Shown in pieces: positions 1 through 64,000 of a DNA stretch of 64,000 nt. Every line of letters begins with the position of its first letter. Position 1 is the stretch's first letter. Source of the stretch: Neophaeotheca triangularis (lineage: Eukaryota); NCBI GenBank assembly GCA_054600435.1, contig BAAIJX010000027.1, positions 124,001 to 188,000 of the forward strand, read 5' to 3'. Position numbers and translations under genes: made by a program. The notes beneath the pieces were generated by a model. That model did no database searches. It was not told the DNA's origin and was given only the letters and a program-made list of their open reading frames with translations.

Positions 1-1443
1 AAGAACAAGGCCGGCTCAGTGTCACCCGATCGCGGCGCAGACTCTCAACCAGCAGAGCCAGGCACCCCGTCGTCTGTTGCTTCCGCCGACACCTCCCGCG
101 CCTCGACGCCCAACCCCAATAGCAAAGAGCCCCAAGCCCCCGTGGCAGCGGACGGCAAGACGCCTGACGATTCCAGCAAACTCCGCACCTTCTTGTCCAT
201 CCTCAAGCGCTTCATCGGCGTCACCGACATAGCCGCCGTCCGCTTCTCCCTTCCCGCCCAACTCCTCGAGCCCATACCCAACTTGGAGTACTGGCACTAC
301 CTCGATCGACCAGAGACTTTCATTGCCATCGGCGACAGCAAGGATGAGCTCGGCCGCATGCTCGGCTGCTTGCGGTTTTGGTTTACGAAAGATTTGAAGT
401 ACGTCAAGGGCAAGCCTTGCAAGCCATACAACAGCACGCTCGGGGAGTTTTTCAGATGTAATTGGGAAGTGGAGGATGACAAGCCAAGTCTCAAGGGCGA
501 AGAGGTCAAGGAGAACCTACACCAAACCCCCAATGCCCCGGCAGGCGAGACGACCAAAGACAAGACCGTCCGAGTCTCCTACCTCACAGAACAAACCTCC
601 CACCACCCTCCCGTCTCCGCATACTACGTCGACTGCCCCGACAAGGGCATCAGCGCGCGCGGCTTCGACCAGCTCTCCGCCAAATTCACCGGCACCTCCG
701 TGCGCGTTGTCCCCGGCGTGCACAACCAAGGCATCTACGTGACCCTCCACCGCTGGGACGACGAAACCTACCAACTAACCCACCCCGCCGCCTACCTAGG
801 CGGTTTCCTCCGTGGCAACCTCGGCGTAACCGTCGCCGACACCTGCTACGTAACCTGCCCGAAAACCAACCTCAAAGTCATCCTCCACTACCTCGAAGAA
901 GGCTACTTCGGCAAGACGCAAAACAAAGTCGAAGGCGTCATCTTCAAATGCGCCGACCCGGACACAGACAAGACCAGCCGCATCAAAGACGTCCCCGATA
1001 AGGACGTCCTCGGCCGCATCGACGGCAGCTGGACCGACAAAGTCTATTTCAGCTACGGCAGCAAAGACTTCAAAAAGACCTCCGACGACGAGCGCGTGCT
1101 CCTCATCGACGTGAACCCGCTCTTCCCCGCGCAAAAGCATTGTCCCCCCGAGGATCAGCAACTCGCCAACGAGTCCCGCCGTTTCTGGCACGACGTCACC
1201 GCCGCTATCCAGAACAAGCAATTCTCGCAAGCCACCACTCTCAAAACAGAACTGGAAGAGCGCCAGCGCGAACGCGCCGCCGAGCGTAAGGCGCAGGGCA
1301 AAGAGTGGCAGCCAAGATTCTTCACGGGTGCTGTTGAGCCCAAGGGCCAGCCGGTGCTGACGGAGGAGGGCAAGCGTGTTATGGAAGGTATGCATAAGGA
1401 TGAGTTTAGGCTCGAGGAGCCCAAAGAGTATGGGGCTTTGTAG
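1..1443 (+). CDS. Oxysterol-binding protein family lipid transporter (Osh6/Osh7-like), 5' end outside window
   Basis: Frame is open from base 1. OSBP signature EQTSHHPPVSAYY, plus KPYNSTLGEFF and SLPAQLLEP. Stop at 1441-1443. Confidence 0.92.
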   Translation, partial: KNKAGSVSPDRGADSQPAEPGTPSSVASADTSRASTPNPNSKEPQAPVAADGKTPDDSSKLRTFLSILKRFIGVTDIAAVRFSLPAQLLEPIPNLEYWHYLDRPETFIAIGDSKDELGRMLGCLRFWFTKDLKYVKGKPCKPYNSTLGEFFRCNWEVEDDKPSLKGEEVKENLHQTPNAPAGETTKDKTVRVSYLTEQTSHHPPVSAYYVDCPDKGISARGFDQLSAKFTGTSVRVVPGVHNQGIYVTLHRWDDETYQLTHPAAYLGGFLRGNLGVTVADTCYVTCPKTNLKVILHYLEEGYFGKTQNKVEGVIFKCADPDTDKTSRIKDVPDKDVLGRIDGSWTDKVYFSYGSKDFKKTSDDERVLLIDVNPLFPAQKHCPPEDQQLANESRRFWHDVTAAIQNKQFSQATTLKTELEERQRERAAERKAQGKEWQPRFFTGAVEPKGQPVLTEEGKRVMEGMHKDEFRLEEPKEYGAL

Positions 1444-2190
1444 TAGAAGAGTTTGGGCTATTTGGTTGTGGGGAGATCTTGAGGGAGGGGCTGTTGAGCT
1501 GCGGATTGTGGATATTGGGGTGAATGAGAGGGAGGGATTGATGATGTCGACGACGCTTTTGCATTGAGGGGGCGCGATTGGGCGTTTTCTTTTCTTCTAG
1601 GGCGTTTTCCAATTCTGCCCGGCTTTTCCGTGCCTGTTCGTTGGGTTTACAAGATGAGGAGACAGGGGCTACCTACTTGCTTACACTACCTACCCACTCT
1701 AACGTAGCGGTTCTTTTGCCTTGGTTCGTCGAGGTTGCTCACGTATGGTTCTTCTTCTTCTCTTTTTCTCTTACTGCATATATCTGTTCAAACGTCGCTC
1801 GCGCTTCTCGGGGCTTTTCTATGCGCTAGGGTGGGGTTTAGCCGTTTGACTAGGCACTTGTACATGCGTCGCATTCGATGCTCTATGAAAACTGTTTGGC
1901 TTTTTCCCGCTGCCGGCGTGCGTGGGTGCCTTTGGACTGTGGACGAGAGGCGCGGTGGTCATGCGGTTTGCTCACGGGTGACTGGGTGCAAGCGCAAGTG
2001 CGTAGGTGAGACGACTATGCGTGTGGCGACGTGCTCCCGCGAGAGAAACACTTCTGTAAGCACTCCCCCACGGAGTACGCCGCCAGCCCTCGCTTCCCGC
2101 CCGCCAACTTCCCTAGCACCTCTACCCCCCCCCCCCCCCCCCGCCACCACCATCCCAACCGTGAAAACCCCCCGGAAAGCCCCCACTGAT

Positions 2191-4890
2191 TCAATCCCCC
2201 CTTTCCCCCTCCCACTCCCTCCACTGCCCCCATCCAACCCCCTCCCCCACGTCCCCAAACCCCTCAACCGCATACCCCTCCTCGCGCTCCCCGTCCCCAG
2301 CACCCCCCATCCTCTCCAAAACCAACCACAAAACCCCCTGCCCCAGCATCTCAGGCCGCAAAACCGCTTCCGGACATCTCAAACCCGGCGTGACGTCGGC
2401 GAAACTGCCTTCACTAGATTGGCACAGAACGCGGCGGTGGAAACCCGTGCCCTGCTCGAGGGAGAGACGGACGAGGGAGCGTCGTGGGTGGGAGGGTGGT
2501 TGGGGGCGTGCGAGAGCGTGGAAGTTTGTGAGGCGTTTTGGTTGCAGGGGGAGGGCGAGAGTGGTCTGTCCCTGGCGGAAGATGGCGGGGGGGAGGCTTT
2601 GGCGCAAGAGGCCGGCGTTTTCGCGCGGGAGGAGGGTCAGGGTTACGGGCGCGTCGCGGGACTCGGCGAGCAGGGTGAAGGAGCCGGTTTGCTGGGGTTC
2701 GAAAGTGGAGCAGATGATTGTGTACCTGCCGGCCGGGAGGTCGGGGATTTCGGCCGACGCGCAGCCGCGTTTGTATTCTTTGCTGTCGGTTAGGATGTCT
2801 TTGCTGCGCACGGCGTGGATGCGCTGGCCGTGGCCGTGGACGAGTTTGACGTGGACGTTGAGCGTTGTCGAGGTGGCTTCCAGGAGGAGGCTGAGGTGCG
2901 TAGGTTGCGGGGTGTGTAGGGCGAATTGCGGGTTGGTGCTGTAGGTGGGGCTGTGGGCGTTGCCGCCGGCGGTTTCTTTGGTCCAGGCGGCGGGGATAAG
3001 GCGGGTGAAGGGGAAGCGGGTAGTGGGGGTTTGGAGAGTTATAGGGGAAGTGCTGAAGGCGCTGAGCGTGAAAGTGTGACGGGTCGGCGGCAGGTCTTCT
3101 TCGTCGGGAACGATGGTGTAGGGGGTGCTGGGGTGCGTGGAGTCGAGTTTGAGGAGAGTTTGAGGGCTGTCGACGTAGGGGCCTCTTTTCAGGCCGTTGG
3201 CTGCTAAAAGGACGCGGCGACCCTGGGCGTTGAAGGCGTGGAGGGAGATGAAGCCTTCGAGATCGATTTCTTGACGTTGGGCTGCTGTGCCAGAGGAGGG
3301 GACGACGTTTTGAAAATGTCGGCATAAGAGGAGCCACACGGTTCCACCTTCTTTGGTGGCGACGGAGAATTGGGGGTGGGAGCGTAGGCTTGAGAATCTG
3401 CCTCTCCCGACTGGTCCATCTTCACGGATTGCGCTGGGCGTAAAGTCCCAAGCGAAATGGATGTCTTGTCGGTATGTGAAGAGGCCAGGGTTCCAATTAA
3501 GGTAGATAGAGTCGAAGTGCTGGATGATGTTGTCGAGGTCCATCCAGAATGTGCCAGGACTTAATTGATCGTCAGCGTTGAGCAGATCTCTTGAGCTTTG
3601 CACCGGCTCGTCATCGTCGAGGGCTAATTGATCTATATCTTCCGGCGTGAGTTGAGTGTTCTTCCTCTCTCTTGGTTCTGGGAGCTTTCCCCGCCAGTTG
3701 GCCCCCTCACACCATGGATTCTTAATCAGCATTAATCTCTGCCCTCCTTCTTCGCAGATATCCAGCACAGCGTAGTCGTGCTCTCCCGCAAGACCTAGCT
3801 GTTTCTCTGCCCATTGGCTCATCCTACCAGTACCCATAGTAATCAACACATCACCATATGTAAAAGCCCTCATCAACCGCTTCCAAAGATGATCAGGCTC
3901 AACATCATCGTCCCGCAAAAAGACCTGCTCGGGGATCCAGCCACTCAAAATCCACAGATCGGTACCACTATTACTGCCCGGGAAGTCATAGCCGCCCCGG
4001 ACCTTCAGGTAAGCCTTTTCAATCAACGCCGGCCATAGCAATCCAGGGTTGTGTCTATCAACGACGTGCAATACTCTCGACGTCTTCGAAGTTGGCAACG
4101 TATCATCGATCACGACTCTACGATAGGTCCCGTTAAAGTTCAGCCGAACGATGTATTTGCCGTTCTTGGACATTTTTGGGCGTTTGTTCTCTGCGTCGTA
4201 GGGCCAAAGCACCGAACGTAGGAGTTTTGCGTGACCTCGCATACCGCGTGCTATTCCTGCGCACAGTGACGCGACGACACTGCAGTCGGTCGCGGCATCC
4301 TGAACTACATCAACACTACGGACGGCGCTCATGGAGGGACCGAGGGCGTCATCGTTTGCTGGGAACCATGCTGGTGGTGGAAGAGCATCCTTGGGTCGTT
4401 TGAAGCCGTCAAAGACTTGGGCTTGAAAGTCTGAAAGGTGAAAGATGGCGTCGTCCGTGTAAAGCTCGCCGCTCTCTTCCAACTCGAATTCCGAGGGGTC
4501 TGGAGGCTTGGTCCAAGGGGGAAAGGTAAAGCGGTTGAGATAGCTCGCTTTGTAGATGATGATTTGTTCGGCTTTGGAGAGCTCACGGCTCGAGAGAGGT
4601 TCCTTGAGCTCCCTGACTGTCGCCGAGAGGCTGTCTTCGTTGTTCTCGTGGGTTGAGGATAGGCGCCATTCGTCGCTATGCTTGATGCGCTCGGCCTCGG
4701 CTAGTAATTTCGAGACGCGGGTCGACTGTTGTTGCTTTTGCGTAGGATTGGTGGCGAGTTTCAGTGCTTGCATGGACAATTCTGCCGCCTTGATGGCGTT
4801 CTCGAGCGCTTCATCTCGGCTTCTTGCTTGTGGTATTCGTGTGGAGAGGAAGTCGGCTTCCTGGACCATTTGAGCAAAGGTCGGAGACAT
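2191..4890 (-). CDS. palB: Calpain-like protease PalB/Rim13 (ambient pH signalling)
   Basis: Single ORF with likely ATG at 4890 (MSPTFAQ). MIT-like N-terminus, catalytic Cys (QDAATDCSVVASL), His (GEHDYAV) and Asn (KNPW), and C-terminal calpain domain-III repeats (TAGG..NPQF). Confidence 0.93.
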   Translation of the reverse strand: MSPTFAQMVQEADFLSTRIPQARSRDEALENAIKAAELSMQALKLATNPTQKQQQSTRVSKLLAEAERIKHSDEWRLSSTHENNEDSLSATVRELKEPLSSRELSKAEQIIIYKASYLNRFTFPPWTKPPDPSEFELEESGELYTDDAIFHLSDFQAQVFDGFKRPKDALPPPAWFPANDDALGPSMSAVRSVDVVQDAATDCSVVASLCAGIARGMRGHAKLLRSVLWPYDAENKRPKMSKNGKYIVRLNFNGTYRRVVIDDTLPTSKTSRVLHVVDRHNPGLLWPALIEKAYLKVRGGYDFPGSNSGTDLWILSGWIPEQVFLRDDDVEPDHLWKRLMRAFTYGDVLITMGTGRMSQWAEKQLGLAGEHDYAVLDICEEGGQRLMLIKNPWCEGANWRGKLPEPRERKNTQLTPEDIDQLALDDDEPVQSSRDLLNADDQLSPGTFWMDLDNIIQHFDSIYLNWNPGLFTYRQDIHFAWDFTPSAIREDGPVGRGRFSSLRSHPQFSVATKEGGTVWLLLCRHFQNVVPSSGTAAQRQEIDLEGFISLHAFNAQGRRVLLAANGLKRGPYVDSPQTLLKLDSTHPSTPYTIVPDEEDLPPTRHTFTLSAFSTSPITLQTPTTRFPFTRLIPAAWTKETAGGNAHSPTYSTNPQFALHTPQPTHLSLLLEATSTTLNVHVKLVHGHGQRIHAVRSKDILTDSKEYKRGCASAEIPDLPAGRYTIICSTFEPQQTGSFTLLAESRDAPVTLTLLPRENAGLLRQSLPPAIFRQGQTTLALPLQPKRLTNFHALARPQPPSHPRRSLVRLSLEQGTGFHRRVLCQSSEGSFADVTPGLRCPEAVLRPEMLGQGVLWLVLERMGGAGDGEREEGYAVEGFGDVGEGVGWGQWREWEGERGD

Positions 4891-5019
4891 GATAATCGAC
4901 CATACGACGTACAATACACGTGACGGCCCGTGATGCTTATGTCTTGTAATGTCCGTGAGTTTCAATCTCAAACAGGCAGGCAGTGCTTGCTTGCTTGCTT
5001 GCCGCAGTAAAACTACCAA

Positions 5020-5020
<1 letters not shown>

Positions 5021-5050
<30 letters not shown>
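5021..5050. repeat. (GTC)10 microsatellite in the palB/ANT1 divergent intergenic region
   Basis: Perfect gtc tandem array. Confidence 0.9.
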
Positions 5051-5051
<1 letters not shown>

Positions 5052-5505
5052 GTCCACCGTCTTGGCGTTCCGGAAGCTTCACATGTCGTCTACCTCCTAG
5101 TGGAGTTGGGTTTAGCGCCCGCAGTGCACGGACTCCATCGCGGCAGGAGCTACCGAGCTACCGGCCATCAATCAGCCACAGTCGAGTCCGGGTCTTTCTT
5201 TGGAGTCTGGAGAGGCAGGAGCGACCGACCGAGGTAAAACAGAGCCAGCCGATGACATGACGGCTAAGGTAGGTAAGGTAGGTAGGTGCTGCTGCTCTGC
5301 CGGGAGAACAATGGTCAACCCTCCTACATCCTCATCTATCTTACCTATTCCTCACCGTCGTCTAATATCTCGCATCTCAAGGACCGCGATGTCGTCGTGA
5401 ACAAAGAAGAGTCGTTAACAACCCCCCCGCTTTCGACGTACCAAACACCGACCGAAGAAACATCCCCTCGGCTAGCCGGAAAGAAAGAACAACACCCCCA
5501 AAGCA

Positions 5506-6576
5506 ATGTCAGCCAAACAAGAAGTACCCCCTTGGGGCCTTGCAATCGCCGGCTCCACAGGCGCAATCATAGCCAACACGCTCGTCTACCCACTCGATAT
5601 AGTCAAAACACGACTGCAAGTGCAAGTCAAGCAGACAGCCAGCCCCAACGAAGTCCCCCACACAACCAACGACCGCCACTACACGGGCACCTGGCATGCG
5701 ATCCAATCCATTGTCGAAGATGAAGGCCTCTCGGGGCTCTACAGCGGCATGACGGGCTCGCTGCTCGGCGTCGCCAGCACAAACTTCGCCTACTTCTACT
5801 GGTACTCGACCGTGCGGACGCTGTACTTGAGCAAAGTGCAGAAGAGCACCGCGGCGCCTTCGACCGCGGCCGAGTTGAGTCTGGGGGCGGCGGCGGGCGC
5901 GCTGGCGCAGCTTTTCACTATCCCCATTGCTGTTGTCACTACGAGGCAGCAGACGCAGCCCAAGGGCGATAAGAAGGGCATTTTGGCTACGGCCAAGGAG
6001 GTCGCCGAGAGTGAGGATGGGTATTCGGGACTTTGGAGGGGGTTGAAGGCGAGTTTGGTGTTGGTCATCAATCCCGCCATCACATATGGCGCGTATCAGC
6101 GGTTGAAGGACGTGCTGTACCCGGGGAAGATGAACTTGGCGGCGCATGAATCATTTCGTGAGTAATGACAAGAGTCTAGAGGGCCATGTTTGCTAAGCTG
6201 ACGATACTTAATTACAGTCCTCGGAGCTCTCTCAAAGTCCATTGCAACGCTGACCACGCAACCGCTCATTGTTGCTAAAGTGGGCCTCCAATCCCGCCCT
6301 CCTCCCGCGAGAATGGGCAAGCCTTTCAAATCTTTCAACGAGGTCATGGCGTACATTGTCCAACACGAGGGCATCCTAGGGCTGTTCAAGGGCATCGGCC
6401 CTCAACTTCTCAAGGGCTTATTGGTGCAAGGTTTCCTCATGATGGCCAAGGAACGCATCGAGTTGCTGTTCGTCCTGCTCTTCAGATACATGCGTAAGGT
6501 GAGGAGAGAGCAATTGGAGAAGCTAGCGCAGGTCGCAAAGGAGAAGGCCAAAGAGACGGGAATGGTCAAGGCTTAG
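5506..6576 (+). CDS. ANT1: Peroxisomal adenine nucleotide transporter (mitochondrial carrier family)
   Basis: Carrier signatures YPLDIVKTRLQ, IPIAVVTTRQQ and QPLIVAKVGLQ. One intron at 6158-6217 (GTGAGT...CTGAC...CAG) restores the frame (SFLLGALSKS). Confidence 0.88.
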
Positions 6577-6868
6577 ACGAACAACTGCATTTATTTTCTT
6601 ATCAGGAGGTTAACATCCATCAGGGGTTTGCGTTCGTCTCTTGGTTACAAGCGGGTCTGGCGTTCATGGTACCGCAGCACGTCGCGAAGGGTATTTTGCA
6701 TGACCACCTCCTTCTTGTCCGACCATCTGCGAGCTGTGGGTTCTGGGTATATATACAGTGTACACTGAAGAGACAGGAGCTCCGCGTAACCGTGTGTGTG
6801 TGTGTGTCTCGATCTCGAAAGCCCACTCGTTCTCCTCCGCTCATCCCCTACCCTCTTGACAAAGCTCC

Positions 6869-7378
6869 CTACTTCTTCGCCGCCTTAACCTCCGTCTCCA
6901 AATTCTTGACATATGCCTCTATCCGCTGCACAGCCGCTTGCAATGTCTACAGCACAAACGCCAGCCAGTCAGTCAAACCCGCCCAATCACCGTCCAGAGA
7001 AAGAGAAAGAGAAGAAGAGACGACTCACGTAGATATCCTCGGTCAAAAGCTCATTCGAGACTTTATACTCATCCACGACATAGTAATACATCCCCGCGCC
7101 GGAAAGCGTGGAGCCGAGTAGGAAACCGAATATGCTGTGTAACAAAACAACGAGCCGAATGTCAGTGCCAAAGTTTTGTGCCGAAGAAGAGTGGTGAACT
7201 TGTAGTTGTGGGCGTTCGGGCAGTCTTACCTCCCGCGGAAACCTCCTACGGGTTTCTTGACTGGTGTGGGTGTCGCGTCTTGCAGCTGGCGGGCGGTGGT
7301 TTGGAAGCTCCGGCGGAGGGTTGGTTGTTGGAGAGTAAGGGTGCGGAGGGGGAGGGTGCGGAGGGTTCGGGAGGCCAT
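6869..7378 (-). CDS. Small conserved fungal protein with mitochondrial presequence, one TM helix and a C-terminal coiled coil
   Basis: Three exons (7378-7230, 7134-7029, 6946-6869) with canonical introns give MASRTLRTLPLR...GGFRGSIFGFLLGSTLSGAGMYYYVVDEYKVSNELLTEDIYTLQAAVQRIEAYVKNLETEVKAAKK. Confidence 0.82.
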
Positions 7379-7989
7379 TTTCGCGGTTGGGGGTGGGGTT
7401 TGGATGGTTTGGTGTTCTAGGTTGTAGTTGGGGTTGGGTTGTGTTGGCTTGGAGTGTTTGGGGTGTTTGGAGTGCTTGATTGCTTGAGTGGAGTGAGCTG
7501 TCGTTCTTGTGGAGCTCCCACTCCTCCTCGGTTCCACCGTTGGTTGCCTTTGTGTGAGGCGTTCGGCTGTGGCGCAGGCGGCTGTGGAGTTGGCAACTTC
7601 ACTTCATCTGCACGCTTCGTCTCGTCTTGCTCACATCTTCAGTTCAGCCAGTGGGTCATCAGGTTCGTACTCAAGACGATGTGACCGCCATACTTAGGCC
7701 GTTAAGACTGGGATACCTGGAACTCGAAAGTCTTTACGAGTCGTTGCTCATGCTCTCCCGGTTCCTTAGCAACAACGACGAACCACCTCTGCCATTCTGG
7801 TTCAGAACTCTCAAGAGGCACATATCTTTGATATGTCTCGGACTTTAACCAAAGCAACCGGCAGATGTCCATCGTCTGGAATTTTACTATGATTAGCCAG
7901 GCTGCAAGACTGCGACTGAGCAGAGACTTCTGCAGTTCAGTTCCCACCGACCGGCGGAAACTAAAAGAAGTCCTTGATACCTCTCTAGA

Positions 7990-9546
7990 CATACCAGCAT
8001 TTTATGGATGTTACGGCACCGTTAAGACGTTATCCCAAGGGGTCGCGATGTGGTCAAGGCCACCAAAAACCTTTGTGTCACGATGATTGCCATCAACTAT
8101 GAAGCCCATCTTCAACAAGTCCACCGAAAAGGAGAAAGTCGGTCTCAGAGCAAAGGCAATAGATCGAATAGTCAGTAAGTGCAGCGCAGAGCGAAAGACA
8201 GGTATCGTTGCCGGCCACATGACGCTTTGGGACTACGAACATCAATTTCCGAAAATAGTGGGCACGCCCAGCGACTCCGACGCTTATTCGCAATTCATTT
8301 GTCTCAAGAGTGCACCGGAAACAATTCAAATTCGTATTGTGGAGGACCCGGAGAGAGATGCAAAGAAGTTTCTGTCGACTAATGATATCCAGCAACGGCC
8401 AAGGATCGAAAAGGACAGGCTCCGTGAGGTCTGCGCGAAAGACACGCTCCCTCGCCCTCTTCTTGTTGTGAATGATGCGAACTAAAGATTTAAGAAGATT
8501 TGTTAAAGTACTCAAGAAGCCCACGACAACCGTCGCGATTCCGAGAAAGCCAATCTCAGCCTTGTGGAGAACAAGTTGGATGAGATGATGGCGACGCAGC
8601 ACAGCGCTTTGCAGACTATGCTGGTCCTCGACGCAGAAAAGACCCTTGCACCATTCGACACCGGCACAATGTTCTGGTCAATGTCAAAGTCTCACAGCAA
8701 CACCCTCAAAAGACTTATTTGGCGGTGCAGGCTACACCTACAATGCTTTTCGCTTCGCTGCCGAGCGATACGATGAGCATTGGTCAGCAGAGACCTTCGA
8801 GGATCGATGCCAAGAAGTTGCAGCAGAAGTTAGCTTGTATTCCCGACTCTTGAATCTGCTGAAAGCGATGGAGACTTGGCCCCATATCGGCGCAGTGGTA
8901 GTCACTTGTGAGCTCAAGAGGGTTTGGTTGAAGTCCACCAGTATTTCCGAACAGGTGAAAGCAATAGGCGGTGGCCGCTTTAGCGATGGGGCGAATGGCA
9001 ATGGGTACGTGATTACACCCGAATCCAAAGCTCACATCGTCAAGCGTCTTCCACTGCACTTTCAGCTTCACACGATCGACTGTTGAGAAAGCTCAATGAA
9101 CCTGCCGGTGCTCAAGGTGGCGGATCAGTCAATCGTGGTTTTCGGAGACGAAAATGCCGGGAGCAAGTCCATGGGCCAGCATCTGAAGGGTTCTCTTGCC
9201 GACAAGAGATGAAACAAAGTTTCTCATGCAAATCTTCTTCGTCGATTCTGGTATCAACAACCGCAATACCATCGACGACTTCATGCGACAAGTCTCCAAG
9301 AGCGCCATTGCTGCAACCATCCTGGTTGTCGCCGGAGTCGTACAGGAGAATTCCATCCGTCCGGGCTCGAAGCTGCGGAGCATCCTTCACACTAACAAAA
9401 CATGCCTTGTCGCTTTGCGGCTTTCGAAGAGCAAGTTCAGGGGCAAGGGTGGCACTGGTACTGGCAATAGGCTGTTCAACACGACCGAGTGGGATGAAAC
9501 AGATGGGAAAGAGCGGAATGCTCTAGAGTCCCGTACGAGGTCTTGA
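7990..9546 (+). pseudogene. Decayed P-loop kinase / HAD / uracil-phosphoribosyltransferase-like fusion gene
   Basis: Collinear fragments in shifting frames: P-loop relic FYGCYGTVKT, GIVAGHMTLW, HAD motif-I-like VLDAEKTLAPFDTG, GAVVVTC, IGGGRFSDG, PRTase-like FFVDSGINN, and C-terminal LVALRLSKSKFRGKGGTGTGNRLFNT. Several stops and frameshifts, with no splice signals that rescue them. Confidence 0.7.
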
Positions 9547-10427
9547 TATCTGCACGTGGATTCTTCGTGAAAGTCGAGAGGGGAGAAGGGTGAGAGGGAA
9601 AGGAGAAATCAGGTGCCATTCTCGTTGATGGACAGTACGCCGGTAACCACGGTGTGCTTTCACACTCGTTTACAGAGGCCCTGTACACCTCTACAGTACG
9701 CGGATAATCCCCGTGTGCTTTCACGCTCGTTTGGGGATTCTGTATCCTGGCTACATAGCAATTTACGAACTGACAACACAACTTTCCTAGTACATCCTTC
9801 CGACAAGCTGCTGCTGAAGCGTGATGTGCTGCTATGTGCTGCTAATTTTTAGGTTCTTGGACCATCTCCCCATTCGTCATGAACCAAGGCATGCTCCCGT
9901 CTGCGCGGTGCGGGGGGTTGTTTATTACAAAAGTTCTGGACGGTGGCATCGCTCTCGGACGACCTTTCATTCACTATCTATAACTCCCCACCAACCCTTC
10001 GGCGCCAAGCCCAAAGCTTAGCCTCAGCCGAGCCAACGTTGCCAGTGCGCCTGGGGCTGCTTACATGCTGAGCACTAACACCGATCGGGCAACATGCCAC
10101 GCTGCCTCCACCTACACCTACCGAATTGATGTCAACATCCGACCTGCAGCTACGAAAAGGCTTTCATGCCCCGACTATCGCAAGCTGAGGAGCTCAGGGT
10201 GATGTCGTTAGCCTTCTTGCGTGAGCACTAAGCATTGCCCGCGGAAAAACCATTCCTTCATGGCTTGGTGGACGATACAATACCAGGCGATACCCGAGCT
10301 AAGAGCGCACGAAGTAGGTTGTGGAGGTTGGCTATAAAAGGCTTCTCTTCTGCTCCCATCGTATCTCTCATCGAATCTACATTTCCACAAGTACAGCTCA
10401 AGTTTCTTCCATTCAGCGGCAATCGTC

Positions 10428-12358
10428 ATGCGTTACCACAGCGGAGCATCTGCACTCTTCCTGACATCTGTGTCTCACTGGATCAACAGCGTCCACGGAC
10501 TGCCCTCAGAAGACTGCCCGATTCTGGGGCCCGTGTTCCCCAAAGATTTCGACCTCAGGACAACCAAAACCTTCCCAGAAGCCACCTCCGCCTTTCCCAG
10601 CCTCATCGAAGAGGCCTTCGCATCTGGTCGAGTCAATGAGAGCACTTCAGCCTTCTACATCGACGTATTCTCGACTGTAACCAACCAATCCGTCTACCAC
10701 TACTCTCATTCGGCTTCAGCATACCCAGATGCCTTGACAGCTGGTGTCTTGGATGAGGACACTATCTTCCGTGTTGGAAGCGTCTCGAAACTCGTCACAG
10801 TATACGCCATCCTTGCCCGTACCGGGAGCTTGGCTATTCTTGATCATCCGGTCACTTGGTACCTTCCGAAGCTGCTTGGCAACGAAGATAGCGACCCGTT
10901 GGAAAGGATAGCATGGGAAGATATCACCGTCGGTGCTTTGGCGTCGCAGATGGCTGGTACGGGAAGTTTTCGTGAGTGGCCATCTGATATCCATGGATGT
11001 GAAGAGTATTAGCTGGGCTGACCTTACCGCGTTCAGCCGTCAGCCAGCTTCTTTGCTCGTTACCTGATTCAAATAATTGCACTGTCGCTGGTAAGGCCAC
11101 ATCGTCCCTCCACACGCTTGTTGACTAGCACTGAGAATGTCCAAGGATTCCTCGACACAGCACGCAATATCAAGCGACCTGTGACCCCACCTTTCGGTTC
11201 CTCACTGTACTCCGATATGGGTTTTGGAATCTTAGGCAGAGTCCTCGAATCTCTGACGAACATGACGTATGATGAAGCGCTACAGGCAGTGTTGGGAGAC
11301 CCATTGAACCTCAGCCATGTCTCTTCTATAGAGCCAGAGGGTGAGGTGGTGAACGCCTTCGTCGTCCCGGGGGACTTGTCGTTATCGTCGTGGGGGTTCG
11401 ACAACCAGATCAGTGCTCCGTAAGTCCCCCTCAGCTTCCGCGAAATCTCTCTTTTGTGCCTGTAGCATTACTGACATTTCCCAGGTCCGGCGGCGTTTAT
11501 TCAAGTGGTGCAGATCTTCGTAAGCTGGGCCTCGCCATCATGCACTCGGAGCTTCTCAGTCAGCCTGAAACGCGCAAGTGGATGGCCCCGCGTGCTCACA
11601 CATCCGACCTTGTATTCTCCTTCGGCGCACCCTGGGAAGTTGACCGTGTTAATCTCCCAGTCAGTCCCGGATCCAATAGGACCAGAGTCTCGGACCTTTA
11701 CACCAAAGCCGGAGGCAACGCAGGGTACGGATCGATATTTGCGCTCTCCCCTGATCATGGCATAGGCTTTTCAATCAACGTGGCAGGGTCTGGCGCGGCT
11801 TCGGGACGCTGGGCGTTGCGGGACCTCGTCGGCCAGGTCTTTCTGCCAGCTGCCGAACACTCTGCCGCCGAAAATGCCGCGACAAACTTCGCCGGTACCT
11901 TTGTCGGTAATGAGTCGATGCCGGGGACCAATCTCACGCTCAGCGTTGACGAGGATCGCCCCGGTCTCGGCATGGAGTCATTGTTTCTGTTAGGAGAAGA
12001 ATCGCGTGGCCTGCTTGTCAATGATCTGACTATTTCTCCGAACTTGAGCGTGCGGCTGTACCCTACGGGATTGGTCTCACAGCCTGCGGACAACTCGACG
12101 GGAAACACCGAACGACGTGGGTTCCGCGCGGTAGCGACGCTACTGCCTGCTCTCCCTCCGGTGGCCGCTCTAGGAGGCGAAGGACTATTCAGTAACCGCT
12201 GCTACGGGGCGAACTTGGATAGAGATTTCCTAACTGATCCTGTTTCTGGCTATGCGTTGGATGATTTCGTGTTCGAGGTGGTGGATGGCCGGCTTGAGAG
12301 AGTGCAGAGTGTGGCGGCACAGGTCTGGTTCAGTAGGTCGAAACGAGCTCTATCGTGA
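10428..12358 (+). CDS. Secreted serine beta-lactamase / alkaline D-peptidase family protein
   Basis: Signal peptide, SxxK (FRVGSVSKL), Y-S-D at the YxN position, and LYTKAGG. Three introns at about 10972-11036, 11092-11149 and 11419-11485. Confidence 0.87.
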
Positions 12359-13261
12359 GGATAGGATACAATTTGGAGAGAAGCTCTAGAAAATGGGCTT
12401 TTGGTGTTTGATTCTGCAAGATGAGGATGAGAAGGCGAGGTGACAGCACGAGATGGCCACAGAAAGTGTTCCCAGTAAGAGATTAGTACTCTTACGGGGC
12501 TTAGAGGTAGCAATGAGGGCGTGATTGAGGTTACCTGCGCCAAGCGTGCGCACGCATTTCATACTGCAAACGTCGTGGTAAATCTTCAAGGCCTTTTCAT
12601 GTAGCATAGCACAATTTAAAGTGCTTGGTAAACGATCAATACTGCCGGCCCAGTGGCAGAGTAAAGGAAGTTGAACGGTGCTACGGAGGTACAGTAGTAC
12701 TTCGTGCCAAGAGCGCGACATGCTTCCCGAAGTGGCCTAGCTTGGCCTTGATCCTCACTTCAGCCTTCGATTGCTTACGCAGCGACAGCAGGGCATAGCA
12801 TCCGCAATCTACTATGATATGCCAGCACTTCGGCAACCCCGAAGCTGGAAAGGCGGTCAGGAGCAGCCTTGGAGAATACATCAAAGTCCATACTCTCATC
12901 TGGCTCGTAGGAATTGGATACATCTACAATTGCAATCACTCTGACACCATCATATCTAACGCAGCTTGAACTACCTCAATCGAAGAGCAAGTACCGACAT
13001 AAAGGCATAGATGCAGCAAAAGCGGGTACGAGCCGTTTCCATACCCATCCTGAGAGCGCAGCACAGTGCCTTCTCTGGCTAGCCTGAGAGATACGGAATC
13101 CACACAGTTGCCTCCCACGCAGCTTGTCAATCAGCGGTCCACGCTTTGAAGGGCCTCCTATCCACCAGATTCCGGCGTTTGAAAACAAGCTCGTATTCGA
13201 GTGTTGCTCTGAGATTGCTTGTCCCGTTTGGGTTCTACGTGCCGCTGGCTTAAATACTGCC

Positions 13262-15014
13262 ATGCCGGGAGTACCTTCCAGTAAAGCATGCGATGGCTGT
13301 AGGAAGCAGAAAAAGAAGGTGAGGCTGCGAGCAGCCCCAACATAATCCCCTCCCCCTCTCCCTGTTTGTTCAACCGCTGATCCCCTTGTCAGTGCGATGA
13401 ATCAACTCCAGTCTGCGGACGATGCAAACGTCTGAAGCTAGCGTGTGTTGGCTCAGGGGAAAGGAGGTACAAGTTCCAGATCCGTACTAGTGGCCCAAAA
13501 AGTACGCTCCTCAAGGTGACATCTTCCGCCTCGAGCTCGACCGCCACGCCTGACTTCGTTCACGCATGCGTGCTGAGCTACCCACCGGCAAACAGCCAAT
13601 CGACTTTTTGCGCGCGCATCATCAGCACTGTGAAGTTTGACCTAGGGACGGATTTGCGGTACTCTTTGGGTATGTCTGGTCTTGTGCGGCAGGTTATGCA
13701 TTGCGCTAACGTAGATAGCGTGGTCTTCTGGAAACACTCTGTCCGAGATACCTAAGCGCTTGGGTACCAATCCGGCTCTGGATGCTGCCATGAAGGGAAT
13801 AGTTACTTGCCATGAAGATCTACTCACACGCCCTGGGGAGCTTTCACAAAGAGGTCTGCGGCAATACATGCACTCATTGAAGGTGCTGAGTAAAACTCTA
13901 GACGACCCTGCCCTTGCAACGAGCCCTAGCACTCTCGCCGCTATTTACGTACTGATGCTCACCCAGCCGTACAACGGCGTCTACGCCGATTGCTACACTG
14001 GCCATGCTGAAGGCGCTGCGAAGATCATCAAAATCAAAGGGTTCAAGTATGAGCCGAAAGACGATTTCGAAAGGAACATCATGACGTGCTTTCGAGCTCC
14101 TGTGGTGAGACATCATCATAGTAGAGGATTTGATGGAACTTGATCGCTGACTTTGTGGTTACCAGCTAATCGAGGGTCTCTTGAACCCGAACATCCGATT
14201 CTCACCCTCTGAATGGCGAGAGCTAATCGTTAACCCCCTGGAAGCGATGTCTGCAGAAAGGAAGAAGGTGGTCGGGGAACGTATGCTGTACTGTCTCTCT
14301 CGCGTGCCAGAGCTTACCAGCAAAGCGCGCAAAAGTCTCCACGACCAACGTCACGACGGTGCGTTGGCCGAAGAGGCAAATGACATCTACAACGAAGCGA
14401 TGGAATGTCTCGACATCGTCCGTGCTTCTTACCTTTCATACGAAGCCAAAGTCAGCGGGTCTGGCAACACCCGACCCAGTCCGAAACCACCAGCCACCGA
14501 CAAAGCCGCTCGCTTGGATTTTATTTATTACGCAGACAGTCAACGTTTGTACGGCCTCGCACTGTTCACAGTGGGCTACATCAACAAACTGATCCGCTCA
14601 TTCGGGATTCTCAACGCATCTCATAATCTCGAAGCCGAAGCAGCGGCGATCGTCAGCGAAATCATTGCACACGCAGAAGCATCTCGCCCTTTGAGACCGA
14701 TGGGTGCGGCTGGTGTACCGCTCTCGCTGGTCATTGCTCGGATCAATGTCAGGCACGACGATTACGCCACAATACGCTTGATAGAAGACTTGCACACTGA
14801 TTACTGCAACGACTTCCCCGGTGCGAAGGTGGAATCGATTTGGGATTTCACCAAGGATGCCGAATGGGTGGCGAATGATAAGTTTGGCGGTACGCAGGCG
14901 CATCAAGGGCTTACAGGGCTGGTGGACGAAGAGAATGATCTATGGAGTCAGGATGACTCCTGGTCGAAGGACTGTTACGGTACTATGGCCAGCGACCCAT
15001 TCGCAATGCTCTAA
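13262..15014 (+). CDS. Zn(II)2Cys6 transcription factor
   Basis: MPGVPSSKACDGCRKQKKK|CDESTPVCGRCKRLKLAC across intron 13319-13392 gives a full C-x2-C-x6-C-x6-C-x2-C-x6-C cluster. Further introns near 13671 and 14105-14165. Fungal TF middle region (H..GAAKII..KG). Confidence 0.88.
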
Positions 15015-15555
15015 GATGATCGTGACAACGTCACAGAGCTTGTAGAGGAGTACCAGAAAGCGTCTGAGGATGCTTCTCTTATTGGACAGGAGAACAAGTT
15101 CATTGGAGAGCAACAGGACAAGCAGCTCCTACTCGCAAAAAACACCCACTTCAATATTCCAGATCAGCAGGCTCGTCATGGCGACGACGAAATGAAGCGA
15201 ATGCTCGACATGTATAATCTTCAGATTCGGGCAGCTCGACGACTATATCATCAGGGTGACGGACCCTTCTACTTGCTACTCGTCTACAATGCACGCTATT
15301 CGGGCACAGAGCTGTCTGCCCCAGCTGAATTGACTTGACCGGAACTCAGCTCAGCTTTGCACCTTTTGGTATATAAGACTCCGCCTCTACATCACCTGGA
15401 TCTGTCAAGTCCCATGAACTCGACAACCGGCGTTCATCAACTGTAGAGGGTAGCCCCTGAGTTGGAGGCAATGACCCAAACCCTTGTCCTGGCAGCCAGA
15501 TCTAACCGACGCACCGACAATCTTTCCTCGGCACAAAAGGCCAAGAAATCATAGC

Positions 15556-15564
15556 AAAAAAAAA
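15556..15564 (-). terminator. RNA polymerase III T-run terminator of the 5S-like gene
   Basis: T9 on the minus strand at the 5S 3' end. Confidence 0.8.
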
Positions 15565-15836
15565 CATACAACAGGTGGGATTCCCACGTGGTCACCCACC
15601 GTAGTACTAGTCACCCGCTTCAGTGCTTGAATATGGCAGAGCAAAAGGTAGGGTAGCTATCCCGTATCGAGGTAGTAGCGTAGTACCTAGGTACCTAGGT
15701 AAGGTGTAGGTAGGTACGGAAGTACCTTTAGTTAGTAAGCGTGCTAAAGTGGCAATATCACTACGGCCACACGGCTTCGCCGCGAGCCGTAGTAATATTG
15801 TGGATGCCTTAGATTCACTGAGCTTTGGTCGTATGT
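15564..15836 (-). rRNA. 5S rRNA gene (or 5S-derived RNA) interrupted by a ~159-nt insert in loop C
   Basis: Minus strand reads ACATACGACCAAAGCTCAGTGAATCTAAGGCATCC (15836-15802), then the insert, then GCTCTGCCATATTCAAGCACTGAAGCGGGTGACTAGTACTACGGTGGGTGACCACGTGGGAATCCCACCTGTTGTATGT (15642-15564). This matches the Pezizomycotina 5S pattern and helices I-V can all be paired. Confidence 0.88.
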
Positions 15837-16605
15837 GCTCACTGTGCCTGTTTAATTGTTAATGTTCTATGATAGTTTCCCTCTATGTGCCATGATATCC
15901 ACAACAAGCCCTTGGGTTATCCAACACGGACGGCCTCGACGGCGTGCCAGCTGAAGCTGCCAGCGGGCGGCAGCGTCGAGTGCCTTCGGAACATTCCCGG
16001 TTACCTTCGAAAGACGTCGCGAACTTTAGGGTTAGAGTTGTTGTAAGCGTGGGAGTCTTGAAGACCTAGATCTTGCCTACCTTCGGACCTTCATCTTTCT
16101 TCTCGGGCTATTAGATTATGTCGTGAGACGATGCTGCATCAACACAAGTCTTGACCCTTCCAATTATTCTAGAGGAAGTCTCCAAAGTCTTGGCTAGACC
16201 GCAACAGTCCAACGCCAACCCCCTTGATCGTTTCTCTTGATCTTCTCGAGTACGCTTGAATAGTGTCTTCAGCAGTCAAAGGGATTACTCAATGCTACTA
16301 CCAAGTGTGGCGATCAGTCTGCCGTGCATTTGGGTTCCCTCATCTGCCCTTGCTTCCTTCCATTAAGCGCTTTGCCAAACTCCTCAAGGTTACACATACA
16401 GGTAGCATCTCACAAGCGGTTGGTCCAATGCCTTGCTGAAGAGGCTCCAGAACCCTCAGGGTGGTGTTGGTGCCTGATAGATGCAGGCTTGGTATCGATA
16501 TATTAGTACGTCAATTGCTGTCCCACTCTCGTCTTCGTCTCGCAACAACATCAACCTTTCTGCACAATCATAGACAGGATCAACAACCTCAACATTTGCC
16601 TTCCC

Positions 16606-18213
16606 ATGGCAGCGAGTATGCATGTACTTCCCGCCAACGAGGGACCAACAGCTCGTCCTACTGTGCCCTCCAATCCCGAGCAGCAGCTTCTAAGCAGACT
16701 CCAATCCTCTATCAATCAGGAGACGCTAGACGCAACCTTCGCATGCGGCGGCAGTATCCCAATCGCACCAGCAGGCTCGGGCGAACAAGCTCCGGGACGT
16801 ACCATCAAGCCCGTGACTATACGTTTTCAAGACCATGAGAGCACAGGTCACGTGCTGCGTTTCCCGGACAGTACCCAACTTGACCCTGATGCACTGGACG
16901 CCCTTCTGCGCGCATGCCAGCCCGCTACCTTCGGAAGAGGCGACCAGGACGTCCTGGACGCCTCGTATCGTAAAGCCGGCAAGCTTGACACCAACGCTTT
17001 CGACACGAACTTCTCTCCTTACGAGACCGGCATCATCGACAGCATTACCCAATTGCTCCTGCCTAGCTTATGTGGACATGGCGATTACAAAAGGAGTGTC
17101 CGAGCCGAGCTTTATAAGCTCAATGTTTACAGCGGGCCTGATGGCAAATTCAAAGCTCACGTTGACACTCCCAGGAGCCCGGCGCAGTTTGGAAGCTTGG
17201 TCGTTTGCCTGCCGGTCGAACATGAAGGTGACTACGGCCTGTTCTTTCTTTTCTAACGTGTTCTGAGGACTAATCTTGTCGGCGCGAAGGTGGTCAGCTG
17301 GTAGTTTGCTACGGCCGCAAGACCATCCCCTTCGACTGGTCCCTACAAGGTGGAAGAGGCAAGGATGGCGCCTCTATTCCTCAGATCCACTGGGCAGCAT
17401 TCTACAGCGACTGCCAGCACGAAGTCTTGCCAGTGACCAAAGGTCACCGCATCACCTTGACCTACAACCTATACGCAACGACTGGAGCAGGCACGCTAGC
17501 TGGCCAAGACACGGGCCTCGATGCGACCAAGCTGCCAATCTACCGGATCATGAAGCAAGCCATCGAGGACCCTGAATTTTTGTCTGACGGTACGTTGGCC
17601 CTCTTGAACCCTCCACATGAAATCGCTAATCCAGAAGTAAAGGTCGCAAGCTGGCGGCTTACCTCGCTCACGCTTATGCGCACACGAATCCTGCTATCAA
17701 TCTACTCCCACATTCCTTGAAGGGCGTGGACATGGTTCTCTACGAGACGGCTCGGGCTTTAGGGCTCCATTGCTGCGTTCGTCCGATCATGGAAGTACCC
17801 AAACCTCGCTACTACCGTGATTCAGACTCGGATAACAGGTGCGAGGGCGAGGATGAGGACGAGGATGCAACGATCAAGGCAGCCGGTGGAGTGGGCGACA
17901 TCCAAATCGGCGATAGTGAATGCCTGTCGGATGAGAAAGCGGAGTGGTTTGAAAAGAACTGGCCTTACGAGGCGCTGATCGATAGCGACGTCGTCTGGCT
18001 CAACTCTTCCAGCAACAGTCCCGAGGAGCTTGCGCTGGCGTATATGGCGGTATGTACCTCATCCGCTCTGCGGTGACTGGCAAGAGCACTAACATCTTTC
18101 TTCAGTATGGCAATGAGTCGGAAATGGAATACAAGTATTCGGCTGCTGCCCTGATCATCCAAGTGCCACCGGCAAGAATGCGATCGAAAGCTGTGAAGCG
18201 TCTCTCGGTTTAG
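16606..18213 (+). CDS. 2OG-Fe(II) oxygenase superfamily protein
   Basis: LYKLNVY..GKFKAHVDTPRS (HxD), FGSLVVCLP and WAAFYSDCQHEVLPVTKGHRITLTYNL (distal His/Arg). Introns at about 17228-17289, 17590-17642 and 18050-18105. Ends YGNESE...RLSV*. Confidence 0.88.
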
Positions 18214-18757
18214 GCTGAGCGCGCGAAAAGCGCTGCCAACGAAGGGCTGATTGCCGAAAGACGAGACGATCGGGGCTTAACGAAGGACCATTTTTGGAAG
18301 CATTTTGCGGATTTGCAAAGATTCACTGGTTTGGTTGGTGGTGTTGCCTTCGTCGCGTTCTCGAGCTTGACCTCAGATGCGAAATACTCCCTCAACAGTT
18401 AGCCAATTTTTAGCTGTGATCAATGATTTTGCGGCATTCGAAGTTACAATCTCCGCGGCCTTCGTGATAGGGCTCTATACGCCGAGATGTTCCCCAGCAT
18501 ATTGCGTTTTGCAACTAGGCTGTAGTTAAGTGAACGCCAGGGTGCGCTGTAGCTAATCAAAAGGTGCTCCTACCAAACTGTCGTTGGATCTTCTCCAGAC
18601 GTGTGGCAATCTTCGCAAGGGCCCGTCCTATCGGCGCGTCTTCAGCCTACCTTGGGTAGTGTCGCGTGCTGTTCCGTGTAAAGGGCGTGACTCGCTGCGG
18701 GTCGGGTATCTCCATATAATACATGGCATATTCGTACAAGGCGGAGCGTCTGATCTA

Positions 18758-19447
18758 TCACCACACCTTCCACCAAGGCTTTGCAGAGTCTCCGTTCCCA
18801 CCCTCGGTTCCCTTTAAGGCGGCAAATTTGGCGTCTTGGTCGCCTTCCTGCTTTGCTCGCCTCTCTTCCCTTGCTTTCTCTCTCCTTGCCTCTCTTGCCT
18901 TCTTATCAGCCTCTTTCTTGTTCAATATCTCGACTGCTCGCATCATGCCCTCTTTCTCGGCTTGTCGCTTGTACATGCAATACTGGTGCATGCCTATCGA
19001 GCTGAAACACGCTGAGCCTACCGCCCAGTTGCAAGCGACCTTAACACCCGCTGCGAAAGACGTCAGTAAACATTGCCCTTCTTTCCGACGTCTGTGCGTG
19101 TTCATCTTACCTCCAAAGATGGCTCTTATTCCGCCCACGGTGAAGCCTGCGCCAATGCCAGTCATCAGAGCATCTCTAACACATGGTCGCTTCGGCAGCT
19201 CTTTGAAGTCTTCCCATGTGATTCCTTTTGCAAAGGCGTTCCCTATTGTGACTTCAGGCGCCTTACCGCCAGCCGTGTTGTCCGTTCCGCCAGGCATCAT
19301 ATTGGCATTTTGCGGGGGAGGCGGCTGGTAGGGTATCTGCTTGCCACCTTGCCATTGCGTCCCTGCGAATGGCTTGTTCTCGGGATTGACCGTGAGGGTA
19401 TCCTTGTTGATTGGGGGCTCATCGGACTGTCTTGTATCGTCGGCCAT
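18758..19447 (-). CDS. COX20: Cytochrome c oxidase assembly factor Cox20
   Basis: PCVRDALMTGIGAGF..GG and ACNWAVGS..YC motifs. Intron 19051-19110. Charged C-terminus ending KPWWKVW. Confidence 0.88.
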   Translation of the reverse strand: MADDTRQSDEPPINKDTLTVNPENKPFAGTQWQGGKQIPYQPPPPQNANMMPGGTDNTAGGKAPEVTIGNAFAKGITWEDFKELPKRPCVRDALMTGIGAGFTVGGIRAIFGGKMNTHRRRKEGQCLLTSFAAGVKVACNWAVGSACFSSIGMHQYCMYKRQAEKEGMMRAVEILNKKEADKKAREARREKAREERRAKQEGDQDAKFAALKGTEGGNGDSAKPWWKVW

Positions 19448-19617
19448 GCTGGTGTTTGGGTTGTCGAAGTTGTGGTCGCAGAAATGAACCTCGAGTGATG
19501 ATGAAATGCACCCGAGCACCTCCCGTCAGTTTATTAGACGTTCAGACGAGACGGGATCCGTGCAGGCTTTCGGATTCGGGTTCGGCAGCAAGTCTTCCGA
19601 AGCACTTTAGATCGAGT

Positions 19618-19643
19618 CGCGAAAGTCGCGTGTCTCGACGCGA
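19618..19643. promoter_or_regulatory. Cluster of MCB/SCB-like G1/S elements in the COX20-POL2 bidirectional promoter
   Basis: CGCGAAA (19618-19624), TCGCGT (19626-19631) and ACGCGA (19638-19643) lie within 26 nt, about 270 nt upstream of POL2. Confidence 0.55.
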
Positions 19644-19904
19644 GAAGTGCAGGCAGTGCAGTGCAAGCTCGACTACAACGCCGGACTCTGATCAGAACCC
19701 TACACGTACATACAAGCATACATACACACACACGACCCAACAGTTTTGCGATCCGCACCGAGACTGGCTTTTATATTCGCCAGCTAGTACCGCCAAGCGT
19801 CTCGATCTCACCAACCCAAGTTCGATGCAGACTTGATTCTTGTTCCAAGGGCCGACTGGGCCATAAACACTACACGACTTTAACGTCTCACAACGCCACC
19901 CATT

Positions 19905-22900
19905 ATGCCAGTTCGAAAGAAAGATGGCCCCCGCCATTTCAAAGGGGGTCATACAGGGGGTATGCATCAGAAGGTCAAGACCGTCGACGCTTCTTCTCTG
20001 AGAGCCTCCGAACAAACATCTCAAAACGAGAAGCTGGAGGCTACGCGACTCGCACACAGCATCGACGAGCGGATGGGCTTTGAACGCTTCGAGGCCGGCA
20101 AGAAGCGCGTGGGATGGCTCTGCAACATGCATTCAACGTCGTTAGAGGACGAAAAGGTTCCAGGCGGAAGGGCTGCCGTCGACTACTACTTCATCGAGGA
20201 AGACGGAGGCACGTTCAAGGCGAGCGTCGAGTACGACCCATACTTCTTCATCGCAGTAAAGAGGGGGAAAGAAGCAGAAGTCGAGGAATGGTGCCGAAGA
20301 ACTTTCGAAGGGCTTGTCAAGAGCGTGGAGAGGATGGAGAAGGAGGATCTGAAAATGCCGAATCATTTGCTTGGATTCCGGAGAACCTTCTTGCGGCTGA
20401 CTTTCGCCAACGTCAACGATCTGCTGGCTGTCAGGAGAACCATCATGCCAATCGCTGAGAAGAACAAGTCAAAAGTCAGTGTCATGGATACCTACGCCGA
20501 AGTGGCAAGCGCCAATGCTGGATTTGACATGTTCGACGATGATATCGAAAGCGGCCGGAGACCTACAGCGCTGGCAGATGCCGCGGACTTCATCGTTGAC
20601 ATCCGCGAGTATGACGTTCCATACCACGTCCGAGTGGCTATAGACAAGGATATCCGGGTCGGGAAGTGGTACAACGTCGAAGCGAAGCATGGTCGTATCT
20701 CACTATCTTGCATAGAAGAGCGATTGCAACGTGCTGACCCCATCGTCATGGCCTTTGACATCGAAACGACCAAGCTTCCTCTGAAGTTTCCAGACGCCGC
20801 CATTGATCAGGTTATGATGATATCTTATATGATTGATGGGCAAGGGTTCCTCATCACCAACCGCGAGATTGTGAGCGAAGACATTCAAGACTTTGAGTAC
20901 ACGCCCAAGCCGGAATTCGACGGACCTTTCCTTATTTTCAACGAGCCAAACGAGGAGGCTGTTCTGGAACGCTTCTTCGACTGCATAAAAGAATCTCGAC
21001 CCACCATCATATCTACCTACAACGGTGACTTCTTTGACTGGCCCTTTGTAGAAGCCAGAGCCAGCGTACATGGGATCGACATGTATGCTGAGATAGGTTT
21101 CCGCAAAAACAGTGAGGATATTTACCAATCCGACTACTGCGCCCATATGGATGCGTTTGCCTGGGTCAACCGCGATTCCTACCTTCCACAAGGATCCCGT
21201 GGTCTCAAAGCCGTGACAGTGGCCAAATTGGGCTATGATCCGGATGAACTGGACCCGGAGCTGATGACGCCGTATGCGCAAGAGCGACCTCAGACCCTCG
21301 CGGAGTACTCCGTGTCTGATGCAGTGGCGACATACTACCTGTACATGAAGTATGTACATCCTTTCATCTTCTCACTTTGCACCATCATCCCGCTAGGCCC
21401 GGATGATGTGCTGAGGAAGGGTACTGGAACACTCTGTGAAATGTTGTTGATGGTACAAGCCTATCAGAAAGAGATCATTTTGCCGAACAAGCACCAAGCT
21501 CCGAGGGAAGCTTTCTGGGAGGGTCACCTGCTCGAGTCTGAGACTTATGTTGGTGGTCATGTCGAAAGTATAGAAGCTGGTGTCTTTCGAAGCGACATCC
21601 CCAACAACTTTGCCGTTGATCCGACAGCCATTGAGGAGCTGCAGAACGATCTGGATGCGGCCCTGAGGTTCGTGATAGAGGTTGAGGAAAAGAAGAGCAT
21701 GGACGACGTCGAGAACTTCGATGAAGTCAAAGCCCAGATTTTCGCGAAACTGCAACAGCTCAAGGATACACCGAACCGTAGCGAGCGGCCTTCAATCTAC
21801 CACTTGGACGTTGCGTCCATGTATCCTAACATCATGACGACGAATCGTTTGCAACCAGACAGCATGATCGACGAGTCCGATTGCGCGGCCTGCGATTTCA
21901 ACCGGCCTGGCAAAACCTGCGACCGACGTATGCCGTGGTCGTGGCGAGGTGAATTTCTCCCGGCGAAACGGGATGAATATAACATGATTCGACACGCTCT
22001 CGAAAACGAGCGCTTCCCCGCTCGTAACCCCAATGGGCTTGCGCGCGCTTTTCAGGACTTGAGCCTGGACGAGCAGACAGGTTTGGTGAAGAAGCGCCTA
22101 ACGGACTACAGCAAGAAGATCTACCACAAGATTCACGACGCCAAAACCATTGAGCGAGAGGCAATCATATGTCAACGTGAGAACCCCTTCTACGTTGACA
22201 CAGTCAAGGACTTCCGAGATCGACGGTACGACTTCAAAGGCAAGCAGAAAGTCTGGAAGAACAAGACGTCGGATCTTGAGAATGCTGGAGCTGCCACCCT
22301 TGAGATTGAGGAGGCCAAGAAGATGATCGTACTGTTTGACTCGCTACAACTCGCACACAAGGTTATCTTGAACTCCTTCTACGGCTATGTAATGCGAAAA
22401 GGCAGTCGATGGTACAGCATGGAGATGGCAGGTGTCACGTGTTTAACGGGAGCCCGAATCATTCAGATGGCCAGGCAGCTAGTCGAGCGCATCGGGAGGC
22501 CGTTGGAGCTTGATACTGATGGTATCTGGTGTATACTGCCTGCCACATTCCCGGAAAACTTCTCCTTCAAAATGAAAAATGGCAAAAAGCTCGCCATCTC
22601 GTATCCTTGCGTCATGCTGAACCACCTGGTACACGACAGCTTCACCAACCACCAGTATCAGACGCTCAAAGACCAGAGCACATTCCGCTACGAGACACAC
22701 AGTGACAACACCATCTTCTTTGAAGTGGATGGACCATACAAGGCCATGATCCTACCGACGAGCAAAGAAGAGGACAAGAACTTGAAGAAACGTTATGCGG
22801 TGTTCAACAACGATGGCAGCTTAGCTGAGCTCAAGGGATTCGAGATCAAGAGAAGAGGCGAGCTGAAACTTATCAAAATCTTCCAGCAACAAATATTCAA

Positions 22901-25900
22901 GTTCTTTCTCGAAGGCAGCACCCTCACGGAGACCTATGCTTCGGTTGCAAAAGTTGCGAACAAGTGGCTCGACGTGCTACACAGCCATGGCTCGACTCTT
23001 GCTGACGAAGAGCTCATCGATCTTATTTGCGAGAACAAGAGTATGACGAAGACTCTGGAGGAGTACGGTGCGCAGAAGAGCACGGCAATTACGACCGCCA
23101 AGCGTCTGGCAGAGTTCTTGGGAGAGCAAATGGTCAAAGACAAGGGTCTCAACTGCAAGTACATCATTTGCTCGCGACCGAGAAACTCTCCTGTGACCGA
23201 TCGTGCCATTCCGGTCGCCATCTTCAGTGCTGAGGAGAGTGTCAAACGCCATTACTTGAGAAAATGGATGAAAGAAGATCCTGGAGACATGGACCCTCGA
23301 AACACCATCGACTGGGACTACTACTTGGAGCGTCTGGGCTCTGTCATCCAAAAGCTCATCACGATTCCCGCGGCTTTACAGAAGGTACGGAACCCTGTTC
23401 CACGCGTGCCGCATCCCGACTGGCTTGAAAGAAGGATCCGAATAAAGGACGATGTGTTCAAGCAAAAGAAGATGACGGACATGTTTGAGAAGAAACCACT
23501 CAGCGAGCTGGATCCTAACGCCTTGAATCCACGTCTCGCAGGCGATCTTGAGGACTACGGTAGCACACAAATGGCGAAGCTCACCAAGCCAGCTGCCTCG
23601 AAACTTATTAGCTCACAAGCGCAAAAGCGAAAAGTTGAAGAGGCAGCTCCCGCGAATCCGTATGACGCTCTGCCAGCTGAGATGCCTTCAATTACAGAGG
23701 ACTACCAGGGCTGGCTCAGGTATCAAAAGCAGAAGTGGAAGATTCAACGGCAAGCCCGCAAGCGTCGCCGTCAGCTTTTCGGCGAGAAACGGCAAGACGC
23801 TACCGACTCCATAGGAACGCTATTCCGGGCTCAGGCTGAAGTTCTCTACACGGCGGATTGGCAGATCCTGCAGCTGCAGGAGACTGAGATACCAGGAGAG
23901 GTCAAGGCGTTCGTGCTGATTGGCCAAAAGGTGCACCAGATCAAGATATTAGTGCCTCGACAAGTGTGGCTGAATCTCAAAGAAGAAGAGCTACCAGATG
24001 TGGACGTCAAGGGCGTGAAAGCAGAGAAAGTCGTCAACTGGACGCTACCGAACGGACACCCTTCAGCGCACCTGTTCAAGCTGGTGATGCCAGAGCAGGT
24101 GTACGTCAAGGAAACTGAAAAGCTGGATATGCTTTTCAACCACCCCAGCGTCGAAGGCGTGTACGAAAAGCAGGTGCCACTGAACATACGAGCCCTGCTA
24201 GATCTTGGTTGCAGCTGCACATTCGACGCCAGTCAAAGAGGTGTGCTAGGCAAAGGTCTCGAGCAGGGTTTTGACCTTTCTGCACTTCACACCGTTCCAT
24301 CGAAGCAGCCTTACATGTCAAGCGCGGATCTAAGCTATCTTGCATTGTATCACATCAGCACCGGCGAACGTCAGATTTACGCGCTGTTCTCGTCGACCCA
24401 GCCCGAGGCGAAGATCATCGTGCTGAACCGCGCGAGGAGCGAGCAAGGCATGCCCAACGTCGATCGCATCTACAAAGACATGCTGGAACGCAAACTTGAA
24501 GAAGCGGGTGGCCAGCCGTGGCAAGAAGTCATTGAATACCCTGACAGCATGCACTTCAAGACAGTCCAGGTCTCGACGCATAGACGTGCGCTGCAGGAGC
24601 TCGCGGACGGAGTCAAGAAAGTGCAAAAAGAAGAGACGAAGCCCGTCATGCTCGTTTTGCAGAGCCAGAGCGCGCAACTACTGATCCATGACTTGCCGAT
24701 CTTGCAGGGCATGCCTCTCCTCAAGCTTAAACCACAAGAAAACGACAAGGCATTGCCGCCACTCGGGTGGCAGAACTTTGTTGCGAAAACTCTAGTGAGC
24801 CATTACCTTGACCTCGGATTGTGGGTTTCGCATTTGGTTGCTTTCTCCAGGTATGGCAACGTGCCACTGTGCAACCTCGAGAGCGACGATCCTCGCTTTT
24901 TGATCGACATTGCGTACGCCAGGCGGCTTCAAAAAGAGCGCATTGTACTTTGGTGGTCGGAAGATGCCCGACCGGATCATGCAGGCCATGAGAAGGACGA
25001 CGTTCTCAGCGCCATGGAGTCTATCGAGATGCCTTCAGTCAATACGCCAGGAACATACTCCTCCGTTTGCATCGATCTGTCGGTAAAGAACCTGGCTATC
25101 AACACCATATTGTCATCGGCGGTTCTGAACGATGCCGAGGGAAGCAGCGATCCCATTGGCATTTCTGGAGCCGGCGCGCAAGAGGATGCTCTCGACGAGA
25201 CCAACCAGAACCTCCAGTCTGAGAATTCGTTCGCCACTGCCGGAGTCGATGCATTACGAGCCATGGTCCGTTCCTGGTGGCAAGAGGCGTGTTCTAGCAA
25301 GGGCAGTACCATGGCCGACGTACTTGTCCAACATCTGGTCCGCTGGGTGGAAAGTCCGAGCTCGCGACTGTTTGATCGCAATCTGCTCTACTACGTGCAA
25401 ATGATGTCTCGGAAAGCTCTTCAGCAATTGATGTCTGAGTTCCGGCGAGTGGGATCTCACATTGTCTTTGCTTCACCAGGCCGTCTACTACTCCAGACGT
25501 CAAAGGCCGAAGTCGGAAATGCTTATGCTTACAGCCAGTACATTCTCAAGACAGTGTCATCGAAGCCCGCATTCCACTTCCTCGACCTGGCCATCACGGA
25601 ATACTGGGACTATCTAGCGTGGTACGACGAATTCAACTATGGTGGCAAAGGATGCACTGAGGTTGTCGAAGCGGATAACCAGAGACTGGACACTATCATG
25701 CACTGGCAGTTTGCGACTTTCCTGCCTTCGATACTGCAGCCAAACTTCAACGACTGGATTGTCGAGTACATTGAGCTGATGCATCAACGCAAACGTCCAA
25801 TGGGTTCGGATGGCACTCAGCGGCCAACCCAACTGCCCATACACGCTGCCGTGTTCAACTCTGAAAAAGAAGACCAAACCACCCCTGGCAATGTGCTGGC

Positions 25901-26588
25901 AAAGTCATTCTCAAAACCCCTACACAAGCAGATCGCCGCGCTCATCAAGCGACAGCGTACGGAAGCCATGCACGAAGAACTAGCCGCAGACTGGACGTTC
26001 CCGACAATGCCCGGCTCACACCTACGCATGCAGAACCCAGTACTCGAGCTCGTCAAGAGCATCATGCAAGTGCTGAGCCTGGACAAGTCCGTGCAGCTCG
26101 AAGCCAGACTATTGCGAAAGGAGCTCCTCCAGCTATTCGAGATCCGAGAATTCAGCGCTGAAGGTGCTTTCAGCAACCCCAGCACCAGCCTGACGATCAA
26201 ACAGCTTAGCTGCCCGGATTGTTGCGTGCCCAAAGACATCGACCTGTGTCGTGACGCCGACTTGACGCCTACGGGGCAAGCGCCAACGCTGGCGCCGAAG
26301 TGCGACAACTGCGATCATGTCTTTGACAGATTGGGCATTGAAGAGCGGTTGCTGGCAGACGTGCAGATGGTGGTTGTACGATGGATGACGCAGGACCTCA
26401 AGTGCAAGAAATGCGCAAGGATACGGAGTAATGAATTCATGGAGCACTGCGCTTGTGCTGGCGAATGGGTTGCTACGGTGAAGAGAGATGACATTACGAA
26501 GAAGTTGAGGGTTTATGAGGCCGCTGCGAACTTTTATGGGTTGAGGATGCTGGGTGGCGTTGTTGAGGATGTTTTGAAGGGCATGTAG
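19905..26588 (+). CDS. POL2: DNA polymerase epsilon catalytic subunit A
   Basis: Intronless 2227 aa. ExoI FDIETTK, polymerase motifs DVASMYPNI, KVILNSFYGY and ELDTDGIW, CysX CAACDFNRPGKTC, and C-terminal Cys clusters. Confidence 0.98.
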   Translation: MPVRKKDGPRHFKGGHTGGMHQKVKTVDASSLRASEQTSQNEKLEATRLAHSIDERMGFERFEAGKKRVGWLCNMHSTSLEDEKVPGGRAAVDYYFIEEDGGTFKASVEYDPYFFIAVKRGKEAEVEEWCRRTFEGLVKSVERMEKEDLKMPNHLLGFRRTFLRLTFANVNDLLAVRRTIMPIAEKNKSKVSVMDTYAEVASANAGFDMFDDDIESGRRPTALADAADFIVDIREYDVPYHVRVAIDKDIRVGKWYNVEAKHGRISLSCIEERLQRADPIVMAFDIETTKLPLKFPDAAIDQVMMISYMIDGQGFLITNREIVSEDIQDFEYTPKPEFDGPFLIFNEPNEEAVLERFFDCIKESRPTIISTYNGDFFDWPFVEARASVHGIDMYAEIGFRKNSEDIYQSDYCAHMDAFAWVNRDSYLPQGSRGLKAVTVAKLGYDPDELDPELMTPYAQERPQTLAEYSVSDAVATYYLYMKYVHPFIFSLCTIIPLGPDDVLRKGTGTLCEMLLMVQAYQKEIILPNKHQAPREAFWEGHLLESETYVGGHVESIEAGVFRSDIPNNFAVDPTAIEELQNDLDAALRFVIEVEEKKSMDDVENFDEVKAQIFAKLQQLKDTPNRSERPSIYHLDVASMYPNIMTTNRLQPDSMIDESDCAACDFNRPGKTCDRRMPWSWRGEFLPAKRDEYNMIRHALENERFPARNPNGLARAFQDLSLDEQTGLVKKRLTDYSKKIYHKIHDAKTIEREAIICQRENPFYVDTVKDFRDRRYDFKGKQKVWKNKTSDLENAGAATLEIEEAKKMIVLFDSLQLAHKVILNSFYGYVMRKGSRWYSMEMAGVTCLTGARIIQMARQLVERIGRPLELDTDGIWCILPATFPENFSFKMKNGKKLAISYPCVMLNHLVHDSFTNHQYQTLKDQSTFRYETHSDNTIFFEVDGPYKAMILPTSKEEDKNLKKRYAVFNNDGSLAELKGFEIKRRGELKLIKIFQQQIFKFFLEGSTLTETYASVAKVANKWLDVLHSHGSTLADEELIDLICENKSMTKTLEEYGAQKSTAITTAKRLAEFLGEQMVKDKGLNCKYIICSRPRNSPVTDRAIPVAIFSAEESVKRHYLRKWMKEDPGDMDPRNTIDWDYYLERLGSVIQKLITIPAALQKVRNPVPRVPHPDWLERRIRIKDDVFKQKKMTDMFEKKPLSELDPNALNPRLAGDLEDYGSTQMAKLTKPAASKLISSQAQKRKVEEAAPANPYDALPAEMPSITEDYQGWLRYQKQKWKIQRQARKRRRQLFGEKRQDATDSIGTLFRAQAEVLYTADWQILQLQETEIPGEVKAFVLIGQKVHQIKILVPRQVWLNLKEEELPDVDVKGVKAEKVVNWTLPNGHPSAHLFKLVMPEQVYVKETEKLDMLFNHPSVEGVYEKQVPLNIRALLDLGCSCTFDASQRGVLGKGLEQGFDLSALHTVPSKQPYMSSADLSYLALYHISTGERQIYALFSSTQPEAKIIVLNRARSEQGMPNVDRIYKDMLERKLEEAGGQPWQEVIEYPDSMHFKTVQVSTHRRALQELADGVKKVQKEETKPVMLVLQSQSAQLLIHDLPILQGMPLLKLKPQENDKALPPLGWQNFVAKTLVSHYLDLGLWVSHLVAFSRYGNVPLCNLESDDPRFLIDIAYARRLQKERIVLWWSEDARPDHAGHEKDDVLSAMESIEMPSVNTPGTYSSVCIDLSVKNLAINTILSSAVLNDAEGSSDPIGISGAGAQEDALDETNQNLQSENSFATAGVDALRAMVRSWWQEACSSKGSTMADVLVQHLVRWVESPSSRLFDRNLLYYVQMMSRKALQQLMSEFRRVGSHIVFASPGRLLLQTSKAEVGNAYAYSQYILKTVSSKPAFHFLDLAITEYWDYLAWYDEFNYGGKGCTEVVEADNQRLDTIMHWQFATFLPSILQPNFNDWIVEYIELMHQRKRPMGSDGTQRPTQLPIHAAVFNSEKEDQTTPGNVLAKSFSKPLHKQIAALIKRQRTEAMHEELAADWTFPTMPGSHLRMQNPVLELVKSIMQVLSLDKSVQLEARLLRKELLQLFEIREFSAEGAFSNPSTSLTIKQLSCPDCCVPKDIDLCRDADLTPTGQAPTLAPKCDNCDHVFDRLGIEERLLADVQMVVVRWMTQDLKCKKCARIRSNEFMEHCACAGEWVATVKRDDITKKLRVYEAAANFYGLRMLGGVVEDVLKGM

Positions 26589-27128
26589 GGAGGGGAGTGT
26601 TTGGTGTGGCTTTTTGATATCCATGGTAGCGATGGCGTTTTTGGTTGGTGCTGTGAGTGGTTTACTAGATAGACGGTGTTTTGCTCGATCAATCGAATAA
26701 AATGCCTGTGGGTGTTGTCAACGTCCATTGTCTTCACCGTGCACGTGACTGTGCAGACTTCCAGCCCCCCACGCGAGCGAGAGTCTCGACGCCCTCCCGT
26801 CCCGTCTCGTCTCGTGAGGTGTCTCCAGGGCGAAACACGTGGAGGTGGATTGCGTTCCACTTGGCAACGACATGACACGCGGGCGTCGTCCGGTCCGGCC
26901 AGGGTCCTGCGACGTCACTCCCTCCATTATTACCTACCGGGCTATCTAGACCTTGGGTACCTACCTTCTACCTTACCTTCCTAACCTTACTTGTGCTCCC
27001 CAACAGTCTTGACCTTGTCTTAACACAACCTCGCCTTCCTCTACCAACAACACACTAACCTACTTCTACTGCTACCACACACCGCCCGACTTAGATACTC
27101 CAATCGCATCCTCCACCAAGCCGCCAAC

Positions 27129-28157
27129 ATGTCTGGCCCCCCGCAGACCTTCATAAACCTCCCACCCCCACCATCAGACCCCGTAACACCCTCCGACGTG
27201 CCGTAAGTAACAAACCGAGAACTCTCCCTTCTTCTCCACCTTGAACCACGAAAAACCTCACACGGCTAACCCTCCAGATCCCGCAGCGGCACCCCAAACT
27301 CCACCACAACCTCAATGTCCGAGCTGAGCACCGTAGCCATCAAAGACGGACACCGCGGGCACCTACCCCACCACCACGGCGCCAGCACTACGCCAACCTC
27401 CTCCCTCGGCCAAACGCTCGACGCCGAGCGCGCAGACCGCATCTCACGCCTGGCGGGCCTCGAGCGCGTCACCACCGCCCGCAACCCCACTCCCCTCGGC
27501 AACCTGACCCCCGGTGCCACTGCTCCGCCTCAACAAGCCTACGGCGCCGGCTCGACCGTCTCGGGTTACCCCAACGCGACTGGTGCTACGCCCACGCAAC
27601 CTCTCGGCTATTTCGACGCCAGCGGCAACCCCGTCATGGGTCGCGAGCGCAGCACCGTCGGTTCCGCCAGCGCGACCGGGAGTGTAGGCGGCCGCACGAC
27701 GTGGGCGGGTAGCGAGGCAGGTGAATTGGACAAGATGAGTGAGTCGCAGGACATGGACATGGACGTGGAGAACGAGAACGCATCGTCCGTAGGCGAGGGA
27801 CCCATGTCAGAGGAGGGCGCGGCGTCGCTGGTGGGTTTTGGCGAGGGAGCGCGCACACCCGCGAGGCAGAGCACCATCTCCAGTCCTGGACTTGGTGGGC
27901 TGGGCGGGGCTGGGGGCAATGGCAAGACGCCTACGAGTGTCAGGGAGGCCAAGATGATTGATGGCATGAGCTATGACGCTGGCGTTGTGGATACCACGAC
28001 CATGGCGGGCGCTGCAAGGGGGACGGGGAGGAGTGGAGAGGGCGCGGATGCGGCGGAGAGGATTATGAGGGAGAACATGGACACTACAAGCGCCGATCGC
28101 ATGCATGGTGGGAATGCGCACGCTGGGGATTTGGGCAAGTTCGGGTTTGAGAAATAG
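27129..28157 (+). CDS. Conserved low-complexity fungal protein (resembles RfeF-type putative regulators)
   Basis: ATG 27129 and an intron from 27203 to an acceptor at 27277 or 27286 (both in frame). Motifs LPPPPSDPVTPSD, GTPNSTTTS.S.LST.AIKDGH, ADRISRLAGLERV and SLVGFGEGA. The family name is from memory only. Confidence 0.75.
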
Positions 28158-28687
28158 ACGGGTGTTGATGGATGACTATGAAGCGTGGTGAGGAACTCTT
28201 TTCATTGATGGTCGTTCTTTGCAAGGCGTTGAAGAGGTGTGGTTTAGGCCTCGGGAGTTTGCGTAGTTACTCCTATCCGTGGACGCGAGTCGTTCTTTCA
28301 TGGAGAAATTGTTGTCACGAAAGATTGCTACGGGAGATGATACCTCGGGTACGGCAGCGTTTATGCCACCAGCGAATCAAGGCGTCTTGTTTGCAATTTG
28401 TTCCCATTTTGTAGTTTGGGAACATGTCTCTCACGAGAGGGACTTCGGAGGCAGCTACAGCGGCAAGGCTTGTGCCCAACGAGGAAAGGAGGTCTCGGTG
28501 AAGCAACGAAAGCAGTTTGTATTAAAGCGGATGTATTCTAAAACCCAACGCCAAAAACAAATATCATTCTGGACCGAGCTACTGCTTTCTAAAAACCAAA
28601 GGCCCCAACCCAAAGCAGCCTCCTTGTGCGGTGTAAGTTGTCGTATGTTCAGCTTCACAGGCTGTACCCTGTCGAGCGCCAATCACT

Positions 28688-30599
28688 TTACATGAGCAAA
28701 GCGGCAGCACCGAAGAGGCCCGGGATCTGGAATCGAGCTGCCGCTCCCTCCATTGCCGACTCTTGCTCGTCCACTGGGGCAGTCATCGACATCGACTTGG
28801 TGCAGCTCTTGGTGGACGTCTTGGTTGGCGTGTGAACGGTGCCGTTACCGGAGCCTGAGAAAGACTTGCTGTTCGTGATCATCGGTGGCATTGATTCGGT
28901 CATGGCCGTGGAGGTCTTCTCACTGCAGCTGGTCGATTCTGTCTCAGTAGTGGTCGTGGAAGAGGCGGGAACGTCGTAGCCTGGCATAGATGGCATTGAA
29001 GAAGTCTTTTTGGTGCAGCTGCTGGGCTGTTCGATCAATGGCCCGGAAGAGGTGCAGGTCTTGGTAGACGTCGGCGGCATTGAAGGGTACTTCTGGGTGC
29101 GGCTGGTGGATGGCTCAACCACGGGTATGGAAGAGGTGCAGGACTTGCTGGAAGCGGGCACCGATGGCATCGAGGGCATTGGGGCGGTCTTTTCGGTGCA
29201 GGTGGTAGACGGCTTCATCACCGGAACCGACGAAGAGCAAGACTTGCTGGAGGCGGGCATCGAGGGCATTGAGACGGTCTTCTTAGTGCAGGTGGTAGAC
29301 GGCTTCGTAATTGGGACCGACGAAGAGCAAGACTTGCTGGAGGCGGGCACAGATGGCATGGAGGCGGTCTTTTCGGTGCAAGTAGTGGATGGCTTCATTG
29401 TTGTGCCAGACTTGGTGGAAGGGCAGCCGGGGAAGGTGAAACTCTTGCAGCTGGCGCACCCGGAGGCCGGAGGATGTGGCAGCGTGGAGCAGTGGCTCGC
29501 CGTGGGCTTGCTTGAACACTCGGAAGAGGACACAGTAGGAGTCGACAGGCGAGGCTTACTGGAAGTTTTCGAGGAGCAATCGGTCGAAGACGTGATGCTC
29601 ACAGGCGGAGTCGGCGTGATGGTCAGAGTCTGCGTCTTAGTCATGGTGTGCGTCTTTGGCGGGCAGGTCTTGCACACGGTCTTGGTGGTCTCGTGGAGGT
29701 AAGTAGCAGTGACTGTCTTGGGAGTGCAGTCTCCTTCGAGGCAATCAAAGTCCATGTTGTCAAAGTCGAGGTATCCCGAGATGCAAAGGCCAAAGCTCTG
29801 AAGTACCGGGCAGTCCTCGTAGTTGTCGGCGTCCCACTCGTCAGATGGGGAGAGGCAAGAGGAAGCAGGGCAGTAAGGGTCGTCGGAGCCAATCGAGCGT
29901 TCTGCAGAGTGTCAGGAGATCAAGCGTGGATTGCGAGGCATGGGGAGGAAGAGGCTTACTGTCCGGGCGGCCATCACCACCGCATAAGCCGTACTTTTGC
30001 AAAATCTTGCAGGCCTGGAACAAGTCAGCTTGGTTTTGATGGGTTTTGTGAGGGTCGAGAAGGCAAGACCTTCTTGTCCTTCTTGCTCAACTCCTTCTAG
30101 GAGTGCTGCATGCAAACGTTGTGGGGGCAGTCGTCAACCTGTGTGTAGGGTCAGTGCTGTAAACAAGCAAGCAAGAGATGTGTAAGCTCACAAGGCCCCA
30201 GTGCTGGTCCATGGCCGTCATGGAGTCGTCCTTAATCCAGGTCGTGGTCTCGTAGCTGCGGGGCGGCTCGGACGTGACGACGTGTTTTGTCGGGATGTGT
30301 TCAATCACGCCAACGCTTCCGACGGGCAGGGGAGGCTGTGTCGTCGTTGTGGACTCGACAATCGAGGTACGTCTTGTTGGGATGCCTTGGAAGGCACTGA
30401 GGATCCTGAGTGGCTGAAAGTCATCTTCGGCGCTGCTGGCGGCGCTGCTGACGGCACTGGCGGCGTTGCTTGCCTGGAGACGTTGGCCAACTGCCTTGCC
30501 TGGAAATGCAATGTCAGTGATGTAAAACTGAGGGGTTTGAGGAGATGGAGACGTGCCAGCGAGAGCGGCGGTGACGAGGGCGGCGATGGCCTGTCGCAT
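28688..30599 (-). CDS. Secreted Ser/Thr/Cys-rich, probably GPI-anchored cell-wall protein; predicted model contains an in-frame TAG
   Basis: Signal peptide MRQAIAALVTAALAGKAVG across a GC-AG intron (30500-30556). Further introns at about 30139-30191, 30016-30069 and 29902-29960. Tandem ~30-aa repeats and a hydrophobic C-terminus (GAAARFQIPGLFGAAALLM). TAG at 30099-30097. Confidence 0.72.
28985..29400 (-). repeat. Intragenic ~90-nt tandem repeat, 3 close and 2 degenerate copies (KPSTTCTEKTASMPSVPASSKSCSSSVP)
   Basis: Repeated at DNA level (gacttgctggaggcgggca...ggtcttttcggtgcaggtggtagacggcttc) and at protein level. Confidence 0.85.
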
Positions 30600-31593
30600 G
30601 TTGGCGGTGCTTGGTCGGGTAAGTGTTGGTGGGGGTAAGACTGCTGGGATGGTAATGCTGCGGGTATGGATGGGGTGGATTGCTGTGCTGGGAAGAGGAA
30701 AGGAAGAAGAAGAAGCTGAGCGTGGGACAGGAGAAGAAGAGGTGGTTTTGTAAAAGAAAAGAAAAGGCCATGTCAACAAAGCGCTCGGACGAAGAGTAAG
30801 GTACCTTGGGAGTGACCACGTAAGGGAGTAGGTAGGGGAGAGCGAGGGAGAGGTAGGTACTAAGGTAGGTACTAAGGTAGGTAGGTGCTAGTAGCGTCTT
30901 ACAAGAGGCAGGTAAGGTGATTGTTGAGTAGGTGCGTATGGAATATGCAGCAGGAATGGGGAACAACAAGGTACTAGTACCTACTGTAGTATCAATTGCC
31001 AGGTAACAGCATCCTGATGAGGCATCTACCTTACTACCTTAAGGTTGTATCTTACCAGGTTAAGTAGGTACAAGTAGGTACCTTAGGCAGCCATTTCAAT
31101 GCCTCAAATGTACCAGTACCTTACAGTACCTACTAGTAGTGAGGCCACCTCATTATACCTTACCGTACCTTAGGTAGGTAGGTAGGTACTACTAGTAGTA
31201 GGTAGGTAGGTAGCCCAGGCAGAAGCCTGGCATCCCTTCGATTGGTCGGGTCATTAGCGAGTAGTTGTTGTTGTCTTGGCGGGTTGAATGCTTCTAGAGT
31301 CATGCCTGCCTCTTTCGTGTGCCAAGACTGTTGCGTACCTACCTACCTAGAAGTTGCCTCCCACGGGAGGTGCCTCGCCTTACCTTATTGACCGACTTCC
31401 ACTTTTACACCTCCCAACTTCCAATACCTTACCTACATACCTTACCTTACCTTACCTTACCGACTTTCATTAAGTTCTTACAGCCTTCAAACTTTCACTC
31501 GTTCATCCGACTCTCTTTCTCTCTCTTTCAACATCTTCCAACCCATCCTCTTCACATCAACCAGCACCAATTGAAGTCGCTTCGCATATCAAG

Positions 31594-33228
31594 ATGCACT
31601 TCTCGCGCCTTTTCGCTGGCGTGGCCGCCGTCGCGCGTCTGGTCGCTGCCGGAGTCGTCGACGAGCGCGCTGTTCGTGAGTTGCTCACCATCCACCTCTT
31701 TACCACTGCCACAATGGCTGACCAAATCATAGCGCCGCCTGCATACGGAGACTCCACTGGAGCCGTCGAGCCAAGCGTCACGCGCATGGTACGTTGCCGC
31801 AATGCCTCTCCCGCTCCAGCACCCAGCTAACGTCGCATTACGCATCATTCCAGGTCATCATCAACTACATGCCTGCCGTGAGCGTCAGCACCGTCTACTC
31901 GACTTCCGATGTCACCGTCTACAGCTGCGCCTCTTCCGTCACCGACTGCCCGGCTGGGAGCACTAGCCTCGTCACCGCCGTCGTTCCTCTCTCTACCGTA
32001 AGATTGCGTTATACTGCTGTGCTAGCTCCGACACAATGCTGACAGTGAACATACAGACTCTCTGCCCCCTTACGCTCACGTCGGTTTCCACCAGCAACGT
32101 CACCCAAACGGCTTCTCCCACCGCGACGCCAGCCTCGGCTGAGAGCGGGACCTTGTCGCAGTCTGCCACTCCAGATGTCTCGTCGATCGGTGGAACCCTT
32201 GCAGGCTCTTCTCCAGCTTCCGAGAGTAGAAGTGCGGATGCGGATGCGGCTTCTGAAACTACGTCCTCTGCTCTTCAGACCCTCTACCGTACTGGAAGTT
32301 CGACCATGACAATCTTCTCTTCCGCGTGGCGCTCCGAGTCATCTTTGGCTTGGGATGTTTACTCCACGGAAGCACCCGATGGCACCAATTCTGCAGTCGC
32401 TACAATCGACGCCTCCAACGTGCCGGTCTATTTTCCAACCTCCTCTGAAGTGCCAAGCATCACTGGTGTTGTCGTAGACGGCGTTGGCGGTGCTTCAACT
32501 TCCAGTCCCACTGTGGACGCGGCAGGCGGCGCTTCAACTTCGACCCCGGTTTCCGATACCACTGGAATTCCTGTCTACGGCGTTCCGACTAGCGCTACCG
32601 ATGCAAACGGCAACACGGTGGATGCAGTTGGTGGTGCCTCAAGCTCCAGCCCAGCCTCTGATGTCACAGGGACTCCGGCCGAAGGCTCTATCCCGGTTTC
32701 CGGAGAGGTCACCTCCACTACTAGCATCACCTCCACCATCTTCTCGACGGAGCGCATTACCGTCAGTCAATCTACGGCGACGACCGGCAGCGTGGCAGCT
32801 GGCTCTGAGTCTCCCGTACCTACTGGAACCTCCAACGTAAGTCGAACTTCCTCATAATTAGGTGCAAGTGTCATCACTAACAGATTAATATGCAGAACGA
32901 GACCGTGGTGATCTGTTACGACGGAAACGGCTTGTCCAGCGCGTGTCCTCCGACCAGCTCCACCGTGGCCGACGCAGCCGATGGCACTGTACCAGCCAGC
33001 AGCAACCCCTACAGCTTCGTCCCGTCGACTTCGACCAGCGTTGTCATCGTGGATGCATCCGGTGGCGCGTCTGGCCTTCCCGTTGCCTCCAACAACGGTT
33101 CCCTTGGTTCGACAACGCAGTCCGCAATCCCAACACCCTTCACCGGTGACGGTGTAGCCACAACTTACGACTCAAAGATCTTCATCTGCTGGGCTCTGGC
33201 CCTATTCGGCGGTATCCTCCTCATCTAA
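31594..33228 (+). CDS. Secreted Ser/Thr-rich, probably GPI-anchored protein
   Basis: Signal peptide MHFSRLFAGVAAVARLVAA, motif TVYSCASSVTDCP, S/T-rich body and hydrophobic tail after PFTGDG. Four short introns at about 31676-31731, 31789-31853, 31998-32056 and 32837-32895. Confidence 0.8.
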
Positions 33229-34120
33229 GGATGGATTCACCGCGACCCGATCATCAGTGTCTTTTTTGGCCCGACGACTCGGCGTTTTAGCATTGTCGGG
33301 TGGTCTTTGCAGTTTTTTCTTCTCTTCACAGCAACCGCCAGCAAGCTCTGCTGGCTTTTACGCTACATGGTTATGATAGCATGCCTATTCATGTACCTTG
33401 TAGTGTGATGTGGGCGGTTGCATTTAGGTTAGTATCGGGACAGATCAGTAGAAAATGGAAACACATGTGTTAGTCTGAAGCTCGCTTGCCTTTGTCAATG
33501 TCATGCAGTCGACAAGTTTCGGCATCGTTGTCTCGCACAGACTTGCTCCCGGAGGTTGACAACGTGAAGAAGCAGACAGAGGTGAGGTGTCGTCTGGCCA
33601 TTTGTCTGCACTTGTCTATATGTGGATTAGCACGAGGCAGACCTTCAGCCTGTCTCCAGAGTCCAGACACTCAAGAGTCAATCGTCACCTTAAGGTACAT
33701 GTAAGCACGGGTAAGGTAAGCTTCCAAGAGCCCCCACCACCACGACCACCGCCCACGCTGGCGGCCCCACTGGCTGGAGCGAGGTTCACCAGTTCAGCTC
33801 AGCCCTGTGCCTTTCCAACGCATGCATGTGCTTGCTTGCTTTGCTGACACTTCTTCCTTTCTTACTTCCCCCCCACACCCCCAATTGCTCTCCAATCTAG
33901 CACACCACCGGCGCATCATTCAATAGCTGGCAGAACTATGATACTCTAGGGCTCTCTTTGACTACTCATCGTCATTGTTGCTTTTGAGCCGTTCGACGAC
34001 TTGCAGTCCATTCACTCACTACACCCAAGGACAGGCAACAGGCCTCGATATCCGCTCTAGCCGCTTCCCGATACCCACTCACTCCCACTCCGACATACTA
34101 TTCGGCTCGACTCACAAACA

Positions 34121-35353
34121 ATGTCTCAACCCAACGCCCAAGTCCAGCCTTGTCGGTACAAGACGGGTAAGACCCTCGGTGCCGGCAGCTACAGCGTCGT
34201 TAAAGAGTGCGTACACATCGACACTGGCCGCTACTATGCCGCCAAAGTCATCAACAAGCGTCTCATGGCCGGGCGGGAACACATGGTGCGCAACGAGATC
34301 GCCGTACTCAAGCGCGTTTCCATGGGACATCAGAACATCCTGACACTGGTGGACTACTTTGAGACCATGAACAACCTGTACCTCGTGACCGACCTCGCCC
34401 TGGGAGGAGAGCTGTTCGACCGTATTTGCAGAAAGGGGAGCTACTACGAGAGTGATGCTGCGGAATTGATACGGGCTACCCTGAGCGCTGTCGCGTACTT
34501 ACATGACCACGGCATCGTGCATCGCGATTTGAAGCCGGAGAACCTCCTCTTCAGGACGCCCGAAGACAACGCCGATCTACTGATAGCCGATTTTGGTCTG
34601 AGTCGCATCATGGACGAGGAGCAATTCCACGTTCTCACAACCACCTGCGGGACACCGGGATACATGGCGCCGGAGATTTTCAAGAAGAGCGGCCACGGCA
34701 AGCCCGTCGACGTCTGGGCCATCGGCGTCATAACGTACTTTCTGCTCTGCGGTTACACGCCCTTTGACCGAGATAGCAACTTGGAGGAAATGCAGGCCAT
34801 CCTCGTCGCCGACTACTCGTTCACGCCGCTCGAATACTGGCGCGGCGTCAGCGTTACCGCACGGCAGTTCATCAAGCGCTGTCTGACCATCGAGCCTACC
34901 AAGCGCATGACCGCCCACGAGGCGCTGAGTCATGAGTGGATCGCCGGCCCCGAAAGCGGCAGAGGCGAGGAAGATCTGCTACCGACCGTCAAGAAGAACT
35001 TCAACGCCAGACGGACGTTGCACAAGGCCATTGATACTGTCAGGGCTATCAACCAACTCAGAGCCGGCGGGCTGGGCATGATGGATGGAGCGCAGTCCAC
35101 GGCGCCGCAACGGCACCAACCGGAAGCGCCAACGGCCGCGGGGACGGGCGCGGAAAGGAGCAAGGATGCTCAGGGCGACGTGTCCATGGCGGACGCGGGC
35201 GGAAACAGCGCGGTTGATAGTCTCGACCCGCGAGGCAACGGGCGTGGGCAAACTGAAGAGCAGATTCAGGAACAAGAGCGACGGTTAGAGCAAGTACAGA
35301 AAGGGTTGTGGGAGGGTAGGGGTAGGAACCCGCAACAGGGCCAAGCAGCGTGA
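34121..35353 (+). CDS. cmkA: Calcium/calmodulin-dependent protein kinase (CmkA/Cmk1-2 type)
   Basis: GAGSYSVV, AAK, HRDLKPEN, DFG and TTCGTPGYMAPE. CaM-binding segment FNARRTLHKAIDTVRAINQL. Confidence 0.93.
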   Translation: MSQPNAQVQPCRYKTGKTLGAGSYSVVKECVHIDTGRYYAAKVINKRLMAGREHMVRNEIAVLKRVSMGHQNILTLVDYFETMNNLYLVTDLALGGELFDRICRKGSYYESDAAELIRATLSAVAYLHDHGIVHRDLKPENLLFRTPEDNADLLIADFGLSRIMDEEQFHVLTTTCGTPGYMAPEIFKKSGHGKPVDVWAIGVITYFLLCGYTPFDRDSNLEEMQAILVADYSFTPLEYWRGVSVTARQFIKRCLTIEPTKRMTAHEALSHEWIAGPESGRGEEDLLPTVKKNFNARRTLHKAIDTVRAINQLRAGGLGMMDGAQSTAPQRHQPEAPTAAGTGAERSKDAQGDVSMADAGGNSAVDSLDPRGNGRGQTEEQIQEQERRLEQVQKGLWEGRGRNPQQGQAA

Positions 35354-35923
35354 GCACTAGTACGGCGTGATGGGATCTTTTCTTTTATGGGACACGAAGT
35401 AATGATAGTGTATAGGAGGTTTAGGGGACGAGGGAGCTCGTCCGATGAGCTACGGCCGTGCTGCTGATACCCTCTTTCGCCAGCATTTTTCTTTGGCATG
35501 GCTATGATAAGCAATAATAGTCTTTGCGTGGCATCTTTCATTCTATTCCGAAGCTTCTCTGCTGTAAGCTCGCATTTGATGCTCCCCATACATGATGTCG
35601 TATCAAGCCCAAAATCTTGCCGAAGCGCATTTCCAGTGTTTAATGGCCGCCCTGCAGCCCTTGTAAACGCGATCCCCATCACGACGCCAATCGCAGGCAC
35701 GGAGCGGTGCCTTTGGAGTTTGCCCTCGAAGCTGTCGCGGCCACGTTGGTCGGTTGGCAGATCAAGTGTGAATCCGCATCAGTGGCACCATAGTGCTGCC
35801 CTGGTCTCGCTCACAACCCATTCTCCCCGCCCAGACGTACCATCTCCGTACCGCAACAGAGATAAAACTCAGAACCTCACAGCCATAGCCCCAAGCCTCT
35901 CCACAACCTCCTCTTACCCGCTT

Positions 35924-36484
35924 TCAATCCCCCTTCCCCTCAACCCGATAGACATCGACCCCAAACAACCTTTGCACGAACCAAGAATGCCCCGCAACAC
36001 TAATCGGCCCTCCCCTCCAAAGCGGCAGCACCTCCCCCCTGCCCACCCGCCTCCGCCTCCTCACATCCTCCAACAGCGTCCCGCGCTGGAAACTCACCAC
36101 ATCCCTGCCCTCGACCCTCCCGCTGCCGACCCCGGCCGCCAAAGCCCAAAGCCCAACAGCGTCCAAGCTCCCGCTCCACCCGTTCTGGCCACCGAGTTTC
36201 CACATCTCGCTCGCGCTGTAGCTGGCTTTTTCGTCCACGGGGATGCCATCGAGCAGCGTTTTCTTGGTGGGGACCGAGGGCACGTGGATGTCGAGGCTGA
36301 GGAGCGATGTGTTGCGGAGCGTGAGGTGGCGGCCGATTGCTATGGCGAGGGCGACGGGGAAGTCGAGGCCCAGAGATAGGTTGCCCGTTAGGGAGTCTGT
36401 TAGGCGGATCGTCTGCGTGTTGGGGTGGGGGGTGCGGTTGGAGTAGAAGGAGAGGAGGTTGTGGAAGGGCGCTTCTTGGGACAT
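35924..36484 (-). CDS. Conserved hypothetical protein, 186 aa
   Basis: ATG-started ORF in a C-rich start context with a globular-looking sequence (NLSLGLDFPVALAIAIGRH, PLWRGGPISVAGHSWFV). No family recognised. Confidence 0.7.
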   Translation of the reverse strand: MSQEAPFHNLLSFYSNRTPHPNTQTIRLTDSLTGNLSLGLDFPVALAIAIGRHLTLRNTSLLSLDIHVPSVPTKKTLLDGIPVDEKASYSASEMWKLGGQNGWSGSLDAVGLWALAAGVGSGRVEGRDVVSFQRGTLLEDVRRRRRVGRGEVLPLWRGGPISVAGHSWFVQRLFGVDVYRVEGKGD

Positions 36485-36942
36485 GTTGGATGGGTTGGTT
36501 TTTTGGGGTACTTATGGCAGAGGGGATTATACGTCAGAGAGCGAGTTCAACGATGTTGACATACGATCGAGATGGACAGGTTGGTAGGGAGGAGGAGCTG
36601 GAGGCGTCTTATTCGAAGCTGTGGGAGTACCTTTCAACCTTGGAACTTTGTTACATGAATACCTTATGCGGAGTGCTCGTCATTGATGCATATGATACGG
36701 GTCAGGGTTATAACATTATTCCAGCCTGTACATTTGTTCGACCTGGAAGAGGAGAACAAAAAACATAGGTTTCCGTACCTACCCATAAAATAAAGAGACA
36801 ATGAATGTTTGCTGCCTTTTTAGTAGGCATATAAGCCTTAATTTCCTTTATTACTTATAGAAAAGATATAAATCCTAAGGTCAGGACCTAAATTCTAATG
36901 TAGCAAAAAAAAAAAAACCTCGCAAAAAAGTAATGGACATTT

Positions 36943-37031
36943 AGCTCCCCACCTGGTTCGAACAAGTGACCTTAGGATAGTAGCATTAACTTCAACTGCA
37001 ATCCCACGCTCTACCGCTGAGCTAGAGGAGC
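36943..37031 (-). tRNA. tRNA-Cys(GCA) with 17-nt intron (36979-36995)
   Basis: Acceptor stem GCTCCTC/GGGGAGC with U discriminator, D arm GCTC-AGCGGTA-GAGC, anticodon stem TGGGA/TCCTA with TT-GCA-G^A loop, and T arm ACTTG-TTCGAAC-CAGGT. T6 and T13 runs downstream. Confidence 0.95.
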
Positions 37032-37848
37032 CAACAGTGAATTCGAGGATCGCCAAACCCAGATGATTTACTGTGCGATCTCTATCCACTTGATGGCGTA
37101 AGGGGAACTGTCCTCCCACCTGTTTTTATCAAATATAATATTTTTAATTCCAGATGGAGTTTCCCAAATTTCAAGTGTTTGCTTGTCAATCCAAGTTTGT
37201 TGGATTTTAACACTTTGTGCTCTATTCCCTGTATTCCCTGTAATCAGCAAGACACTTGAATCTGGATTCTGAGGTCGGATAACTGCCTTACCTACCCAAG
37301 GCATCCGATGGCGTCAGTCACAGTCGTGATGCAGCATGATGTCGGCAGCACATGCCCGCTCACGGCCGAGAATTCAGCTGCTTGGTGGAGCACGTCGCTT
37401 TGTGGCATGCAAGAACAAGTTCCAACTCCAAGTGCTGCGTGAGCTGGTAACGCCTTCCACACTACTTCCATACCGGCTGATCCTACATAACGACTGTAGA
37501 TCTCGACTGCAGGTGGGCAAAACTGCTGACCCGGTCAACGATCATACTCGGTTGCACTGCATACCTCCTACCAGCGACCCTCTGATACTCCGAACCTCAT
37601 CCTAGGCATCTGACTGCATCTTTCGCTTGTATATAACACTCTTGCTACTTCGCCCTCTCAACGCGACTCGGGTTTTTTTTTCTCATCCTACGCATACACA
37701 TTCATCAAGCGAGCATCCATACCTACGCGTTGAGATAGCACCTTTTCGTAGGCCGATCAGTACGAAGTATCAACACCTCTCGACTTCCCACTCAACTACC
37801 CACTCGAAGACCCCGAGCAACTGCCATCGCGCGTTACGACAATCCATA

Positions 37849-39162
37849 ATGGATTCTGTGCGAGATTTGATCGACTCGGGTCGCCGCGCTGCCGCTGACG
37901 TTCTCAGCGCTGGCGGAATCGAACGAGATGCGCCCTGGTCGCCCGATGTACCAGAAGACCTGCGCAGCTGGCTGCCCGACATATTCGATCGGTTTCCCAT
38001 CGTTCTTCCTTGGTCGCAAGCCGAGCCTGTAGATCCTGCCAAACACCACGTCTGGATACTCGACAACACGGCTTTTCCAGCTCCTGGACTTGGTGATCGA
38101 AGACCTGCGTTGCAAACAGCGGCTGATCCGAAGAAGACTAAGCCCGAAAGTATTGATGCTAGCGGCAAACGTGAAGAGGTTTCTACCTCCGGCGTTTGGG
38201 ATGTGGAGTTCGTCGCTGCCTACTTCATCAAAAACTCCGGTCGAGACCATTCACAAATCGTGGCTCGCATTGCTGATATATGCAACATTCGAGATGACGA
38301 CTCTCCAACTCGGGACCGTATCGCCAAGCGGCTTCAGCCCTTCCTCGACACGGTACTGCCGAAACGTACCATGCGTATCAACATTAATGACAAAGAAGAG
38401 CAGACTCTTGGCGCTTCCAACATGAGCGGAGTCAGTACGGATCTTTTGCAGCTGCACTTCGATCCGAAGGAGAGTCAGATTCAGTCTTCGGCGATCAACC
38501 TGCCACCTCCCTTTACCATCCCGGCCGTCACTGTCCTAGCTGAGGAAAGAGGCTGGGGTGTCATCAGCGACATAGATGACACAATCAAAGTTACCAAGAC
38601 GCCTTCTCCCATCGAAGTACTCAAGGCAACATTCATCAAGGAGACGCCAGAGCCAGTCGCCGGCATGCCTGAGCTGTATGCGGATATGCACTCAGTTCTA
38701 GGGTCTCCGGCTTGGTTCTATCTTTCCGCCTCACCTTACAATCTGTACCCATTCTTGCGCCAGTTCCGCAACGATCACTTTACGCAAGGCACTATGATTC
38801 TTCGCGACGCCTCGTGGCAGAATCTCGGCGGTCTCATCACGTCTTTGTCTCGAGGAACGCAGGAATACAAAGCGGACCGTATCGAGAAGATTCATTCGTG
38901 GTTTCCCCGCAGGAAGTTCATCTTGATCGGAGACAGCACTCAAACCGACCCTGAGGCTTACGCAGAGGTTGCCAAGAAGTACAGCGACTGGGTGAAGGCC
39001 ATCTTCATCCGGAAAGTTACGGGAATCGACGAGATGGACGAGTCGAAGAACGAGGATGCTCGGTTCGAGAAGGCATTCGAAGGTGTCGACAAGGGTGTTT
39101 GGAAGGTTTTTACCGAGCCGGGGGAGTTGAGGGCCAAGATCAATGAACTGGCTGCCTCGTAG
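37849..39162 (+). CDS. App1-type phosphatidate phosphatase domain protein
   Basis: HAD-like DxDxT motif GVISDIDDTIK, YLSASPYNLY, FILIGDSTQTDPEAY and IFIRKV. First ATG at 37849. Confidence 0.87.
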   Translation: MDSVRDLIDSGRRAAADVLSAGGIERDAPWSPDVPEDLRSWLPDIFDRFPIVLPWSQAEPVDPAKHHVWILDNTAFPAPGLGDRRPALQTAADPKKTKPESIDASGKREEVSTSGVWDVEFVAAYFIKNSGRDHSQIVARIADICNIRDDDSPTRDRIAKRLQPFLDTVLPKRTMRININDKEEQTLGASNMSGVSTDLLQLHFDPKESQIQSSAINLPPPFTIPAVTVLAEERGWGVISDIDDTIKVTKTPSPIEVLKATFIKETPEPVAGMPELYADMHSVLGSPAWFYLSASPYNLYPFLRQFRNDHFTQGTMILRDASWQNLGGLITSLSRGTQEYKADRIEKIHSWFPRRKFILIGDSTQTDPEAYAEVAKKYSDWVKAIFIRKVTGIDEMDESKNEDARFEKAFEGVDKGVWKVFTEPGELRAKINELAAS

Positions 39163-40533
39163 TCTCAAATTGGAAATCATTAATTGACGAGGGTGATGAT
39201 GAATCGTTGGTGCTTGGTTTGGGAAGGCTTTTGACAATGGATGCGGCATCATTTCATCTCACATACTCGCGCTAGCATGATACGCTCATTGACAGTGAAC
39301 TGGATGTAGGGATGGGAAACGACTCGATGGTCCATGGATGTATTCACAACACAAACTCTAAGCCTAGGCTGTGTCGATTCGGGCTAGCTGAACTAGTCAT
39401 ATTACTCTCCTACTATGTGCATCGCCCTCACCCGCCTCACCCACTTTAAATATTTCATTTGGTAGACTTTTGCATCTTACCACCGCAGCCGACCTTGGAC
39501 ATGCGTTAAAAGTAGTAAATTTCACGTGCTGTTGTGAACTTCATGTGCTTCGACCATAACATTGCCGCTTCGCATGACAGATCGGGCGACATGTGACCGA
39601 ATACCTACCTGCCACTACCACCTGATGCCCCTAGACTCTAGAGGTATTCGCGAGTTGCCCTCGCTAAATTACCACTCCCTCGACCTAGGAGGTATTACCG
39701 TATTACCCAGGTAGGTAGTCGTCATTCTGGTCTCCATCTAACTTGTTCCGAACCTTAAGGTAGGTTCTCTTCATCATTAGACGCCGCCGCCGCTATACGC
39801 AAGCACCGAGATGAGACCGCAGGACAAGCGATTTAGTTGCATTGGACATACGGTAGGAGACTTGTTAGTAAGGGTCCGTCCGTTGCGAATCTACGATGCT
39901 GCCATGTTGACAACAACCCAGGTACCTCCTATACAAGTACATACTACACACTACATACATAATAGGTACTACCCGCCCCGCCAACACGTCTTGTCGCGTT
40001 CCAAGGTTCCTGACTAGCGATGGAAAGGGCGCATCCAGAATCCAGATGCATCAATAATAATAATAATAATGCAGGTGCCCTTATGCCTATCGGCCCGTTT
40101 CGGCGCATCTGTGGAGTAATCTCCATCAATCCCCGGGCTACGCGGGGGGGGATTACCTCATATCTACCCCAGCCAAAAGTTCAAGACCTCAGTTCCATAG
40201 GTACCTTACGGTACTACTAGTAGTATGGAACTATATGGAACTTATGAGCTTCTACCCCAAAGCAGGTAAGGTAAGGTTGTTGTGAGACGCCGCTGCCAGT
40301 CATGCACGTGGTTAACTCGTGCTCGATTGGCGCATCGACGACTGACTGACTGCATGAGGTGGGTGCCCTTCGGAAGATTCGACTCCCCTCTAACGTTAAC
40401 CTTCCATATCCTCCATTTGCCTACTTAAGGAGCCTTCGTCCGCCCATCATGTAGGTACAGTCGGTTTTTTCCTACATCCCTCCCACTACCTCTCCTCCAT
40501 ACACTCTTTTTTCTTCTTCAATATCGTCGCGAA

Positions 40534-42554
40534 ATGAAGTCGGCCTTCACTTCTGCCAGCGTGCTGCTGGGAAGCCTTGCACACTCCGCCTTTGCTCAGG
40601 ACTCATACGCAGGCAATGCCTCCAGTCAGGCTACACTCACAGCCGACATGGTCGAATCCATGGGCAACAACTCCTTGTTCACGCGCTGGAGGCCGCAATA
40701 CCACTTCCTCGCACCTGCAGGATGGATGAATGACCCCTGCGGAGCAATGTACGACCCAACTCGCGATACCTACCATCTCTTCTACCAGTGGCATCCTGAG
40801 CACATCAACTGGGGCAACATCAGCTGGGGCCACGCTACAAGCAAAGACCTCATCACCTGGACCGACGTCGGAGGCTGGGAGGGCAGAAATGCCGCTGCCC
40901 TCGAACCCACTGGCAATGGCAGCTACAATGGCTTGGGCATCTTCAGCGGTACTGCGCAACCGGTGAATTTGCAGGGCGAGGTCGACGGAACCTTGACCAT
41001 CTTCTACACGAGCATCTCGAAGCTTCCCACAAACTGGCAGATTGAATACCAACCATACACCGAAACGCAAAGCATCGCTTACAGCGAAGACGGCGGTGAG
41101 ACGTGGCAACAGTACGAAAACAACCCGTACATCAATGCTACCACCAACATGCCGCCCATGAGCTGGAATCTCACTGGTTTCCGTGATCCTTTCGTCGAGC
41201 CCTGGCCGGAGATGGACGATATCCTCGGATATGACGAGCCGCACTACTACTCGGTATGGGGTGCAGGCATCAAGGGTGTTGGCCCTCGTGTACCATTCTG
41301 GACCGCTCCTGCCAATGACCTCACCGACTGGACCTTCCTTGGTGCGTTGTGGGAGCCGGATGCAAACACAACGCTCGGCCCGCTTTTGTCGACCGGAACT
41401 TATGGCTTCAACATGGAAGTTTCGGGTTTCTTCTCCCTCGATGACAGCAAGGGCAACGTACACTACTATGCCCAGGTAGGCGTGGAGGTTCCTCCTGGTG
41501 ACATCGAATTCCACCCCTCCAACCACTGGTCGCTTTGGAACGAGGGCACAGTCTCCCGTCGTGAGAATGGAAGCGCCGAGTTCACGCCTATTGCTGGTGG
41601 TCTTGCTGACTCTGGCAACGCGTACGCGCTGACCAGCTTTTACGACAGCAAGAACGACCGACGTGTGCAGTGGGCCTGGGCGCCCGAAGATCTAGGTGGC
41701 GAGGACGGTCTTTTCAGCGCCAATCAGCAAGGATTCCAGGGTTCTCTCGCCCTTCCTCGTGAACTCTTTGTTCACGAAACGAGCAATGTCGTCAACAGCG
41801 ACAACGGTACCCTCACGACCAACCGCAATTCCGTTCTCACCCAAGAATCAAGGGGAAACTTTACGGCCATGACGCTTGGCATTCGACCTTTGCCCGATGT
41901 CGTAGAAGGCATCCGCAACGGGTCAACTCAAACCTCTTACGTGGGCAACACATACAACTCTTCGAGTATTCTAAGCCAAGCGGGGTCTCAGCACATGGAA
42001 CTCAAGGCCACCGTCCGATCGGCCACAGGCGCGTGCGGTCTTGTCGTGGCATGCTCGCCGGACATGGATGAGATGACGACGATCACGTACCAACCGAGCA
42101 ACCACACGATTCTTATCGACCGCTCGCAGAGCAGCATGATCGATCAGTTCGGCAACCACACCGTGACCGGTTATTTCTACCCTTATACCATAGTCCAGCC
42201 CGATGGATCGGAGGAGATTGAGTCCATCACCATGGACGTTTTCCTCGATGGCTCGCTGCTCGAAGTCTACGTCAACGATCGTTTCGCTCTTGCCACTAGA
42301 ATCTACCCATCCATGCAATCAAGCACTGGCTACGGTGTCTACGTCGAGGATGGTGAGAGTGCCGTCTTCGACACAGTGTCGTCGTGGTCGACCTTGTACA
42401 ACGTTTGGCCTGAGCGTCCGCTCAACAGTAAGTTCGCGCTTTATGTCTCCAAATAGGGGTCCATGTGCTAACCAGTTCAACAATAGCCTCTGCTGAGCTC
42501 GTTTTCGATACCGCTGAGGAGACTAACAACTATACTTGGTGGGCGGGGAACTGA
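40534..42554 (+). CDS. Secreted GH32 beta-fructofuranosidase / invertase
   Basis: Signal peptide, WMNDPCG, WGHATS, FSG, FRDPF and FNMEV (acid/base Glu). Intron 42428-42486 gives the C-terminus NTSAELVFDTAEETNNYTWWAGN*. Confidence 0.94.
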
Positions 42555-42859
42555 GCAGTGTTTCAATGTCACTAGTGCTTGAGTAAGCTCATTGTATAGT
42601 CTTGTATTCTATCATTGATGATGATACGACATATTGCTTCTCAAATTGTCTCCTTGAGTGCACGTTTTCACGACTAAATGGCTCCATGCTGACCCCCGAC
42701 TTGAACCAATCAGCATCTGGAAGTTGATCACGCGAACAACTCCCGACCGCTTTCATCTTCACTTCACCTTCACCTTCGCTTTTGGAGATCCCACCTCATG
42801 CACCTTCGTTAAATTTGTTCAGCGACTCGACTGTCTCTTAAGCGTCTTCATTTTAACCA

Positions 42860-43490
42860 GAACAAGCGCTACCCAATGCGTGTACAAGGAGATGCTGGTA
42901 TGGTCAGCCCGTCCGGCGCCTGTCAGGGGCAGATGCGCTTCCGATGGCTGGATTTCTGAGCCGCTGGGCCAGACCACCACTACCACCGACCTCGTGATGC
43001 CTCTAATCTATCGAGCACCCGAAGTCACATTGGAGATGGATTGGAACGAGAAGATTGACATCCGGTCGATCGGGGTAATGGCCTGGAACCTTTTGCAAGG
43101 ACGCTGCTTGTTTTTCAACAAGCCACGAGATCCGCAGCGACGACTTGCATCTGGCAGAGACGACGGCTTTGCTTGAGCCTCCGTCACCTGAATTCCTTCG
43201 ACAAAGCACGCCATGTTCAGCACTTTTGGGAAAGCGAAGGTGAGCGCCAAGCTTTGCACCATCGCTCGATAAACGCTGAAGAAACTAGGAAATTGGAGAG
43301 GCAGCACGCCCTTTCCGGAAATTTTTCTCTCGACAGCTGCGAAACTGTCCTTTCCGGCGTGGAGTGGACGATGTTCCTCGACTTCGCACGATCGGCGCTT
43401 CGATGGATCCCCGGGGGAAAGGCCTACGGCGGAAGAACTTGCCTATGACGAATCTTTGACGCAGGTTGTGCTCGCGAGTCCTGTAGGTGC
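42860..43490 (+). pseudogene. Fragment of an SRPK-like (CMGC) protein kinase
   Basis: VMPLIYRAPEVTLEMDWNEKIDIRSIGVMAWNLLQG, then FLDFARSALRWIP with RPTAEEL in a shifted frame. No HRD, DFG or N-lobe; frameshifts present. Confidence 0.72.
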
Positions 43491-43923
43491 TGAGCCTTGG
43501 GCAAGACATTCGTTCGGTTCAATACATGAGGTAAGTGATAGCAAGTGATAGCGCCGGGTGAAAGACTCGTTGGTAGGTTTTTGGTTACTTGGCAGTCATC
43601 CGCTTCCTTCAGAAGGGAAAACCCATAGCAAGAGGGCAGAGTCCGACCCTGCGCGAATTCATGGCTAAGCGTCTGAGGGACCTGTGACGAAAGCCTGTCG
43701 ACAGTGTTGAGATTCTGCTTTGCAGTGGAAGGAAGAAAGAAACGACTCAGTATATTAACTATGTCTAAGCGTTGTGCGTACACTCAACCACCGCCTGATG
43801 ATCATACAGCTGAATGTAAGTCGAGGAGATACGAAATCGTCTTCGCCAGCAGAAGTCATAGAATATTCCTGCAATGATCCATTACTTTGTAGAGAAGAGT
43901 GCAAAGTCCGACTAAACAGCTCC

Positions 43924-46030
43924 TCACTTGCTGCGCTCTTCATCGCGGTCCCGTCCCTGCCATTGAGTGGCCCAAGTCCACCAGGAGTCTTCAGACCGAT
44001 CCGGGTCAGCGTACGACGGAGGGCCGTAACCATCTGGACGCCTTGCGCTTGGAGGGAAAGCGTAGGGCGTGTTGGTAGCAGAAGCGTAGGCGGTCTCGGT
44101 AGCAGTTGAAGTAAGGATGGTCACTGGCAGCGTCACCGTGGAGAAGCCGGAAGACGCAGTGGCGGAAGTTTCCATCCCAGGGCTGCCTTCGGTGCTGCTA
44201 GTTGCCACAGATAGGACAGGCGATGTGCCGGTACCGATGGGGGCAGTGAATGGTGCGCTCGACGTGGTTTCGCTGCTAGGGCCCACGGGCGATCCCTCAG
44301 TGCTGCTCACCGCGGTGGATACGCCAGTGCCGATGGTCGGTGGCAGCACGCCGGTACTGACAGGCATTGAGATCACTTCAGTGCCATACGTCGGAATCGC
44401 GCCGTAAGGAAAAGGCACGGTCATCGTCGTCACAGAGGTCGAGGGTGTGAAAGGAGCTGAGGATACAGTTTCGGAAGGTCCCACTGGCGAGCCCTCTGTA
44501 CTGCTAGTCGGCGCACCTGAGGGTAGCGTAGCTGAGCCTGTCCCTAGAGGCGGCTTAACGCCCGTACCGGAAGGCGGGTATGGCGTCCAGCCTGTCGGGT
44601 ATGGGAACGGCGCGGTGCCCATTGCAGAGGATGTCGAATTTGAACCGCTGCCTGGCGAGCCTTCGGTACTGCTCGTGCCGCTCACGCCCGTGCTTAGAGG
44701 TGGTGGGAGCACACCTGTGCTGATCGGTGGCACTGGACCATAAGGTGGGTACCAAAAAGGAGGCTTCGTACCATCAGAAATTGTAGTAACGCCGGTACCG
44801 GTTGGGAGGGGCACGGTCGCGTTGTTAGTCGTGATGGTGATGGTAGGGATGCTGATCGGCGGAGCCGTGCCTGTGCCTGGTAGAGTGGTATTCATTGTGA
44901 TGGTGAACGTTAATGCCGTCGTTGACGTGGGCAGCGGATCAATTGTCGTCATGTTTGGGAAAGACGTCGGGCTTGATTCAGTCACAGGCGATCCTTCCGT
45001 TGAGCTTGTTCCAGTCCCGACGGGTACGGTAAAAGTCGTGAAGTTCCGTGTGGCCTCAGTGTTGGAGAATGTGGGCGCAGTGCCTGGAAATGTGGTAGAG
45101 TTGCCATCCGTTACAGGCGAGCCAGGAGTCGAAGTTGGAAGTGTGACGGTGGTAATCCCCGACAGCGTAGTAGTTAGAGTGAGGGTACTGGTGGAGGCTG
45201 CAGGGGAGTCAGAAAGGTCGCTTGACGGAGTACCTGGAGGCTGATAAGGGCTTGGGAAGACAAAAGTGGAGGTGACCGCAGTCGGCCCTATTGAGGTTGC
45301 ATTGCTGGGGGCTGAAATAGTGATGACCGGGATACTGAAGGTCGAGTCACCGCTGGTCACAGGGCTGCCCTCGGTGGACGAAGTGCCCGGCTCGCCGAGG
45401 GATACAGTGCTTGTCAACGTGATGACGCTGGTAGGAGGAGCAGTCTCCTTGCAGTCATAGCCATAAGCACCTGGCGGGCACTTGTCTGGAACGGACGAGG
45501 TAGATCCGCTTGGAACGTTCGGAGAGTCTTCCGTGGAGCTGGTCGAGTTGCCCGGAGCAGGAATGGAAAGCGTAGCCGTTTGAGTGCTGGTCAGAGTGAG
45601 TGTGGTTGCGGGGATCGATGAAGTGGTTTCGGTCTCGCTTGATTCGGTTTGGGTGACAGGGGAGCCTTCGGTAGAACTAGTCGAAGATTCGCCAGCGGTG
45701 CCAGTGCGTGGCGATTCGGAGGTAGCATCGCTGTCGGCGAGGTAGCTACTCCAGGGCGGCGGGATGGGCATGTAACCGACAGGGTAGGTGGGCAGCACGG
45801 AAGAGCTGGTTCCTCCAACGGGATCAACCACGACCTCTGTCGGGATAGTTTCGTAAGGTGTTTCGGTGCAATTGTCTTCTCTCTTAAGCATTTGCTTGTC
45901 TAAATTTCCAGATTAGCGATTAGTACAACACCGCATGCCAGCCTCAAGACTGGATGCACTCACTCTGCACGGGGCCAGCATAGACCATCAGGCCGAAAGC
46001 CGCCAATGGCAGCATCATAGTCGTCTTCAT
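43924..46030 (-). CDS. Secreted Ser/Thr/Pro-rich mucin-like protein with SSTEGSP repeats
   Basis: Exon 1 signal peptide MKTTMMLPLAAFGLMVYAGPVQ, intron 45900-45963, then NKQMLKR|ED (Kex2-like site). Seven SSTEGSP plus one SSTEDSP. Confidence 0.85.
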
Positions 46031-47600
46031 CTTGTAGATTATTGGTTGGGGAAGAGAGAGAGAGACAACAACGAAGAGAGTAACGAAAGACTTAACGAGT
46101 GGAAGCCCAGCAAACGAGAGCGTGATTGAGCAATCGCCGGAGTCAGAGATTCTCGACCCTCTTATACATCGACATGTTGTCTATCACCTTGCAGCGAAGA
46201 GCTGTACGCAACAGTCCTCTGATGGGAACACAGCACCATGCATTGTGCCTCGCGGAAGAGAGTGACACTCCATATTGCACATGAGCTACCAGCACCAGCG
46301 AAGCTGACGTTGAGGTCGTTTGTCTTTCACAAGGGGCGAGCGAAAGCAGAGAGACGAAAGCGTTGAGACGAGGCCGTTTGCACAGGGTACGTGTTGAGGG
46401 ATGGGCCTTGCATAGACAGGTGACTGCGTGCTGCAGATATCTCTCGGTCTGGTGAAGTGTACGGCTGGCCTCCAAGGCCTTTGATTGGTGGTCCGGTTGA
46501 AATCTGGTTGAGGCCATCTAGGAGCAGTGTGGATCTATAGTGCAAGGCAGGAACCCGTGTCCGCCGTACTAGCGCTACTTCTTCCAAGTTGTAGGATTCC
46601 ATTACTTGGGAGCGATTATTGTAGACGATGCGATGTCGTCGCTTGACAGGGCTCAGCAAGGTCGTACACGGTGGTGTCTCAGTCCAGGTACCGGACAGTA
46701 CCCGCCGCTGAGCAACCATGGAATTCCGGGGCGCAGTCGTTTGTTTTCACAGAAGATGCATTCATTAGTACCGTCACTAGGTGACAGTGCGGCCCGCTGA
46801 GTAACTGGGTGGAAGGCTTTGCAATAGCTTGTATTTGAGTCACTCTGTAGCGGTAGAACTTGAAATGTCAGTGTGGTGGTTCAAACTAGTCAGCGTTCAT
46901 GTTGCCCACCTGCGCAGCTTTCAGCTAGCGAGAGACAATGACAACGCGCGAGAACAAGAGCGCATGGTTCTGTGTACCTTAAGGCGCCCATCCCTTCTCT
47001 CATGGACGCCTCTCCACGGCCTCTCGTAAACGCCAAATTGTCTCGAACCGTTATCCATGCAAGGCGAGAAACCTGGGCAAAAGCCTGCAGCAACCAAATG
47101 CAGAAAGCTGCAGGTACTGGTGCCACAGCATTCGGGTAGCGTCCAATTAAGCGATACGTCGCAAGAAATCTTAGGGTATGTTCACGTTGTGCGCCCGATC
47201 AACGGATAGCAAAAGCAATGTTGCCTCAAGGTCGGTCCAGATCTGACATCGGATTCTCGCATGCGTAAACAAACGTCACGTCCTTGCGTTTCGTTTGTCC
47301 TCTCCTCGCAGCCGGGGATAACCAAATGCCGCAGCGCAAGGAAATACTGTCACTCGTTCCACAGTGATATCGAGAACATTCGGTAAGGGCTGCTGGCTCT
47401 CGTCTTCGGCTTTCCTTCTTGCTTTTTGTTGGATCTTACCGCCGTCGTGGGCGCTCTTTGCGCGGGTATCATCTGGTCAGACTTGGTCTGAAACAGCGGC
47501 CATCCGCTGTGTCTTTGACACTTCATGCTGTAAGCCGTTGACACAACGCAGGTGCACCAGGAGGACCAGTCATCTTTCATGAGACTCCCAGAGGCCCGGT

Positions 47601-49259
47601 TCACACCTCCTCGTTGTCATCTGCAAATGGACTTCTACCACCATGTTGCGAGATATCCGAAATTGAAGTCTCGAGTGATCTGTCACCCGGCGGGACCTTC
47701 AGCTCTGCATCGAAGGCACCGTTGGGTTCTCCATTGGCCGACGCAGCAGCCAATTTCTTCTTCCTCCTCCTCGGAGCCGGGACACTCGGCTTCTCCTTGG
47801 TGACTTTTGCAGACATTTCGACAACGCTCAGACTGCTTTCTCCAGCGCTTTCCAGACTCATGCCCAACAACTTCTTCGCCACCTCGCCATCCTTTGGCGC
47901 TACCTCGGCCAGCTTTTTCTCGATCTCTTCGTTGTGCTCATCACCATCCTCCCTGACCCACTCAATTTGCCTGCAGCGAATAACGAGCCGTATGACGGTT
48001 TCGTCTACGGGCGCAAAGTGCGCCGAAGACCTGTTCACGAGAAGATACAGCAGCTTGCGTACTTCTTCGCGCTTGTAGTTGTTACCCTCCCGTGCTAACT
48101 GTGTGTTCTTCAGCAGCGGACACAGCACCCGCAGATACGTGTGACGCAAAGCCTTTTGTCCTCCCTTTTCTGTGCCGTCTCCTGCACTGCTGAAGTCACC
48201 GTAGCCCGGGTCTAGGTCTAGGAGGTTCCGAATGATGACATCGACAAGCACGTGGAGATCGTTGGTATAGAAGTACTCGTAAGTCTGTGGGTTGGTGAAG
48301 AGGAGGTACAAGAGCTTCAATATTAGCAACTGCGGGCTCAATGCTGACTCTCGGTTCAGCAGTAGAATCAGGTTTTCGCCAAATGTTCGGTACGAGGGTC
48401 CGTGGGATGAAAGAAGTTTTAAAATTCTGTTCGTGAGCGGTCCGCCTCCTTCGTTCGGTGGAGCTCGAGCATTAGCCGTGCACATGTACTGTTCGTTGAG
48501 TACGAGCAGTACGCGAATGATTGGATAGTGGTAAGGGTCATCAGCGTCGTCGGAGAGTTCCTCAATAAGCTGGAAGAGATAGAGCACCACGCCGTCATCG
48601 ACAGCCACTGCAGCGTTTATTAGCCGCCACGACCAGTGTATGCCGCCAGAGGCAACTTACCCAGCTCTTCGCGCCCAAGCCGCTGTATCCTGGACATCTC
48701 ATACAGAAGTTCCAAGAGTAGTCGGTGCAACCCAAGGTCATCGTCTCTCTTGCTCCTTATCAATTCAATAAGGCGCTGAAAAGCACCCTCGGCTTGCATC
48801 ATCTCGAAGACCGGCTCGTGTGCCCTGCCGTCGAACAGCAGGATCGCTGCCGCGAGGTGCAGCGTATCAACATCATCCTCCTGCAGCAGTGCGTACAGTA
48901 TCTGCAGGCGTACGTAGTCTTGATTCTCCCGAAAGATGTTGGAGTCTAGTAGTCTATAGCAGCAGCGCGCAAAGTCGTATTCGGATTGCAGGTATTGCTC
49001 TTGAGTCGGTCAGTATTGTGAGCTTGTGTCAGGGTGCTGCGGAAGGGACTCGTTCTCGTACGTTTCAGAGAGGTGGTAAGGAAGAGGAAGGCTCGCAGGG
49101 CATCGTCCAGCTGTTGGTGGCCGTTGCATTCGGCCGTTACGATCTTTTCGAGCTCTAAAATGCCATTAGCAACGTGTTCGCGCGTTGCAGCACGTGGTGT
49201 TTCATACCGGCCCAGAACTGGTCCTCGGTCAGGTCGGGCAAGTCGTCGTCGTCGTCCAT
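47601..49259 (-). CDS. Ldb17/SPIN90-family endocytosis and actin regulator
   Basis: [54 protein letters not shown] and HTYLRVL. Pro-Arg tail PSVPAPRRR. Introns 49155-49207 and 48608-48660. Confidence 0.87.
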
Positions 49260-49859
49260 GCTTTGGCGGAGCAAGTCATGAAGTTGCAAGAATGAGCATC
49301 TTCTTATGTTGTTTTGACCGACACGGGTGACATGGAAGGACGGGAGTCGAGGACTGCCCAGGTGGTGACGTCGAGTTTCGAGGTCACGGTTCTAGGTAAT
49401 TACACGTGAAAGCAAACTGGAAATGGGAATCGGGGAAGCTCCACGCTTGGCGTCTATATATAACAATGCCACAACACTTCACCTTCCATGTTCCCTTCTC
49501 CTCCCTCGTTACTCCAAAACGTTCATACTTTTGGCCGGGCACTATAGTTTGGAGGTGGCAAAGACCACTGGTGGTTCTTTACTTCTGATTGATAGGCTCT
49601 GTCTGCTGTCTACTGTCCTCGTTTGGGGTTTCCATTCTGGAGGTCGCGTGATCGATCGCTGATGAAAGGGGTCCCTGGCCAGTAGTACAGTATCTGCTTC
49701 ATTGATATCGTTGCTCGGCGGAATCGAGCGCTATCGCTAACTCTGGGTCAGCTTGGTTGATTGTCCCCGCAATGCGTGCTTGCGGCCGGACTCACGCCAG
49801 GTCTACCTCTCCGGCATTGTTGGACGTGAGTATTAACAAGTTCCAACCCTCGACTTCGT

Positions 49860-50369
49860 TCACCCAACCCTCCCAACGCCCTTGTCCAGTAAAGTCTCCA
49901 ATCGCTCGCTCGCTCCCTTCTCAACCGGCGTGAGAATGCCCACGACCTCCTGCAAGCACCAATTCACCCACGCCAGAGCATTCGGCGCCTCCTCAGTCTC
50001 CAAATATTCCTTCACGACCTCATCCCACATCTGTTTGCCGAGCAAGTCCACAGCAAATTGTCCAATACCGCATGCATCGTTGGCGCGCCCGACTCGGAAG
50101 AGCGTCACTACCACTGAAGCAAGACGGCAGCGGACCGAAAGGTCTTTGGCGTCTTCGTGGATGGGTAGGAAGTTCATGCAAGGCTTCAGTCGGAGCAGAT
50201 ACTCTTCAGTAGCTTCCGTGGCTGGCATGACGCACAAGCCACGATGGAGTTGCTTGTGGGTAGGTGGCTTGGAAAGCGCGGTTCTGCCAAATGCATCCGT
50301 GGGAGCGTCGTCGGTGCTTAGATTGCGTGGTCGGGTGTTCGCTCCGTCCTGGTAGTGCTGCTGTTGCAC
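49860..50369 (-). CDS. Possible orphan helical protein; 5' end unresolved
   Basis: 169-codon ORF with protein-like composition, but no ATG at its start and no recognised motif. Confidence 0.3.
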   Translation of the reverse strand: MQQQHYQDGANTRPRNLSTDDAPTDAFGRTALSKPPTHKQLHRGLCVMPATEATEEYLLRLKPCMNFLPIHEDAKDLSVRCRLASVVVTLFRVGRANDACGIGQFAVDLLGKQMWDEVVKEYLETEEAPNALAWVNWCLQEVVGILTPVEKGASERLETLLDKGVGRVG

Positions 50370-51203
50370 TTCTAGTCGCCGATGTTAGACCTGGTAAGAG
50401 TATTGAAAGATAAGACTGCTTTGCGGCGCCGAGGAGGCCTCTTCCGGTCGCTCTCTGAGTTGTTCAGGTGCTCTTTTAGGCAGGTACGTGACACGCTGGC
50501 TCTTCACTTCATTTGCTCAACAACCCTTTCACTCAAGTCTCACCTCGCAACGTCTCTTGAACAGCGGAGATCATTGGCAATACAGGAAGATAACTGCAGG
50601 GGCCTTCATGCTGTTACTATTGCATAGAGGAGTTGAAAACCAATATCTCCCTCCCGTACTCCATTCTCAAGTACCTTCACAGTGGTGCATTAGGTGGCCG
50701 TCGTAGTGGCGAATTTGTTGATCTATTTCCTAAGCATATACCGTGTCAGCTGGAACGGAGCCACTCTTCAGAAGGCCACAATTCAGTGTGAATATGTATC
50801 TTACGAGTGGTGTCTATGCATTCCTTTTCACCCGCTCAAGGGGATATATGTAACCAAATGAAGAGGGTCGTGCGGCGGAGAAGAAACCCAAAGGCTCTGT
50901 TAGACGAGCCAAGTGCCACCTGAGGCGCTCTGGCACATCTCATCGCCAAGTGAGCAAGCAACAGGCTCGACAAAAGATAATATATACAGAGTTTCCCGCT
51001 CGCCTACCTGAACGAGACCGTCGCCGACTTGGTTGCGACGTTAAATCAAGATCCAGGCTTGGTGCTTCCTAGTTGGCACTCTAATCAAAAACTTTAGGGG
51101 TAAAGGTTCGCTCCCCCGGCCGGTCACCTCAAGACTGCGTCAAATATCAAAAAGATAAACCAATTCCTTCATTTGAAATGAGTTTACTTCTCCTCCTAGT
51201 GCA

Positions 51204-51301
51204 GTACACACTTGGGGGTTTCTTTTTGCTGGAATTTAAAGGGTCAATTTGCGTACACCCCTGGGGGTTTCTTTTTGCTGGATTTGGAAGGGTCAAGTTG
51301 C
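51204..51301. repeat. Tandem duplication of a 49-nt unit
   Basis: gtacacacttgggggtttctttttgctggaatttaaagggtcaatttgc followed by gtacacccctgggggtttctttttgctggatttggaagggtcaagttgc. Confidence 0.85.
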
Positions 51302-52085
51302 TCTGGATGTGGTAGGAAGAAAGAGCTTGCGCTTGCAAATACCTACACAGTATCTACACTAAGGCCGACCTTTCCCCCCGAGGGTTCTCGCAATTGGGAA
51401 TACAGACGTAGCAAGAGAAGCGTAGATTCGAAGCCCTTCGTGTACAGAAGCAGGGAGATTGCTCTACCAATGCTAGCCGCATACCTCCTTCGAAGGGAAT
51501 GTAACCATTGCTTCTCTAGCACCAGAGAGGGGGCTGAGTGCATGGAAAGCCGAAGCTTTGGCTTTGGCTTCTGTTTTCTCCTGGCCGGGAAGGCTTGAGG
51601 TTTTGGCCATAAACCGGCATAGTGCTCTGCGCCAAACCTTTCATCACGCCCTCAAAAAACGCTGGGTCATGCTGCCCACGGTCCGGCTCGACGCCGAGAG
51701 TACAGAAAAGAAGCCTAGCCTCCTCTCGAAAGAAATCTCTCGGTGTTCGTTGCGCTATTTTGTCGCGTGCTATGCATAGCGGTACGATGCAATTGCAGCT
51801 CCGACAGCAACATACGAGTGACAAGTGGATGAAGATAAAGTATTAGCGCGGGTAAGGCTGATGCGAAGCAAAAGCGTTCCAAGGAGCGTCCATATTACAT
51901 TAATCGTGTAGCAAGCCTCGTTGGGCCCGAACCTCTGTATACGTATTTCCCTCCCTCCCTTCCTCCGGCCGATGGCAAAAACGCCGGGCTAAGCCGAGAT
52001 GGAACCCAAGCCCATGTGATCACGCCGAAGCCTTCCCATATCATAGCACCGTAGCAATGCTGGTAATCGCTGCGCTTCGACGAGT

Positions 52086-52658
52086 CTAGATGCCCTTGAT
52101 AGCCTGCGTTTTCTCGCTTTCTAGCTTCTCCCTATTCCTCGCCTTGTCCTCTTCCTTGGCCCGCTCCAGGCCTTCGCAGGCATGTCCCTCCAACATGCGG
52201 TGTTTGCTGCAGAACTTGCCGTTGCAGAACGTGCACTCGGGTGTGAAGGGTGGCAACATCTCGCGGCACTCCTTGTGAGCGCATCGCGGGCGCTTAGGGC
52301 CACCGCCTCTTACAGGAAGCGCGAGGTGCAGGGTGGATTCTCGGGTGATGTTGTAGTCGCTTAGCGGTGCGGTCGGTGAGCTGAGATGTTTGCCGGCATG
52401 CACAATTCGCAGTTGAGACTCTGGGAGATTGGTGCGTAGTGCGAGCAGGGAGCGAAGGTTGCCGACAGAGGTGGATTGAGGAATGGTGACTGGGAAGGCT
52501 GGGAACTGTTAGCAAGGCGACTACTTATGTGTGGCGATAGATGTCAACTCACTCTCGCCGGCGATGTTCTTGACGAAGATCTGCATAGTATCCTCGGCTT
52601 CAGCGGAGGAAGCGCGAGACGAGGCGCTGGAGATAGAGGTAACGCTGTTGGAACGCAT
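52086..52658 (-). CDS. Ubiquitin-like domain / AN1 zinc-finger fusion protein
   Basis: MQIFVKNIAGE|TFPVTI...LSDYNITRESTLHLALPVRGG followed by an AN1 finger (CAHKEC..CTFCNGKFCSKHRMLEGHAC). Intron 52499-52552. Upstream in-frame ATG at 52658. Confidence 0.9.
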
Positions 52659-54249
52659 GGTGGCGGTGGCTGAGAAGGAGGGTGTTGTTCTTGTGGTCTG
52701 GTTGATGGTCTTGATGGGAGTGAGGGTGTTGGAAGATAGATATGAGAGAGGAAGGAGGTCGAGGTCGAGGTAGATAAGCAGTTGATCGGCGGTAAGTCGG
52801 ACTTTATGCGTGACGGTTGAGGAAGCCGGAGTGACGGTGGAGTCGGTGAGTGGTTATCTTGAAGTGTTGATCTGGGCTGCAGTAGTAGGTGGATGGACGG
52901 ATGTCGTAGGTTGTGAAAGACGCAGGAGTTGTAGAGTTGTAATGTGAAAAGGGGGAGTGGAAGGTTGGAAGTGTGAAGACATCCCGGGCCTCAGTCATCA
53001 ACCTCACCTGGGCACCTGGCAGTCATTCCATCGCCTTCGACCCGTGACGGCGTGACGCAGGCTGTCCCTTTCCCCAGGTTTCCGGGCTCCCGTCCGTTCC
53101 CGACGTCGTTCTGATGATTAATCTACCTAGGTACCTTAGGTAGCCTCTAGGCTTCCAACTACCCCGGGCCTTACTTTATCTACTCGGCAGACCTGCTTTT
53201 CAACGCCACTGACCTACGTCGCGGCATAGTAGTAATAGTAACGTTATAGTAGGGGCTTCGATTAAAGGTCTTAACTAGTGAGGACAAGGATACGTAGGTA
53301 GGGAACAGAAGATAGAGGGGGTACTGTCTCCGACCATAAGTAAGACAGAACGGTTGATGGGGCGTCGGCACTTACCAGCTAACACCGCAAGGTAGACACT
53401 GTGCCTCGATAGCTCCTCGTACAGACTCACTGCCGCTAGTCTTAGGCTCGCCCAATTTATGTCGCTCGCTGAGACCATAGAATTTGCCCATGAGTAGGCT
53501 TCAACGTGGAGTTGATACACCCTCTCGGCTAATGTTGTACAACAATGCTAGCACAACATGGGAAGACCAATGGCTTAGGTGCAGCATCATGTGCCCGTTG
53601 CTGGCTGGGAGCAGTACTCCGAAAGACGTTGATTCATCTTCGCGAAGGTCGGGATGGGGCATATTGAGTAGAACTATAGAATTCTGACTGGCGTATTCGT
53701 TAGAAGCACAAATGGCTTGATAATGCAGGGCCTCTGCCCTTGACGTCGATAACAATGGGCATCTGTGCCCGAAGAATAGACAGCGACAAGAAAGAGGGCG
53801 TTGAGTTCTCCCCGGAGCCTGATGAAGTTCTGCACTCGCTCGTATGTCGGCGAGGGTCTCTGAAGAGAAGTATCTGGCATACATTCGTGAAACATTCAGA
53901 ATTTGACGATAGATTATCGAACGAAGCATTTCCACACCAGCGAGGCTTCATTATTTCACTTAGCAATGTCACATCGACAACCCACTGAATGGTACGTATC
54001 CAATTCCCATTCCCATTCTGGCGCTGAGCTCAGCAATGGGGTGGATTCTTCGACAGTCACATTCACTTCAACCACGCTAGCAGCTTGGCGCGCCTCAAAA
54101 GCCGTGTATGGAACCGCCCACTTGCAAGCATTCACGGACAAACGTGCAGGCAGGCACGTGGACTTTACTTGGTCCCGCTAGACCTCTGCTTTTCCCTGGG
54201 CCGCAGTCTTGAGGTTTCACCAAACCAGTGTCGGTCGAAAATTGTAAGC

Positions 54250-55029
54250 ATGAAGGAGACCCAAGGCGCAAAGAAGCGGAAGAGGAACGCACCCATTGTC
54301 TCGGATCAGCAGCCGGCGGATCTAGACAGTGATGTTGTTGCGGCAGCTCGCATTCTGCTTGGCATCAAGGTCAAAGACGCAGAGCTAGGGCGGAAGAACG
54401 AGTCTGCCGTCTCACAACAGCAACGTTCAACTCCAGACCGTGCAACATTTGCAGCGGCGGATGCTCTGGTCCAGCTCCGGATGCAAGTTCCAGTCCGAGA
54501 CAACGATCTTGCAGGCTACTACGACGACGACCAAACACCCATCGCTGGTGCGTTCACCGTCGATCGTTCAGCAACCCAAGAGAGTGTCACCACCAACACC
54601 ACCACCACACAACCCACATCTACACCTCTTCAGCAAACTACCAATGCAGCAGTCATCGATCTCCTTCGCCGAGCCTCCCTCTACCGAGACAACCTTGCCA
54701 ATAACTTTGAATCGATTTCGCTGGAGAGCATCTACGACATCTTCCCATCTAGCGGCGACGGCTATTGGCGCTCGAACCTACGGCTCCTCATCGATTACCA
54801 CGAATTCTGCAGAGGACCGGGAATCGCCATCATCGCAGCCATTGGCAAAAGGAACGCAGCGCTCCATGTCTTGTCTCTCCTGGATATTTGTTTTGCTGGA
54901 CACGTCGTTCAGCCAGAGGTGGAGAACTATCTGAGGTTCCTGCTTATCAACATTCCGAAGCAACTTCACTATGCTGAGGGTGTGCTAGCACGGCCATACG
55001 TCTCAGCGATAGGAAACCAGAGTGGTTGA
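54250..55029 (+). CDS. Hypothetical nuclear protein, 259 aa
   Basis: ATG 54250, NLS-like KKRKR, Thr-rich linker and helical C-terminal domain. No family recognised. Confidence 0.55.
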   Translation: MKETQGAKKRKRNAPIVSDQQPADLDSDVVAAARILLGIKVKDAELGRKNESAVSQQQRSTPDRATFAAADALVQLRMQVPVRDNDLAGYYDDDQTPIAGAFTVDRSATQESVTTNTTTTQPTSTPLQQTTNAAVIDLLRRASLYRDNLANNFESISLESIYDIFPSSGDGYWRSNLRLLIDYHEFCRGPGIAIIAAIGKRNAALHVLSLLDICFAGHVVQPEVENYLRFLLINIPKQLHYAEGVLARPYVSAIGNQSG

Positions 55030-57302
55030 TGCGCGAGGACGTTCCGGTTCTCGATGACAACGGACTAGAGGATTGAGAGGAGATAGAGCTTCAGCTTGTG
55101 GCAAGTCCGACCGTTGGGAGCAGTGGATTTTGAAGGACAATTGGTTGCTCACAATGCTTGCGGTCGGAGCCAGCCGGAGGACGGCCGCACTGGTAGGTCA
55201 CGGTGTGTCCGCTGAGACAGGAACGACAACTTCTCCAAAACTCGTAGGTCAAATCTTTCAAGCTTGTTCTCATTTTAATTTTGGACGCTGGAGAAACCTT
55301 CAACCCAACCAGCTTCCGCAGCTAGTTTCTTGCTGAGTCCAGGTTCACCTCGATAGTCGTATCCTGAAGGTGCGAGAAGCGTTGTTTGTTTTTGGTCATT
55401 AGTTTCAGCGTGGGTAGACTACATCCTGATCTCGTTGCCTGGCCTTCTCCATTTCTGCAAAGGTGTCCGACATTCCTACCATAGCATGTTGATGTAGAAG
55501 TGGAGGCATTTCCACGGCGCTTCAAAATGGCTCAATTTGGATTCTCTGGCTCTTCTTCGTACGCAAGGGGTGCCTATTACCAGAGCTTCGTAAGTGCGCG
55601 CTCGCGAAGGAGAACCTACATCTCTAGACGCAGACTTCACCCCTTAGGTGAGTGCTCGAACGTAGTCAAGTTTCAGGAATCGACCGCCATCCCATGGTGT
55701 GATTGTGGGGTCGTAGAGGGAGGGCATCACTATCTTAAAACGGGCTAACAATTCCCCGACTAGCTGTGTTCATGAAGACATCGAAGACAGCAATCTTGCT
55801 TTCCGATGAGCAAAAGCAAAGATTCGATTTTACCGCTTTGTTCTTCGCTTCGTTCGCCACCGTTACCTCTGGTCCCGGACCTACCGACCGCTGTCGTGTT
55901 CGGCCACGGTCACCCGATCCGGAGACCCGCGCATTAACGAAATTCTCGGCCCCATCGACTAATGACTAGTCTTTGATGAGCCAACGGGCATGTGATTGTG
56001 GGCACTCCAACATTTGCGCCGCTGACGTGTGGAGATGGCTCTTAATCCAACAACAGACCCGATGTTCCCCTCCTAGCGAAGCTTGTCAGCGAGTATTTGT
56101 TTATTGCTCTATCTCCTAGCAGGATGAACTTCGAAATGGTGCGAGAAGCTACGGACGTGGCTGAGCACTTGTGTTGCCGAACCCCCTAAGCGCATATACT
56201 CGTGGAAGTGAAAGCATAGGTTGTGTCGGAAGTGCACTTGCTACTGGCTGCGGGAAAAACCACAAAAGAGTCGCTCCCGTGTGATTGCAACTATCGATAT
56301 CCGAATGAACGTGGCAATCACATGGCGATTGGAAGTCGCAATAATAAGTCATGGTAATACTAATGTATGGTCAGTTAGGGCCTATGGCCAGATGTGGCTA
56401 CCAAACCTCGTGCCGGGTAATTTGTATCCTAGGCCCTACTCCCTTATGTAGTATGTATTGTGTAGGGTTGGAAAAGGCGCTCGGGTCCGTACGGAATCTC
56501 GAACAATATGCTGTAATGAGGCTCGGCGCGTCGCAGTCTCACCCAAGTACCGCAGTGGATACAACGGGAGTTTTGGTGGGAGTTTTGGTGGTGTAATGAT
56601 CCATGATCGTTTCGATGGCGATGTATCTACCATCTCTTCCGCATCTGAGCTCTACTTCTACTTACAAGCATTCATGAGCGGTGTTATTGGAAAAGTGATA
56701 ACCCAACGCAAGACTGAGTATCATTGCTATTATTATCATTATTCACAGACTCATAAACACGCATACTTACATAGTAGGTTAGGTTAGTGGTCGCCGAGGA
56801 TATCGCCCGCGCTTTCCTTTGCCGAGATAGCTTGGGGACTTTCTTAGCCAGTCTTTGCATCTACCAAGCGAAAGCTTAAAGGCGGTTTTCCCGATCAAGC
56901 ATGCCGAGAAGAGCTGCCCCAGTCTTTTCCACCCAAGATGCCACTCAAGGCGTGTCAAGCCTCTCCACCAGCCAAGTGAAGGAAGCGGCATGATACAATA
57001 GGAACGGCAGCTCATGCCAGCGCTGTTGTCCGTGCTACTGCTACTACTCGCTTTCAACCCATCGCGAGGCGGTCGAATCGGACCATGGCCCACCACAATT
57101 GGCGGGATTGGTTTCCGAGCGTCCCTTGGCACGTTTCCTCCACGCAGGGCTCCACGGGCTTGTAAAGGTTGCTAAGGAATCTTGGGGATCTTATTATATA
57201 TCCACGTGGAGCCCCCTCGATGTTGGGAACCCTCCATTCTACGTTTCTCCTCCTCCGCACTTTGCCTCAACTTTGGCCCATCAGAGCGACAGAGTCTTCA
57301 CC

Positions 57303-59283
57303 ATGCTGGGTATTCCAAAGTATTATGGCCTCCAGGGCAAGAACCTCAAGCTTGCCATCAGTATCATTGCTGGCCTGGACTTTCTGTAAGCAGCGCAGGC
57401 CGTTTGCTCGATTCTCCGGAGCATTTCGCGCTGACCACGCCTCCAGGCTATTCGGATATGATCAAGGTGTCACGGGTGGTCTGCTAGACCTGCCCTCCTT
57501 TGTCAAATACTTTCCGGACATCGACACTGAGAACGTGGAGCCCAACTCTGCATTGGCTAGTTCGCGTGCGTCTAACCAAGGCATTGCTGTTGCCAGTTAC
57601 AATCTAGGATGCTTGTGAGTTAGAACAGACGCGAGCGATGCTCGTGATCCTGCTTGGAGGTAACAACCCGCTGACGTGAATAGCCTCGGTGCTGTCTTCA
57701 CCATCTTCGTCGGAAACCCGCTTGGCCGAAGGAAGACTATTTTCGTTGGCTCCATCATCATGACTGTGGGCGCACTGCTGCAATGCACCTCCTACGACCT
57801 GCCTCAATTCATCGTGGGCCGCATCGTCACCGGCTGGGGAAATGGCATGAACACATCGACTGTTCCCATGTACCAATCTGAAACGAGTCAGTCGCATGAA
57901 CGTGGCAAGCTGGTCATGATCGAGGGAATGCTTATTACTGCTGGCATCACAATCTCTTACTGGATCAACTACGGCATGGCCTTCATCGGAGAGAATGAAG
58001 TGGCATGGCGCTTTCCCCTGGCGTTCCAGATTGTCTTCTGCTTAATCATCTTCGGCACCATTATCAACCTGCCGGAATCACCCCGTTGGTTGGTCATGAA
58101 GGGAAGGAACGAGGACGCCCTAGAAGTGCTTGAGGCAGTCAATGGGCTCCCGCGCGATCACCCCGCCGTGATGGCAGAGCTCGCCGAGGTCGAGGCCACT
58201 GTACGGGAAATGAACAAGGGCTCCTACAGGGCCCTCTTCCAGATGTCCAGCTACCGCGAATTCCACAGAGTCGTCCTTGCATACGTCAACCAGATGTTCC
58301 AGCAGATCTCGGGCATCAATCTGATCACCTACTATGCGCCGACGCTTTACAATGGTATCGGACTGGAAGGGCCAAACATTGCTAAATTGATGGCGGCTTG
58401 CAACGGAACCGAGTACCTTCTAGCGGCATTCATTCCAATCTTTATTGTAGAGAAAGTCGGTCGCAGAACATTGATGGTTCGTTAGCGCAATTCAACCCCT
58501 TGTTGTTGAAGAGCAGAATTGCTAACAAAAATGCAGTTGATCGGTGCCGCTGGCATGTCGGCATCCATGGCTATTCTTGCTGGTTCAAATTATGCCTTGG
58601 AGGCGCACGGCAACCAAAACGCTGGATATACCCAGGCTGCTTTCCTCTTCATCTTCAACACCTTCTTCGCAATCGGCTGGCTAGGAATGACCTGGCTGTG
58701 AGTTTGGCTCCTCCCGACAAGATCGTTTTAACATAATACTGACAACGATTGTTTTAGATATCCGGCCGAGATCGTACCGCTGAAGATCAGGGCACCTGCA
58801 AACGCACTTTCGACGAGTGGCAACTGGATCTTCAACTGTAAGTCATCCCCCCTACCCCCTTAAAGACTCCCGGAGGCTGACATTTCCTAGTTATGGTCGT
58901 TATGATCACTCCCCCAGCCTTTGCCAACATTGGTTACCAAACTTACATCATCTTTGCCGTCATCAACGCCGTCATCTTCCCGACCGTGTTCTTTTTCTAC
59001 GTAAGTGCTATCAATTCGCGCACCCCTTGTAGATACATCAAAAGCTGACCTGTACCAGCCCGAAACCCGCGGACGTGGTCTCGAGGAAATGGACACCATT
59101 TTCAAGAAGACCACCAACGTTTTCAACGTTGTGCCCATCTCGCTCAACGAGCCTCACAGGTTCGACAAATACGGCCACCTCAAGCCAGAATTTGTCGACC
59201 AAGTCCATCGCCGTGCCAGTGCTGGAAAGAATCTTTCCGACGAAGACGTCAATGGCTCCGACACGAAGCAGGAGAAGGTTTGA
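57303..59283 (+). CDS. MFS sugar porter (STL1-like hexose/glycerol transporter)
   Basis: LFGYDQG, GRRKT, PMYQSE, ERG, PESPRWL, QQISGINLITYY, YPAEI and PETRG. Six short introns. Confidence 0.93.
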
Positions 59284-60404
59284 GCGGATTCGGATCGATG
59301 CTGAGGAGGAATGGGTTTGATGATTTAGCTAAGTAGTTCGTCGATCTTGCCGAGCTTTCAGCTGGATGGATGAGTACCTTAGATAGAGATAATCACACGA
59401 AACATGCCTAGACCTGAAGTTCACATCCGGCAGTTCCACTTTTAAACTCGACAAGCTTGTCGTCGACTTGGCTGAATGCCATGCTTTTTGTTCCTTCTTG
59501 GGTGCTTGGCCGGATCAACGCTCTTTGACTGCAAGATTTCAACACATCCTTGACAACTACCTGTTCACTACTAGAAAACGAAGACATGTATAAATGCAGC
59601 GAGAAGCCGACATTGATAACAAGATTGCAATGTCTGGGTCTCTTGGGGTGTGTTGCTACAGATATACATCTGGCTTTCGGGGGGACTTGGCTTGCACATT
59701 TGCAAGAAAGGGACTCTCCCTCCAGACACAGAAGCCTGTCAATTTGCGCCGGAAAATTGCCAATGTCCCCCCGGGCGTGCGTCATGCTTCTATCCCTTTG
59801 TGATAGCACTGCATTATCCGGACCAGGAGGACAGATTGTGCCTTACCCCAGGGGAAGACTTCGACGTGAACCTGCCGTCTACCGCCGGGAGAGCGTGCGA
59901 TATCAAAAGTGTTGGCTGAATAGCTGGAAGCCTCAATGGCAAACTCTACTACTTCTGCAGTTGCACTGTCAACCTTATGACTTCGCGAGTACGGTCTTCA
60001 AGTGGAAAAGAACAATCTGTCCCTAGTAATCTCATCTATCATGGTCTCAATGTCAATCGTGATGACCCAGATAATGTGCTCCGCCCAATAACCTCTGCAG
60101 TTTTCCATTGACCATTTCTTCTGCAACGCCATAAATCAAAGCGACAGTGCCCGTCGCAGCTTGCAGAGCCCGTACCCGCGGAGCAGACCCCTTGTGAATC
60201 GCTATCCCGTTTCCCAGTAGATCGAAGAACGCCTCTCGCAATGCCATGAAAGAACTAATTTCCTACTTCGTCGCGTCGTCAATAAGAAAAGCCAGCCAAT
60301 ACTCCTTCGGCTTGAACATGATAGGCCGCCGCCTCCTCGTCAAGCATATAATCGTAAGACAAGGGTTTCCTGCTCATCTTACACCCCTCCCAGTCTGTCG
60401 CTCC

Positions 60405-62170
60405 TCACGGCAGGTCCAGTTGGAATTGCTTGAAGTTCCCTGAAATGTCGTTGCATCGTGGACATGTACTCATACGCCCGTTGCTTTGACCACTGACAAT
60501 TGCCTCAACGCAAGTGGAGCAGATGCCACACATGCAATTCGTGCAGCCGTAACAATCTTTTAGTATGCTGCGCCGGCGGCAACCCGAGCAATAGATGTGC
60601 ACTGGTGGTTGGAACATGGGTGAAGAGTCCGAATTCATGCCAGTGGGGTTCATAATGTGGAATTGCGACCCAGAGCCGGCGGAATTGTGATGTTGATGTG
60701 AGAGGTTCCAGGAGAGTGAGGACTCGACAGAAGGAAAGTTCTGCAAATCTAGACCCGGCTCTGGCGCTGGTGGGGTTAAAGCTTGGTTCAGAGGTGATGC
60801 TTGATAAGATTGGAATTGCGAGCCTAGTGCAAACGGAGGCATGGATGTGCGTGAAGGAACCTGCTCCTGGTGGGGTGATTGATAAGGGGAAGCGGGTATC
60901 TGCAAGCGGTCAGCTCTAGCATTCTTAATGTCCAAAGGAGATTTCAGGGTACTAACGGGTGTCAAATCGCGAGAATCTTCCTCGGTTGCACTTGTAGCTG
61001 CGTCGATCAAGTCCTCCCATCGCTTCCCCAAAGCAGACGTCGCACCAGGCTCGGCTGAGAAGGCCTTGCGCTCACCGCTGTTGCGCTTGGATAGATCTTT
61101 TGATCTGCGACGCTCGTGCTTTGCGAGGCGAGCGTGTTGGCTAAGGCTAGTCTTTCTCGGTCGGACGTGGCTGGTGGAAGGTCTACGTTGATGATGCGGA
61201 GGCAACGTTTCGCGATCTTCTGGCGGCGGCGAGTTTGCCATTGCATTCGGCAGCAGACCCGGCTGGTGCTGCTCTGAGGTGACTGGGAAGGAAGGGTGGC
61301 TTTGCATGAAGCTTTGATCTTCTGCGAGCTGGGGATCGACCCCAAAGTGGTTCGACTTCATCTCGTTGTTGGGATCGGCATAGATCTGAAGGAAATCCGC
61401 TTCAGTGATTGTCGGCGACATGTGATATAAAGGGAAAATCACCTGTGTGACGTCGTTGCCGCCCCAATCTGAATCCGGCCGGTGGTAATGCAGTTGCGCA
61501 AGGGCAGCGGCGGCAGACGCGGCTGGGATGAGCGAGCCGCGTCGATACTCATCTGAACTCCGCTGCTGAGCTTGCATGCTGTTGAAGATGGCGGTGGCAT
61601 CTGTGTCGCCAGCAGTGTAGTATCCTCCGTCATGCTGGCCCAACGCATGGCCGAATTGTTGGTAGTCTTGATTCAGACCCACGTCCAAGTTGAACGCCGG
61701 AGACATATCTGACGACGGATCAGCATGTTGTGGATGGTGCTGTTGGATATGGTGGTGGTGCTGCTGCTGTGTCGGTTGCTGCTCCGGAACCTCGTGGGGC
61801 GATGTTGTTATCATGAGCTCGAAGCTTTCTTTAGTCGCCGGCAACTTGGGGAGATAGTACTCGGGATGGGCTCGGCGGATATGCTCCTGCATCGAGCGGA
61901 AGCGTTTCTCCTGCGCAAGCCGACATTGTCAGTTATTAACCATTAACCCGACAGACGTTCCCGTAACGGCATAGCGCATGAATCGCAAGGAGATGAGAGA
62001 GTATGGAGAGGGAGAGGGAGTAGGAGAGGGGGAGGGGGGGAGAGGGAGATACATACGCCAAGACATCGCTTTCTGCAACTCGAGCCATCTTGGTTCTGTA
62101 GAGGACAGACGACCTCGTTGTTGGAATCAGAGACGGAGAAGGAGCCGGTGAGGGAAGCTCTGGGAGGCAT
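60405..62170 (-). CDS. Putative transcription regulator with N-terminal C2H2-like finger and C-terminal Cys-rich (RING-like) finger; resembles RfeD-type proteins
   Basis: VVCPLQNQDGSSCRKRCLG|EKRFRSMQEHIRRAHP, KRWEDLIDAA and C-terminal C..C...C..C.CGIC..C...CPRC. Introns 61911-62056, 61386-61442 and 60900-60956. Confidence 0.82.
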
Positions 62171-62608
62171 GACTGCTACGGCCAGCCTAGACAGCCTTTT
62201 GCCAATGGGGCGGAAGGGCGTGACCACGGAGCGCACTGACGGCGGCGGTGGTGGCGGACGAGGTGGAGAGCTCTCGTAAAGGTAGTAGTGGTGGGTTGGT
62301 AAGGATAGCTTGAATCTGCGACAGAGAGAGAAGGAGAGAGACAGGGCGAGCGGCAAAGCAAGCAAGCTGTGAGGCTGAAGCTCGCCCTAGGCCGGGACTC
62401 GCAGCGAGGGGTGGGCGGGCAGGCAGCAGTAGGGTTTGGGGGACAGCTACTGCTTGCTACCGAGGGAGGAGGTGAGGTAAGGTGAGGTAGGAGGTGAGGT
62501 ATAGTCAGGTAGGTAGGTAGGTAGGTAGGTAGGTGGGATGGAATAGGCGGAGCCGGGTTTGTCGCGTGGAGCTAGAGGTGGGTGTGTGGGTGTCTCTGAC
62601 TCTCCGTG

Positions 62609-62783
62609 TATGCGTATGCGTATGCGTATGCGTGGAAAGCCAAGGGAGCTTTTGCTTATCGTTTGGCAGTAGCCCAAGTGATTAGTAGTGAAGCTCGAAC
62701 AGCTAGCTATACAAGAGCTGTCTGTGGTGAGCTGATCCGAGCCGAGCTGAGCTGAAGCTAGAAGCTAGAAGCTAGAAGCTAAG
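62609..62783. repeat. Short tandem repeats (TATGCG)4 and (GAAGCTA)4 in a divergent promoter
   Basis: Directly visible at about 62609-62632 and 62754-62781. Confidence 0.8.
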
Positions 62784-63645
62784 TTAAGTACTGGGGGATA
62801 CGAGTATTGATGGTGGCAGTAGTAAAAGTAAAGTAAGGTAAGGTAAGGTGGGACAGTGGTAAGGACAACGACGACGAGGTTCAGTAGTAGTGGGCAGTAG
62901 TGGTGGGCAGTAGTATTGGAAGTCAGTCAGTGGGTAGAGAGGGAGGATGCGCAGGTGATGTGGATGAGGGAGGGGTCTTTGATGGTGGGGTTTTGCGTGC
63001 ACGGACCCATGTTAAGTCCTCAGTCTCTGTGCAAAGACGATTACCTACAACTCCCTCCTAACTATCACAGGTCAACAGTGTAAGACTATACCTATTAAGG
63101 TATTGATGGTGTATGGCCATTTCAATAATCCATCTTCATCCATAGTACTACCTAGGTATGTATGTACTATGACTGAGCATTATTAGCGAAAAGCTACTGC
63201 GGGTCCCTTGCTCACTACTACTACTAGTTATTCAGGTAGAGACATTTATCTTATCGAAGAAAATAACTTAATGCGTTCAGTAATAACCGGTACCTAGCTT
63301 CTCTGGACTCCCATTGGTTGTTGAGTCGGGTGGTGCATCTCGAACATGACGGAACTGGCGCCAAGGAAGTTGTAGGCTTCCTTTCGTCTCGACTTGCCTC
63401 CCGAATCGATTCCATCAATTGATCTTCACACCCGTCGAGCACTACCTTACCTTACGCCATGCTTGCTCTCGAACATACTAATGTTACACCTCGTACCACT
63501 GCCCTGCCCTCCATATCCTGCTGTCACTCACTACAACACTCCTCCATTCATCATGTCCAGAGCCGGCAGTACCGCCCTTTCCCTCGTTCCTGCCTCAAAG
63601 TCAACCCTCGAGCTCGGTTGATCTGGCTCGTCGACGACTACTAGC

Positions 63646-64000
63646 ATGGCCTTGACCGTCAGGCATCTCAATGCCGACACCACTTTTCTCCTCACCTTCT
63701 CGCCCTCCTTTGCACCCGCAAACAAGGTTGCCCAATTTCCCGGCTCATTCACCATCCTCATCGATCCCTGGCTCGTCGGTCACTCGTCGATACTACACCC
63801 TTCCTTTCAGATATCCAACCACACAACAGCACCCTCCGTCGCCTCAATAACGGATTTGAAAGAGCAGCCAGATTTGATCCTCGTCAGTCAGGACAAACCC
63901 GACCATTGCCACCGAGAGACACTATGCTCGTTGCCGAAAGACACGAACATCAACATACTAGCCACGCCGGCGGCGGCTAAGATCATCAGGTCATGGAAGC
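63646..64000 (+). CDS. Metallo-beta-lactamase-fold protein, 3' end outside window
   Basis: MALTVRHLNADTTFLL..ILIDPWLVG..PDLILVSQDKPDHCHRETL. Frame is open to the window end. Confidence 0.75.
   Translation, partial: MALTVRHLNADTTFLLTFSPSFAPANKVAQFPGSFTILIDPWLVGHSSILHPSFQISNHTTAPSVASITDLKEQPDLILVSQDKPDHCHRETLCSLPKDTNINILATPAAAKIIRSWK

Follow-up and report, generated by a model that had tools for sequence, protein, structure and literature searches.

A 5S rRNA gene on the minus strand of the window (the whole 64,000-nt stretch of DNA analysed here) has lost five conserved letters of loop C, and 159 nt of other DNA stand in their place. The same insert is carried by several 5S copies of the genome and was recovered from a second, independent run, and the site at which it sits matches the target repeats of giant transposons from other fungi. 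The locus is likely one of a small set of insertion-disabled 5S copies. Within this class, a single origin of the insert followed by its spread to other copies is tentatively favoured.

Read 5' to 3' on the minus strand, the locus consists of an AT-rich stretch, a 35-nt 5S part, the 159-nt insert, a 79-nt 5S part and a run of nine T's (Table 1). The 5' part begins with ACATACGACC and ends with GGCATCC, the insert begins with ACAATATT and ends with CCTACCTTTT, and the 3' part extends from GCTCTGCC to GTTGTATGT. The initial annotation had assigned 5S nt 1-35 to 15836-15802 and the last 79 nt to 15642-15564, split by 159 nt, with an AT-rich stretch upstream and a T9 terminator downstream, and these coordinates and flanking elements hold. 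Based on the location of the TFIIIB site in yeast (-31 to -9, as given in the accessible text of PMC10245719), the AT-rich stretch is a candidate TFIIIB site.

The surroundings of the locus are ordinary single-copy genes. It lies between ORFs at 13381-15338 and an ORF at 16507-17253, the latter of which is followed by COX20 and DNA polymerase epsilon, and elsewhere in the 64-kb window neither the insert nor the 5S gene nor the upstream flank recurs. The ORFs at 13381-15338 have a cysteine-rich start that resembles a fungal zinc-cluster factor and gave no Pfam match. The polymerase places the organism in the Dothideomycetes, near Teratosphaeriaceae-like black fungi; the best named relative is Neohortaea acidophila (84%), and another protein match reaches 96%.

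Table 1. Features of the split 5S locus, in window coordinates
Feature	Positions	Strand	Basis
Upstream flank, itself repeated in the genome	15837-16083	-	X1 depth 2-3x single copy
AT-rich, TATA-like stretch ATTAACAATTAAA, -27 to -15	15851-15863	-	sequence
5' part of the 5S rRNA gene (nt 1-35), with strands of helices I-III	15802-15836	-	sequence and X7 identity
Insert, 159 nt, in place of loop C CGTCC	15643-15801	-	X7 contig joint 15642 to 15802
Hairpin of about 48-49 nt opening the insert, with 22 pairs, a single bulge and a GAA loop	15753-15800	-	folding
Perfect palindrome, 18 nt, within a TACC/TAGG-rich low-complexity stretch	15684-15701	.	opposite-strand self-match
T4, 3' end of the insert	15643-15646	-	sequence
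3' part of the 5S rRNA gene (nt 41-119), with the internal control region, loop E and helices IV and V	15564-15642	-	RF00001 and X7 identity
T9 run, Pol III terminator (15564 is also the last nt of the 3' part)	15556-15564	-	sequence

The identity of the two 5S parts has been probed with covariance models and folding. At the Rfam gathering score, the whole 64,000-nt window gives no 5S match, and its sole match is an intron-bearing tRNA at 36943-37031. With loose thresholds applied to the whole locus, the 3' part matches RF00001 only locally, at 32.4 bits (the gathering score is 38). Searched separately, as had been suggested, the 3' part reaches 38.8 bits through a 5'-truncated match spanning model positions 42-120 (E 4e-7), while the 35-nt 5' part alone, too short by itself, gives no match. 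When the two parts are joined via CGTCC, helices I, II (with its bulged A) and III form as first drawn, and helices IV and V are seen in the Rfam alignment with one non-standard pair. The three-way junction of 5S helices I-V can thus be traced in full. The length of 273 nt, in place of about 120 nt, and the absence of the CGTCC of GGCATCCCGTCCGCTCTGCC from loop C depart from a standard 5S gene.

Of the public runs X1-X15, the contigs of four (X1, X2, X7 and X8, taken as Logan contigs) were aligned to positions 15200-16200. The extent of the replacement is given by a 152-nt contig of X7, a run that is RNA by guess and bears another organism label, in which 15558-15642 and 15802-15831 are matched with 0 other letters and are separated by GGACG on the plus strand. 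This contig has adapter letters at each end and extends 6 T into the T9 run. It covers the 5S parts and not the insert and has no bearing on expression. The canonical 5S gene consequently reads GGCATCC-CGTCC-GCTCTGCC, indicating that 159 nt replace 5 nt here, as the initial annotation had estimated (about 5 nt). A 5S construct of Chaetomium thermophilum contains the same 20-mer, GGCATCCCGTCCGCTCTGCC, in the available part of PMC4538828, indicating that the lost CGTCC letters are conserved across fungal classes. Loop C has therefore suffered a deletion of CGTCC, which is more than mere interruption.

The insert itself is strongly structured, as first proposed. It folds at -56.1 kcal/mol (z -5.0), and 0 of 200 shuffles equal it; the whole 273 nt fold at -96.9 kcal/mol (z -5.1). 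The hairpin at its 5' end includes three G-U pairs on the 5S-sense strand, and as a result is stronger as sense RNA than as antisense RNA (-33.1 vs -23.3 kcal/mol). The entire insert folds equally well both ways (antisense -58.2, sense -56.1 kcal/mol). Beyond the hairpin the insert is TACC/TAGG-rich and ends in TTTT, and a repeat search of the palindrome stretch gave repeat families D1, I2 and I3. The insert also contains a TACTAAC box. Its longest T run is four letters; four T's are a weak Pol III terminator in fungi, and the T4 at the 3' end of the insert would be a weak Pol III stop at most.

The hallmarks of familiar inserts are missing, and this part of the first description also stands. 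The insert ends are AC..TT with no GT..AG, they are not inverted repeats of each other, and there is no flanking target duplication, which fits filler DNA and not a classical transposon. Rfam searches of the locus at E<=10 return no family for the insert and no intron or ribozyme match; the loose scan gave, besides the 5S 3' part, a chance SNORD123 match (E 2.2). Several candidate identities were rejected. A MITE was set aside as there are neither terminal inverted repeats nor a target-site duplication, and a Helitron-like end was set aside as the hairpin abuts the junction directly with no CTRR (by manual reading). ARAGORN found no tRNA-like part over 15300-16300, so a tRNA-like SINE head was dropped. 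Derivation of the insert from 5S sequence was rejected as well, since its local alignment scores are equalled or beaten by 52 to 497 of 500 shuffles.

The copy number of the insert was assessed from the same public runs. X1, in which 0.83 of the sampled words occur and from which the window itself may derive, contains a 215-nt contig over 15614-15824 with a depth of 520.6, compared with 128.7-133.7 for single-copy flank contigs (about 4x). This contig crosses both junctions into the 5S parts, indicating that the copies of this variant occupy the same 5S site. Relative to the window, it carries an additional ACCT unit (15645), the substitutions A>G at 15659 and C>G at 15686, and two one-base indels (15687-15690). 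The differences listed between insert copies all lie within 15645-15690, and among those listed, beyond which there are 26 further letter differences and 4 further indels, none touches the hairpin stretch; insert length among copies is 159-163 bp. X2, which comes from another study and year and carries another organism label, contains at a depth of 2.5 a 153-nt contig (15672-15824) with the same three variant letters.

These data bear directly on the explanation that misassembly created the insert, or that it is a single-copy accident private to this assembly. Repeated sequences like 5S genes misassemble easily, and X1 may be the window's own sample, but an X1 contig that spans both junctions at about four times single-copy depth, together with the same variant in a run of another study and year, leaves this explanation hardly credible. 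The initial annotation had named a single non-conserved copy with no transcript, or an assembly artefact, among the outcomes that would overturn it; a lone copy and an artefact are contradicted by the X1 depth and by X2. Its view that the locus is not an ordinary decaying pseudogene is borne out as well, given that the 5S parts are letter-perfect and the insert form is multi-copy and present in a second independent run.

Insert-bearing genes are a small minority of the 5S family in this genome. Depth summed across the 3' part of 5S comes to about 27,800, equal to 60-210 copy equivalents (a rough and bin-dependent range), of which the insert-bearing form makes up about 4-5 copies. Other 5S contigs differ by 4-10%, consistent with several sequence variants per genome. 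Two 24-kb contigs of X1 align to 15808-16077, with 30 mismatches and 17 gaps, and to 15909-16028, with 8 mismatches and 10 gaps, at roughly 83-90% likeness, and the existence of such paralogues of the upstream flank indicates that 5S loci here duplicate as DNA together with their flanks. Additionally, the X1 depth at 15744-15777, within the hairpin core, equals that of the junction-spanning contig, arguing that there is no further copy of this core at >=80% likeness in the run. This hairpin-core depth speaks against the idea that the insert is a retro-copy of a separate Pol III RNA gene ending in UUUU. Metagenome contigs searched with a 22-nt word from the hairpin, and again for both 5S edges at a spacing of N{140,170}, gave 0 matches each time, as did prokaryote genome contigs and viral contigs, all of these being collections with little or no fungal DNA.

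Contigs that break at the insert edges were also found. Two contigs in X1 and four in X8 break at 15641, and three in X8 break at 15802; these go on into unrelated sequence and not into CGTCC, with a consensus agreement of 0.52-0.82, and may represent other events at the same site or truncated copies. Furthermore, the 215-nt contig ends at 15824, 7 nt before the expected end of shared 31-mers, and the window's own flank contig continues to 15795. These contig ends suggest that the insert-bearing copies differ near 5S position 12, a tentative reading of contigs that are simplified graphs.

Whether such a gene could work has been considered from its promoter and its fold. The yeast gene has its TFIIIB site between -31 and -9 and its internal control region between +50 and +94, and TFIIIC, through tau131, measures the distance (available text of PMC10245719). 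With the insert in place, an additional 154 bp separate the internal control region from the natural start and the TATA-like stretch. By analogy with yeast, initiation, if any, would be expected inside the insert, because the control region lies 154 bp further from the start. The fold of a full-length RNA is compromised as well. The canonical scaffold of the 273-nt RNA lies 2.2 kcal/mol above the minimum free energy (MFE) structure, in which the segment of the insert after the hairpin pairs with 5S nt 12-30; as a consequence of this pairing, helices II and III have a probability of only 0.07-0.15. The initial annotation had these two helices pairing across the insert, and while such pairing can be drawn, it is thus improbable in the 273-nt RNA. 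With loop C letters lost and the promoter 154 bp too far away, the insert-bearing copies are probably not working 5S genes.

The opposite reading, in which the product of the locus is an enlarged but functional 5S rRNA (about 273 nt), or else a Pol III RNA built on a 5S scaffold, with the insert as a loop C expansion segment, draws on several of the same features. The scaffold helices are all intact and both parts are identical to canonical 5S, the upstream AT-rich stretch and the T9 terminator are kept with no insert T run of more than four, the insert opens with a long and mostly unbranched hairpin, and the hairpin and 5S parts are without change between copies among the differences listed. 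Bacterial 5S expansion segments, moreover, are placed at positions 34-37 of loop C, where the ribosome offers the least obstruction according to the accessible part of PMC7812874. The clostridial expansions, at these positions, share with the insert the location in loop C, and the insert opens with a long self-folding helix; an archaeal 5S rRNA expansion segment is reported for Halococcus morrhuae (PMC7530397). The known prokaryotic expansions described in that part of PMC7812874 interrupt no conserved motif and are proven as RNA in ribosomes, whereas at the present locus five conserved loop C letters are gone, and the insert is complementary to the core and competes with helices II and III. 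The present host is, in addition, a eukaryote with an internal Pol III promoter, and the 154-bp shift of that promoter relative to the measured yeast distance (PMC10245719, available text) would make Pol III start by default within the insert. Pairing of the 5' part with the insert in the MFE structure disfavours the canonical fold, and the insert is present in only a small share of the 5S copy equivalents. A working enlarged RNA is accordingly improbable. Should full-length transcription take place, it would yield a eukaryotic 5S rRNA of about 273 nt with a loop C segment atop the central protuberance in a sub-population of ribosomes, an outcome that we regard as quite improbable. No eukaryotic 5S expansion segment was found described in the open-access literature searched. 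The intact 5S parts, the AT-rich stretch, the T9 run and the location at the least obstructed site (PMC7812874, accessible part) count against the reading of these copies as disabled.

A further way to keep the gene functional would be to remove the insert from a Pol III precursor, like an intron, giving a re-ligated 119-nt 5S rRNA or a two-piece 5S rRNA. The exactness of the 5S parts, the ability of helices II and III to clamp the parts across the insert, and the TACTAAC box are compatible with such removal. The insert has no GT..AG ends, no bulge-helix-bulge was seen on manual reading (the insert start ACAA is unpairable with GCUC of the 3' part), and no group I, group II or ribozyme family is found by Rfam at E<=10; removal at the insert ends would, furthermore, still leave CGTCC missing. 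We know of no splicing of this kind for 5S, and an intron-like insert is very improbable.

Returning to the reading of a disabled 5S lineage, the position of the insert points to how it may have originated. Starships are giant tyrosine-recombinase transposons of Pezizomycotina, and in the accessible text of PMC11162782, 23% of 222 curated Starship insertion sites are in 5S rDNA, with at least five distinct target sites, and the 6-16 bp direct repeats correspond to 5S motifs. The Voyager insertion site is 20 bp from the 5S gene's 5' start (available part of PMC9156397). Table S7 of PMC11162782, in the portion available, lists the direct repeat cccgtcc for at least five Fusarium Starships, with cccgtc as the other repeat of one of these five, and ggacggg/gacggg for a sixth Fusarium Starship; judging from the motif, these Fusarium sites would lie in 5S. 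The insertion site of a Lasallia element in the same table is cggacgggatgcccagt, whose reverse complement, ACTGGGCATCCCGTCCG, is the 5S loop C region. The insert in the window sits at the loop C motif CCCGTCC, which matches these listed direct repeats. By our own estimate, a chance insertion with a 5-nt loss touches a 7-nt motif in about 1/10 of cases.

The resemblance to Starships is confined to the choice of target. Similar to Enterprise, Arwing and Voyager, the insert splits a dispersed 5S coding region in Pezizomycotina, but Starships measure 27-700 kb, carry a DUF3435 captain and have the target core repeated on both sides (accessible parts of PMC11162782 and PMC9156397), while the insert is 159 bp with no gene and a 5-bp loss. 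Its junctions read GGCATCC/ACAATATT and CCTACCTTTT/GCTCTGCC, so that the core is lost and not duplicated. Neither junction keeps the CCCGTCC core, and tyrosine recombinases normally leave no double-strand breaks; the link to Starships is therefore one of position only. Pfam searches of 22 ORF translations (19 of the 33 ORFs of at least 200 aa, plus three shorter ones near the locus) found no DUF3435 captain and identified housekeeping families only. A comparison of the insert-end 8-mers with the terminal inverted repeat and direct repeat strings of Table S7 gave no match among the rows listed except for tacctttt, which two Fusarium rows contain and which is unrelated. In view of the length of 159 bp, the absence of a captain among the 22 translations and the loss of the core on both sides, a Starship or simple remnant of one was rejected.

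It is proposed that the disabled lineage arose in three steps. First, one 5S copy would have been broken at CCCGTCC, the motif that matches Starship target repeats of other Pezizomycotina. The break would next have been sealed with a loss of 5 bp and a gain of foreign or filler DNA. Finally, duplication of the gene and/or ectopic gene conversion would have carried the filled allele into a few further 5S copies. Such a history fits the absence of transposon hallmarks and the duplication of 5S loci here along with their flanks.

Spread by these routes would be in keeping with what is known of the gene family. Dispersed fungal 5S families are shaped by gene duplication and ectopic gene conversion, and Rooney and Ward reportedly described birth-and-death evolution of dispersed fungal 5S genes in 2005. 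The lineage resembles other fungal 5S variant and pseudogene lineages in its dispersed copies, in the presence of several variants per genome and in duplication together with flanks; those lineages differ by point changes or truncation, whereas this one is marked by a 159-bp internal replacement. The apparent difference near 5S position 12 counts against a single origin, as it suits independent insertions as well as later mutation. Similarly, the G-U pairs on the sense strand and the variation by one ACCT unit suit an RNA-borne element better than filler DNA.

These last two observations lead to the main rival, in which the insert is a small non-autonomous element specific for 5S loop C and each copy is an independent insertion. 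Such an element could perhaps move as an RNA copy by target-primed reverse transcription, which would leave a fixed small deletion and a variable 3' repeat tail, or alternatively by repair copying into cut 5S genes ('passive homing'). R2, a retroelement specific to 28S that leaves a small target deletion, and Mutsu, a retroelement in animal 5S genes, offer parallels: the insert shares with them a single fixed site in a multicopy RNA gene, junctions that do not vary, a short deletion of the target and a 3' repeat number that differs between copies. The insert is multi-copy, always at the same 5S site and with identical junctions; its 3' tail varies by one ACCT unit, and its hairpin is more stable as sense RNA. 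The likely backbone difference near position 12 would be expected of independent insertions, the contigs broken at 15641 (two in X1, four in X8) and 15802 (three in X8) suggest other events, with an agreement of 0.52-0.82, and the site matches target repeats of other elements. The insert differs from R2 and Mutsu in having no reverse transcriptase or endonuclease gene, no known partner and a fungal host, with only about 4-5 copies. It has neither coding capacity nor a tRNA-like part, and terminal inverted repeats, a target-site duplication and poly(A) are absent too; over its full length it folds equally well on either strand, and there are 0 homologues in the metagenome, prokaryote and viral contigs, which hold little or no fungal DNA. 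Identical junctions are, moreover, a trivial outcome of a single origin too. To our knowledge, there is no autonomous partner for a small 5S-specific element, and no description of such an element or of a short insert in fungal 5S was found in the open-access literature searched. Independent insertion of a small element is thus possible but rather unlikely. At the outset, an expanded 5S rRNA, a Pol III RNA using 5S as a chassis and a site-specific 5S-targeting element had been put forward; a 5S-specific insertion fits best among these three, given the location at CCCGTCC, and the two RNA options have gained no positive support.

Starships are documented to land in the dispersed 5S genes of filamentous fungi (PMC11162782, accessible text), and no description of the fate of 5S copies that have been hit, or of small elements at this site, was found in the open-access literature searched. 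Copies of this kind escape standard 5S annotation, as reflected by the blank Rfam result at the gathering score, and as a result can distort both 5S copy counts and surveys of Starship target sites. A recurrent 159-163 bp replacement of the target core could be a scar that makes a 5S copy immune to further integration, or it could be the first small 5S-specific element of fungi. Much less likely, it could be a eukaryotic 5S expansion segment, which, if true, would be the first in a eukaryote and a parallel to the clostridial loop C expansions. A lineage of disabled genes is a likelier reading of the locus than a novel, enlarged ribosomal RNA.

Comparison of the locus with contigs assembled from two public sequencing runs, X1 and X8, the latter of which carries the same organism label and belongs to the same study as X1, shows that a 5S part broken at the boundaries of this insert (15641/15642 and 15802) is present in other contigs, with two found in X1 and four and three in X8. 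These contigs run on into unrelated sequence, with a consensus agreement of only 0.52-0.82, and the sequence adjoining the 5S 3' part in them is pyrimidine-rich in the 5S sense. The broken contigs could represent either additional insertions into this site or 5S copies that have been truncated.

Inside the insert itself lies a perfect TACTAAC box, with AG|GTAC 5 nt further on, likewise within the insert. The 7-mer has a chance of occurrence of about 1 in 100 per strand (a post hoc estimate), and the combination may be due to chance or may hint at filler derived from the intron-exon border of a gene. At the 3' junction of the insert (15637-15646), the sequence in the 5S sense is TTTTGCTCTG, and 9 of its 10 letters are like those of TTTTGCTATG, which belongs to the gene's own terminator and the letters downstream of it (15550-15559). 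This likeness may likewise be chance, or it may reflect microhomology used during formation of the junction.

Features in and around the split 5S rRNA gene and elsewhere in the window
Feature	Position	Strand	Description
TACTAAC box	15731-15737	minus	perfect; within the insert
Repeat	15837-16083		upstream flank of the split 5S gene
GC-rich inverted repeat	15980-15935		CTCGACG...CGTCGAG; inside the upstream flank
DNA polymerase epsilon catalytic subunit	19905-26585	plus	single uninterrupted ORF, 2,226 aa
tRNA gene	36943-37031	minus	Rfam, 48.1 bits

Elsewhere, a tRNA gene is the only part of the window to reach the Rfam gathering score; approximately 20 additional nt in its anticodon loop region mark it as intron-bearing. 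For the DNA polymerase epsilon, the best named relative is from Neohortaea acidophila and is only 84% identical across the first 500 residues; an unnamed protein shows 96%. The fungus is a dothideomycete that has been sampled only sparsely.

Contigs of X8 match the flanks of the locus at 15246-15486 and 15962-16198 with approximately 95% identity, at depths of ~55-60 and ~90, respectively. One X8 contig joins 15837 to 15986 beside a 5S 5' part, such that 148 nt are skipped or replaced; upstream of the 5S gene, the locus of the related strain, or a paralogue, is different. The upstream flank is also repeated. Its depth in X1 is 2-3x single copy by contig comparison, two contigs of 24 kb from X1 align with it at roughly 83-90%, and the X8 depth at 15982-16015 within it reaches up to ~8x single copy. 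The upstream sequence seems to be common to, or to move with, the 5S loci of this fungus.
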